This document shows, one piece after another, positions 1 to 64,000 of a DNA stretch of 64,000 bases (position 1 is its first letter; each line of letters opens with the position of its first letter). The notes beneath the pieces were generated by a model, which saw nothing but the letters and a program-made list of their open reading frames with translations, ran no database searches and had not been told where the DNA came from. Both the position numbers and the translations under genes were made by a program. The DNA comes from Microthyrium microscopicum (Eukaryota), in assembly GCA_010405405.1 (NCBI GenBank), contig MU004231.1, forward strand, positions 4,142,884 through 4,206,883, written 5' to 3'.

Positions 1-290
1 GCTGGGTACTAATCTCGTTTATAAGTTCCGACTGGAGCATTCGTGTGTATTAAACTCAGAATTGTCAACTACGTCGGTTGAGAGTCTCATCTCTCGACTT
101 AGCATACAGGTCTCAAAATCTAGAGAGCTTCTTGCACGAAGATAATAGATCCTCAAACATGGTGAATCGCTTTGAGAGTTGGTGGCGAGACAAATGTAGG
201 TTGGTGCATTTATACAGATGGTCTGTGACTAATATTGAAAACTTAACTTGTTGACGTGCCAGTATTTCTGTCAGTATAAATAGTCAGAGC

Positions 291-962
291 TCAATCGTGA
301 TGTTCCCAGGCAGGGAACATCAAGGAAGAGAGCCCGCCCCTGAATGGAACTGCCCATTTGAGAACATTGCCAGCAATTTTGACCCAACCTTCACCCCATT
401 TGACCCAATTGATTTCCTTGTTAACCTTTGGAATCTCTTTCTCTTTCGGCATCTCTTGTCCAGGAATGTCATCTTTGCTTGGAGGATACTGATTGATACA
501 AGTTTTAACTTGTATGTGATCTTGGTATATACATGTAGGCATCCAATTTACGGCCGCAATGCTTCTCCTGCTCAAAGCAGTTCCGTCATTTGGCTTCGCG
601 GTGGCGTCGCGGGCAGCAGTGTTCACTGTGCCGTGGGTGGAGGTGATTATTGAAGTGAATTAGTCCAAGAGCTTTGGAGTAGACGTGGTATTGGACAACA
701 CTGAACACGAAATGCGACTGGAGCAAGGCTAAGTTGCCATTCCATCATGCTGAGGAACAGACCAACGATCAACTGACGTCGGACGAGAAAACGATGGGGA
801 CAACTTACAATCGGTCGTATCATCTCTGTTATCTATCGACGTACCCATCCCCTTCAGGGAAGTCATTGGATGGTGTATTGAGCCTTGCGGAACAGGTAAA
901 GCCAAAGTAGTAACGGAAAGGAAACATACTGCTGAGATAAGTGAAGAAACAATTCGACGCAT
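291..962 (-). CDS. Small secreted protein (about 162 aa), candidate effector; 2 exons (962-809, 625-291)
   Basis: Signal-peptide-like start MRRIVSSLISAVCFLSVTTLA-LP. The GTAAGT donor at 808 and CAG acceptor ending at 626 (ACTAAT branch upstream) join two ORF-track ORFs in frame (GAT T|TG AAC). LSRR dibasic site; 2 Cys. Confidence 0.6.
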
Positions 963-1711
963 CTTGGCTTTGCGGGAAAGGATTTCAATTGGTTTATTCC
1001 ACTGAGCAATTGAGGTAAAAGTTGACAAGAAGAGACTGAAGGCTGCTGCTGAAGATGGTAATGCCTGTCTTTATAGACACCCGTCCTTCAGGGTGGAGAA
1101 GAGCAATACACAACTTGTATGACTCTCCCCATTATTTCTACATGATAATATCATGTTAGTCGACCAGTACCAAATACATTGAGTCCACCAAAGCATGGCA
1201 TGCTCCCATCGAATGTGATGTCGCCCAGTTGTATATCAACTGAAAGCGAGTGCCCGCTTTGGATCCCTTAAATCTAGTTAATACTCAAAAGTATTAACTA
1301 AATTCAAGTTGACCTACGGATCTCTTCTTTCAATCTGGTGATCCAAATTATTCAAACCGAGGTTGTACTTCGAAGCTGAATTCATCGTACGTTTGACCAT
1401 GCACTTCGAGCTCGATGCCGATGAACAAAATATCCAATTGCATTCTCACGTCCATGAACAACTCAAAGTATCCAATTTTCTGCCTTGATATTGATGCAGT
1501 TCAGCAGCGGTGACCTGTTGAAGGAAGAGATGAGGTAAAAGTCCAAGTTCCGAATCGCAACCCCCTGATTGGCCCGTGCCATTTTCAACATCATTCGACT
1601 TTCAACCTCCCAAATCTTCACCATTGTCCCATCTCTCCGAACCTCAATCGCCCACACGACCGGCCCTTCGACCCTAATCTCGCGCCTCTCCACTCCCTTA
1701 TCGCATTCGAA

Positions 1712-2415
1712 ATGTCCTCGCTGCACATTCTGCGCGCTGCTGCCCGCTGCAGCTTCAGACCGGCGGCTCGATTCACACCCGCGAGCAGACTGCTCGTGCA
1801 ACGTACACAGGTCAAGACATTCAGCGCTGTCGCACCGCTACGTAGCGCTGCACATGAGAATGAATCGTTCGAAGAGTTTTCAGAACGGTAGGACTGGGTT
1901 CTTGGAGTTTATGGGATAGCGTGCTGAATTGGAGATGTAGATACGAGAACGAGTTCAATGCGGTCAACGATGTTTTTGAGCTTCAGGTACGATATTCTTC
2001 GGAGGTCCGGACAGTTGCAGCCTTCAATTGGCGGGGCATTGCAATACGGAGGGTTGTGCTTGGAAAGCGGAACATTTTGCTAATGGTTTTCGCAGCGTAA
2101 CTTGAACAACGCCTTCGCCTACGATCTTGTCCCATCTCCATCGGTCATCACTGCTGCTCTTCGAGCTGCTCGTCGAGTCAATGACTTCCCAACGGCTGTA
2201 CGAATTTTCGAGGGTAAGTTTCATAGCTTCATACGGCTTAGTTAATGAGTAGATTTATACTCTCTTTGGAACAACTTGGCTAACACTATTTTCCAGGCGT
2301 CAAGTTCAAGGTCGAGAACCCTCAACAATACGAGGAATACCTACGCGAGTTGGAACCAATACGGCAAGAACTGGGCATCAGTCTGAAGGAGTGGATGTAT
2401 CCTGACCACGCATAA
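1712..2415 (+). CDS. COX6: Cytochrome c oxidase subunit 5A/VI (yeast Cox6), mitochondrial; introns 1888-1940, 1987-2095, 2214-2296
   Basis: Spliced translation: Arg-rich presequence, then HENESFEEFSERYENEF..DVFELQRNLNNAFAYDLVPSPSVITAALRAARRVNDFPTAVRIFEGVKFKVENPQQYEEYLRELEPIRQELGI. Missed by the ORF track because of short exons. Confidence 0.95.
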
Positions 2416-2749
2416 GGGGAAAGCGAGTAGGATATAATTCAGCAACCGGGGCTTTTGCCATACATAGACCAAGAAGAAAGCTCAAAAAGAGTGTGTATTA
2501 TCAAGAGAATTTATGTTTGCTTACTGGTGACGTTGTCGGGCGGCTAGTGGTTTAGTCAAATGGCCAGCGCGCTTTGAATTTATAGGTTAGATTCAATACC
2601 TATACAGGAATGGTTTGAACGGACGCCAAGTTGATGTTAAAGTTGGACAATCACGCAGTGTTAAGGCCAGTCAGATGGGTGTACACGACCTGTGATTATC
2701 TATATATCCTCTTAGGATCTTCAATCGCTAGTTTTGGTTATAGGCTAGA

Positions 2750-3694
2750 CTATATGTCCTCATCGCCTGCGTCACCTGCTCCTCGAGTAGGCAGAGTTGT
2801 CGTGCCACTTGCACCAGCAGCACCCTGTCTTCCTGGTCTTCGAGCAGCTTCCTCTTGCTTCTCATTGTTGATCTCCTCGACATACTTCTCAATCGCCTCC
2901 GTACCAAGCAACTCGAGTGTTCCACCAGGCTCCATCACAGCAATCTCAATGTTCTTGGCACCAGTTTGGACAACCTCCAACAATGAACGCACAGTCAACT
3001 TGACAGTCTCCTCACGATCCATATCCGGCTTGTGATTACGCTCCAAGAACTCTCTCACCGTCTTTGAACTCCGACCAATCGCATTAGCCTTCCTATACCA
3101 CTGTTAGCCCACCATTCTTCATCCATTTCTACTTGACTCACCAAGCACTGTAAATTCCACTCGGCTCCGTCTGATAAAGTCTCGGCACCTTATCATTCAA
3201 ATCGAATCCCACAACCAACGTACTAATCCCAAACGGTCTCACACCACCCGCCTGCGTAAACCGCTGCTGCACACCCGCAATATACCGCGTAATGTACTCA
3301 ATGCTCACCGGATCCTCCACCGTCAGCCGATGGCTTTGAGCTTCAACGCGCGCATTGTCAACCAGGATGCGTGCGTCAGCGTTGAGGCCGGCGAAAGCGA
3401 GAGCGACGTGATTGTCGACGAGACAGATTTTGGAGGGCGTGATGCGTGTGTCTTGGAGTTTCATGGCGGAACGCTTTTCGCAGCCGAGAACGACGATGTG
3501 GGCGCCTTTGACGCCTACGGCGCAGGTTCCGCGTTTTACGGCTTCTTGGGCATATTCGACTTGGAAGACGTGGCCGTCGGGGGAGAAGACTTGGGGTTGT
3601 TAGTATGTTTTGGTGGGATAGGAATTGGGTGGTGGGGTCATGGGCTGTGAGAGATGTATGTACCTGAGAGAGCGCGGTCGTAGCCTGATGCCAT
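2750..3694 (-). CDS. PRE6: 20S proteasome alpha-4 subunit; 3 exons
   Basis: [24 protein letters not shown] alpha signature; [32 protein letters not shown]. Confidence 0.96.
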
Positions 3695-4191
3695 GTTGGA
3701 GATTGGAGAGAGGTGTCGGGGTTTATAGTAGAAGAGAGTTGAAGTTAGAAGAGGGGAATTGAAGAGTTGAAAATGCTAGGTCGGTGTGATGGGAGCAGGC
3801 AGGCGCGGCCGCGTAGTTTGAGAATGAGCAATGGCTTAGAAAGGCACCGGTGGATTTTGGATTCTGCGACTGAATATCGAACAGTATCAATCACTCCGGG
3901 GGCTCTGACGTGTAGAAAGAGGATGAAAGAAGCTCGAAGGTAGTAGTTCAAAGGTATATCAACAATTGTCTTCAAAGTTTAGATGCATTTGGTGGATGGA
4001 AGCTAGAGCTCAAGCAACCGTGCAACCCTAGACCTGATTAAGCTAGCCACATGGCGCGCTTGCTATTTTCGCGTGGCTGAAGCTGACATCATGCAGAATT
4101 TCAATATCAAACTCGCATTGATATTACAACCCCACCTGGCCACTCTTTGATAACGCCGTGATGCTGAACTTCCCTACCGGTATACAGTCCA

Positions 4192-5931
4192 ATGGCCAGT
4201 CCTAGCCAAGTGTCACGCCTAGCGGTGAGAGCTGCACTCTCTGCTGGCCGCAAAGCTTCTTGTAGAGCTCCAGCTCGACTCGCTCCCATTGTCCAAGCGA
4301 GATCATGGAGCTCATCCCAGCCGAGACGAGCCGCCACCAAGAAGGTCAAATTGACTAGAGAAACGTTTGTTTCCTAAGTAAATTATCAGATCATGTTGCT
4401 AAAATTGTATTAGCTATCCTGAGCTGAAACGCCGGGATAACTTTGCGCAAGTCACCGCCGAAGATGTCGACTTCTTCAAGTCCGTTCTCGGCTCAGACAG
4501 TGCCATCCTCGAATCCATATCCTCGCCCGCCGCCGAGGCAGATATCACACCTTTCAACAGTGACTGGATGAACAAGTATCAAGGTCAGAGCCGCGTCGTC
4601 TTGCGTCCCGAATCTACAGAGCAAGTCAGCAAGATTCTGAAATACTGCAATGACAAGAAATTGGCTGTTGTGCCACAAGGCGGAAATACAGGTCTAGTCG
4701 GTGGGTCTGTGCCTGTTTTCGACGAGATTGTCATTAGTCTGGGACGCATGAATAAGATTCAGTCCTTTGACGATCTTACTGGTATTCTTGTGGCGGATGC
4801 TGGTGTTATTCTGGAAGTGGCGGATCAACATTTGGCTGAGAAAGGGTACATCTTCCCTCTGGATCTAGGTGCAAAAGGATCTTGTCATATTGGTGGCAAT
4901 GTGGCGACGAATGCTGGAGGCTTACGACTGTTGAGATACGGAAGTTTGCATGGAACTGTTCTCGGAATTGAGGCAGTTTTACCAGATGGAACGATTGTAG
5001 ATGATCTCTCCAAACTGAGGAAAAACAACACTGGCTACGATTTGAAACAGCTATTTATTGGAGCTGAAGGCACTCTAGGAATTATTACGGCCATATCGAT
5101 CCTCTGTCCGCAACGATCCCCGGCAGTAAACGTCGCCTATCTTGGCTTGGAAAGCTTCGATAAAGTCCTTCAAGTGTTTGTCGAAGCAAAGAAAAAGCTA
5201 GGCGAAATTCTCTCGGCGTTTGAACTCATGGATAGCAGAGCGCAGAACATGATTCGCATACACCGTGACCTTGACGCTGGCGTTCTTGAAGGAGACCACC
5301 CTTTTTATTGTCTCATTGAGACTAGTGGCTCTGATGCCGATGCAGACTACAAGAAAGTTGAAGCATTTCTAAGCGACATAATGGAGAAGGATCTTGTCCA
5401 GGACGGTACATTGGCGGATAACCAGACACAAATAGCCGATCTTTGGAGCTGGCGAGAAGGCATTCCGGAAGCACTTGGCCATTTTGGAGGTTGCTATAAA
5501 TACGATCTCTCGATCCCCCTGCGAGAACTCTATCAATTGGTGGATGATACCAGAGAACGCATGAATAAAGCCGGCATTGTTGGATCCACTGATGAATTCC
5601 CAGTCGTGGATGTTGTGGGCTATGGCCATATGGGTGATGGCAATTTGCACTTGAATGTGCCTACTCGCCGTTTTGACAAGAAAGTTGAAGAAGTTTTGGA
5701 GCCCTACGTATATGAATGGGTAGCGAAGAGGAACGGAAGCATCAGTGCTGAGCATGGCTTGGGTATTGCAAAGAAACCATTCATTGGATATTCGAGAAGT
5801 GATAATATGCTTGGTCTGATGCGCATGGTCAAGAATACATTTGATCCGGTAAGTTACAATTTGATTCTGAGTGTTTGCATTTACTGATTAGACTCCAGAA
5901 TGGTATCATGAATCCATACAAGTACATTTAG
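4192..5931 (+). CDS. DLD2: Mitochondrial FAD-linked D-2-hydroxyglutarate/D-lactate dehydrogenase (Dld2/Dld3 type); 3 exons
   Basis: Arg/Ser-rich presequence; PQGGNTGLVGGSVP, DLGAKGSCHIGGNVATNAGG, GHMGDGNLH and SISAEHGLG motifs; last exon NGIMNPYKYI*. Confidence 0.93.
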
Positions 5932-6409
5932 CTACTGGGTTTGAAGTTGACGATGTAGATGCAATATACCCGAGCGAAGTAATCGTCGTCTCATTCTTCT
6001 GATAACGGCACAGCCAACTGAGTTGACAAAATAAGTCGTGCTCCAATCGACTCCGCTGGCTCATATGCTATTTTCTGTTGTCGAGTGCTTTGTTTCTCGG
6101 AGATAGTGTTCAGATTTGGTTATCTCATCGACTGTGATGGGGATTATCGCATCCTTTGATTAAAGAGGCCAAGGAAGCCATTCCCGTCGCTGGGAGTATG
6201 CCATCTACTTTGCCATTCAGTTGACAGCTTGATCGCTCGTGATACCTCCTCTACTAATAGCTTCTAGTGTAAATGCGACATTTCGCTCCCATACAATAAC
6301 TCATGCGCCCAAGAATGCACCCGCTTCATTATAAACTTGACCATCCAGGCCCAGCCAACTTTTGTACATTATCATATATCGCCATCATCACAACACCTCC
6401 TTTCTCCCA

Positions 6410-6851
6410 TCAACCAGCCTTATCCATCAAAATCTCATCAATCTCTCTCTCCATACTCTTACTCCGCAATCTTTCATCCCTCAACATCCTACTATCCTTC
6501 CTCACATCCTCGCCCTCCACCTCCAGCTTCATCTGCGGCTCAATAGCCTCGATGACAAAGTGATTATCGCAGTGTGGACAAAATTCGTCCGCCTCGTCGA
6601 ATTCGGCGGCATCTTTGCGGAAACACTTTTTGCACTTTTTGCAGGCGAATACCATTTCGATGGCTTTTTGGAGTTCGTGGGTCTCGCTCTCGGCGTGGCA
6701 GGCGGCGCAGTCGAACCATTTGCGGCAGCAGGGGGAGCGGATGGCGACTTGGGCGTTTAGGACGTGTTTACTGTGAGGAGAGTGGTGTTAGAGGGGCGCG
6801 GAAGGGGGAAAAGGCGGGAGGAGAGGAGGGAGAGGAGAGGGCGTACCACAT
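6410..6851 (-). CDS. CHY zinc-finger protein; 5-nt first coding exon (ATGTG|gtacgc)
   Basis: Spliced MCKHVLNAQVAIRSPCCRKWFDCAACH...FACKKCKKCFRKD...EFCPHCDNHF. Confidence 0.88.
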
Positions 6852-7506
6852 TGCGCAGAGATGCAGCGAAAGTTGGCGCGGGTGTTTTGATTTCTATTGC
6901 TGGTGATGTTGGTGGTGATGTTGGATACTTTGTGGTTGGTGAAGAGTTATGTTGGTGGAAACGGTGAAGAAGATGTTGGTGGGAGAAAGATCAACAAACG
7001 CCACAAAAAGTTGCCATATGGGTTGGACCTGCCTCAACATTCATGTCCAAGACCAACCAAGACATCTCTCTGTCTCTCCATAGTATGCTGCCTGCCAATA
7101 CATACAACATCGTCTCCAAACAGTAATTTCCCGCTCATAATATCTTAGAGTACTCTTCAGACTTCTTCGTCCCACTGTCTCTCCTTCATCTCAACAACTA
7201 CTACTCCACACCCTCCCTTGCCAACTTGCCTTAACCTGCCAGTTACCCAGCTGCATACCGTAACCCTCAATTATATCCCGCTCTCCTGACACCCTACGCT
7301 ATTATCATACCCTTTACCGCTCTTTCCGTCGCTTGAACATACAATCCCGTCGACTACTTTATTTCTTGTCCTACCTTGAGACTCTCCTCATACTGGAACT
7401 CGGCAAGCGTCAGCGTAATACAGCGTGGGGTTGTGACATGTTACATCACGCATGGAAGAGTGGAAATCTTGGAATCTGAGCACTTCCAGCCGGATATCCG
7501 GTTCTC

Positions 7507-10500
7507 ATGGACGTTCAAGAGGAGGGAAATCATGATGGCTCGTCCATCAAGCCAGTATCATCGCTACGGAACAAGTGGGAGAGCTTAATCCAAGGACATG
7601 CCGCTACACCAGACAAGCCAGGACCAGTTATACCTGCGAGGCCAAGTAGGAAAGATGGCGGCGCAACCATAGGCAATCAAAGAGACGACTCTACAGGCGC
7701 ATCAGAAACCAGAGGAAATGTGCGAGCGTCGTTGGATATTCCTCGTCCTCATGGACTTTATAACTCTTCGGCGCATCAAGCCCAATTGGAATCGATGGTT
7801 TCTCCAGTTAGAGAGGATTCTGGACCGCAGACTCCTAGGACAAAGGCTAGGCCAGCTTCCATGATATCCATGTCTCCTTCGAGATCTCCTCCACGTGTAT
7901 ATGTTGATTCTCCAAAATCCAATCTTCGTCTCCAAACACGGCCAACAAATATCTTTCAGTCTCCGCCAGATATTCGAACAAGTCAGACTACGTCAGGCTC
8001 GCCCACATCACCTACAGCGCCAAATAGATTCAAACTCCCAAACAGGGTGGGAACGCCGGTTGTAGATTCACCCTCTATGCCTCTATTTCAACCATCGCCT
8101 CGAGTGATTCCTGTGACAGATCCGCGCAAACCGTCGTCGCGAATTTCTCCCACTCGAGGAACGGCTTCAGCAAACAATTCTGTCCCGCCACCTATCAACC
8201 GAGCCGGGAAGCCAAAAGCGTTCTCAACCCCGCAACCTCGAAAGATGAATGATAGTCTTGCAGCTCCAGTAAACCATGATATCGACGAGGACAAGGTGTC
8301 TCCTTTCAGCACACCTCCAAGTGAGCCCGAAAGTCCCCCAGCGCTAGACCTACCTCCTCCCATACCAGAATTCTCAAAACCAAAGCAAACTCCTGTTGCC
8401 CAGGCCAGAGACAACTACTTCAGTAGACCGCCCAGACGGCAAGCTGAAGAACACCCTCCTCCGATCAAGCCGCCGAGGCCGACACAGCATGTCGACGAGC
8501 CAGCTACGCCTTTAAGAGGGGACCGGATTCTGCCGCCTCCAATACTACCACCGCGGCGAGATAATGTTCAAGAAAAGCAACCGCCGCAACCCCCTCAATC
8601 TCGCGCGAGATCACCGCATCCTCCACTCCCACCGCAATCTCGAGCACGATCGCCAAAACCACCCTTTCCTCCTCCAGAGCCCCCTGTTAGAAGATCAATG
8701 GATCAAGAGCCTAGATCAACACAACGGAATGTGACGGACGTATCGCGACCCTCTCTAGATAATGATATGATTACTCGTCATCGTAATCAAGACCCTCGCA
8801 ATCTAATACCACCACGCCGAACTGCCACTACAAAGGACCTATCTAGTCTTCCACCTCCGCCACGTCCTCCAAGAACCGATACTCTAAACAATGCTCGAAG
8901 ACAATCTCCGCCGCGGCTATCTGGGGATACTTTAATACCGGGTAGGCGGGGATCAAGACCTCGTGCTCTGGACTCGGAAGACGATGAAGACGAACAATCT
9001 CCAGAACGCAGTACTCCATCAATGGATGATTTTCCTGATGCCTCTCAAGCAAATAGAAGACCACCTAGATTCCTTGAAAAGCCGCATGAGATATTTACCA
9101 AATACGAGACAAAACTCTTCGCCGTGTGTGGCGAGTATTTATGTACTTCAGGTTACATAACTCGCGCATGGAACCTCGTCACTGGGGAGCTATTGCTTAA
9201 TTTGCCTCATGGCGAACACGTAAAGGCTACTTCCCTAGCATTCAAACATGCACGGGATGTTGAAGACGAGGGAAAGCGGATATGGGTGGGAACAAATAAT
9301 GGTGAACTTCACGAGATTGATATTCCAAGCAAGTCCATCATTGCTAGCCGACTCGACGCTCATTCACGCTCCAGTATTGTCAAGATCCACCGACAGATAC
9401 AAGACATGTGGTCCATCGACGAGGAAGGCAAGCTCATGGTCTGGGCCCCAGGAGAAGACGGAACGCCAAGTTTGGACTTGTCTCCCAGCCTGTATCGAAT
9501 ACCTCCCAAGCCTAATTTCATCCTTATATTGGAAAATAGGCTCTGGATCGGCATACAAAAAGGGATATGGGTATACGAACACGATCCCAGCGAACGAACT
9601 GCCCGACAACTCACGAAAAGCCCACTTACTCAACATGGAGTCGGCGACGTGACATCTGGAACCATTGTTACTGGCCAAGCAGATCGCGTGTACTTTGGCC
9701 ACAATGATGGCCGTATCACCATATACAACCGTAAAGACTTTTCGTTCATTGGAGTTGTTCAAGTCAGAGAATACAAAATCAGCTCCTTGGTTGGCGTTGG
9801 TAATTATCTCTGGGCTGGCTTTTATACCGGCATGATATATGTCTATGATACCTCCACTCAACCCTGGAAAGTTCTCAAGGATTGGAAAGCTCACGAAGGT
9901 ACTCTGTTTGGTGTCCAGGTTGACAAAACGAGTATCTGGAAACTTGATCGCCTTCAAGTCGCTTCGCTTGGAACAGACGGAGCTGTAAGATTATGGGACG
10001 GAATGATGACTGATGACTGGCTCGAGAATGATATGCAATTAAGCGATGAGCAATTTTGCACTTTCAACGAAATCACAGCCAGCGTCCTAACATGGAACGC
10101 TGGTGCTTCAAAACCATCAAGTCTCAGAAACGACGATCGAGACAACAACTTCTTCCGGGAGTATCTCTCTGGTTCAGAACCGTCAGACATCTACATCTTT
10201 GGTTTCCAAGAGCTCGTCGATCTCGAAGATGCTGGCAGCACTCGCCGCGACGTCACATCTCAAGTGATGAAGAAGATGTTCAAGCGCGACAAGAAAAAAG
10301 ATGGCGCCTCAGATTCACACTCCCAAGAGCGCATGCGCCACCAATATCTCGACTGGAAAAACCACATCGCCCGCATGCTCGACGAAAATATGCCCTCCGA
10401 CACTACCTACCAGCTTTTGCACACCTCCAACCTTGTCGGCCTCTTCACCTGTATCTTTGTCAAAGACAGCATCCGTCCCCGTATCGATAGTCTCGATGCC

Positions 10501-11328
10501 GCTCAAATCCGCCTCGGCATGGGCGGCCATCTTGGTAACAAAGGCGCCCTCGTAGTCCGCTTTCTCCTCGACGATTCCTCTCTGTGCTTCCTCAACTGCC
10601 ATCTCGCAGCCGGTCAACGACACACGCGCCAACGCAACGAAAACGTCGCCGCAATCATGGAATCCACGCCCCTCCCCACCGCCTCTCATGCTTCTGTGCG
10701 CGCAGCCAGTTTCGTCGGCGGTGGCGATGGCAGCATGGTGCTAGATCACGAGATATGTATTCTGAACGGCGATCTCAACTACCGCATCGACAGCACGCCC
10801 CGTGACACCATCTTTGCAGAGCTACGCCGCGGCCAGCTACACAAGCTGCTTGAGCGCGATCAGCTGCTCGTCAGTCGACGACGAAATCCAGGCTTTCGGT
10901 TGAGAGCGTTTGAGGAGCGGCCGTTGACATTTGCGCCAACGTACAAGTATGATGTGGGGACAGATACATATGACTCGAGCGAGAAGAAACGTGCACCAGC
11001 CTGGTGTGATCGTGTATTGTATCGTGGGCTTGGGCGCATAAAGATGGATGAGTATAAGCGTTGGGAAGTACGGACGAGTGACCATCGGCCGGTGAGCGGA
11101 AGGTTCCGTGTGAGAGTGAAGACGGTGAGGCCGGAGGAGAGGGAACGGGTTCGGCTAGAGGGAGAGCGGAGGTTTGAGGAGGTTAAGATGAAGGTGGGCA
11201 TGGATATCAAGTAAGTTTACATTGCTATCATCGACAAGATGTAGTGGCTAACAGAAATTAGGCTCGATTATCTGGTTAATGTGCTGGGTATGAATGAGAA
11301 GGAGGCTATGAGACGCCTAACGGCGTAG
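7507..11328 (+). CDS. Inositol polyphosphate 5-phosphatase: Pro-rich N-terminus, WD40-like propeller, IPPc domain; terminal intron near 11211-11261
   Basis: TWNAGA, GFQELV, GNKG, NCHLAAG, GDLNYRI, FAPTYKYD and PAWCDRVLY...SDHRPV catalytic motifs; short last exon ...RRLTA*. Confidence 0.93.
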
Positions 11329-12470
11329 TCGATTGAGTGGTAATAGCTGTCTCTCTAGAGAAGATGGGGCTTAGCGATAGGACATTGAGATCATATCATC
11401 ATGAAGATTATTATCAAACTCGTTGACTCCTGATGCTTGCGGCTCAGAGCCTATCAAGATGTGCACTTTTCTATCTCCCAGTATCGCTGCTAATATCAAG
11501 CAACCCGTATCTTACTTATACCAAAAGCTTATGAAACGGTCGCAACAAAAAGTCCAAGTCCTCTTGATACACTACTCAAGACGTCAACAAAACGACTTAC
11601 CCACTCCCGTCGAGTAAGATGTCTACCACCGTACCCTATAGACAGCATACTCTGTGCAGTAAACACCATCACATGCTAATATCCCACCATCGACTTAATT
11701 AGCCAGCCTTGTCACACATCCAGGGCCATCTAATCAGGCTGAATACCCATTACCAATATATCAGCGAATCAGCTAGAGCATCTATCGCAATTCCGCATAT
11801 AGTAGGGGGGGTGATGGATGTACACAGATTTGACTTGACAGGCAGGACGGGTTTGCCCTTTATCTGGGGACGCACTAGGTCGTGCACATTCCACCGCGCT
11901 TTTGGATGTGCCATTGAGATTGCGCTTTTGCGTGGAAGAAAATTATTTGCTTGAGAGTTTGTTACTTATTCTGTGGGTGTGAGAAATGATCGAGTGGTGG
12001 TTTTTATCTGCCAATAATGGACCTTAAGGGGATTGTGATGAGGCTGGCAAAAGCCACCCAGCCTTGCGTATTTTTAAGCAGATTCTGTGGTAAGACCAAC
12101 AGGACGGAGTAGAATGTGTTTATCAGGCATATTCAGTGTCGTTATGAGACTATTTCGGAGCAGCGGATGGTTTTATTTGACTAAAGTTAGACAGCCTTGC
12201 TGAGTCGCGTGGATAGGTATTTAATGTTACTCTATAGCCGTGTAAATTGCAAAGTCCAGGGTGAGAAGGGAGTTGACGGGCCCAAGGCTGAACAAACGTG
12301 GGGAAAGAAAGGGGGCCAGCCAAGGATAGGAGAGGCGTTGGAGAGTTGTCGTTTGGTTTGGGCGTCGGTGTCGTGGTATTGTTTATATAGTTAGCGAGTT
12401 AGCGAGTTAGCGAGTGGTTTTAGTGAGAAAAGGGGACTCTTGCTGATGACTTCGTCGGGTCAGGAAACCT

Positions 12471-12770
12471 TATCATTGCTTATGGCTCCATCGCACTCGC
12501 AATGAGCCATCGCGCTCGCTGGGAGCCATTGCGTGCGATGGGATCTCAATCTACATGTTTGAGATTTGCAGTTCTCGCACCTGTTCGCGGTATTAATATA
12601 TCATTACGCTCTATGGCTTCCAGCGCACTTCTTAACAGCCATCGCGTGCGTTGGAATTTCATCCTATATACTGGAATACTGCGCTTTTGATACCTTTCGG
12701 TCTTGATGGAATATCATCACCCTCTATTGAGTCCCAGCGCACTTCATATCTGCCATCGATTTTGCTGTTT
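12471..12770. repeat. Three degenerate tandem repeats (periods about 128 and 113 bp) with internal palindromy
   Basis: Units start tatcatt/tatcatc at 12471, 12599 and 12712 and share ctatggct(t)cca(g/t)cgcact...gccatcg. Confidence 0.6.
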
Positions 12771-14946
12771 GGTAGGCAGCCTGCATAATAACATGCTTTG
12801 ATTTGAAGCACGCAAGAGAAAAGTGAGTCAAAAACGGACCCACGAGGCTCAAGATTCTGCCACGGGGGGCGCGTGACAATCAACTCTCCACTTCCCAATT
12901 TTGGGCGTATGACTTCCATACTATAGAGAAGATCAGGCGTATGGATACATCTTTAACTAAATCGCAAGGCTCTAGAGGTGTTTGATATGTGTCGTACTTC
13001 AATTGGAAAAGCCAAACGGGAGCTGTGTGGGGTAGAGCAGCAGCAGCAGCAGCAAGGCAAAGGGCCAGTTTGACAACCGGCACACGGCTGATATGTGTAA
13101 TTTTCAATTATCAGGCTACGCTTGCAAGGGCTGAGCTGATTCTACGCCTTTTGTTGGCTTTCGATTGGCTGAGGTGCTTGCGTCGCCGGCTGGATCCGTG
13201 CCATTTTTTATGCACGAGCAGGCTAAGCTGCCGAATCGAACCCTTCAAGGCTGATTGACGTGATAGATGAGTTTCCGCCTCTTCCTCGTTACTTTATCAG
13301 AGCAGAAATGGAGTGACGAATTGACCACTCGAATAAACAGATTCGATCATTGAGGTACTCAAGAATCCGCAACAGTCTAGAGTTATAGGCAGATAAGAAG
13401 CTCTGCCGAAGCTCCAATTCTATCATTCATTTGGCATGGAGATTGAATCATATTGTCGAGCTGGGAATTCATGATAACGACGAAGCCATCTTTGGCAGCT
13501 TTGATGTAAGAAAAAATTGAAGGCAGCGAGAAGGTTTCCAATGGCATCTTGATTACCGGTCGAACATGGAGCGTGCTGAAATGAGCGCGATGCATGATTT
13601 ATGCCTTCAGACATTCACATAACAAGCTCGGAAATGCAATTGGATCAGGCTGATGGCGAACCAGTAAGCGTAGCCAATTGATCACAAATGATCCGATGGG
13701 ACGCCTCCTTCTGGTTAGCTCTTCCTCTTGCGCGATTGTTATGCAACCTTGGAAGTGGTGAGACCCGCGTTGACCTTTCTATTTATCTACTTGGGTGAGA
13801 GAATGGTCTTTGAAATTTGACCCGCGATGTGAAATATACGATAAACAATAATGGTGGTGATGGGATGCAGTAGCCATTGCCTTAATTCTGCACGCTGCAT
13901 TTTTCAGATTGGGGGGTGGGTCACGGTTGTTTAGCGCAATCCCTGCTCAAAGTAGCGTGGCCCCATTACCCAACACAGCAAGGCTGGATGGTTCCTTCCC
14001 CGTCCACCTTCAACCTTCAAGCCTTGCCAGATTTTCTGCTCGCTCTACCCTTTTCATCCTCCGTTCATCCACAACACCATTGCTCTTTCTATTCAATTCC
14101 CTTAGAGCGCGTGGCTCTCATCATCACCTAGCTACAGCCAACCCACCTGCTTACTGCAGCTCAAATTACCGTCTCTTGCTCCTCTGTTTGTAGTCTACCA
14201 TGCTTACCGTGTTCCTCGGCCTTATTGCCAGCGGGACAGCCGCATGGTGAACCCAAGAAGTACACGCAGCGCACTCTTCAGTTCCATCAGCTTTGTCATT
14301 TGTGACAAAAAGCTGGATCTATTGACAAGATCAATCCATAAAGATTCTTTGCTCTGGTATCGAAAAACCGCTTTAGGAGAAAGAGCGTTCTTGTTTGACC
14401 TGTGTGCTGGTTCCATCTATTTCACCCAGGCCACATTTTCAACCACCGGGATACAACATAGTCCCCTGAAAGTTAATCTGTCGCGTCATTCGAAAATACC
14501 ATTCAATATCAACCTCCAACTTGAGCTCAAGTACGGGATTTTCCAACGTGGCTTTCAGTAATACGGATCTGACCACTGCCCATAGGTATCGTTCTTGCCA
14601 ACAAGCTCGGTGGTCACGGGACTTGGAGCTCCTCCTAATTTTGCTCGGCAAGGCTGAGAACCAACCACCATCGCACTTGCTCAATAGAGTAAGTCACCTC
14701 AACCCTCTTTCCTTCTTCAACAGGAAAGACTACAACAGTTCTTTCCTCTTGTATTTGTGCCGGTGGAAGGTTTTTCCTTACCCCACTTAGACATCAGCCT
14801 TATAGTCTCCCTCCTCACCCTCGATTCTAAATTTCTCTAGCATCTCGATTTCCATCAACCTTGCAAGAAATTTTCATCCAAGCATTCAAGCATTCAAGCA
14901 TCCAAACTTTCCATTTCTCAAACAACCAGCAATTCAAGCACTCACC

Positions 14947-17349
14947 ATGCCACCAAAGCGATCTGGACCAGCCAACGAGAGCGGTGAGACTGCTCCTCGC
15001 AAGAGCACTCGAGCAGCCATGCAAGCCGCCAAAAAGGAAGCGGAGGCGGCTGAAGTGGCAGTCAAAACTAACTCTCAGGCCTACCAGCGCAATGTACTTG
15101 CTCGTAGCAAGAAAATTGCCCAACGTCGCCAGCTCTCCAAGGGCATGGATTCCAAACAGGATTCCCCGGAGTCCGAGGCTACTTCTTCCAACCCAGGACC
15201 CAACGGCTCTGAGACCGCTCGTGGCAAGAAGAAAAAGGACCCAAATTCCATCAAAATTCCCGCTGGTAACCTATCATCCTCTGGAGACGGCAATAGTGCC
15301 AATATTGACGATGATCCTCTTATTGACACTGTCTCAGCTCTACCAAAACCTCTGGACATGAAAGGACCTACCTTGTCGACCATGGAGTTCATCATCCCGG
15401 TTCCCTTTGTCAGCCAGTCTGGTGGCCAGTACCAACGAATGATCACTGATAGCAAGGACTTGATCGAGGCATTCACCGCTTCCCGCGCTCCAACGTCTGA
15501 CATGGTCCAAAAGGCTTCGGATTTCGTGGAGTCTATGCGTGACATTTGCTTGCATCTCGATTTCGTCCAAAAACCAAACCTTGACTTTCAAGGCGGCGAG
15601 GTCGAACCATCCCAGCAGGTAAGCTTTAGAGAATAGCACAATTGTCCAGAAGAATTTATAGCTAAAACTTTCAGGCATCATATGATCGCTCCATCAGCTA
15701 CAAGTTCCAACTATTGAGCGACATCTTCACCGCCTTGAAGGATCAGGGCTTCCACATTGTCATCTTCGCCAAAACCCGGCACTTGAACTTGGTTCGTGTC
15801 TTTGTCAAAGGCAGCAACAATGTCGCCAAGTCCAATACGACCGTCACTATCCTCTCCTCTACCGACTTTGAGTCAGACAACTTGCCGTCAGCCAATTTAA
15901 TGATCACCCTTGACAATGAAATGGATATTCATGCCTCTCAGGTTCACGAATTCCGTCAACAAGATGCGTATCTCGTGCCTATTATCTCCTTCGTCATCAA
16001 AAACACCATCGATCACATTGACCAAACTATGAAAGATAGCGTCAATGCAACAGAGCTTCTAGGCGTCGAAAAACTCCAGCACCAAGTTGCATGCATTGCG
16101 AAGCTTCGTGATCATGCCAAATTGAGCACATCCAAACTGAACACTCCCGACAAAGTCCAGATGCCAATCATTGCCGAACTGGTTGCCGACTTTGTTAAGA
16201 ACAAAACCGACAATTCAGAATGGGCAATTCTTCCTATCGGTCCACTGGATGACACAGACTCATACGAATTAGCGAATGGTAACGTTGTTTTGGAAACTGG
16301 AGGTCCCAATAATTCAGAAGAGGTCGTCGATGGGCAGGCGTCAGAAGGTGCGAAACGAAAACGTTCAAGTGAGGATACAGGCGAAGATGTTGGACGTCCA
16401 ACCAAAAAGCAGGTCTTCACTGGCCACGACGACTGCGTCAAGCGCGAGTCTGTCCTATCCCAGCAAATCACTCGCTTGAAACAAGAGCTCTCGGGTGTCC
16501 GCAAAGAGATGACAGGTAAGTGATGCTTTGAACGTGCTATGGCATTCGCCAATCAGCACAGGTCTTAAAGCTTCCAGCTAACATATCCCAGGCAAATTTG
16601 CAGAGCAGACTGAGCTTCGGGAGATAATCGCAGCAAAAGATGCGCACATTCATCGAATGGAGAATGACTGGAATGACACGATCGAAAAGCTACATGCGAA
16701 AGACCGTGCCATCGCTCAACATGAGAAGGACGCTGCGAAATATCGCGACGATTTGGAAAAGTCTCTTGATGTACGACGCCGTCGTGATGAACAAAATTCT
16801 CTCCTTCGATCTCAGATGGAAGAGCTTACTGCGCAGCGTGACGAGGCACGACAAAAGCTTGAGTCCAGCGAGATTCCAGAAATTGCCGAAATGCAGCGCC
16901 TCACTCGTGAAAAAGAGGAGGCCGAAGCCGCTCAAGTCAAGGCCGAAAAACGTTTCGACTCTAGTGAACAACAGGCCGCCTACTTGCGTGATCAATATCA
17001 GCAAAACTCCATTGAAGCCATGAAACTTACCGAAGAAAATGACGAGCTCAAGGCCAAAAACAAAGATTTGGCACGCAAAGCGAGTGGTGAAGCGCGAATG
17101 CTCCGTGAAGCGACTAACGAAGGAATCATCGCACAGCACCTAGAACTCAAAAAGGAAATGGAGGCTGAGATTGTTAGCTTGAAAGCTGCCGTCGCAGCAC
17201 AAGAACTTGAGTTGCAAAAGAAACGAAGCGGTGTGAATACTAGAGCTCAGTCTGTCCCGCGTTCCCCACGAGTAGGTCCCATATCAAGCCGCGCTGGCTC
17301 CCCTATCCCTGACCGTCGAGTGGAGTCGCTGAAGAACAGCTCTCTGTGA
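14947..17349 (+). CDS. Class II histone deacetylase complex subunit (HDA2/HDA3-like) with C-terminal coiled coil; introns 15619-15674 and 16516-16591; about 756 aa if the third intron is unspliced
   Basis: Both introns join ORF-track ORFs in frame. EFIIPVP, DICLHLDF, SYKFQLL..IF, LMITLD and PIISFVIKNTIDHI resemble fungal HDA2-3 family proteins; heptad coiled coil; TRAQSVPRSPR..SRAGSP tail. Family call by eye. Confidence 0.7.
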
Positions 17350-17483
17350 GTTCTCTATTTCATATCGCGTGAATTGCGACTTTGATTCGGTTCGCCAATG
17401 ATGCAAACTTGTTGGCTACACCAGTCTCCGATTCGGTCCTATTTTTTTTGAACCTGATGGAACATGCTGCTGACTTTATTTAG

Positions 17484-19470
17484 TGCCGGCAAGAAAACAA
17501 ACGCGCCCGTCAAGTCAACTCGCGGCCAAACCAACGCACGAGAACCAAACCAGCGCCAGAACCAGCGTCAGACTCAGAAGGAATCCCATTCGCAGCGCCA
17601 AAGTCAAGCAGAAACCGGAAGCCCGCGCCAGACCCAGCGACAGCGCCAGAGCCAGGCTCAGCGTCAAACACAAGCAGAAAGCGGAAGAGAGACGAGTCAG
17701 CGCCAGAAGCAGAACCAGCGCCAGAGTCAAAACGATCGAGAACCCAACCGTCGCACTTCACGCCAGCAGTCACTCGAGCGCGCGCAAGACGACTCGCAGC
17801 AGTCCCTCCCACAGACACAACAGGAACAACCCGACGAGGACGCAATGGAGTTAGATCAGCAACAGCCGAGCCGAGCAGACGGTCTGCTCGACTCAAAGCT
17901 ACCTGAAATACAACCAGCACAACCAACTCGGCCTCCGGCCATTGAGATGAAGAGTGGTCCACCAGCTTCTAGACCATTCCCATGCTGTTTCGCGCAATAT
18001 AATTGTAATGCATCATTTACCTCAAAGAACGAATGGAAACGACACATCAGCACCAAGCATATACAATTAGGTTTCTGGCGATGCGACATGTGTAACCCCT
18101 CCCCCGGCCTCGATCATCCGGTTTTCAACGACTTTAACAGAAAGGATTTATTTACTCAGCATCTTCGACGAATGCATGCACCTAATTCCCCAAGTCTTCC
18201 TACAACTCCGAGCCAAGCCACAGCTCCGGAGCCAATTGTAGATCCAGCCTCTCCTTCAGCAAATGGCCCAAGCGGTCCTCGTGGCGAATTGAGCGATGAG
18301 CAGATTGCAGATATTCAAAAACGTTGCTATCGCATTCTTCGTCAGCCGCCTCAGCAGTCCAATTGCCCATTCTGCAGTCGAATCTTTTCTGGACCAAATA
18401 GTTGGGAAGAGCGTTTAGAGCACGTGGGTGGTCACCTTGAACGCGATCGCAAAAATGGAACAAATTGTCTTGATATTGAATCTTGGCGAGATGATGACGA
18501 GCTGCGTCAATATCTTGTACGAGAAGGAATTGTTGAGCAAGATCAGCGAGGTCAATGGCGTATTGGCGATGGACGTCCTCGACGACCAACTGATATACAG
18601 CCTCCTACATCAAACCCACCATCTGCTACCCCTGGAGCTCAGTCTACAACCATGCTGCAAGGTGAACAGGAATCGGATGGGTCGATGAGTAAGCGTCGTC
18701 GAGGTAGACCCCCGAAGCGTTACTCTGATATCGATACACCACAGAGACTAGCACCAAATATGTCTCCAATGGGTTCACCATCCGAAATACGAGCACGACC
18801 TGAGCAACATTCTCTCCAGCCAGCTCCACCTCACACTCCTGGTCCTCATCCTACTTCAGATATGCGTGGACATCACATTCAACCTCGTATTGATTCCACG
18901 CCTGTTACTCCGATTTCTGGACCTCCTAGTCAACAGTATCATGATTCTTATCATCCACCACCTCTCGCACCGCAATCGCTTCCTCGCCCGCCCCATTCAC
19001 TTGGAACTCCACAACATCCTCAGGATCCAAATTCTGGGAGCTCCAATGGACCTCAGCGACCTCAACTACTCCCACACCTCATGCCACGCCAGCCTCAGAA
19101 TTCTCCTGGACAGGGTCCTATGGGTCCATATGGCAGCCAACAGCAATCCCATCCAGCGAGTGGTCCTCAGGCCGTTGCTATTGCTCCAGCATATCACCAT
19201 CATCATGGTATGCAGGCAATCGCTCCCGCTCCACCACAAAGTCAGGTCGCGCCACCAGCAGCCATTATGGGTCCGAATGGGCCAGTGGCCATTTCACAAG
19301 CCATGCAGCAGCAGTTTGTTGCGCAACAGGCACTTGGTCCAATCAGTCAAGGTTCACCGCTAGGTCCAGCTTTGGCCCCAGCTCCTCAACCTTCCCCTTC
19401 TGCAGAGCAGCTAGGCTCGGAACAGCAACGGCCTCGGACTTTTAGAGAAGTCATTTTTGAGCAGCATTAG
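17484..19470 (+). CDS. C2H2 zinc-finger/AT-hook protein region; probably the last exon of the upstream HDA2/3-like gene (alternatively a separate gene from ATG 17464)
   Basis: FPCCFAQYNCNASFTSKNEWKRHISTKH, WRCDMC..FNRKDLFTQHLRRMH and CPFC..WEERLEHVGGH fingers; AT-hook KRRRGRPPKR; Q/P-rich tail; preceded by GCTGAC..TAG 3' splice signal. Confidence 0.85.
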
Positions 19471-19599
19471 GTCCGCGATCGAAAAGGTGTCGGTCAGATG
19501 ATAGGATGGGAAGACGGCTATTGTCGATGAAGGAGAAGGAAGGGCCTGGGAGTGATGGTGGTGACAATCTGTCGGATGGAGAAACACAATGGCAAGCCA

Positions 19600-19773
19600 C
19601 TGGGTGTTGATGCTTGTTGCTGCTTTGCAGCAATTAAGACCCACCCAGACGGCCTTTAGCTACTGGTTGTTGATGCTTATTGCTGCCTCGCAGCGAGTAA
19701 GACCCATCCAGAAATATTAGCTAGCTACTGGGTGTTGATGCTTATTGCTTCGCAGCAATTAAGACCTACCCAG
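19600..19773 (+). repeat. Three tandem hairpin-forming repeats (period 63-65 bp) in the probable 3' UTR
   Basis: Units at 19600, 19663 and 19728: CTGGGTG-TTGATG-CTTRTTGCTGC-nnn-GCAGCAATTAAG-ACC-CACCCAG. Confidence 0.9.
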
Positions 19774-20304
19774 AAGTTGTTCTTCTGCCCAGCAGATTTG
19801 CTAGCCAGCCTGAGCCTCCAGGCTCGAACAAGGCCAGGCATTGATTGATGTATGAGTATGGATTGGTTTGCAAAAGTTCTCTTATTCTTCTAATGGACAT
19901 GCTTTTGTTTGACAATTCGCGCCAAGTCTCTGTGACATTAATCCATGCTAATATGGCAATATGGCAGTCTAGGTGACTATTAAGAGCAATCGTTTAGTTT
20001 TCGTGACCAAGATTCAGCGACGGTTGAGCCACCATCTCATAATGCTGACAAAGTACAAGATTTCCGGGATTCCGCGCATATGCAGATTGCTAACGACAAG
20101 AGACGGAACGAGTGGGATGTCAGAGTGATGTCAAGAGCTACAGGCAGCCGATGCTTAGCCCCGCGGAATCCCTTCTCGAGTCGCCCCTCGCTCTCTGGAC
20201 AAATCTTTCCGCGATTTCTCAGAGTCAATTAGTGCACCTTTAAAAACCTCATCAATCTCCAATTTTCAATTACCTTCCAGTCAAATCGCTCCTCGTCAGC
20301 CAAT

Positions 20305-21414
20305 ATGTCCAGCTCACTCGACCAATTGAAGGCCACTGGCACCGTAAGAGCTCCCATCTCTCAAGCTCACGATTGACATCACTGCGCTTGATAGACTTCA
20401 CCAAGACGATTGACTAACACCTAAACAGACAGTCGTGTGCGACTCTGGTGACTTTGCCACCATTGATAAGTACAAGCCTCAAGATGCAACCACCAACCCC
20501 TCTCTTATCCTCGCTGCGTCCAAGAAGTCCGAATACGCCGCTCTCATCGACAAAGCTGTTGAATACGGCAAGAAGAAGGGAGGCGATCTTGACCATCAAG
20601 TTGATGCCACACTTGACAATCTCCTTGTGCAATTCGGTAGCGAAATCCTTAAGATCATTCCTGGCAAAGTATCCACGGAAGTCGATGCCCGCTTCTCCTT
20701 CGACACCAAAGCTAGTGTTGACAAGGCCTTGCACATTATCGAACTCTACAAAGAGATTGGCATTGGTAAGGAGCGCATCTTGATCAAGATTGCTAGCACA
20801 TGGGAGGGTATCAAAGCCGCAGAGATTCTGCAACGCGATCATGGCATCAACTGCAACTTGACACTCATGTTCTCGCTCGTCCAAGCTATCGCTGGTGCTG
20901 AAGCAGGTGCTTTCTTGATCTCGCCATTTGTGGGCCGCATTTTGGATTGGTACAAGGCGCACACTGGCAAGACATATGCGGCTTCCGAGGATCCTGGTGT
21001 CCAGAGCGTGGGTAGCATTTACAACTACTACAAGAAGTACGGATACAAGACTATTGTCATGGGTGCTTCGTTCCGAAATGTTGGCGAGATCACAGAGCTT
21101 GCTGGTTGCGATTATCTCACAATCTCGGTAAGATTGCAATTTTCAAAAGATAAGCTTTGCGCTAACTTGTATGATAGCCAAATCTTCTTGAGGATATGTT
21201 TACCTCTCAGGATGCGGTTCCAAAGAAGCTTGATGCTTCCGCTGCTTCGTCTCTTGATATCGAGAAGAAGACATATATCAAAGACGAGGCCACCTTCCGC
21301 TTTGACTTCAACGAGGACCAGATGGCCGTTGAGAAGCTTCGTGAAGGTATCTCCAAGTTTGCAGCTGATGCTGAGACTCTCAAGGGTATCCTGAAGGAAA
21401 AGATCCAAGCATAA
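20305..21414 (+). CDS. TAL1: Transaldolase; 3 exons
   Basis: [76 protein letters not shown]. Confidence 0.98.
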
Positions 21415-21999
21415 TTGAGGCAATCAAAATAGTCTTGAAAACGGGCATATATAAATGAATGCAACAAGGTCAAGACGAAGTGTTTGTGAAGGTCAATGAT
21501 TGTATTTAGCTATTAGAATAGCAAATTGACGGTCAATTTTACCTTACAATCACCCCGCCATCTACGTTGCGGAATCATCTCCGGCATTGTCTATATCGAT
21601 AACTTGTGGTACTCCATTGATATCGAGTCCAAATTTCGAGCGGCCTGAGGGAATATGGAACCAGAAAGGCCTTTGGTTGATAGACCAGGTGCGGATGCAG
21701 AGTGTTGATGCCTGTATCCGCATCATACTTTGACCTTTAGGACCTGGACCTTGCAATCAATTCTCAAAGTGAGGGCAAGATCCGACAGCTCCGATTCAGT
21801 GCTCCTATGCAAAATGACGGAAGTTTGTGTCGAAGTTGCCTGCCCCACCTTGCAACTGACTCCGCAAGTCATAACATCAGCTTCATCCCCGGCTTCTGAC
21901 ATTGCCACCAACCATTCTCTTTTCTTGTCACCTTCATATACCCAATTTTGTTCTTCAAATCACCTTATATACCTCAATCTCAAACAATAATCCGACACA

Positions 22000-22839
22000 A
22001 TGGTTAAAGCAGGTACGTGCTAAGCTCCTTGGTACCGCGTCTTATGGGCCGGCCCTCCCGATGCCGCTGTGAGGCCAATTGAGCATGTTTCGCAGTAGTG
22101 ACATCAACGGGTCCAACGTGGAGGAGGCTCCCACAGTCCATTCCTATGGCACCGTAGCTTCTTTCATGGACCCGTGTATCTCTACCGTCGAGTATGCCTC
22201 AGTGACTAGAGCAGCTGTAGCAGGGTCCATATATAGACTCCAGATGCGAAGATGGAACTGACATCACCTTTACAGTTGCCATCGTCCGTGGAGACTCCAA
22301 CGTCAAGGGTTCCGTAACCTTTGAGCAGGCAGACGAGTCCTCATCCACCAAGATCAGCTGGAATATCACCGGCAACGACGCCAATGCTGAGCGTGGCATG
22401 CACGTCCATGTCTATGGTGACAATACCAACGGCTGCACAAGTGCTGGTGGTCATTGTACGTCTTACCTTTCCTAGCACATCTGAAACCATCCACATACTT
22501 ACGGTTCAACTAGTCAACCCATTCGGAAAGAACCACGGCGCACCAGGCGACACTGAGCGCCACGTTGGTGATCTCGGAAACATTCAGACGGACGGCCAAG
22601 GCAATGCTACCGGATCCGTCGATGACAAGTTTATCAAGTTGATTGGCGCTGAGAGCGTCATTGGCGTATGTTGAGAATCTGTTAATTGGGGTTGAAATGA
22701 TTACTGACGATGGTTGTAGCGAACTGTTGTTGTGCACGGCGGCACTGATGATCTTGGAAAGAGCGATCACCCGGAGTCCAAGAAGACTGGTAACGCTGGG
22801 CCTCGCCCTGCATGCGGAGTGATTGGAATCGCTGAATAG
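22000..22839 (+). CDS. SOD1: Cu/Zn superoxide dismutase; 4 exons (first intron 22013-22275)
   Basis: [58 protein letters not shown]; metal ligands present. Confidence 0.98.
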
Positions 22840-23375
22840 ATATCATTGCTGGTATGCTTGCCAGATAGCTTTGGCTGTCAGTGAAAAGATGTAGATGATT
22901 CAAACTCAAAATGTATGTTAAAAGAAACACGGGAAGAGCAATCTATAGTAAAACGCCGCTCTGTTGTCTACCATCAATATCATATTTCAAAGGTGATTGT
23001 ATCTGTTGCGAGTTGTATCAAATTGTCTCCATGGGATGACCTTGGCCCTTCGACATGAACCGGTCTCTCCTCCTCAAAGCCAATGAGGCAATACTGGGGT
23101 AATTTGTCACTAGAACGTCTAACCCAAGGAGATGAATAAGATGTTCACCCGATGAAACAGATATTCAAGATAAATGCCTAAAATAGAAGGACGTGGGAAG
23201 GTGCTCGCGTGGCTGTCACTCTCATGCACCTGTCACCCCGCAAACCACACTATTGCCTTCAAAATCCAACATCAACAACTGTCCTTTAATATTCCTTTCC
23301 ACACTTCCCTTTGCATACCGACCTACTTTTGACCCTAAACGCAATTCCAAAATAAACGATTGAATATCTCCCATC

Positions 23376-26171
23376 ATGGCTGGGCTCTCACCACAAGATA
23401 TCCTCCCTGGCTACCTCCAAGCTCGAGTCAAGAGCGCTCTCTCCGGCGACACCGTCATCCTCACCAAACTCGACAATCCTAAACAAGAGCGGACCCTGAG
23501 CTTTGCCTTTGTCTCCGCACCACGACTGAAAAAAGAAGGCGATGAAGTAAGTTCCCACAAGCTAAAGCAGCCTTCCGCCCACCCGTCTGCGTTGCAAACT
23601 ATCGAATAATTACAATGTTCCACAAGCTAACCACTTCTCCAATTATAGCAATTCGCCTTTGACTCACGCGACTACCTCCGCAAGCTCCTAGTCGGCCGCA
23701 CAATCCTCTTCAAACCGCTCTACACGATCCCTACCACTAAGCGCGAATACGGCATCCTAGTAGTCCCGAAAGGCCCACAATTCCCCGAACGCACCGTAGC
23801 TGACGGCTGGGTCAAACTGCGCGACGACGCAGGCCGCAAAGACGAATCCGAAGAAGCCACGCGCCTCCTCGAACGTCTACAAGTTGCCGAAGCACGCGCC
23901 AAGGCCGATGAAAAAGGCGTCTGGCAGGAAAAAGGTGGCCGCGTGGAATGCGACTATGAGATTCCAGGCGACGTCAAGGCCTTTGTGGAGAAATACCGTG
24001 GCAACCCGCTAGATGGCTTGGTGGAGCGTGTGGTTACTGGCGACCGGCTGATTGTGCGGCTGCTGTTGAGTCCGACACATCATGTGCAGAGCATGCTGCT
24101 GGTGGCCGGTGTCAAGGCGCCAAGCACCAAGCGCCTAAATACGAGTGATGGTAAAGAGCAGGCGGCGGAACCGTTTGGTGAGGAGGCGCAGGGGTTTGTG
24201 GAGTTGCGAATATTGCAGCGCAATATCGTGGTGGATTTGCTGGGTGTTAGTCCGCAGGGCCAGTTGGTGGGTACTGTGAAGCATCCGACGCAGGGCTCGA
24301 TTGCGCCGCATATTCTTAAGGCGGGTTTGGCGAGATGTACGGACTTTCATTCTACGCTGCTGGGTAGTGAGATGGGTGTGTTGAGACAGGCGGAGAAGGA
24401 GGCGCGGGATAAGAAACTTGGTGTCTTTCATGCGCATACTGCAAAGGCGAATGCTGCTGGTGAGGCTGATGCGACGGTCTCGCGAATTCTCAGCGCAGAC
24501 ACGATCTTCCTGCGGAATAAAGCTGGCGTTGAGAAGCGGATTAGTTTGAGCTCCGTTCGCCAGCCAAAACCATCAGACCCAAAGCAAGCTCCATGGGGCG
24601 CTGAAGCTCGGGAATTCCTGCGGAAGAAATTGATTGGCAAGCATGTCAAATGTAAGATTGATGGCAAGCGAGCTGCAACAGAAGGATATGAAGAGCGGGA
24701 AATGGCGACTGTCACGGCAACTGGCAAGAATGTCGCTTTGCTCTTGGTGGAGAATGGTTTTGCTTCAGTCATAAGACATCGACATGACGACCCTGATCGG
24801 TCGCCTGTATACGATGATCTTTTGCAGGCAGAACAACAAGCTCAAGAACAGCAAAAGGGCATGTGGTCCACAAAATCCGCTCCACCAAAGAAATTCGTCG
24901 ACTATTCTGAATCACTGGAGAAGGCAAAGCGACAACTTGCTCTGCTTTCCAGACAAAAGAAAGTTCCAGCGATAGTCGACTACGTCAAATCTGCTTCTCG
25001 CTTCACCGTTCTTATTCCTCGCGAAGACTCAAAGATCACATTTGTTCTTAGTGGAATTCGAGCGCCTAGATCTGCGAGAAACGCGACCGAGAAGAGCGAG
25101 CCATTCGGTCAAGAAGCACATGACTTCGCCAACAAGCGATGCCTACAACGCGACGTTGAAATAGACGTCGAAGATGTAGACAAAGTCGGCGGCTTCATCG
25201 GTTCTCTATATATCAACCGCGAAAACTTCGCCAAAGTACTCGTCGAAGAAGGTCTAGCATCTGTTCACGCCTACTCCGCTGAAAAATCTGGCAACGCAGC
25301 TGAGCTATTCGCCGCCGAAAAGCGCGCTAAAGAGCAACGGAAAGGACTCTGGCAAAACTGGGATCCATCCCAAGACGCCGAAGACGATGCCGTCGCGGGT
25401 GCTCAATCTACCAATGGTTCTGGCGCCGCCAATGGCAACGGCGAGTCCAGCGCGCGTCGCAAAGAAGACTACCGCGATGTAATTATCACCCACATCGACG
25501 AGTCGGGCCACCTCAAACTGCAACAAATTGGCTCAGGCACCGCCGCTCTCGACAGCCTAATGTCCTCATTCCGTGCCTTCCACCTCTCCTCGCAGTCCAA
25601 ACTCCCCGGCCCACCAAAGGCAGGCGATGTACTCGCCGCTAAATTTTCCGCCGACGGTAGCTGGTATCGTGCCAAAGTTCGCCGCAACGACCGCGAAAAG
25701 CAAACCGCTGAAGTCGTCTACCTAGACTACGGCAACAGCGAACTCGTCCCCTGGTCCGCACTTCGTCCACTCGGCAAAGATGACTTTACTCTCGCACGTC
25801 TAAAGCCACAAGCTACCGACGCAACGCTCTCCTTCGTCCAACTTCCTGGTGCGCCAGAGTATCTCCGAGATTGCATTGCGTGGCTAGCAGATGCGACTGA
25901 CGGCCGTACATTGGTGGCCGCCGTAGACCATGTGGATGTTGGCACGGGCGCTTTAAGTGTCACGCTATTTGATCCAGAGCGCAGTCAGACTGTCGAAGAG
26001 AGTTTGAACGCAGAGCTGGTAAGTGAAGGCTGGGCATTGGTGCCGCGCAAGATGCGCGCTTGGGAGATGGCGGATAAGGAGGTTGTGGAGCAGGTTCGGC
26101 AGAAGGAGGTGCAGGCCAAGAAGGATCGGAAGGGTGTGTGGGAGTATGGTGATATCTCTGCTGATGATTGA
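23376..26171 (+). CDS. SND1: Tudor staphylococcal nuclease (Tudor-SN/p100); one intron near 23547-23648
   Basis: Four SNase repeats (SGDTVIL, GDRLIV, SADTIF, EPFGQEAH), Tudor domain AKFSADGSWYRAKV..YLDYGN, and C-terminal GVWEYGD. Confidence 0.96.
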
Positions 26172-26418
26172 ATGGCATATGAATGAGGCAGCCAGGGACG
26201 TTCTTAGGCTGTAGGGGCAGTGGTTGGGTATGGCTCTTCTCGTGGTATAGATCATGATTCATGATGCATTGGGTGGTGTATAAAATTCATTAAGATTATG
26301 ATATCAAAGCAGTCTTTGTCCCTGATTTATACGCCCCATATCATGGGATGACAATAACAAATGCCCATACAAACACTTCGGCTTATCGAAGTCAAGCAAA
26401 CCTCCCGTATCAAACTAC

Positions 26419-28647
26419 CTACTCAACCTCCTTTGTCCCAACAACCTCATCACCCTCCTGTATGAACCGATCCGTCAACCTCCTCTGCAATACATCATCC
26501 CCCTTCCCAGCGCCACCCATAAATCCAAAGCCCATGGCCCCCTGCCAAATCGCCACCCCATCATTTCCCTCCTTGACAAACCATGCTATCTGCTCTCCCG
26601 CTCCAAGGATTTGCTCATCCAACTCTAACGTTACACTTGCACTGCCATCCCAGTTCTGTAGCACGATACGATGTTTCCCCGTGCTTTGCTCGACGATGGT
26701 ACTGGTCGTTGCAGCGGCAAGTAGCATGTCGCTGAGGAGAACTGTGCCGACGGGGCGGGTGAAGAGGATTTGTTCGCTGACGAGTGGGTTTTGGAGGTAG
26801 GAGCGTAGGAGATGGTGCTGGACGGTGTGGAGGAGGCGCTGGAGTTGAAAGCCGCTGCTGGGGAAAGTATGGGAAGAGAAGCCGAGTTCGACAGCGCAGT
26901 TTAGTGTTGTGGTTAGAGAGTGACAGGTTGTGGCTGAGAGGGATATGTGGTTGGTTTCGGTGGTTATGCTCATGTCTTTTGTTAAGAGGACATGGTAGGT
27001 CTCTGAGTCGGGATGGTTGGAGCATTCAATTATGAGCTCGGCGTCTGGGTGGGCCAAGAATAGGGGCGTGTTGCCAGAAGTCTGGTTGAGGTCGAAGGAC
27101 TTGTAGTGAAGGAGTTGGATACGCTCGATGTTGGTTAATGAAAATCGAGTGCCGCTGGAGACGAATGTGATCGAAGTGATGAGCTCGGTTAGCAGATCTG
27201 AATCTCTAGTTGGCTGTTAGAGTGATTCAGTGACAGATAGGGTATACTTGCGCTTTGGCAGAGAGTATGCGAGTTTCGTGGGAGTTTGAGGATATCAAGT
27301 GTGTGTTAAAGCCTTGTTGGGCGTGTAGAAGTGCCTGTGACTGGGCAAGGAGAGTTGCATAATCTTCGAAAGACTTGGGCTGAATAGGGTCCTCGACTTG
27401 CGTGAGAGCATCACTGTGAAGAGCTATAGACCTTGTAGATATATTTGATAGAGTCACTTGTGAAGGCTCATTTGAGTATGATGAGGCTAAGTATATCTGG
27501 TATGAGTTGCTGAGTGACTCGCTTGAAAGATGTCGAAGAAGAAGACTTATAGGTAGTACTGCAGAATCGTTAGTTGTGTAAAGACTCGATATGGTAGGGA
27601 TACATTCAACTCAATTCAAGTTGTGGAGCATGAGGATGAGTTCCTGCGCAATTGCATATAAAGACGGAGCCTTCACTATTGATGCTTCTGCCCGACCAAA
27701 CATCGCCAAAGGTAGCAGTAGGACACAAAACTGTGCTCATTCCCGACATTTGAGTGGAGACAGTAAATGTCACTCGTGTGGTGAAATTTGAATCTGTTTT
27801 CTCCTGTAATGGCGTTGAGCCCTTCTTGGTCTTGTTCTCAACGATTATGTTTGCCAGAAACCAATCGTATATATGAGTAATCTTTTCGTTAGCACTTTTA
27901 GAATGACTCCTGACAAGTTGTCAGTAAACCCAATAGACCATTTTATCTTGGTCTGAGGCATCGAACAAGAGAGCCATTTGAACACTATTTCCATTATGTC
28001 TGTCATAACAGTTCTTGAAGATAGAAGGCTTTTTATTCCATTGATTGCTTTAAACCTCTTTTCAAACCAAGAAGTGTTATGGCAGACACCGTCGCCGATG
28101 AAGATGTTCCCACAAACCGCTTCATTGTCTTAAAGGTGAAGAAGCGGAGACAATCTTACATTCCTAACGCTCCGACTGCAAGAGTCAATCCATTTATATG
28201 AGCAGTCAATGTTGTCTTGAGCTTGATGATATCGCCTCCCTCTTTTGTCCAGATAATCATCTTCCAACTCATCTTCACTTCATCTTGTACTCTCTCCGAT
28301 TTTGTAGACTCGCTATACTTGGGATCAATAACTTCATACTTGACTACTATCGCCTCGAGATGGGAGAGCGTTCTGTGGCATCCTTGGAGCATATCCGAGA
28401 GTAGTATCGTATCATTTTCAGACAACTTGCCTTTCGACTCTTCCTGATCGTCTGGTTCCGCAGAGACATCTTGTTTTGGCAGCTCTCGAGCTACCAATTT
28501 TAGGACATTCTCCAACGTGTTCAGCAAATCTTGAGTTTCCAAGAACTCAGAAGGCGCTGATTTGCGACCTGAGGACAGTGCTCGCCCGATCTTGTATGCA
28601 ATTTGAGACAAAAGGATAGCATCGCCAATCGATACCGAAGAAGTCAT
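26419..28647 (-). CDS. Multi-exon gene (about 626 aa if fully spliced) with N-terminal HeLo-like/SesA-type fungal STAND N-terminal domain; possibly defective
   Basis: SIGDAILLSQIAYKIGRALSSGRKSAPSEF...KLKTTLTAHINGLTL start. Putative exons 28647-28160, 27909-27611, 27558-27252 and 27205-26419 sum to 627 codons but need a weak GTTGAA donor and a GC donor. Confidence 0.55.
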
Positions 28648-28670
28648 GATGCGGAGTACATGATGTTATT

Positions 28671-29264
28671 ATGAATATCGAGGTGTATACTTGGAGGTGC
28701 TGCCGCCAATCCCACAACGGATCCTTCAAGCCTTCAAAAACCATCAAGTGCTTCATCGAAAAGTACTACACGCCCCAGACCATCTTGCGTTTACAACGCG
28801 TGTTCAATAGGCGCGATGAACAGCCACAGCTCAACGTAATTCTCGCCACGGTCCTAGCCATCCATATTCTTCGGACTATCTTCAAAGATAGCCAAGACCT
28901 GGTTGAGCTATGCGTCAAGAAGGCGGAAGGCTTCCTAAGAAATGAGCAGGGGATTACTCGCTGTGATATGCTGCGTGCTTGGTTCAGACTTGAAGCGGAA
29001 CGCAAGATTGGCGTTGGATACTTCCTATCTAGAATAGAGTTACTGCAGAGAGATTTAGATATAGAACCACGCGGGCCCGAAGTTTCAAGCTCGAAAAGGG
29101 TGGACTGGCGGGAAGCGAACGCGTATGCAAAAACGCGGGTGTTGGAGTTGGCAGGGACGGATCTCTTTGAGGATTTTGATGCGGTTGGTCTGGATGATCT
29201 GGACGATGAGATGGAGCGGCGGGAGAAGATTTGTCAAATGAACAGCCGCAGTGCTGGGGTTTAA
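28671..29264 (+). CDS. Hypothetical 197-aa protein resembling the C-terminal helical domain of fungal VIT/vWA proteins (fragment or stand-alone)
   Basis: QSHNGSF...ATVLAIHIL...LVELCVKKAEGFL pattern; intronless ORF. Confidence 0.45.
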   Translation: MNIEVYTWRCCRQSHNGSFKPSKTIKCFIEKYYTPQTILRLQRVFNRRDEQPQLNVILATVLAIHILRTIFKDSQDLVELCVKKAEGFLRNEQGITRCDMLRAWFRLEAERKIGVGYFLSRIELLQRDLDIEPRGPEVSSSKRVDWREANAYAKTRVLELAGTDLFEDFDAVGLDDLDDEMERREKICQMNSRSAGV

Positions 29265-30416
29265 GTGAGTGTATGTAGATTTCCATCAACTGGTAGCTTA
29301 GCGCAGGCACGCATGTATTCACTGGACGTTCGGGAGATGGCCTTTCGGTAGCAAGTATTTTGAGAAAGATATTTCTTGGACGTTAGAATACCTAGGTAGG
29401 TCATTCGGTGGTATTCCCGTCCATTATCATCTCTGTGGTAGCATTTCGGGACGATGGAAAGCTTTACTTCTTATCTCATTCGATATATATATCAACTTTC
29501 GATCCTCGTGGGAATAATAAAGCACTTGATAATATCGCGAAGTAGATGTCGAATATCAAAGCTTATGAGAGCATCCGTTGAGATTGCTAGCTGGATTTGA
29601 TTGCCGACAGCGAATGCTGTTGAGGATATTATGTAATGTACGAATAAGCGATCGCATTTCCCTATTTCATTTCTAATTGTTGGAAATGGCAAGTCCTGAA
29701 TATACTCTTGTTCAAGAAAATACCGATATCCAGTACCTCACATTGGTTGTTGTAGTCAATACTTCTGAGTCAGATCGAAATCTCAGAATAATCGTTTTTC
29801 AGAGAGTGTGCCATTTCCCAGCTCTTTCCAAAAATAATTTCACAACACTTATTAGTTAATAGCAAAATCAGAAGAGTCTTTGAACAGTCGTTTCATCATT
29901 AGCAAGACCTAGTGCCTTTGAAAGGTCAGCAAACGCACCAAAACAAAGTTATAATACAATGCTGTTGTCTCCATTAATTTTCCGAAGAATCAAGTCTTCC
30001 GATTTTTGAAACCAACGCACGCTCTCCATTCCATGTTTTTGCCAAACGCCCAGTCTTCCAATCTAGACGTTTCTAGCCATTTCCGGATCCAGTGTTAAGA
30101 TCCACGGCTGTGGTTGATCGTTGTATTAAAGAAGTCGATGTCCGACGATTGAGGAAAGCTTCGATATGCGGTGGGAAAAGAGTCGCTAGTGTTGTCGAAA
30201 GGAGAAAGTTGGTATCAATTCATTGAAGACGCCGTGCGGTACTCCAATGTTTGGTCTGCCAGCCGTATTCCAGGGGTAATCATACACACTAATCCAGTGT
30301 GTTCCAAACATAAAAACGCCGTTTTAAACCAATACCATGGAAAGGCCATGGCTGGTTCGCCCATGAACGAGTGCAAGTGTATGATACAAGAAAGCACGCG
30401 AGGAAACAAAGATAGA

Positions 30417-31466
30417 TCATAGCAGAACAAGGTAATTGCTCGGGGCAATACCCGTCTCGCCATTTTCCTTCTTTGCTTGCCACCATCTTCCACTGACATC
30501 TGACACTTCGAGTACCTCGTGTTTGCCAAAGGAGATTTCATTGGCATCGTCTGGATTTGCTTCGTATGAGTAGATGGCTTTTGCCTTGTATGGGTATTCC
30601 ATGGGGGCGTTTGTCTCTGCTTCGGTAGGGGCGGGGCCGGTCGTGGCCGAAGTCATGGTTCCGTTAGCAGCTCCGAAACGTGTGACGGCCGAATTTCGTT
30701 GCGGCTCGGCAGCACCCACTGGTCCACCGGGGAAACCAGAGACTGGAGAGCTAGTCTCGAACCCGTTGAGTTGCGCGGAGGTGTACATTTGCGGTTGTTG
30801 GGCATCGCTGCGGGAGCCATATGCGTTGGACATGCCGCGACTTGCTCGGAAGCTCTTTTCGGATTTGTGTAGGGCGAAAGAATCGATGTATTTGCGGGGA
30901 CCGGCTTGAGGCTTGGCGCCAAAGTATGCTATCCAGACCATCTAAGGGGAATTAGTTTCGGGGGTTCGAGCACGTGGGGACAATTTTAGCGTACCGAAAC
31001 CATAGAAAGGAGAATGAATCCGGACGCTGATGCTTGTTTCGACGCTTGGTTGGTGTAGATGAGACTGTTGACGGCGGATGCTGTTAATACTACGCCTGCT
31101 GATAAATAGCCAACGATCTGAAAATGTCAGCCTATAGTATAGAAATGCAGTTTTGTCCGGCCGTACTGCAACACTGTAGATGTCTTCTGTTTCAGTCGCA
31201 ACTGATATCGTAACCGCAAGGATACAGAGGAACATGAACACTAGAGCCCACCAGGCGAAATTTGGGAATTGGTCCTTGACATCGGCATATATGGATGAGA
31301 TGAATGCAATGAGCCATGCAAGCTGTTAACCGTTAGTAACATGTCCATGATCATCTTCCAGGTTGAATTCTCTTACAATAGCAATGGATATTGTAGCCAA
31401 CGCAAATGGGTCTCCGATAATTCTTGATAAATCGAACCGCGCGGCGGTCTCGTTGTATCTCTCCAT
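30417..31466 (-). CDS. SHO1: High-osmolarity signalling membrane protein Sho1 (4 TM + SH3); 4 exons
   Basis: [82 protein letters not shown]. Confidence 0.97.
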
Positions 31467-33858
31467 CGCGTAGTATGTAGGTCCTCGCGCGTTAAGAAAT
31501 GGAGAAGAAGGGATAGAAGAGTATTTTAAGAAGATAAGACGCGAGCAGTGGTTGTTTGTGAGAAGATATTGACAAGCTGTCAAATCGATCTAGGCGCAGG
31601 GGGAGGGCGTTTGTCTAGTAGAAAGGCGGGAGATTGGGGTTGCAGAGGCGTCGTTCTGTCGAGTTTGTAGCGCGGCGCGGGAGAGTAGGATAAGCGGAAA
31701 TGGGAGAATTGGCGGGTGAAGAGAGGTATTAGAAGTAAATGTATGAAGCTCGCACCAGGAAAGCAGCAGTAGTGGGAATGGAAGAGAGAGTGTGGGCAAA
31801 AACACAATGGCCGAAAGTGGAAGTGTTGGATTGAAGATGGAGGTCTTTTGGGATGCAAATGGCACGAATGGCAGGCACGACGGGATAGAAAGGGCTCAAC
31901 AGGAGATTTGGGCAAGAACGTCCCTAGCAAATGGGAAGGAGACGGTGGGTCTGGCTGACGCTTCCTTGCCCAATCCCTGCCTGTTCAAGTCCATGCTTCC
32001 TGACGCTTTTGGCCTGCAGTTCCTGGACTTGGCAGGGATTTACAGACACATGCAGTAGCTACTGCCCACTCAATGTTTGATACCAATCCTCTGACACACT
32101 CCTGTTTCGTTCATTTCTCCACGCTCTCCAGATTCTACTGCGCTCATGCCATGGCTCGTTGTCAACCGACAGATCCATGGTGATGCGACAGATCATATGC
32201 AGGTACTGTCTACGGATGAGGATGAAGCCATTCTGGTCAAGCCAATGGCCAGTTACTCGGCCAGATTGCACATATGCTAGACACAATCCACCAAGACGAG
32301 ACAATGGCTCCAGCACTCGACATGAACCATCCATCTCACTGGACTAGATGTAGCCGAACCATTGCACTCGACTAAGAGTCATGAAATACGAAGCACTCAA
32401 TATACACCACAGTGTACGAAAGAACCAATACCACATGAATAGAATATTCCAACTGTAACATGTTTCTTTGGCGTTTTCTATATCTACAAGATCACCTTGG
32501 CCATCCAATAGTTATACTTTCAATATTGTTTGATTTTAAATCCGCAGTCTTGGTTTCAAGGGTTAATTCAATAGATGCAGCCATCACAACACCAAGGAGG
32601 CCTGATATTTTGGATCAGTCTGTCTTGATTGGTCACGATAGCCAGCCTTATACGCAGCCAGCAATACTTTGCACATGGCACAATCCTTTGAGCCTATCTA
32701 CCGGTACAGTAGTGATACCTATGTCCCTCGAATAATTGTCAAAGTAAATCTCCATCAGATACAAACATACTGTTCATGTGCCCAAATCCGCATATTCAAA
32801 ATCAAGTATAGCCAACATCCCTACAACACTCCCTATACCGACAAGTCTCATGCACAAAACTCTAAATCAATTAAATTAAACCACCCGTACAAGCACATAT
32901 TCCGCCTATAAACCCAGGAAGTGATCCACTAGTTCCCTCGAGTATTAATTTATACACCACCACAGGGGACCATCCAAACTATCGTTCACTCAACCCCTCT
33001 CTTCCAGTCACAAAGTAAATCGTAACAGAGTAGAAGGTAGGTATTCGGACAATATTAATCTTACCCCTCATTACGTTGACTTGACTCGTTGCATTGCAGT
33101 ATGTTCTTTATCCATATTTGTATGCGGGTAAAGTTCATGTCTGAAACGAGAGCTGCATTGTGCCGGATTCACAGACTGCCGGACCGACATGTGTTGGTGG
33201 GGACTGGTTGTGACAGGAAACGGAGCTGATGTAATTGTTGAAACTTGTTTGGTTGGCTGTGATGAGGCAAGGCGCTTTTTTGGAGGTTTACGGATACCGT
33301 ACGTGTGTTTTTGGTTCATCTGATGAAGGTTCTAAATAATTGTAATCGTTGATGTCTTCCAAAAGATATAGGTTTTTTGGATTTGCGCTTTTTGTTATTA
33401 TTCTCTGTCGGTTGCAAATAAGATCTATGTACAGCTGAGCAATGTTGTGAGATATGGCAAGTTGGTAGGTGATTTGAGAATATCTCATACTACATGACTA
33501 CCATACTTTCGAAACTGGAGAGAAGATGAACTGCAGCTCGACGTAACGCCGGTCAGCATTCTAGTTTAGCTTTCTATGCGCACGAGTTGAAGTAAACCAT
33601 ATGCAACCTGCGTCAGTACATATACTGTCGTGTCGAAAGTGTGGAGAGCTTGAGGTCTTGCAGGTCGTGCTGTATTGACCCATTTAGGCTGTATCGACTT
33701 CTTTGCGCAACCATTCGCATTCGCCTTTGATTCTACACAATACCACCCATGAATATCCCACTCGTACGGATAGCATGCCCGGACAATCCCTCCCAATATC
33801 CAGCCATCCAGTCTCCATCCATACCCATCTGATCAATCCCCTGACCATCCACTACCTC

Positions 33859-34523
33859 TCATCCCCTCTCATCCCCCCTCCTCCTCTCCGCCCTCCCAAT
33901 CTCCCTCTCCACCCTCCGTACTCTACCCTCCCACTCAACCCAACATCTCATCTGCGCCAAAACATCCACATCATGCCACCTCGTCACCGCCACCGCACTG
34001 CGTCTTCTCAACTCTGAAATCTCTGCATTCTGCTCTGTCTGTCGTGCTGCCACGTCTTCAATGCGCGGCCACAGACTCGCCCATTGCGCAAATGAACTTG
34101 TGGGCGGAAGCTCCGTGTCTGCCAGCGAACGGAGTTGTGAGGCTGTGCTTTGCAGCGCGGGTGCGGCGGATAGGACGGTGGCGAGTTTTTGGGCGGTGGG
34201 GAGGGCTGGTGGGAGGGTGGTGGTGGGTGGTGGTGTGAAGATGTCGGGATGTTTGGACTCTAGGGGATAGGTCAGTTTATGGGTATGGTATGGTATGGGA
34301 GCAATGGGAGGTAGGTACGGAGTTTGAGGAGGTTGGAGACGATGTCGTTTTGGGAGGCGAGTTTGAGGAGGGATTGCTCGAGTTTGTGGATTCGTGGGAG
34401 GACGGGTGTTGGTTGCGGGTCTTGGGTTGGTGGGGCGTGGAGGAGGAATTCTAGGCGTTGGAGACGCCAGTTTAGGAGGTCGAGGGTGTGGAGGACTAGT
34501 TCGTCGAGATTGTGGTTTTCCAT
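33859..34523 (-). CDS. ro-10: Nuclear distribution protein RO10-like (dynactin p24-type subunit); 2 exons
   Basis: TLDLLNWRLQRLEFLL start; after the intron PDIF...SFPPTSSFAQ...QNAEISELRRRSA..WVEWEGRVRRVERE. Confidence 0.8.
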
Positions 34524-34876
34524 GATTGGGTATGTCCGGAAAGTAGTATTGTAGTGTTTTGGGAGATATTGTATTTGTAGAGCAATGAATGAAGCTTGAA
34601 TGAAAGTCGCGATGTGGGATATGGCGCTAGCAGGGGTTGTGGGCTTAGCGCGCTTCTCAACTTCAAGTCATTCATCATCGCCTACGCAAGCATCGCAATT
34701 CTTGACGTTGATCCAGTTCATTACTACAACATTCTCCCGTCAAAACTTCGAGGAGCACCGTATACACTCCCGTCTTACATCCGTTTGCTATCATCATACT
34801 CTTCGCCGCCGCCAATTGCTTTCTTAGCCCATGATTCTCTCCTGCTGAGCCGCATAGCTTCGCCAACTTGGCCATC

Positions 34877-36615
34877 ATGGCGAACTACGCAACCGTTAGC
34901 CAGGCCGATCCTGATGTAGGAGGTGGTTCTCCAACACCAAGAATGAGACGGTAAGTGGGATAGCTGGACAAGCAGTACGACTAGATCATACACTGACAGA
35001 ACTTTCTAGACCTCGCAGAAAGATAAAAGATGGCAACTTTACCGGTACCGCCAGCTTCTCCTCCAGTGTCATCAACCTGGTCAACACAAGTATGACACTT
35101 ATATCGAGCTATATTGGGATGGCACTAACGATATATAGTTGTTGGAGCTGGAGTTTTAGCTATGCCGAGGGCCATGTCGCAGATGGGTATGCTGTTGGGA
35201 ACTATTTTCATTGTATGGTCCGGCATAACAGCAGGCTTCGGTCTCTACCTCCAAACGAAATGCGCCATGTACCTGGAACGCGGCCACTCATCCTTCTTTG
35301 CGCTTTCCCAGTTAACATATCCTAATCTGGCCATCATATTCGATGCCGCTATAGCCGTCAAGTGCTTCGGGGTTGGCGTCAGCTACTTGATTATTATTGG
35401 AGATTTAATGCCCGGTGTCGTACTTGGCTTCAATGCAGCCGCCGGAGACGTAGGGTACCTGGTCGATAGACATTTTTGGATAACCGGATTCATGTGAGTA
35501 CTTCGAGTTGCAAATATGGAGCTTTTACTGATCTCATTAGGCTGGTTGTAATTCCTCTTTCTTTCTTGAGACGTTTGGATTCTCTCAAGTATACGAGCAT
35601 CATTGCTTTAGTCGCCATTGGCTATCTAATCATTCTAGTACTGGCTCATTTTATTAAAGGAGATACCATACCCGATCGAGGGGAGGTAAACTTTGTTCGC
35701 TGGGCAGGACCTCTCAATACGCTCGCCAGTCTTCCAGTCATTGTATTTGCCTATACATGCCATCAAAACATGTTTTCAATTCTCAACGAAATCAAAAACA
35801 ACTCTCACTTTCGCACAACTGGAGTTGTTATTGCCAGTATTGGCACAGCATGCTCCGTCTATGTTCTGGTCGCTATTACTGGTTACCTTTCATACGGCAA
35901 TAATGTCCAAGGAAATATTGTCAGCATGTACCCACCGACAATTGCATCCACAATAGGCCGGGCTGCAATCGTCGTCTTGGTCATGTTTTCATATCCACTG
36001 CAGGTTCACCCCTGCCGTGCTTCCGTCGATGCTGTCCTAAAATGGCGTCCAGCTTCACGAAGGACACCACCTCCGCCACCATCAAGTGCTCCATCTACTA
36101 CGCGTTCTGGTTCACCATCTCGAGCACCAGATAGTAGTCAACATCCTGGTAAGGGAGAGATGTCCGACACCCGATTCGCAGCTCTTACAGGTGCAATTAT
36201 CATTGCATCTTATCTAGTAGCCATGATCGTCTCTAGTCTCGAAACTGTGCTCGCCTATGTTGGGTCGACCGGCAGCACAAGTATCAGCTTCATCCTCCCT
36301 GGTCTATTCTACTACAAAATATCATCTCCTGACAGCCCGGCTCACCAAAAACTCATGAAAGACAATGACTGGGATGAGGATGACGATTACTATTCAGATC
36401 ACGACGATGAAGACGCTGATGCCGAAGGAAATCCTTTGCTCACTTCCAGCATTGCATCTCTACGCTCACTCCAGCGCGGCACCAACCGAGTATTGCGTAG
36501 ATTCAAGCCCAGAGATCTACTCAGAAAGCTAAGCTTGACATTGGCGATTTATGGTGTGGTTGTTATGGTTGTGTGCCTGGGCACCAACGCATTTTTGCAT
36601 TCAACAAAGCATTAA
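34877..36615 (+). CDS. Vacuolar amino acid transporter (AAAP family, Avt5/6/7 type); 4 exons
   Basis: SSVINLVNT|IVGAGVLAMP, AIAVKCFGVGVSYLIIIGD, FAYTCHQNMF, SYPLQVHPCR, VGSTGSTSISFILPG. Confidence 0.93.
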
Positions 36616-36700
36616 AGATGTAATATTGTTAATATCTTACAGAATTGCAAACTCTCCATGGCTTGGAGTCTATCATCAGCCAACATAAGAATAAAAATCC

Positions 36701-37670
36701 TTAGCAATTCCAGCCACCGTCTATCGAATAACACGCACCCGTGATGAAGGAGCTTGCATCACTGACTAGAAATGCGATCAGGTTTGCGATTTCCTCTGGT
36801 TCTCCTTTTCGGTTTAATGCGGTATGTGATGTGCTGATTTCGCCCCTGGTTTCGAATGACTTTCGAAGCATTGGCGTATCCACGATTCCACTTATAGAGG
36901 TGTTAGAATTACAACAAACGCCAGAGTTACCCCGCATCGCACAAATCCAAAGGCCATATGTAGCTAATGAATGAAGAACTTACGGTGCGATTGCGTTCAC
37001 CCTAACGCCTCCAGATCCACATTCTCGAGCAGCAGCACGAGTGAGGCCAAGCACTCCATGCTTACTGGCGACGTAGGCCGCATCGCTTCCAACTCCGATT
37101 AAGCTTGAGATACTCGCTGCGTTGACGATGGAGCCTGTTTTGCCGTTCATGGCGTTCATTTCTGCTCGTAGGCAATGCAGTACACCTATCCCGAATCAAC
37201 TGTCAGCGCTGCAACATTTGGCTCACCAAGGCTTAGTGACGAACCTTTCAGATTCACGCTCATAACAAAATCAAAGTCATCTTCGTCGAAATCTTTCATC
37301 TACGCCAATCGTATCAGATACAATGTGCTATGTCCGGGGCTTGCGGATGAACACTCACAGTTCGATCCTCGTATTTCCCCACAACACCGGCGAGGTTTAC
37401 TGCTCCATCTAGAGCGCCTCCCCATTCGACCGTGGCAGCAATCCAAGCGTCGACAGATTCTCGTGATCGGACATCTACTGCTTTCGTGAATACGTTTGTC
37501 GTCCCAGCATTGGCTTGTTCAAGGTCTGCCTTTGCGGCATCGAGGCCAGCTTGCGAAACGTCTCCGATGGATACTTTGGCTCCTAGAGATACCAGTAGCT
37601 TGACAGTTGCGAGACCGATTCCAGATGCTCCACCTGTTACGGCTACTACTTTGTCCTGGAGATTGATCAT
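36701..37670 (-). CDS. Classical short-chain dehydrogenase/reductase; several introns
   Basis: [28 protein letters not shown] (YxxxK), [28 protein letters not shown]. Confidence 0.92.
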
Positions 37671-38472
37671 GATGGATGTAGTGTTTGGATTTTGATATTC
37701 TGCAGTTCAGCTATGGCGGCGGGAAGAATCGAAAACAGCTCACAAGCTAGACACGAAATTGAAATATCAAGCGCGAGCTGCAGCCTTGCGTTCAAAGTGG
37801 GAATATGCCAGTATTTCGTTATTTGCGGGTAAGGGTACCCATAATTCTCGAACATGGATTTTGTAGAGGGAGATGTGTATAGCGAATTGTGGCGCACTTT
37901 CGAAACTGCTTCGTACAACAAAGACGTTCTCCAACTTGTCAAATTTTTAGTATCATGGGCTAGTTACCCCATGGGGTTCGCTAGCTCGAATAAGCGAGAG
38001 AAGTGGAGACTTTATCTATACAAACATTGGTTCCTAACTTCCTTTGTAGTGTTTGGCTGGGATGCTTAGGATTTCTGCTCGGAAGTACAATGCCGTAGCT
38101 CAACGCCAGCCTTATGCTAAGCCTTATTGGTCTGGGGCAAGACACGACTCGACAAGAATTATCTGGGGAAAACGCCGTATCTTCCGAATAACAACAGATT
38201 TAATAGATATTTCAAAGGGACCGTTATGCCATATCATCACGAGGCGTATCTTGGATGCCATGGAGAGTCAAGACTCGCCGCTGGTCTTCCGGTAACTTGG
38301 ATATATACCCGACAGTTTGGATATACATCTAGGTGATCTGCATCTAGCCTTGCATCTTCAAGATATAGCCATTTCTGGAGTCATTTTATTCTTTGTACAG
38401 ATCTTGTGCCAATTCCAGTACTCCCCCATAGACTCTGACCCAAGCATACAGCTCACGCATTAGCTACGCACA

Positions 38473-40472
38473 ATGGTGGGCTCGATCAAGGAAGGAGCTG
38501 CGCATATGGAGCAAGTCGAGTTCCAAGACAACAAACCCAGCCACATGGAAAAAGCTGCAGCGCATTCTCACGCCGACTCGGACGATGATTTGCCTCAGAA
38601 GGTATCACTCAAGACTTGGTTCGTGGTACTTGTAAGTAGACTCTTAACCACGAGGACAAATCAGAACGACCGACTGATCTTACTTCAAGATTCTATCACT
38701 AGGCTATGGCCTGTCCTTCGTGCCCATACCTGTTATGGCTGCTGTAGGACCTGATATTTCCACAGACCTGGGCGACCCTACTGGATACGTCTGGTACGTC
38801 GCGTCTTGGATTACGGCCATCACTATCAGCTTCACAATCGTTGGCGCAAATGCCGATCTTCTAGGCCGTCGATGGTTTCTTGTTGGTGGGAATGTCATAT
38901 GCTTCGTAGGCCACATTGTTGTCGGTACGGCAAAGACTTCGAATGCGGTGACGGCTGGTTTGGCGGTTACTGGATTTGGCGCGGCCAATTGTCAGCTTGC
39001 TGCTTTTGCAATTGGCGAGTTGTTGCCGAATAAATGGAGGCATATCGGTGAGCATTGACCCTCTAACCTTCATCTGATTTCACTAATCAAGTTTTAAGGC
39101 GTTGTACTCGCTGATGCTGGGTTGTATTTCGTCATTGTGGTCATTCCGGTCACAGCTCGTTATGGGTAAGCCAGTATTCCTATGCCTTGTGCGAAGAATA
39201 TGAGTTGACTTTACCAGATATTTCGTTACAACCTGGAGAGCCAACTTCTATGCTGCAGCTGCTTGTCAAGCAATCTCCTTCTTGGGGTTGCTCTTATTCT
39301 ACTTTCCTCCCGCGCATCCTCTGGGTCTTCCTTACGCACAGGTCTTTAGAGAAATGGATTACATCGGCATGTTCCTATTCACCGCAGGAGCATTGCCTAT
39401 CCTCATGGGCATCGTGTGGGCAAGCGTTTTCCCGTCTACGGACGCTCACGTTATCGCACCCTTGGTTATCGGAGCTGTCGCGCTTGTCGCCTTTGCTCTC
39501 TACGAGACTTATGCCAAGATCAAGCATCCTATCACCCCAACATCAATCTTCACATCCTCCATGGGTCGCGATTTCTCTGCTCCTTGTCTAGCATTGGCCA
39601 TCCTTAACATGTTCTACTACTCTGCCAGCATCGTCTGGCCTACCATGATCAACTCGTGGTATACAACGGATTGGAGAACAGCTGCAGTCCTCTCTTTGCC
39701 GCAGAATGTTGCTGTCATGGGAGGAGGAATCCTACTTTCCGTCTTCGGCAGCAAGCTCAAACACTGGAATTGGCAACTAACAGCGGCAGTAACGCAGTTA
39801 GTCATTTTCGGCTCTTTGCTCGCCCTAGCCACACCGGACAACAAGAACCTCATGATCGCCTTTATGGTACTTGCTATGCTTGGTCTAGGTTATGGCAATT
39901 ATCTCTGCATTGCCATGTGCCAGATGGGTGTGCCACAAGAACAGCTGGGTACCAGCGGAGGTTTAGCTGGTACTGCCCGCTTTGGTGGCGGAGCGAGTAA
40001 GTTTCCTTTCCGTCCATTAAAGTCTGCTCATGCTGATATTGACACCTTTCAGTCGCCCAGGCAATCTACCTTGCCATCTTTACTTCTACGACAACTAAAG
40101 CGACCGCCGAACTCGTCCCTGCTGCGGCGATCAAGGCTGGTCTTGCGGCTGCAGATGTACCAGCCTTGATGAAAGTTTTAGGCACGCCGGCTTTCGCCAC
40201 GATGTACAATGCTGCTGTTGTTGCTGCTGTTGGTACTGCGCAGAAGGAGGTCATCCGGCGCGGTGTTCAGTAAGTCTTCCCTACTTCTTTGGCTATTAGT
40301 ATGTGAGATGATTTAACAGTAATCTAGACTTGTCGCGTACGTCTCTATCCCGTTCGGTATTGTGGGTATCATTGCATGCCTCTGCTGCAAGGATGTCAAC
40401 GATAGGATGAATGAGAAGATTGAGGTTTACCTTGAGAATACTGATGGCGCAACCCATAACAAGTTTCATTAA
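38473..40472 (+). CDS. MFS transporter, TRI12 (fungal trichothecene efflux pump)-like; about 6 exons
   Basis: GANADLLGRRWF, GELLPNKWRH, FYFPPAHP..MDYIG, RFGGGA and terminal MNEKIEVYLEN; many TM segments. Confidence 0.88.
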
Positions 40473-40710
40473 AAATGGTAATGGTGGATTGGGGATCAGC
40501 GATTGACAGTGGAATTTGGACTTGTTGTTCTCAGAACTGCCGCTGAAGCGACCAAAAATACAAAGATATTGGGCTCAATGCTGGTTAATGATAAGCAGAA
40601 ACGCCCTGTCTGGTCTTCACGGATGCGCCGACGAAATGGTCATAGAGTACTAATCGCCAATTTTGTCCTATTAATTCTTTACAATATCAGAAAGACATTT
40701 ACATCCAGTC

Positions 40711-41813
40711 TCAGTTCAAATTAGCCGCAGCATTCAAGTCATCGACATTAAGCAGCGCAACTCCTTCATCCAATAACAGCCTCCACACTGCGTCCCGAGT
40801 ACCAACAGGCCATAACGGCTGATCCCAATATCGAGCTCCAATGCCTCGACTCGAAGCAGCACTCAACTGCTTTCGTAGCGTAGCAAGCTGCGTGCCATTG
40901 AAGATCGGATATGCGCTTCCAAGCGGCCCATCATTTACCACTGGCCCAAACACAGCTGCAAAATCCGTACTGGCAATCGGTGAAATCAACGATGTGATAT
41001 TAGTGTTTTGCAGCGTTGCTAACGGCGCATCATAGAACGTGTATCGTGGACTTGCACTGCTTGCTGGATCTGTGGGCGAGAAGTATGAGAACGGGGTGTT
41101 TCCAGTGCCGATTACAGTGACTGTTCCTGGTTTCACGGTTTTGCCGTCGGTGGTGGTGAGCCAGCCGCCGTCTTTCAGGGGAGCGAGAGCAGAGAGGACA
41201 GAGGACCAAGTGGTGGGTCCATCAGTCTTGACGTCGATCCAGAGGTAGAGGGTTTGACCGGAGCTGGTGTCATAGACGCCGCTGAAATGAGCTTTTAGCA
41301 GTTGATATACATGAGGGTACCCAAAGCACGTACTTTTTGCTAGAAGATGAGCTAGTGAATGGTGTAGACGGGTTTTGGCGCTTCAGTGTGTCTAAGATGG
41401 GCTGGATATAGAGAGATGATAGAGTTCTGGCGGATGAAAGAGCGGCTAGTTCATGGCCCACCTTCTCGAGTCAGTTAATTGAGCCGTATTTCAAGGTCTA
41501 GAAAGGTACATATAATGTTCCGTTCACCAGCCAGACGTCAGCCTCAACTGAGACAGCTCCAACCGACAAGGCTGAATAGTAGGGAACATCTCTCCAGTAG
41601 TCGTTGTGCGAATGAATCGGTTTCTGGTTCATGATTAGTGATAACTTTTGTTTTATGGCCATAGAAACCGACTGGAGCAATATCTCTTGTGAAGTCTGAT
41701 GGGTATGAATTCTGATCTTTACCTGCACCAGAAAGTATTATTTGTAGTGCTGGGGAGAGAATATCTGCAAATATTGGAGCAATGAACAGAGCCCACGAGA
41801 GGATTGAAAGCAT
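40711..41813 (-). CDS. AIM6: Aim6-like PLC-like phosphodiesterase with signal peptide; 4 exons
   Basis: PIHSHNDYWRDVP, SVEADVWL, VGHE, TLYLWIDVKT, TVIGTGNTP, GARYWDQP, LLNVDDL. Confidence 0.85.
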
Positions 41814-42327
41814 CTTTACGTTTATTACTTATTATGTTTGCAAGTACACAAGAAGTTAAGGACATTGCTTCTTGTTTTCAAGAGATTATATGACTTGATG
41901 ATGGCATGCCTTAACTAAAGTTGAAGGATCCAATCAACGGATAGAAATTAAGCACATGGATGTATGCTTTGGTTATATCGATATGCGAAGGGTTTATACT
42001 TCACAACGGCCAAAGAACATTAATTATCAATCTTTTGCTTTTCTAATTATAATAGAATCATTGTTCGCTATTTTAGTTCGGAAGGAAAAACAACGCGTGT
42101 AAATCAACCACGGTTCAGTTGTTGTCTTCATGCAAGTCAGTTTAGATAGAGCAAAGGTACATCGTACGCAGGAAAAAGTCCACTAGAATACTGAGCAGTC
42201 AAATATTTCCTTGCTCGACGTTGTAGGTCGTCTTTATTGAACGATGCATACCTGCCACGACACATAGACTGGAGATTTGAGTCATTCACTGAAACCTTAA
42301 GTTCTTATTTGTTGAGTTACAGAATAT

Positions 42328-43727
42328 CTATCCAGTGAACTCTACAGCTCTCTTATTTGGACCATTCTCATTACCATATGACGCTGGTGGTGGCTTATTT
42401 CCCTTCATGGCCGAACCTGGGGTTTCTGTGTATCCAGGGCTGTTCACTGGCTGAGCATATCCAACATAAGGATGGCCTGGAGATGTTGGGTTGATTTCAG
42501 TGCACTTGACAGTGGATGGATCAGCTCCATCTTCCCAGAAGCAGCCACCAAGACCGGTCTTTCCGTCTCTGATGTCGTTGGCGACACTCTTCAAGAGTTG
42601 TTTGCCATGCTCAATTCTTGCTACTGAGTATGCCTTGCCCTCTTCACCTGTCATCTCACCAGTCTCCTTGACGACTGGGACGGGTCCCTCTGGTGGGTTT
42701 CGCTCGCCTTTGTAGACCGCTGGGCCGGGGGTGATCTAGAGATAGATATTAGTGCTGCTTAAAACTAACAATCCCTTGTCACCTCGGAAGACTTACATAT
42801 CGCTTTGGTCCGTAGTGGATGTTGACGAGAATACCTGGGTCGCGCCAGTTGTAAGCACCTGGAAACTTGACACCAGGTGGTGTTGCGGTTCCAGATCCAG
42901 TGACTTGAACCTCTAAAGCGCAAAATCGAGTCAGTATAGACTCATGGTCAAGACTCTGTAGCTATTGGGACTTACTGATGCAGGTTGGGTAGAGCTGAGC
43001 ACCGCTCGTCTTCTTCTCCTTGTTCTCTCTCCACGAAAAGTGCAAACCAATGAGTTCTGTGCGTACCGCATACATGCCGGGCTTAATATCGCTAGGGATA
43101 GTCACTGTTCGAGTGCTATTGTTATTGATGATATCGTCTGTGCCCCAGAGATCTTTCTCCTTGTCATATCCAACTGACGTCGTTAGTTTATGGATGTCAT
43201 TGATATCAATTCAAAAGACTTACGCTCGTCAATCTTGAAGAAGTTGACATCGTTGACGGTTGTCTTCTCGTCAGGTATTAAACCCATGTACTAATAACCA
43301 ATCAGTATGCCTCTTACATTCGCACCACAAATACAGTAACTTACTGTGAGGACTGGGCCTCTGTGATTGCCGAACCATGGTGTCCATTCAAAGGTAATTT
43401 TCGATCCAGCACGAGCAACAGCGTTGATCTTGGGTTCAACTAAGGGACCAAATCTGCAAGCAATGTCCTTTGAAGCGACTTGCTCTACTGGGCCAGTTCC
43501 TTCGGCGTTGGTCTTAGGATAACCCCAAGTGATACGCTTGATGCCTGGGTAGTCATTGTCTAGACGTGGATCGTACATGGGATAGCTATAGCAAAGTAAG
43601 AAAGAGCACAACAAAACCCGCTTTTTTTGAGTTCGACGTACTAGGTTCCATCAACAACTGCACCATCGAGAATGCCATGTGCGGCGGCGAGACCCGCTGA
43701 ACCGGCTAAGACGAGAAAGCTACGCAT
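42328..43727 (-). CDS. AA9 lytic polysaccharide monooxygenase with C-terminal extension; 6 exons
   Basis: Signal peptide then mature His1 (AAA|HG), DIAC, HRGPVLTY, FFKID, TIPSDIKPGMYAVRTELIGLH, GAQLYPTC, FPGAY..DPGI, PGPAVY. Confidence 0.93.
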
Positions 43728-45324
43728 GTTTGCTTCTACTGAAAATTACTAAAGGAGTGTGGTTGTGCTGTTGTGAAGTTGATGGACTAAAGTGTAGAGA
43801 GCCGCTAAGTAATATAGATCTGTATGTTGTCTCTTTAGCACACCGAGGTGTTCATGCCCAGCTAAATTAAAACAATAAGCTTTGCGCAAGGACGATCTCC
43901 GATCCCATCTACGCGATCTAAAGCAATTTAATACAGTACTATTATTCGACAATCGGCATGTCGGTCTTGAATTTCTGTCACTATAAGCAGGTCTCGTTAG
44001 ACTGCCCACATCATGATGAAATCTCCTACTGGCCAAAAGATTAGCAGAAGACTAGGAATATCTTCTTGTCACTATATGCCCTACGATCGATGTGGGACAT
44101 GGGTAAGTATAAATTAAATCTTCACACACAATACGTCTTGCGTGACCCAGATCTATTAAATGATCTTTGACAGCTCGCTAAGCTGATGACTTAAATGAAG
44201 GATGCTCTTTACGCATACCTATCCGGTTATCCCAATTTTGTGAGTTGGGACGTTGATGCAAGGCTGAAAGCTGTCAACCAATCAAAGTTACTAGTCCTTC
44301 GACATCTACTTTCTATTGGCCGCTGAGAAGACTGCGAGGCTGACCAGGCCAGAAATAAGTATTCAGCCAATTTATACTCCAATTGGCATCCACGTTACGG
44401 AGATGTGGCGAAAAGCCTATCAAATAGCCGGGTTATGAACTGCAGAATAAACCACGGAATGTTATACAATATCTGTTTACACGCCATATCAAGCCTTTGT
44501 TAATTCACTGCGCAGAAAGTCAAAGTCAAGTTTGAAATACAAGACCTCAGCCGATTGTGTTTGGTTTCTTACCTGTTTTGTTGAGGGACTTTTTGAATGG
44601 CAACAAATCACCCAACAACACCAAAAGATTTTGGATAACATCTCAAGCTAGACCTTGGACATTTGTAGCTCCAAAATCATCAGCGTGATGCGCACATTCG
44701 CGCTATTACCTTGAAATTCACAAAGTCTTTCTCGGTTTCATATCCCTCTCTCTTCTTACCTTACTTCTTTGAGTCAGTCAGGTAATGCTAATTTCCAACC
44801 AAATTTGCAACCTAGAGTATGCTGAACACTCGAAATTGCAAAGTTTTGCGCAAAGGTGTCCAAGGACGGAATTATTATTGAGGGAAACTGACTGGTTACT
44901 TAGCTCTTTGAAGTTCCTTTAGAATTTAAAGCTATCGTGCAGTCAGAAACCAAAGCGATCAAACGGTTGAAATTCCTGCTGTCTGGCGTCTTGAATGAAG
45001 ATATAGGGTACTGTTCTCAGCTACTATCATTACAGATGTTAGACAATTTCACAGGAAGAGATATCACGGCCCCTAGGTTTCGGAGATATCTACAGCTACT
45101 CGGCTGCTAGCAAGACGGCGCACGATGGCTACTCAGACTTTCGTTGGCTGTGCCGTGGCCCGATGGGCTTGATCTATTGACGAGAAGAAGCACCTGCGAA
45201 CAAGTACCCCTTACGCTAGGCCATATTAGGCTCTAAACAACCACCCTGTTGACAACCTCCCTGTTGGTGGCGCATCTTGTTTTTGTGCAAGGCTGAAAAA
45301 AAGGTATCGCCATCTTGTTTTCTA

Positions 45325-47129
45325 ACGTAGTGGACAGGGTTTCCAACAGACCCCCTTTCCGACACCCCACATTAGATAATTGTAGATTTACTTAAACTAC
45401 CACAACAATGTAATTAAATGTTGTTTTGCTTTAAAATTTAAATAGTAAATTAAGAAGACCTTAAAAATTGCGTTTCTGCCTTTTTAAATAGTAAATATAC
45501 CTTAGAAGTCAAAGCAGCAAAGGCTTTTAGGGTTCCTAGATCTACCTTAAAGGGACGATTAAAAGGCGCTAAAAATCACAAATCTAGCTATTCCTCTTAT
45601 TAAAAATTATTAATTACAGAAAAGCATAAAGTTGTCCTTTAGTATAAGAATAAGGAATTAGCTAGTTATCTTCCTACCTACGTAAGGATTAAAAACTTTG
45701 CTTAAGAAATTTTATAATAGTAAATTCTAAAGGCCTTTTTAGGCGCAAATTAGCATAAATCGTTTAAAAGACGAAATCTAGATATCGTTTCTATTATAGT
45801 AAGACGTATTAATAAATAGCAAGTTAATAGAACTAATTTCAAAGCTATTATAGACTTCTTTTAATAATTTAAAAGTACTATTTCTTCTCTTAAGGTTAAA
45901 CTAGCTAATATACATAATATAGACGAGATAGGAATATGTCTAAGCATTACTAGTAAAGAAGTAGTTATTATATCTCAATAGATAGTAGAAATAACGAAAT
46001 CTAAAGACTTATTCGTCTTAAAAAATAGTAGTAGAGAGAATACTTTAATTCTTAAAACTATGTTAGCTACTAGTTAAACTATACTATTTTTAGCTATTTA
46101 TAAAGGCTAAAATATTCAAAATTCTTAGTTCCTTCTTAGATTACGTAAAGAACTTAAATTTAAAGGCTTTTTCTTTGCTATAATAACTAATAGCTAGACG
46201 TTAAATTAGTTAGGCGAACAATAGCTTAAAATGACCTTTTTACCCTTTATAAAACTATTAGATCCTTTAGAATAGAGGATTTTAATCTGTAATAACTATA
46301 GATTATATACTACTTTAGAATTTCGTTATCTTTACTTTAAAAATAAGATCTAAATCGTCTATTTACCTCTATATTTATTATATTAAACTTAGCCTTTAGA
46401 TATTAGTATTTTTAGACTATTAAAACGACATTTTATAGCCATACTTAATAAATCTTCTCTTAAGTCTTTATCTACTCCTGTTTAGAAGAGAATCTTTATA
46501 TAAATATATATAATTGCTTATTAAAAAGCTTTCTATAAAGCGAATGGCGTTTCTGCTTTTAAAGTAACTAGAATTTAGCCTATAAATTAATATAAAGTAC
46601 TTTAGTATATTCTACTAACTCCTAAAAATCCTTAATAGTTAATTTCTATGCAATCTATATCTATTTCTCCTTCTTTACCTTCTTTGCCCTTTATTAAAAG
46701 GCTTTAGTTTATGCTAAGAATAAAGAGATTAATTATGCGCGGTATTTTAAAAGAAATAAGCTAAATCTCTTTTTATAATTTGGCCTTATAATAATATATA
46801 GTTATGCTTCAAAATTAAGTAACTATGCTTATAGTACCTAAAGAATTAGACATAAGGAAGAAGAGGAATTATAATGAAGAATTAAAGAATACAAATTTAA
46901 TTATATTAGAATATGCTTCAAACAAGCTTATATAAGCTTCTGAAGCTATTTTAAAGGCTTAGAAACTAATTAAAAAGAAGAAATATAGCGTAAAGATCAA
47001 GCTTAATTTATCTATTTAATTTATTTAATTATCTTGTGTTTTAGCTAAGATATCTTATAGTAAAGATCTAGTAATTATCTATTTTGGGGTGTCGGAAAGG
47101 GGGTCTGTCGGAAACCCTGTCCACTACGT
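45325..47129 (+). mobile_element. Fot1/pogo-type (Tc1/mariner superfamily) DNA transposon, 1805 bp, inactivated by RIP
   Basis: 45-bp TIRs starting ACGT (45325-45369 and 47085-47129, one mismatch); TA on both flanks; very AT-rich interior. Confidence 0.97.
45418..47020 (+). pseudogene. RIP-destroyed DDE_1 transposase (ends approximate)
   Basis: Relic motifs AAKAFRVPRSTL (HTH), IHNIDEIG (from N-M-DETG), ILICNNYRLY (from DGHGSH) and LPLYLLY*T*PLDI (from LPPHSSH.TQPLD); many TAA/TAG stops. Confidence 0.9.
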
Positions 47130-47486
47130 TATTCGCCAAGACAATTTTAACCTTCAGATTTAGACCGCTTCTAGTAAGTTCTGGAGCGCGACACGCCTCT
47201 GTGGCGCTTTTCCCAGGTGCGGTCACCGGTGATCCAGATTAGCACCGTCAAATTGGGAAGATGTTAAAACAAATTCTAGACTGAGAGTTGTCTCTGAAAG
47301 TCGTCATTTCAGCACTCATCAGCTCTTTTCTCTCTTCAAAACTTTGATAAATGCGTTTTTTATTCCGTAGTTTCTCGTGTCCCTCCATGACTTTGTAATT
47401 ATAGTCTTGTCCTTCCTTTGACTTTTCTGTGTATTTGGCCAATTCTTCATTCTTTCAAATTTGCCCCATACGGACTTACCGACAAC

Positions 47487-49993
47487 ATGAGAATCCACGC
47501 CCTCGCCGGGATATCACTATCATTATGGACAGTATCTAATGCCTAGTACGTATGCCCAAACACTTGCACTGCACAACTATCGGCTGCAAACGAAGCAAAT
47601 GATGCATGTACTGGTAGCACAAATACCAACCAATGCTACCAATCTTGGCAGAATGATTGTGAAAACATCATCAGTGCCGGTATCCTCGCAAAGACAGCAG
47701 CAGAGGCATCGCTTACAAAATGCATGGTTTTTTGTGCTGGATATGCTGCTGCAGACTTTGGTTCAACTACCGCTACATCGTGTCGGTGTCGTCCATCTTT
47801 CACAGCCACATCTCTCAAAAGCGGCGCCAAAGTTGCATATGCTTGCGCTTCAGATGGTATCTCATCGTCTTCTCTCCCAAGCTCAAGCACCTCAGCATCT
47901 TCATCGCAGAACTCAGCAGTCACTGCCAGTAGTACTGTAGCTTCTACATTATCAGCCGATTCATCATCTTCAATCGTTGCTTCATCTACCGATTCATCGT
48001 CTTCTGTCACTGCATCATCGGGCTCCTCGTTAACCTCATCTCGCAGTCTAGTATCATCGAGCTTCCCAGTTAGTGTTGACGGTGGCTGCGGAGTCGAAGC
48101 GGAAGAAACCTGCGTCGGGAGTATATTTGGTAACTGCTGTTCCGACTACGGTTTTTGGTAAGTTCAGTTTCAAACCACATCAGGTACAGCACACTAACAA
48201 GAGTTAGTGGAGACGGTGATGTTTATTGCGGCGCTGGTTGCCAACCAGGATATGGAAACTGCGATGGTATCGTATCTTCATCCTCTGCTGCCGCTTCGTC
48301 AACATCCTCGTCGCCTTCGTCCGCTTCGTCCACTTCGGTTAGCTTGACGCCGTCCTCCAGTTCTTCCAGTCCTTCCAGCTCCATCGATGTTACTAGCTCC
48401 TCCGCTTCTAGTTCTTCCAGCTCTAGCGACGTTGCCGGATCCTCCAGTGTTCCAAGCTCTCCCAGTTCGTCTAGTCTTCCCAGTTCTTCCAGTTCGACCA
48501 GTTCGACCAGCTCAGCAGTCGACTCATCCACTGTATCATCGACCACTGTATCTGCCGCCGCCCCAAGCGCTTCCTGTGGAGGAAATGTCCCGATCACAAT
48601 CAACTGCCCTGGTGGCCAAGGCTTCACAGACTACGGAACATACAAGAGATGCAACGGATATGCTTATTACCTGTTCGGAACCGGTCTCACTGGACAACAG
48701 ATCGACCCCGGCACGTCAACTTGTGTTGCAGCTTGTCAAAGCCAGGGAGGAGTTGTGGCAACAACAGCTAGTAATGGGTATTGTTTCTGCTTTAATATTG
48801 ATGTCTGTGCTCACGGAAGCACTGAAATTGACATTCCAGCGTCAGGAGCAAGTGGTGGCTACAACTATGAATGGATCGACCCGATGGCTCCAGCTTGCTG
48901 TCCAGTATCAAGCTCATCGAGTTCTCCGGTTTCTACGACTGTGACGTCCTCTGATGTTCCAAGCACAATGTCATCGACTGTTTCCACTAGCAGTGCACCG
49001 TCGTCTGATAGTTCCAGCAGTACCGTCTCATCCGATGTCTCTAGCACCGCCGCTTCGTCGACTATCTCTAGCACTGCGATTGCATCCAGCTCCATTAGCT
49101 CCACAGATGCTTCGCCTACCAGCTCCGGCTCCAGCACTGAATCATCATCGTCGTCAGTCGCAACCTCGACATCCTCGGTAATATCATCAAGCTCGTCTTC
49201 CAGTGTTGCTAGTTCATCAAGCAGCGGTTCACTCTCCAGCTCGGTGACATCCTCATCCACTGCAACTTCATCACCTAGTAGCTCGTCATCATCAAGTGCC
49301 GCTCCCACAATATCCAGCACTTGTGGTCTCGTCGGTTACGACTTGAACAATCCAGTTTCATACGACTATTCAAGCAAGACTGCTGATACTAGTCTGGCAG
49401 GCTGCTTGGCTTTTTGTAAGAAGTCGTCTACGTGCAAAGCTTTCGCAGTATCAGCTGGTAAAGAGTGCTATTTGTACACCAGCGTTGTTAACGGTAACGT
49501 CAAGAGCAATCCATCATCGCCATACATGTTCTTCGACGTCACCTGTCTAAACCCCGTCCCGTCAATCACTAGCAGCCAGGCCTCATCGACAAGCAAGACT
49601 TCCTCAAAGTCCAGCTCAACCAACTCGGTATCGAAAACGACTTCTTCTACTCTTGCGACTAGTAGCCAAAAGTCGTCCTCTGTGACTTCATCAAGCTCGA
49701 CTCTACACACATCTACACGTACATCATCAACCTCAAGCGCTCCTGCTCCATCTGTGTCACATATTTGTGGGACAAGTGGATACGATTCGCAGAAACCTGC
49801 CGCCTATCTGACTTCCACCAAAGCTGCAAACTACAGTCTGGCGGGCTGTACAGCCTTCTGCAAAGCAAACTCGGGTTGCCTGTCCTTTGCTGTTGGATCT
49901 AATACGTGTCTCTTGTACAAGGCTGCAGTAACTGGAAACTTGAACGCCAACACAGCCTCTCCATACAAATTCTACGATAGCTCCTGCTTCTAG
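47487..49993 (+). pseudogene. Secreted Ser/Thr-rich protein (about 818 codons): Cys-rich N-domain, CBM18/hevein chitin-binding domain, Cys-rich middle domain and two PAN/Apple-like domains; in-frame TAG at codon 20 (pseudogene unless spliced out)
   Basis: Signal peptide MRIHALAGISLSLWTVSNA; TAG at 47544-47546; frame otherwise open to intron 48158-48207; CG..TCVGSIFGNCCSDYGFCGDGDVYCGAGCQPGYGNC; two CG..GYD..SLAGC..FCK...C..FAV...C.LY..SPY.F.D..C repeats. Confidence 0.65.
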
Positions 49994-50327
49994 TCTATCG
50001 CCGAGTACCATTTTTGTGCCAAACATACAAATAATGTAATCAATAATAGACATAATCCAAGTCATTGTACCAAGCGCAAGGGAAAGAAGCTATCGAATCT
50101 CATACATATTGATCACCCATTAAAATACCACATACTCAAGCACCAGGAAATAGTCAAAAATGTAAACAATAATAGCATTAAACCCAGCCAAAGCGATCGC
50201 ACTGATTCACTTCAACATAAAACGCTACCAATAACCATACTCCCTACCAATGCATAAACTTCGTTACTTCTTCCCAAAATCACTTCAGTACAATATCAAT
50301 ACATCTACCCCCTTTTCACACAGCGCT

Positions 50328-53300
50328 TCATACACACTCCCACTCTGCAAAAACACACCACCTCGCACTCCGATCTGCCAACACCAATCCTCTCCACGTC
50401 CCTCGCTCACCGACCTTGATCACCGTCTCCCACTCACTGCCTTCCGCCGCTCCCTCACTCTTCCCGCCTACCGTCTCCACCTTTCTCGTCAGCCGTATTA
50501 TCTTGCCACTTGGCGTCTGCACTGCCAACTTCGCTGGTTTGATGCCTCCTGAACCGGTGGTGGATCCACTGGACGTGCTGGAAGGGTTACTGTATGCGCT
50601 GCCGGAGGCACTTATCGACGCCATGCTCATTGCTGAGGCTGGGCGCACGATTTGATTGCCCATTGGGTTTGGTGATGGTGCTCGTGTGGATCCGAGGATG
50701 GGTGAGCGGGTTAGACTGGATGGATGCTGGCGTACGCAGAAGACGAAGGTGTTGTTGGCTGTTAGGCGAGCGCATTGGGGTTGGGCGATGTAGAGATCGT
50801 GTCGTTGGGCGTGGGGAGTTGGGTGGCGGGTTAGGAATGAGTATGGCGGATTTTGGCCTGTGTGGAATATTGGGAGGGCGAGTGCTAGGGGATGGGGATT
50901 GGATTTTATTGAATGCTATGATCGTGTTAGTAAAGCGAATGATGGAATGATTGGAAAGGGTGAGCTTACCATAAGGCCACGCTTGCCAGCGTAGATTTTG
51001 AGCACTCCTTGACCTTCATCGCTGGGTAGGACGGCTTTGATGGTGAAGCGTTTGCGGCCGGCGAACCATTCTGCTTGTGAGAGGGCAGGTTTTCGGACGA
51101 CATCGCCGCTCTCGAAGAGATCACCGTCTGCGTCTCTAGCGAAGGCGCGGACTTCAAGCTCGGCGATGAGTTCGATGTCATCCCGGACGAAGAAGTGTAG
51201 GTGGGTGAGTTCGAGATTGTCGAGATGTAGAGAGCTGGTATCAAAGTCGTAGATCTCAATATTGTTGCGGAAGTATGGCGGACAAGCGCATGGCAGCGAA
51301 AGAAGGACTTCTGGCGCCATGGGCGGCACCATATGCTGGTGTTCTGGATGTATGGGGACGTGTGTATAACAGATCTCCGTCGGTCGAGCGAGGAACCACC
51401 ACGACTCTGCCATCTGCGCGCTCGTCGTCGAGTATTGTGTTCTCCGAGGATTCGTAGGACTGGCCAACGAGCAGTCCATTATACGCCATTCTCCATCGAC
51501 AATGACCGTATTCCACCAGTGATTTGGCCGCGCCATTAGATCGATATCCAGCATTTCTCCCGGCACCTTCAAGTAGCCACGCACAACCTCAACATGCACC
51601 CCAATTGCCGCACACATCTCGGCAACCAGCAGTGCAATTTCTTGCGTACACCCCCTTTTCGTCGCAAGCACGCGTCGAACATTCATCTCGCCTTCAAAGT
51701 CCTCCTCCCACGAGATCCGCTCGCTAACCCACGTGAAAATCGCTCTCAACCGTTGCACATCACTGCGATACGGCCGACATAAGTATCCCTGTACCAGCGA
51801 CATAACAGTCGTACTCGGCGGTAGATTCGCCACAAAGCGCGCACTCTTATCCACCATCCCCAAATTACACACCGTAAAGTCCGTCGGCTCCACCACCGGC
51901 AGCCCATCCAGTCCCTCATCGCCCTCCACACACTGCAATAGCTCTTCAACTGGCGCAATTACGGGTATATCCAGCATCTGGCACCGTTCTGCGCGCTCAC
52001 GGCGCTCATTCTTGCTTAGCGAGTTGGACCGGTGCACATCACGCCGCACCTGCACCCAATCCATTGTACCACCCAGCCCCATCTCGCGCGCCGCACTAGA
52101 TTGTGGACGTGCAGACTGCACTGCCATGCCGCCCGCGATGCCGACCATACTCGAATTGGCGTGTTTGCCGAACTTGACAGGGCTGCCTGCCCGACTACCA
52201 GGGCGACTGTGATTTCCAGCAGCAGAGATTGTGCTACGGGCAGTGGCGGCAGATGCGCGCGCAGAGTCCATCATTTTGCGGAAGAAGCCGCTTTTGCGTG
52301 GACTCGGAGTTCCTAGACCGCCGTGTAGACCGTCACCGGGTAATGCGACTTGGGCGTGTGTGGCGTGGCTGGAGTGGAAAGATGGACCGGAGAGTACGGA
52401 TTCGGGACGATTGCCGCTGGTGAAGCTGACGTTACTGCTAGACACGAAATCTACTGAGCTTTGTGGGCGAAGAGGTTTGCCGTTGATTTGGCCGAGTTTC
52501 TTGTTGTAAAATGTGCCAGCGCTGGCACTAGACATACCGCCGGCGGATGTGCCGCTCCAGAGAGTGTGGTTTGTGCTATTGCTGCTGTTAGTAGTGGTGG
52601 TTGCTGAAGATTTGAGGGTGAATGTTCGGCCTAGTGCAGCAGTCGCTAGTTCGTAGGCAGATTTTTGTTTCTTGAGTTTACGTGATCCTTTACGGCTGCT
52701 GAGTGCTGAGAAGGGCCGTTGTATTTGTTCGCGGAGGTTGTAGTTGGAGTTCTTTTCGGGAATTGGTGGTTTCAGCTCTTCGTCTTCTTGATCATCGCGT
52801 TCTTCCCAGCCGGAGTTTTGGAGCTCTCTAAGCCTCTTTTCCATCCGGGGGATATAGTCGTCAAGTTGACTTCCCGCTCCATCTCGCTGCCCATCCGAGT
52901 CTCCGTCTACAGTATGGTAGCCAGAATCTATTTGCGTAGTCGCCATGGACGTGTGAGGTCTTCGAACCCGTGTTCCGACTTGTGCATCTGCGCCATATAA
53001 TTTCTCATAGTCATCAGGACCCCATATGCTGCCCTGCGGAAAGTCTTGGTGCTGTTCAGGTTGTGCGGGCTCTTGTGCACCAGCTAGTGTCATGTCTTGG
53101 AATGTATCCATAATGTCATTGAACGCAGAAGTAAAAGGCGACGGAGTGTTTTTCCCTTGCCGATCTCCGCGCTCAGGATTCGGAGTGCGTGGTGCATTGC
53201 CATAAGCTTCCTGGGCCATGGGATTAGGAGAAGGCGCTCTGCTGTTAGCATAACGATGTTGTGGCGGAGGTGGCGGTGGAGGAGAAGCTTCTTGGGCCAT

Positions 53301-54078
53301 ATAAGGATTCGGAGATGGAGCCCTTGAGCCATAATGCATCATAGCAGGTGACGGTCCTCGTGAATAAGGTCGCCCCATGGGCGAAGGTGCTCTCGAATAC
53401 TGTGGCATAGGCGATGGTGGGCCTCTAGAATATGGCCGTGGCACTGCAGGTGAGACTCGTCCAGAGTGTAGATTGCTTCGCGAATATTGATGTCGTGGAG
53501 TAGGTTCATAGACTTGCGACATTGGCCTGTTTTGACCCATCCGTGATCCACCTCTCTCGACATTACTTCTTGCCATTGACGAATACGGTCGGCGCGAACC
53601 ACTGCCATTTTGAGTCCCATTACGTGCTCTATCCACCAATGAACCACCATTCTTTATCGCGACCTCCCGCGCCGCAGCCTCTGGATTCGGTGACGGCGCC
53701 TCCGAATATGCCTGAAACGGCTTTCTCCAAGTCTTACTTTTCTGCAGTTTATCTTTGGCGGGTGTTTGGGCGGGTGGTAAGGGGCTAGGACTTCGCGATG
53801 CCGGCTGGTAGGATTCATCGAGGACTTTGACAAAGTTTGAAGGGAAAACGCCGACCATTCGAGGATCGCGACGGAGACGGCCAGTCCACCAAGAGCCGTC
53901 GCCGGCATTGAGGCATTCGATCAGGTCACCTTCTATGAAACCAAGATCTCGTTTAGTCTATGAAGGTTAGCTTGATTAAGATGTTGAGATTCTGATTGAA
54001 TACCTCGCCACCCCAGGAATATACAGCTTGAACCCAACATGGGAACCGCATAGGTAAACCCGGTGGAGCGGGTACCAT
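50328..54078 (-). CDS. CYK3: Cytokinesis protein Cyk3 (SH3 + transglutaminase-like domain); 3 exons
   Basis: FPCWVQAVYSWGGE|TKRDLGFIEGD..GSWW..GVFPSNFV SH3; VQRLRAIFTW, VRGYLK, NHWWN..IMDCSLA; terminal WCVFAEWECV*. Confidence 0.94.
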
Positions 54079-54717
54079 GGTGAGTTTCCGCTCGATAAAT
54101 AGTAATGTGATGCGACGATTGTGTAGACGTGGAGTAGGTTTTTCTTGGGCGCAGATCAAAGGGAGTTTATGAATGATGGAAATGCGCTTGAGAATGAATG
54201 TGAAGAATGACCAGGAGCAACAAGCGAAAAAGCTTTGAGCAATGGATTGAGACGTTGGCGATGTTGAGGACGGGGATCGTGGTGGAGCTAGGAGATGTTT
54301 ACCTAGTGTGTTGTTCGGGAGTCGTACGGGGCAACCCGCTCTACTGACCATTGTCGCTTGCTTGCAGAAAATTATTGAAAACACCATCGCCATCACCAAC
54401 TTCCGACTTCCGTTCTTGATGTCAAAAGCCTTTGCTTGCCAGCATTGGAATTGCTTTATTATTTCGTTCTGATACCTTCCTTGATGTATATTAACTTTCA
54501 AGTCCCGACAAGAACAACGTGTGCACCTGCCGCATATGCCCCATAAGCATTTTTGGAAATCCTCATCTGCACCTTTTGAAGAAAGAGGAATATCGCTGAT
54601 TATTCCGAAATAAAAAATCAGAGCATATCAATACATACTGACCTTTACATCAAACCAGCCAGTCATCTACATTTGATCTTCATTAACCAAACATACAGTA
54701 CAAGATCTATATACAAT

Positions 54718-55829
54718 CTATAGCTTAGCCTGACCATCAGCCGACCACAAACTCTGGTTCTTCTGCAACGTCTCAATCGCTTCCTTCTCAATCCGCTTAA
54801 TCAACACATCGCAAGTAGGCACATCATGAATCAACCCAATAACCTGACCAGCCGTCCAAACACCATAATCGACATCTCCGTTGACGAAAACTTGTCGTCC
54901 ACGCTGTCCACTCATATACTGACCAATACCGCTCTTTCCAAAATCACCCGTCGTATCCTCCTGTTCAACCTTGAGCGCAGCCTTGGCTACCTTGTTGCCA
55001 TACAATCTGCTTGTATTCCGCCATTTGCGCAACACCAGCGCTGTGTCCGTCTCTTGCGCTTTGACAATCTCATCTTTAATATTCTGATGAATCGGTGCCT
55101 CCACCGTACACATAAAGCGTGTCCCCATATTGATTCCTTCCGCACCTAGCGCCAACGCCGCCGCAAGACCCTGCCCATCCGCAAACCCTCCACTCGCAAT
55201 AAACGGCACACCTCCCAAACTCTGACGCGCACGACTCAGCAGGATAAAATTGGTGATATCGCTCTCGCCCACATGGCCAGCACACTCAAAGCCATCAATG
55301 CTCAAAAAGTCAACGCCGAGCTTAACAGCAGACTGTGCGTGGCGGATGGTGGTGCACTTGTGCAAGATTGTAATGCCCGCCTTCTTGAGCTCGCGGATCA
55401 CTGGGCCGGGCGAGTTGCCGGCGGTCTCGACGATGCGGATGCCTTCTTCGATGATGACGCGGGTGTAGGCGCCGTAGTCTGGGGGCGCGAGGGCGGGGAG
55501 GAGGGTGATGTTTACGCCAAAGGGCTTTTGGGTCATGGTGCGGCATTTGCGGATTTCTTTGCGGAGATCTTCGGGGGTGGGTTGCGTGAGGGCTGTGATC
55601 TAGGGAGATATGTGAGCGCTGGGTCGGATCTGGGAGTGTAGAGAAACACGAACTAGTCCGAGACCGCCGGCGTTGCTGACGGCGCTGGCGAGTTCAGCGT
55701 AGCCAACCCATTGCATGCCGCCTTGGACGATGGGGACTGTGATATTGTTAGTATTGGCACATGTCAGTAGCGTAGTAAGATCTGACCTGCGATGCCCAGC
55801 TTGCGAGTGAGGGCGGTATTGAAAGGCAT
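54718..55829 (-). CDS. Nitronate monooxygenase / 2-nitropropane dioxygenase family flavoprotein with PTS1 (AKL); 3 exons
   Basis: PIVQGGMQWVG, VSNAGGLG, KPFGVN, DGFECAGH, ASGGFADG, GINMGTRF, AGQVIGLI; ends GQAKL*. Confidence 0.93.
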
Positions 55830-56567
55830 GACGGCGGTGTATGCAACGAAGGATATGGAGTATGCACGATGTCCTTTCAAGCGACAGGTAGTAAGGATAC
55901 AGAAGGAGTGTGTATAGGGAGAGGAAAAGCGGGTGGAATGGTGTTGCAAAACCCCAGTTCCCCAGATATTAAACCGCGGCTAAGCTCAAAGGCGTGGCGG
56001 GCCTGTAACCCCACATGAGGAAGGTGCAGCCAATGACGGTTCATTAAAGCCGAGGCTTTTCATCTTCAAGATGACAATGATTACTTTCTAAGACTATTAT
56101 ACTCACCATGGGCTCTGCTTCCATAAAATATTTGTAAAAGTTTCTGCAGATCGGACAATTGTCAATACGACTTTCAAAACATGCACCGTTATTTCTGTCT
56201 TTATGCCATTGAATATGCGACTCAACATCTACCGATATATCGATATTGATATCACGGAGAACTCTCGGAACCAAACAATTCACATGGTTCAATAATATCA
56301 AAAGACAAGAAAATCAAAAACTTTTATTCATTAATGCGTCCCCAATGCCACCAGCAATGCAGTTTCCTTCCACCAGATATTCCATATCCCCATCCGTTTT
56401 TAACATGCTAGAGAGTAGATTAAACCCAAGTTCCCCAATTTTTATACACGTAAACGTGCTTCAAAGAATACCGAAATCGCTATATCAAGATGCATGGACA
56501 AGTGCGAAATCAACTTTTAGTTGTTGACCTTTGCTTGTTCAGGTCTTCTGCGTGGCATTCCAGCCTT

Positions 56568-57835
56568 TCATTGCGGCCCAGCTCCCATTTCCAATACCTG
56601 GACTGCGCGTTCCAGGTCATCTTCCATTACCATCACTGCGCCGGCTTTTGTTGTGCTTAGATACGCCATTTCGACCGGGCCAGTGATATCTGTTTTCGTA
56701 GCATCGACAAGTCTTCCGGCAATACCGCAGACGATACCGGTGCTTTCCAGCGGAAGGGTGCGCAGATCCAAGATGATGGGAATCAAAGTGTCGGACGTTG
56801 TGCCCATCAGTAAGCTCTGATCATATTGTGCGCGGCCTGGGGATGTGCGGCCATTAGTGTTGGCTGAGCTGGGTAGCTCAAACAGTGGGAGGGAGCGCGT
56901 TTCTAGGAGCAAGCTGGGTGATTCTCCTTCGGAAAGGGTCAGGCTGAAGAAGTTGGGTGTGCAGAGGAGGGTTTTGATGATGGCGAGTAGTAGGGCGTGT
57001 TCTTGCCGCTTGTCGTCTTTGCCAGCACATTGCACGAGACGTGTCTCCTTGTTTACAGATGGCACGACGTTACGTTTATGGAGGGTGTTGAAAGTTCGCA
57101 CTTGGAGCTCTGAGAGTGTAGATGGAGGCGGTGTGCCGGGTGCGAGGAATTGCGAGCCGCTGCTGTCGGAAGAGGCGGTGTTGGGGCGGTTGACGTATGC
57201 TTGGCTAGAGTGTTGGTTGATTCGGCCCCAGTCATGCTCGCTGAGTTCGAAGCCTTGGGACTTGAGGGCAGCGATCACAGCGGCTTGGGAGCGACGGGGG
57301 CAGATGATGTAGTCGCTAAAGTAGGTGGTGATGAAAAAGATGGAGATTCCAGCCAGGGCGAGAGGTGTGGTAAGGTCGATTACGCGTTGAGATGGGGAGC
57401 TGCCGGAGCCGGAGACGAACATTAGGATATAATCATCAGGGGCAATAGTGACTGAAGCATCTTTGCCTTCGGTGTTCAATGAGCTGAGAAGGGGTCGAAA
57501 GAGAGAGTTTGCCAATTCTTTGGGGAGAACGACAGAGGCTTCTACTGGATTGATGGAGATGTTGAGAAATGGGAGATCCTGGGCATTTCCAGATTCCGGT
57601 AGGAGCAATCGGAGGATTGGGTGAATACATTGGCTGTAGAGTTCGATTGGAATATGCACCAAGGACAGTTGAACATCCTGTTGCACAATTAGCTATGACA
57701 ACAAGAAAGATGATACCATCGACGCTCTCATCTATTGGGACCAAGAGTAGGGGCAAGGAATGATGTAGGCTTTGAAAACAGACTACTTACTATAAATTGG
57801 ATTTGTGCATTGAGAATAGAAGTCGAGTCCTCCAT
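56568..57835 (-). CDS. CASTOR/GATS-like tandem ACT-domain protein; 2 exons
   Basis: MEDSTSILNAQIQFI|DVQLSLVHIP; FLNISINPVEAS; PLALAGISIFFITTYFSDYI; FFSLTL..SPSLLL; LPLESTGIVCGIAGRL..YLST. Confidence 0.8.
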
Positions 57836-60576
57836 GACTACATCTGATAATGATGAAGAATTTGTTTTTGAACAGTGGCTTGGTTTAAGTGAATTGGAAT
57901 ATCACTTCAATCTGTACCAATGGTCAGCTCAATCTTCACAAAAGTCGTCAAGCGAGACATGCATGGCATTGAATTTCTTTGAAGTCAATGGATATGAGTC
58001 ACGATACTGCTAGTTCAGACAAAATCCGTGCCGTAACTAGCCACATGTCTATCCGAATGAAAACAATACAAAACAGAAACAGTGACCGAAATAAATCAAA
58101 AGTACAACTCCCAGGGCGCAAGATTCCAAACTAGGAGAGATATCATACCTTGCCTGAAAGCTCAACGATTGATATGTTCCTGTCCAACGGGCCAATGGCT
58201 CGTGCGAGTCTTGAAGTTCATCGGCAAAGTTGGTTCTTTGAATGTTTCTTGAAATAGTTCCTAGTGCCAAGAGACGTCTATTTGACTACGTTTCTCTCGG
58301 TGACCGAGCGTTGCATTGAACAGCCGGCGCACAAGATGGTATATGGACAGATATTACGAGCACACCCCGACGTACGATGATGGCATCTGTCTGCACCCGG
58401 CGAACTGGAGCGAAAAAGTGGGGGTGGGTTTTCTGGGGGTTGTTGTTTTTGATTTATTCCAGCCGGAAAACACGGTTGGTAAGGAATTGTCGATGGTAGT
58501 TATACGATCTTTGGAATGGTGAGACGCAAGGTTAACTGAGTCGTTGGTCAGACGGTCTTGTCCGATTGATGGTGTAGTAATTGATGGAAGGCCTGGAAGG
58601 AAGGAGGAAGAGTGAAGTTAAGGTAAAGTTTTTTTTCTTCAGCTTCTCAGCACAACACCAGTACCTTTCTGAATGATTTGAACTAGTGATCGGGCTGATA
58701 GTGGCGGGTATTAGATGCCCAGTGGAGACAGTCTACGCGATAATGGGAAGAGGAAAAAGTTGTCTAGGCTGGGCGGAGCCAGACACCTTGTCTGCTGCTA
58801 TCAAAACCTTGCCAGGGACTGTCTTCTTTTTCCCATCGCAATTGTAACGAAAAGAAAGGACGGAAGGAAAGATGGAATTACGCGTGCTACTCTACTCAGA
58901 TATCAAGCTAAAGACCGAACGATCGTCAACAACCCCATATCAGCAGTAAGCTTGCGTTGTTTCTCAGAGAGATTCCCCCGATTGGGACGGTTTACAATGG
59001 ATCTACAAAGATGCTTAGGCTGACAGTATTTGCATGAATGAAATCGAGGCCACCGGCCAACACACCAACAAAACACCATGCAAAAGGCTGGATGCTTTCT
59101 TCAGTACTGCTCCCTGTCTGCATCTCGCCTGGTTTTTTTTGCGGGGTATCGCGGCACACTTGTGGTTCAGCAGATTGCTTTTTCCTCTCTCCCCAGATCA
59201 CCAATATTCAGACTCCAGAACCTTTAACCTCCATCTCCATCTCCAACTCCATCTCCCTATTCAATAAGGGCAGTTCCATAGACAGCTCTAGAGAATGCTA
59301 GCAGAAGATGGCGGCATTTTGAACCATCCATGCAATCAACCCTCCAAGAAAACCGCCCCGACATTCGCCCTTCAACGTGGATCAATCGGCATCTTCTCTC
59401 CTCTTTCAATCCCCAGCGTCTTCGGTCTGCAAAGGGTCTTCCCGCCCAATGACTTGCATGCTCCTGCAGCACTCAACTCAGCCAGCCACCCTGCTAACTA
59501 CATCTTCCAACTGCCACAACATATCCGTTCTCGGCATACTCAGACTACCTCGTAGATTTCGACATCATGCTAGTAGCATGCGTAGAAGTATCATCACTAA
59601 CAACAGAGCACAGTCCAAGGCTAGAGTACAGGTAGCTTTACTAAGATACCCAACACCTTGTTTCCGCAAATTATCTCCATCTCAGACACTCAGTACCAGG
59701 ACGCTGGATAAACGAATAGGCACTTCTCCCGCCCTCCCCGAGCCATGGGAAACTCGACGCGCAAGAGTACAGAAATAGGCAAAAGAGTTACAAAGTTGCC
59801 AGGTACCCCAGCAAACCACCGGTAAATGTTCAATTGACCCAACTTGCCTTGCTTGCCTTGCTTGCCCAAGACCACCAGCGTACATAGCGTTAAAGAGTGG
59901 CGTGGTTCGTGAACAACGACCTTGCATGCATCAATAGGGCGTGGGGGCGCATACGTAGTCGTGGGATGCGAGAGATGAAGGCAGCTGACCAGACCAGCAG
60001 GGCAAAGCAGGTAGGGAGCGAGATTGGCGATAGAAATGAGTTTGGGGCTTGACACATTTTGTATTGGTATGATGTTCGGAGAAAGAAGTTGGAGCTACGG
60101 GATAAGTTGGAATGAAATAGGTCATGCCTAGAACATTATCGTCTGAGAACGATTCTCTATGATCATAATAAGTGAGGTCTACAAGAATACTGAATGCGAT
60201 TGAAATGAAAGCAGTCCTGCTTTAAGAAGTGTTATATCAGATATCGGATTCGATGGCAGTATCTCCCAAAGTGCCCATTGATTCCACCATCAAAGACCAA
60301 TTTTATATTATACATATCGATTCAATTATTAGTTATTTATTCCTACACTAGAGTGTTCCTATATCCCACCTATGCCGCCCCAGTGGTATACCTCCCTATA
60401 CACTATAATCTCAACCAACGCCCAACACAAAAAGCTATGCAGGATATCAATCAGACTTTATGTATATGTTGCTGAACAACCCATTTCCCAAACAAACGAA
60501 ACGAAAGAAAAAACCGCCCTTCAAATGATCCATCCTCTCAACATCCTTATACCACATTCTTCGACAATCTACTTGT

Positions 60577-63500
60577 TTACTTCTTAATCCCCATCATCTT
60601 CCTAAATCGACTACCAAACTTCTTCTTACCCTCTGGCACCATCATCTTAGTATCCTGCTCAACGTCTGGTCCCTTGCCGTTGGCATCTACCAGTATCCGG
60701 TCATCAATCGGTGCTCCATTCGTGGTTGCTTCCGTCTGCAGTTGATTGCTTAGCACGTCGTTTGCTGAGCTGCGTCGTTGACCCATATCTATGCGTGCGC
60801 CGAGTGGCCGACGGTCCACTGGTCCATCTGCGCTAATTGGACGGTCGTTGAGATCGCCAAAACGCGGTGGTGCGAGTGGCCATTCGTTTTGTGTCGGCGC
60901 GAGTGGGGAGTTCTTGTTTCGCTTCTTACGTAGTAGTTTTGTTGCGCGCTGTGGGCTAGGTGTGATTGGCGACGCGGGTCTGGGTGATACTACGCGTGCT
61001 GGAGATGCTACGCGTGCTGGAGATGCTACGCGTGCTGGAGATGCTACGCGTGCTGGAGATGCTACGCGTGCTGGAGATGCTACCCGTGGCGGAGATGCTG
61101 AGACCGCGGGTACTGCTGGCACAGGAGGCACGGGTGGTGCATCTTTTGACGAGGGCTTTTGACCTCGATGTAAGAAGGACCAGCGTTTGTGGCTACTGGG
61201 CCGTTTGGGTGCGAATTTGCTGGAAGCCAGACCAGTGTCTACGACGCCAGGGCTGTGCGCCTTATCGACGTCTTGCACGGTTGGTACTGGAGGCATATCC
61301 AGGTCGCTGTCTTCGAGATCAGTTGAGTCGGCGTCATCGCGGCGACGTGGGATGCCACGGACTGGAGCAAGTCTGGGCGGCTGTGATGCTATAGGACTAG
61401 ATGGCATATCATCGTCAGAGTCGTCAAAGCGGCTGACAAACTGGCGGCGAGGGGTCACATCTTCGTCGCTATCACCGCCAAACCGGCTTTGTTGTATCTG
61501 CTGTGGCTGAGGAGCCTTCTTGTTGCTTCGCGTAAAAGGATTGAAGCGGGCCAAGCTTGAAGACCTACTCGAGGATCTCTTCTTGGGATTGTAGTTGTCG
61601 TCTGAGAACGACCGTGGAGGCATACTATTGCGCATAGATGGTCGCATTCGGACTTGAGCTGAACCTACTGGCGATACAGATCGAACGGAGAATGCTCGAT
61701 CATTATTGGATCGCACGGAGAATGGTCGACCATCATTCGGCGCTACATCCATACTTCCCGCGCGAAGGCTTTTCCGCATAGACATTTGTCCGAATCCGCG
61801 TGGTGATGCTGCTCTTTGTCGCTTGAAACTGCTTGCAGAATCCGCACTACCACTGCGACGTAGAGTTGGAGCTAGCACGTTCTGCTTTGGCTTATTCTGG
61901 CGCAATGTTCTAGTCTCTCGTGGCGATCCTGTAGTGGCACTTGGTGTATCTCTTAACGTATTTCTTGGACTCCATTTAGACTGCTGAAGTGACGAGCTTG
62001 CTTTGGAGTTGCTGGTAGCCTTGACCGGTTTGGTCCTTATTTGTCTAGACTCTGTTGATTTGGTCGGCTTGACGGGCTCCACATCCTCGTCGTTGTGTTC
62101 ATGGCCTTCACTGTTCAAACGAGCCTCATCTAACCTCTTCTCCAAAGTTATTGTGTCCACACTATCCATGCTGACCAATGGAGGCTTCGTTTCCTTATCT
62201 AGCGCCTTTGAAGCTTTGGAGACTTGCGCTGGCGTGGATTCTTCCAATATTCGATCAAGACTCGCAAACCCACCGTTGTCGAAATCTTCTTCAGCATCCT
62301 CATAAACACTGTCATCATCTTCAGAGGATGATTCGTTCGGCTCCTCAACGATCGTTTGTTTCGAGATGGTGGGTGTAACAAAGGTCACACTTGGCTTCTT
62401 TTCATGATGGGAAGACGAAGCAGTTTCAGGTTCTGCAAAAGTCTCTGGAAATGCGCCAGGAATAGCCCAATCTTCAATCTCGGTAGCGGGTGTTGGAGGT
62501 TGCAACGTAATATCTGGTGCTGTGAGAGCAATAGACACAGCGGTCGTGGTCGATTCTGCTTCCGCGGCTTGCTTTACAGGGTCAGCAATAGTAGAGGACT
62601 GTGCCGGCTCCTTTTCGAATGTGTTGGTCTCTGGCTGACGACCTTCGCCGCTTTCGTCATCAGAGGATTGAGCATTCTCTCCAGGAAGCAATGGGCTATG
62701 ATCTCCATCAAGATGTTTTGTCCCATCAGCATCTTCGCGCCTAGCTCCTTTTCCAGCAAGCAAGCTTTGTCTAAGAATGCCGTTAGATCCGGACTCTTTG
62801 GAGTCCGCGTGAGCACTCAATAGACCTCCAATCCTTTCATCTGCAGACGCCTCTGTCTGTTCACGGCTAGGGTCTCGAACACTTCCAAATGATGGTAGTG
62901 CTCGTCTTGGTTTCATGATTTCATCCAAATCCTCGTCAAAGGTGTGATGAAGTTTGACTGGCGTAGGCGGCGCATATCTCGAAGTTTTCATCCCATCAGA
63001 TCTCTCGGATTCTTCGCCTGGAGTGACTTCAAGATTGATTCTCACAGATTTCTTCCGCTTTGCCTCTGTAGGACTTTGCGCCCTGGGTGAGTCCAGTTTT
63101 GTTGGCACCAACATAGGCGATTGTCCTGCCTTTTTCAACGCCGACTTGGCTGGTGATGCTGTTCGCTCTGGAGGTATATGACGTTGACCGTTCATCAAGA
63201 CTGTTGCGCCATCAAAATGTGCTGCGCGTGGTGGACTCATTGAAGGCGTTCGTGATTTGGAGGTTCTCTGATTTTTATCTTTCACAGGACTTAGTTGTGT
63301 GGTGGGCAATTTGAAATTCTCTCCTATTTCCTCAGCATGACCTTGTGGTTTGTCCTGATGATTGCCATCTGTAAGAACATCCTGGTGTGAGAACTTTGCG
63401 CCAGTCATTTGTGTATCTCCATCACCCGCATTATCGTCGATTATAAGTAGTCGTTGCGATGGCTGAGGGGCTATCGGATCAACTGCAGTTGATTCACTCC

Positions 63501-64000
63501 ATCTTGAAGATTCCAATCCACTTGTTTCCGATACAGGGCTGCCAGGTTCTTGAATGTGAGTTACCGGCTTTGGCTCAAAAGCAGGTGCTAAGATGCCACC
63601 TGACCTGAGTATTTGTTGTTTTGGCTGAGGCGCAGCTATGGCAGACTTCACAGATGGCGTGTCATGCCTTGGTGCATTTCCAGTGACGACGGGCCCAGTA
63701 AACCAGCCACCCCTTCGAGGCGGGCGCTGCGCGACACTTGAGCTTGTTGGTGAAGAGTTTTGTGGTGACATGGGGCGTGAGAAGTTAACCGAGCGCCTAC
63801 TATTCTCTCGAGAAAGCTCCTGCAGTTGTGGTAAACGATTTACAGGCTTCGTTGTTGACCTGCGGCTTCCTTCGTCCAAGCTTGTTCCACGTTGATTCGA
63901 CCTTCCTGGGGAAGAGACGCCTTTTGAGGTCTGCTCCAAGCTAGATGATCTAGGTCGGCCTCCTCCGTATTTTCCCTGCAACTGCTGAGGTATGGACGGA
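60577..64000 (-). CDS. Large low-complexity Ser/Pro/Arg-rich protein, probably 5'-truncated by the window edge; possibly eisosome scaffold Seg1-like
   Basis: Over 1134 open codons reaching the window end; SPAKSALK, LPSFGS, DSVYEDAEED and SRFDDSDDD islands; basic C-terminus KKKFGSRFRKMMGIKK. Seg1 likeness is inference. Confidence 0.75.
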   Translation of the reverse strand, partial: PSIPQQLQGKYGGGRPRSSSLEQTSKGVSSPGRSNQRGTSLDEGSRRSTTKPVNRLPQLQELSRENSRRSVNFSRPMSPQNSSPTSSSVAQRPPRRGGWFTGPVVTGNAPRHDTPSVKSAIAAPQPKQQILRSGGILAPAFEPKPVTHIQEPGSPVSETSGLESSRWSESTAVDPIAPQPSQRLLIIDDNAGDGDTQMTGAKFSHQDVLTDGNHQDKPQGHAEEIGENFKLPTTQLSPVKDKNQRTSKSRTPSMSPPRAAHFDGATVLMNGQRHIPPERTASPAKSALKKAGQSPMLVPTKLDSPRAQSPTEAKRKKSVRINLEVTPGEESERSDGMKTSRYAPPTPVKLHHTFDEDLDEIMKPRRALPSFGSVRDPSREQTEASADERIGGLLSAHADSKESGSNGILRQSLLAGKGARREDADGTKHLDGDHSPLLPGENAQSSDDESGEGRQPETNTFEKEPAQSSTIADPVKQAAEAESTTTAVSIALTAPDITLQPPTPATEIEDWAIPGAFPETFAEPETASSSHHEKKPSVTFVTPTISKQTIVEEPNESSSEDDDSVYEDAEEDFDNGGFASLDRILEESTPAQVSKASKALDKETKPPLVSMDSVDTITLEKRLDEARLNSEGHEHNDEDVEPVKPTKSTESRQIRTKPVKATSNSKASSSLQQSKWSPRNTLRDTPSATTGSPRETRTLRQNKPKQNVLAPTLRRSGSADSASSFKRQRAASPRGFGQMSMRKSLRAGSMDVAPNDGRPFSVRSNNDRAFSVRSVSPVGSAQVRMRPSMRNSMPPRSFSDDNYNPKKRSSSRSSSLARFNPFTRSNKKAPQPQQIQQSRFGGDSDEDVTPRRQFVSRFDDSDDDMPSSPIASQPPRLAPVRGIPRRRDDADSTDLEDSDLDMPPVPTVQDVDKAHSPGVVDTGLASSKFAPKRPSSHKRWSFLHRGQKPSSKDAPPVPPVPAVPAVSASPPRVASPARVASPARVASPARVASPARVASPARVVSPRPASPITPSPQRATKLLRKKRNKNSPLAPTQNEWPLAPPRFGDLNDRPISADGPVDRRPLGARIDMGQRRSSANDVLSNQLQTEATTNGAPIDDRILVDANGKGPDVEQDTKMMVPEGKKKFGSRFRKMMGIKK
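60983..61099 (-). repeat. Coding 18-bp minisatellite (ASPARV)n
   Basis: ggagatgctacgcgtgct perfect at 61001, 61019, 61037 and 61055, with degenerate flanking copies. Confidence 0.97.

What the first reader, a model, noticed from the sequence alone, without database searches (positions are those of the whole stretch)
14947..19470. Splice-dependent fusion of an HDA2/3-like HDAC subunit to a C2H2 zinc-finger/AT-hook protein
Seen: the TGA ending the coiled-coil ORF (17347-17349) lies inside a consensus donor, CT|GTGAGT at 17346. The supposed ATG of the next ORF overlaps a branch site and acceptor (GCTGAC-TTTATTTAG, ending 17483). Splicing gives CT|T GCC GGC in frame, for a 1417-aa protein; retention gives a 756-aa protein ending in the SVPRSPR..SRAGSP tail. 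Known: Hda2/Hda3 are non-catalytic subunits of the class II Hda1 deacetylase complex, normally recruited by separate factors. Inference: one locus could make both an untargeted subunit and a version carrying its own DNA-binding module, switched by intron retention. I do not know of a described example.
Basis: partly seen in the sequence, partly recalled or inferred. Interest (0 to 1): 0.8.

Follow-up and report, generated by a model that had tools for sequence, protein, structure and literature searches.

The report
Hda3-like deacetylase subunit fused to zinc fingers
A fungal gene really is spliced so that a scaffold subunit of a histone deacetylase complex is made in one piece with its own DNA-binding module; this fusion is shared by a small group of related fungi, and the public annotation of this gene misses it.

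Summary
Exons 14947-15618, 15675-16515, 16592-17345 and 17484-19470 give a 1417-aa ORF. One 5598-nt contig of run X1, with no mismatches, lacks all three introns, including 17346-17483.

The N half is Hda3-like. The fold search puts yeast Hda3 on top (E 1.6e-9), and the family profile hits Hda3 at E 8.6e-20. The C half has three C2H2 fingers and one AT-hook.

Fused gene models already exist in Venturia, Verruconis and Trichodelitschia. Two metagenome relatives have the junction intron at the same place and phase. Of the 150 best family representatives, 3 carry the fingers and 109 end within 50 aa of the SVPRSPR tail. The intron therefore sits at the ancestral stop.

The public model of this gene (871 aa) uses another donor and misses the fingers.

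The proposed intron-retention switch is untested, because contigs cannot show it. The stop inside the donor follows from any phase-2 GTRAGT intron. This is a new variant of a known kind. In function it resembles Neurospora HCHC, where an AT-hook protein is a separate HDA-1 partner.

The parts
14659..14688 (+). 3' end of a non-coding leader exon. The contig carries 393 nt upstream of the joint; only these last 30 nt were placed.
   Evidence: The loose-end consensus of the X1 contig maps once here, with 0 hits in 100 shuffles.
14689..14840 (+). 5'-UTR intron (GTAAGT..AG)
   Evidence: The contig piece starts at 14841, directly after AG 14839-14840. The donor GTAAGT is at 14689.
14841..15618 (+). 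Exon with the start codon (ATG 14947). It covers the N-terminal basic region and the start of the Hda3-like domain.
   Evidence: If the 393-nt leader is colinear with the genome, it holds no ATG and has in-frame stops.
15619..15674 (+). Intron 1 (56 nt, GTAAGC..AG)
   Evidence: Skipped in the X1 contig; sites.
15364..16292 (+). Hda3-like globular domain (protein residues ~140-430; contains intron 1)
   Evidence: AlphaFold model pLDDT is ~80-95 here. The Foldseek top hit is yeast Hda3 3hgq_A, E 1.6e-9, TM 0.73 on the target. Exon 2 alone scores 27.7 bits on PF11496.
15675..16515 (+). Exon 2
16516..16591 (+). Intron 2 (76 nt, GTAAGT..AG, branch GCTAAC)
   Evidence: Skipped in the X1 contig.
16592..17345 (+). 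Exon 3: long helical hairpin (coiled coil) and the conserved tail
   Evidence: Predicted helices at residues 486-595 and 600-715, pLDDT 84-92. 38% identity to Venturia effusa P0001.
17251..17334 (+). Conserved tail SVPRSPRVGPISSRAGSPIPDRRVESLK. This is the C-terminus of the unfused relatives.
   Evidence: Invariant SVPRSPR in alignment A1. 109 of the 150 best family representatives end within 50 aa of this motif.
17346..17483 (+). Junction intron (138 nt, phase 2, GTGAGT..CTGAC..AG). It contains the stop TGA 17347-17349 and ATG 17464.
   Evidence: Skipped in the X1 contig with no ambiguity. Same position and phase in L001 and L002.
17272..17277 (+). GTAGGT, the donor used by the public 871-aa model. 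It is not used in the X1 contig.
   Evidence: P0134 reads ..SVPRSPR|CRQENK... The contig runs uninterrupted from 16589 to 17345.
17484..19470 (+). Exon 4 coding part: Q/R-rich linker, three zinc fingers, AT-hook, P/Q-rich tail, stop
   Evidence: No further joint between 17484 and 19700.
17986..18060 (+). C2H2 finger 1 (C-x5-C-x12-H-x4-H)
   Evidence: The SKNEWKRH motif is conserved in all fused and AT-hook-type relatives.
18082..18177 (+). C2H2 finger 2 with a long loop (C-x2-C-x22-H-x4-H)
   Evidence: NDFNRKDLF.QHLRRMH is invariant in A2.
18364..18435 (+). C2H2 finger 3 (C-x2-C-x15-H-x3-H)
   Evidence: The C..C, W..R..H and VG.H positions are invariant in A2.
18691..18720 (+). AT-hook KRRRGRPPKR
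   Evidence: Present in 16 of the 120 listed 'near' hits, all among the best-scoring ones, and absent from the ~510-aa paralogues.
19435..19467 (+). Conserved C-terminal motif RTFREVIFEQH
   Evidence..SFREVIM..SFRDVVMS and ..TFREVIFER at the ends of P0003, P0004, P0021 and P0031.

Best explanation
The region holds one gene, not two. Its mRNA has a non-coding leader exon, a 5'-UTR intron and three coding introns, and it encodes a 1417-aa protein. Residues ~140-430 form an Hda3-like domain, an inactive Snf2-type lobe. Residues ~486-715 form a long helical hairpin like the coiled coil that holds Hda2/Hda3 on Hda1 in yeast. The conserved tail SVPRSPRVGP..PDRR follows. Then, across the junction intron, come a Q/R-rich linker, three C2H2 fingers, one AT-hook and a P/Q-rich tail. 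The gene arose in an ancestor of Microthyriales, Venturiales and Phaeotrichales. The stop of a chromodomain/Hda3-like gene became part of a splice donor, and a downstream paralogue of a widespread ~510-aa C2H2 gene, with an added AT-hook, was joined in frame. Shown here: the splice, the frame, the folds and motifs, and the conservation of the junction. Inferred: the protein is the non-catalytic scaffold of the class II (Hda1-type) deacetylase complex and brings its own DNA anchor, probably with a preference for AT-rich DNA. This would put in one chain what Neurospora HCHC does with a separate AT-hook protein (CHAP). The short 756-aa product of intron retention is possible, but I take it to be a minor by-product.
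For: Splice: a single identical contig skips 17346-17483 and the other two coding introns.
Frame: 4254 nt with one terminal stop.
N half: P0134 against P0137, a PF11496 protein scoring 90.8 bits, gives E 4e-106 end to end. The family profile hits Hda3 6z6f_D at E 8.6e-20 and Hda2 at 0.0025. The model of the window's own exons 1-3 has as best Foldseek hits Hda3 3hgq/3hgt, fission-yeast Ccq1, Hda3 within the whole complex, and Hda2.
C half: finger spacings and AT-hook; the finger residues are invariant in A2.
Conservation of the fusion: 5 of the 13 'longer' hits are fused PF11496 proteins. All five align colinearly to exons 1-4. L001 and L002 have a phase-2 intron at the same residue and an in-frame finger ORF behind it.
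Origin: 3 of the 150 best representatives carry the fingers and 109 of 150 end within 50 aa of the tail motif. Named unfused members come from Pleosporales-type and Capnodiales-type genera. The finger tree has one clade (SH-aLRT 100) holding the window, all 5 fused rows, all 17 AT-hook rows and 1 row without an AT-hook, nested among stand-alone proteins without an AT-hook.
Against: The only expression evidence is one assembled contig from one run whose RNA nature is a guess. It gives no isoform ratios and no ends.
The full-length N half gets no Pfam hit at E<=0.01. Exon 2 alone passes the cut-off by only 0.7 bit.
The C2H2 Pfam models stay below their cut-offs (best 21.9 against 22.6). Foldseek on the finger model found nothing at E<=0.001.
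The linker is not conserved in either frame.
Several pipelines model the relatives as unfused proteins that end at the donor stop (P0136, P0137, P0140, P0142-P0146, P0149).
Binding to an Hda1 orthologue, DNA binding and AT preference are all untested.
The window's protein has no chromodomain, so its link to heterochromatin readers is unknown.
Confidence: 0.75

Rival explanations
1. The junction intron is retained in a regulated share of transcripts. The locus then makes both a 756-aa untargeted Hda3-like subunit, equal in extent to the ancestral protein, and the 1417-aa DNA-targeted form.
For: Retention would end the protein 4 residues after the conserved tail, where unfused relatives end. The intron is 138 nt, longer than the other two coding introns of 56 and 76 nt. 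That intron retention is the commonest alternative splicing in fungi is general knowledge, not a call.
Against: No retained form was seen, although contigs cannot exclude one. The immediate stop follows from phase 2 plus GTRAGT and needs no selection. The intron's length is not kept: about 55 nt in L002 and about 290 nt in L001. In relatives with a GTATGT donor, the gene models read on into the intron for 12-60 codons (P0135, P0138, P0139), so an exact short product is not conserved. A retained transcript would carry a ~2.1-kb 3' UTR and would probably be degraded (inference).
Confidence: 0.12
2. The public model is right. The donor at 17272 joins the same acceptor, the reading frame shifts, and an 871-aa protein ends at 17906 without zinc fingers.
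For: This model is deposited as P0134. GTAGGT is a usable donor, and the +1 frame is open for 140 codons.
Against: The X1 contig runs through 17272 to 17345. The model cuts off the VGP..SPIPDRR tail that is conserved in all relatives. Its last 140 residues match nothing and are predicted to be disordered. It leaves a strongly conserved 660-codon ORF untranslated.
Confidence: 0.05
3. There are two separate neighbouring genes. The junction comes from occasional read-through transcription or from assembly across overlapping transcripts.
For: Several pipelines call separate proteins in relatives. A contig across two genes does not by itself prove a single transcript (note).
Against: The joint is a GT..AG splice that removes the stop and the only nearby ATG and keeps the frame. 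The same intron position and phase are kept in three lineages. The finger ORFs of relatives have no conserved start: P0021 begins without M, and L002 has none. The AT-hook-type fingers form one clade with all the fused models.
Confidence: 0.05

Closest known systems
Saccharomyces cerevisiae Hda3 (and Hda2), non-catalytic subunits of the Hda1 class II deacetylase complex (Pfam PF11496; PDB 3hgq, 6z6f, 6z6o)
   Same: An inactive Snf2-like globular domain followed by a long coiled coil. Shown by a profile hit at E 8.6e-20 and a fold hit at E 1.6e-9, TM 0.73.
   Different: 14-15% sequence identity. The window's protein continues into three C2H2 fingers and an AT-hook, which yeast Hda3 lacks. Whether a second, Hda2-like partner exists in this fungus could not be checked, because no genome is held.
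Fused gene models in Venturia effusa (P0001), V. inaequalis (P0002), Verruconis gallopava (P0004), Trichodelitschia bisporula (P0005) and a JGI protein (P0003)
   Same: The same order of parts: Hda3-like domain, coiled coil, SVPRSPR tail, linker, three fingers, AT-hook..FREVIM end.
   Different: P0001, P0002, P0004 and P0005 have a long N-terminal extension. In three of them it carries a weak chromodomain (16-17 bits, below the cut-off). The window's protein, like P0003, lacks the extension. None of these models was found described in a paper.
Neurospora crassa HCHC complex: HDA-1 with CDP-2 (chromodomain protein) and CHAP (AT-hook protein)
   Same: In function: a class II deacetylase is brought to chromatin by accessory proteins, one of which binds AT-rich DNA through AT-hooks (passages read in PMC10349943, and PMC12519133). 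The unfused relatives of the N half are named 'Chromo domain-containing protein'.
   Different: In Neurospora these are separate polypeptides, and CHAP is said to have two AT-hooks, whereas this protein has one. That CHAP has zinc fingers is my recollection only.
Fission-yeast Ccq1 (PDB 7cuj) and the SHREC complex
   Same: The Ccq1 fold is the 4th and 5th best match of the N-half model (E 1.5e-8). SHREC contains the Hda1 homologue Clr3 (passage).
   Different: Ccq1 has no zinc-finger extension. That SHREC's Clr1 is a zinc-finger protein and that Ccq1 recruits SHREC are recalled, not checked here.

Membership tests
HDA2-3 (Pfam PF11496; Hda2/Hda3-like) | Score above the Pfam gathering cut-off (27 bits) | tested here: inconclusive
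   Exon 2 alone scores 27.7 bits, E 1.9e-6. Exons 1-3 within P0134 give no hit at E<=0.01. Relatives score 58-92 bits.
HDA2-3 (Pfam PF11496; Hda2/Hda3-like) | Sequence homology to accepted members and to yeast Hda3 | tested here: met
   P0134 against P0137 gives E 4e-106 and 33% identity over ~740 aa. The profile of 9 family members, which includes the window's protein, hits Hda3 at E 8.6e-20 and Hda2 at 0.0025. phmmer with P0134 alone finds no Hda3.
HDA2-3 (Pfam PF11496; Hda2/Hda3-like) | Fold of the Hda3 DNA-binding domain (Snf2-type lobe without ATPase function) | tested here: met
   Foldseek ranks 1-3 are 3hgq/3hgt (E 1.6e-9, TM 0.71-0.75 on the target). They are followed by Ccq1, Hda3 and Hda2 in 6z6o/6z6f, and then Snf2 ATPases.
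HDA2-3 (Pfam PF11496; Hda2/Hda3-like) | C-terminal coiled coil | tested here: met
   Two predicted helices, 486-595 and 600-715, pLDDT 84-92. This is a prediction only.
HDA2-3 (Pfam PF11496; Hda2/Hda3-like) | Binds an Hda1-type deacetylase and is needed for its activity | not testable with these tools
   Needs co-purification and an enzyme assay.
C2H2 zinc finger | Cys-Cys...His-His spacing with conserved ligands | tested here: met
   Three units at 17986-18060, 18082-18177 and 18364-18435. For fingers 2 and 3, all but the first Cys of finger 2 are listed as invariant across 19 sequences. Finger 1's ligands are not in that list, though the consensus keeps them.
C2H2 zinc finger | Pfam C2H2 model above its cut-off, or a significant fold match | tested here: not met
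   The best Pfam hit is zf-C2H2_jaz at 21.9 bits against 22.6. Foldseek finds no match at E<=0.001; the best rows (E 0.007-0.6) are nearly all C2H2 arrays such as CTCF, TFIIIA, WT1 and Zif268.
AT-hook | Arg-Gly-Arg-Pro core flanked by basic residues | tested here: met
   KRRRGRPPKR at 18691-18720, conserved in the fused clade. Binding to AT-rich DNA is not testable here.
Neurospora CDP-2 (HCHC) | Chromodomain | tested here: not met
   No Chromo hit in any exon. The chromodomain-bearing N-termini of relatives find nothing in the window.
Neurospora CDP-2 / CHAP (HCHC) | Orthology to the N. crassa proteins | not tested
The locus tags I recalled occur in no held paper, and the original papers are not held.

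The most novel reading that the evidence does not exclude
The junction intron was made from the ancestral stop codon and the spacer between two genes, and it is still used as a valve. Spliced, it gives a deacetylase scaffold with a built-in DNA anchor. Retained, it gives back the ancestral free scaffold. Splicing would then set how much of the class II deacetylase complex is tethered to AT-rich DNA. As a corollary, the fusion predicts that the stand-alone ~510-aa C2H2 paralogues, and perhaps Neurospora CHAP, dock on the SVPRSPR tail region of chromodomain/Hda3-like proteins in fungi where the genes are separate.
Probability: 0.12. Interest if true: 0.7.

Novelty: new variant of a known kind. 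Interest (0 to 1): 0.5.

Why it matters
Little is known about how Hda1-type deacetylase complexes are built and targeted outside yeasts. A 2021 review states that no Hda2/Hda3 orthologues could be identified outside Saccharomycotina (passage in PMC8535771).

This work shows three things:
- An Hda3-like family is large, with 1167 representatives at E<=0.001. All members whose names were looked up are Dothideomycetes.
- In one clade the family is fused to a DNA-binding module.
- The fusion point is the old C-terminus.

A natural fusion of this kind is a strong hint that the two parts work together where they are separate. It therefore gives testable partners for the deacetylase scaffold in other fungi, including plant pathogens such as Venturia and Zymoseptoria. 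It also corrects a public gene model.

Tried and rejected
- No RNA holder listed. The single run found (X1) is only guessed to be RNA.
- No whole genome is held, so the search for a second Hda2/3 gene, a separate chromodomain gene and synteny was not possible.
- The metagenome scan gave only two short loci of 1249 and 1207 nt.
- Chromodomain remnant upstream: tblastn of 12 N-termini against 11000-15000 gave nothing below E 0.3.
- Linker conservation: neither frame matches any relative, best E 0.74.
- phmmer of P0134 against PDB found only a coiled-coil chance hit.
- Foldseek of the finger model found nothing at E<=0.001.
- The ESM Atlas gave only unnamed Ascomycota C2H2 clusters.
- Earlier findings of this scan: nothing by place, by sequence or by words.
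- Papers: Honda 2012 and 2016 and Job 2016 are not held. One review hit for 'CHAP' turned out to be the word 'chaperone'.
- I first thought the gene was a plain CDP-2::CHAP fusion. The tree instead makes the finger half a Dothideomycete paralogue of a stand-alone C2H2 family, so I keep HCHC only as a functional analogue.
- No complex prediction was run.
Full report
**The sequence**

The region was read and its ORFs listed under the standard code. A script checked the arithmetic. Exons 14947-15618, 15675-16515, 16592-17345 and 17484-19470 sum to 4254 nt, which is 1417 codons plus one terminal stop. The introns are 56, 76 and 138 nt, with donors GTAAGC, GTAAGT and GTGAGT. Their branch-like sites are GCTAAA, GCTAAC and GCTGAC, and each ends in AG. 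Keeping the third intron gives 756 aa ending ..KNSSL.

**RNA evidence**

One public run (X1) holds 0.89 of the sampled words of 14700-19700. Its record does not say that it is RNA. Laid on the stretch, a single 5598-nt contig matches with 0 other letters. It skips exactly 15619-15674, 16516-16591 and 17346-17483, the last with GT..AG ends and no positional ambiguity.

The contig also carries 393 nt before 14841. The 30-nt consensus next to that joint maps once, at 14659-14688, followed by GTAAGT. The acceptor AG is at 14839-14840. So there is a leader exon and a 152-nt 5'-UTR intron. If the leader is colinear with the genome, it has no ATG and has in-frame stops, which makes ATG 14947 the first start codon. 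I placed only the last 30 nt of the leader.

A contig that has lost four introns cleanly is processed RNA. However, it is one assembled path from one run, and it says nothing about rare isoforms, transcript ends or expression levels.

**The public model**

A search with exon 3 found P0134, an NCBI protein named hypothetical protein BT63DRAFT_169554 [Microthyrium microscopicum]. It is 871 aa and 100% identical to exon 3 over 90% of its length. The species belongs to Dothideomycetes, Microthyriales.

The sequence of P0134 follows exons 1-3 up to ..SVPRSPR. It then jumps from a GTAGGT donor at 17272 to the same acceptor and reads the +1 frame (CRQENK...LKAT) to a stop at 17906. This model cuts off the conserved end of the tail and leaves out all the zinc fingers. 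The X1 contig runs through 17272 without a break. The 140 odd residues match no relative and are predicted to be disordered.

No 100%-identical protein containing the fingers appeared in the two length classes searched. The finger half therefore seems to be unannotated in the public protein set.

**The N half**

- Pfam on single exons: exon 2 hits HDA2-3 (PF11496) at 27.7 bits, just over the cut-off of 27.
- Pfam on the whole N half within P0134: nothing at E<=0.01. The window's copy is therefore a divergent member.
- It is nevertheless a full-length homologue of clear members. P0134 against P0137 (PF11496, 90.8 bits) gives E 4e-106.
- A profile of nine such proteins (A1) hits yeast Hda3 in the solved Hda1 complex at E 8.6e-20 and the Hda3 DNA-binding domain at 4.8e-19. 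It also hits Snf2 ATPases at about 1e-6 and Hda2 at 0.0025.
- An AlphaFold model of P0134, built from 22 aligned relatives, is confident for residues ~140-430 and for two long helices at 486-595 and 600-715.
- The best Foldseek matches of this model are Hda3 (3hgq_A, E 1.6e-9, TM 0.73 on the target), fission-yeast Ccq1, Hda3 and Hda2 within the complex, and then Snf2-family motors.

The N half is thus Hda3-like by sequence profile and by fold.

**The C half**

Exon 4 holds three Cys2-His2 units at 17986-18060, 18082-18177 and 18364-18435. It also holds an AT-hook, KRRRGRPPKR, at 18691-18720 and a conserved end, RTFREVIFEQH. All but one of the metal ligands of fingers 2 and 3 are listed as invariant across 19 aligned proteins. 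Those of finger 1 are kept in the consensus but are not in that list.

Pfam's C2H2 models stay just under their cut-offs, the best being 21.9 against 22.6 bits. The AlphaFold model has a mean pLDDT of 67. Foldseek gives no match at E<=0.001, although the best weak rows are nearly all C2H2 arrays.

**Relatives with the fusion**

Searching the finger region among longer proteins gave 13 hits, 5 of which carry PF11496:
- Venturia effusa, 2072 aa
- V. inaequalis, 2102 aa
- Verruconis gallopava, 2010 aa
- Trichodelitschia bisporula, 1649 aa
- a JGI protein, 1474 aa

All five align colinearly to exons 1-2, 3 and 4 of the window. All have the motif SVPRSPRVGP.SRA.SPIPDRRI..LK just before the linker.

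Two short metagenome contigs show the underlying DNA. In both, the coiled-coil ORF ends in TT|GTAAGA or TT|GTGAGT, and an acceptor restores the frame into the finger ORF. The intron is at the same residue and in the same phase as in the window.

Other pipelines end the protein at that donor. These include P0136, P0137, P0140 and P0142-P0146 and Tothia fuscella P0149. The same locus type is therefore modelled both ways in public data. Matching contig lengths suggest that P0142/P0021, P0135/P0031 and P0150/P0019 are such split pairs. That pairing is an inference.

**Origin**

The A1 profile was searched against 1.84 billion representatives. It found 1167 proteins at E<=0.001 and 572 at E<=1e-30.

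Of the 150 best:
- 3 carry finger motifs (P0003, P0004, P0005).
- 124 have the tail motif.
- 109 end within 50 residues of it.

All 34 long representatives that I sampled have PF11496, 33 of them above the cut-off.

Named unfused members are mostly called 'Chromo domain-containing protein'. They come from Delitschia, Zopfia, Amniculicola, Aaosphaeria, Lophiotrema, Polyplosphaeria and Lindgomyces, and from Hortaea, Zymoseptoria, Baudoinia, Acidomyces, Salinomyces and Recurvomyces. So the ancestral protein ended where the junction intron now begins.

The finger half has a large family of stand-alone relatives. There were 1427 hits, and the 120 listed include ~510-aa proteins from Venturia and Verruconis themselves. 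Only 16 of the 120 have the AT-hook core, all among the best-scoring rows.

A tree of 65 finger regions was built, leaving out 68 of the 102 rows without an AT-hook. One clade (SH-aLRT 100) holds the window, all 5 fused rows, all 17 AT-hook rows and one row without an AT-hook. It is nested among the stand-alone proteins (quick search, rooted on 8 long outgroup rows, two of them on very long branches).

The simplest reading is a duplication of a C2H2 gene, gain of an AT-hook, and fusion behind the Hda3-like gene through conversion of the stop into a splice donor. This would have happened in an ancestor of Microthyriales, Venturiales and Phaeotrichales (taxonomy). That these orders are each other's relatives is my recollection of published phylogenomics, not a call.

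**The switch idea**

In a phase-2 intron the codon after the exon's last two bases plus G is made of intron bases 2-4. With the usual GTAAGT or GTGAGT donor, that codon is TAA or TGA. The 'stop inside the donor' is therefore automatic and is also seen in L001 and L002.

In relatives with a GTATGT donor, gene models read 12-60 codons into the intron (P0135, P0138, P0139). Intron length varies from about 55 to about 290 nt. Nothing here shows retention, and contigs cannot exclude it. It remains a fair hypothesis, because the retained form would equal the ancestral protein in extent.

**Comparison with what is known**

The N half is a member of the Hda2/Hda3 family and is closest to Hda3.

The whole protein works, by inference, like the accessory part of the Neurospora HCHC complex. 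There, CDP-2 links HDA-1 to HP1, and CHAP binds AT-rich DNA with two AT-hooks (passages in PMC10349943, and PMC12519133). I could not test orthology to CDP-2 or CHAP. The window's protein also lacks a chromodomain.

Searches of the held papers for such a fusion, for PF11496, and for HCHC in Dothideomycetes found no description. I read search listings and passages only. I opened no supplements, and the two founding HCHC papers were not available.

**Verdict**

The architecture is a clade-wide natural fusion that is already visible in databases but that I found described in no paper. The retention switch is unproven.

Noticed in passing
window 19595-19775: A 63-nt unit repeated 2.9 times (79% matches) lies in the 3' UTR. 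The X1 contig differs here by a 3-letter deletion at 19618 and a 'goes back 106' joint, so the copy number or register of the repeat may differ between the RNA contig and the genome.
   Followed up: partly
window 17484-17906: Two reading frames are open at once in the linker: the RNA-supported Q/R-rich frame and the +1 P/A/E-rich frame used by the public model. The stretch contains short 12-19-nt tandem repeats. Neither frame is conserved in relatives, so the linker evolves fast.
   Followed up: partly
window 14296-14946: The leader is long (about 500 nt after splicing). It has its own intron and, if colinear with the genome, not a single ATG.
   Followed up: partly
window 11215-14295: About 3 kb between the upstream long ORF (7480-11214, +) and this gene holds no ORF of 120 aa or more on either strand and no remnant of a chromodomain exon. 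What it contains was not examined.
   Followed up: no
window 7480-11214 and 20414-21394: Neighbouring ORFs. By eye, the upstream 1244-aa ORF ends in a phosphatase-like region of the endonuclease/exonuclease/phosphatase type, and the downstream ORF looks like a transaldolase. Neither was searched.
   Followed up: no
protein family level (P0147-P0291): A 2021 review says no Hda2/Hda3 orthologues could be identified outside Saccharomycotina. Yet the profile finds 1167 representatives, and 33 of the 34 sampled pass Pfam's HDA2-3 cut-off. The chromodomain that UniProt names in them is too divergent for Pfam: only 1 of 34 hits at E<=0.01.
   Followed up: partly
model of P0134 residues ~140-430: Fission-yeast Ccq1 (7cuj) is as good a structural match as Hda3 within the complex (E 1.5e-8). 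This links the fold to another protein that, from my recollection, works with a Clr3/Hda1-type deacetylase complex.
   Followed up: no
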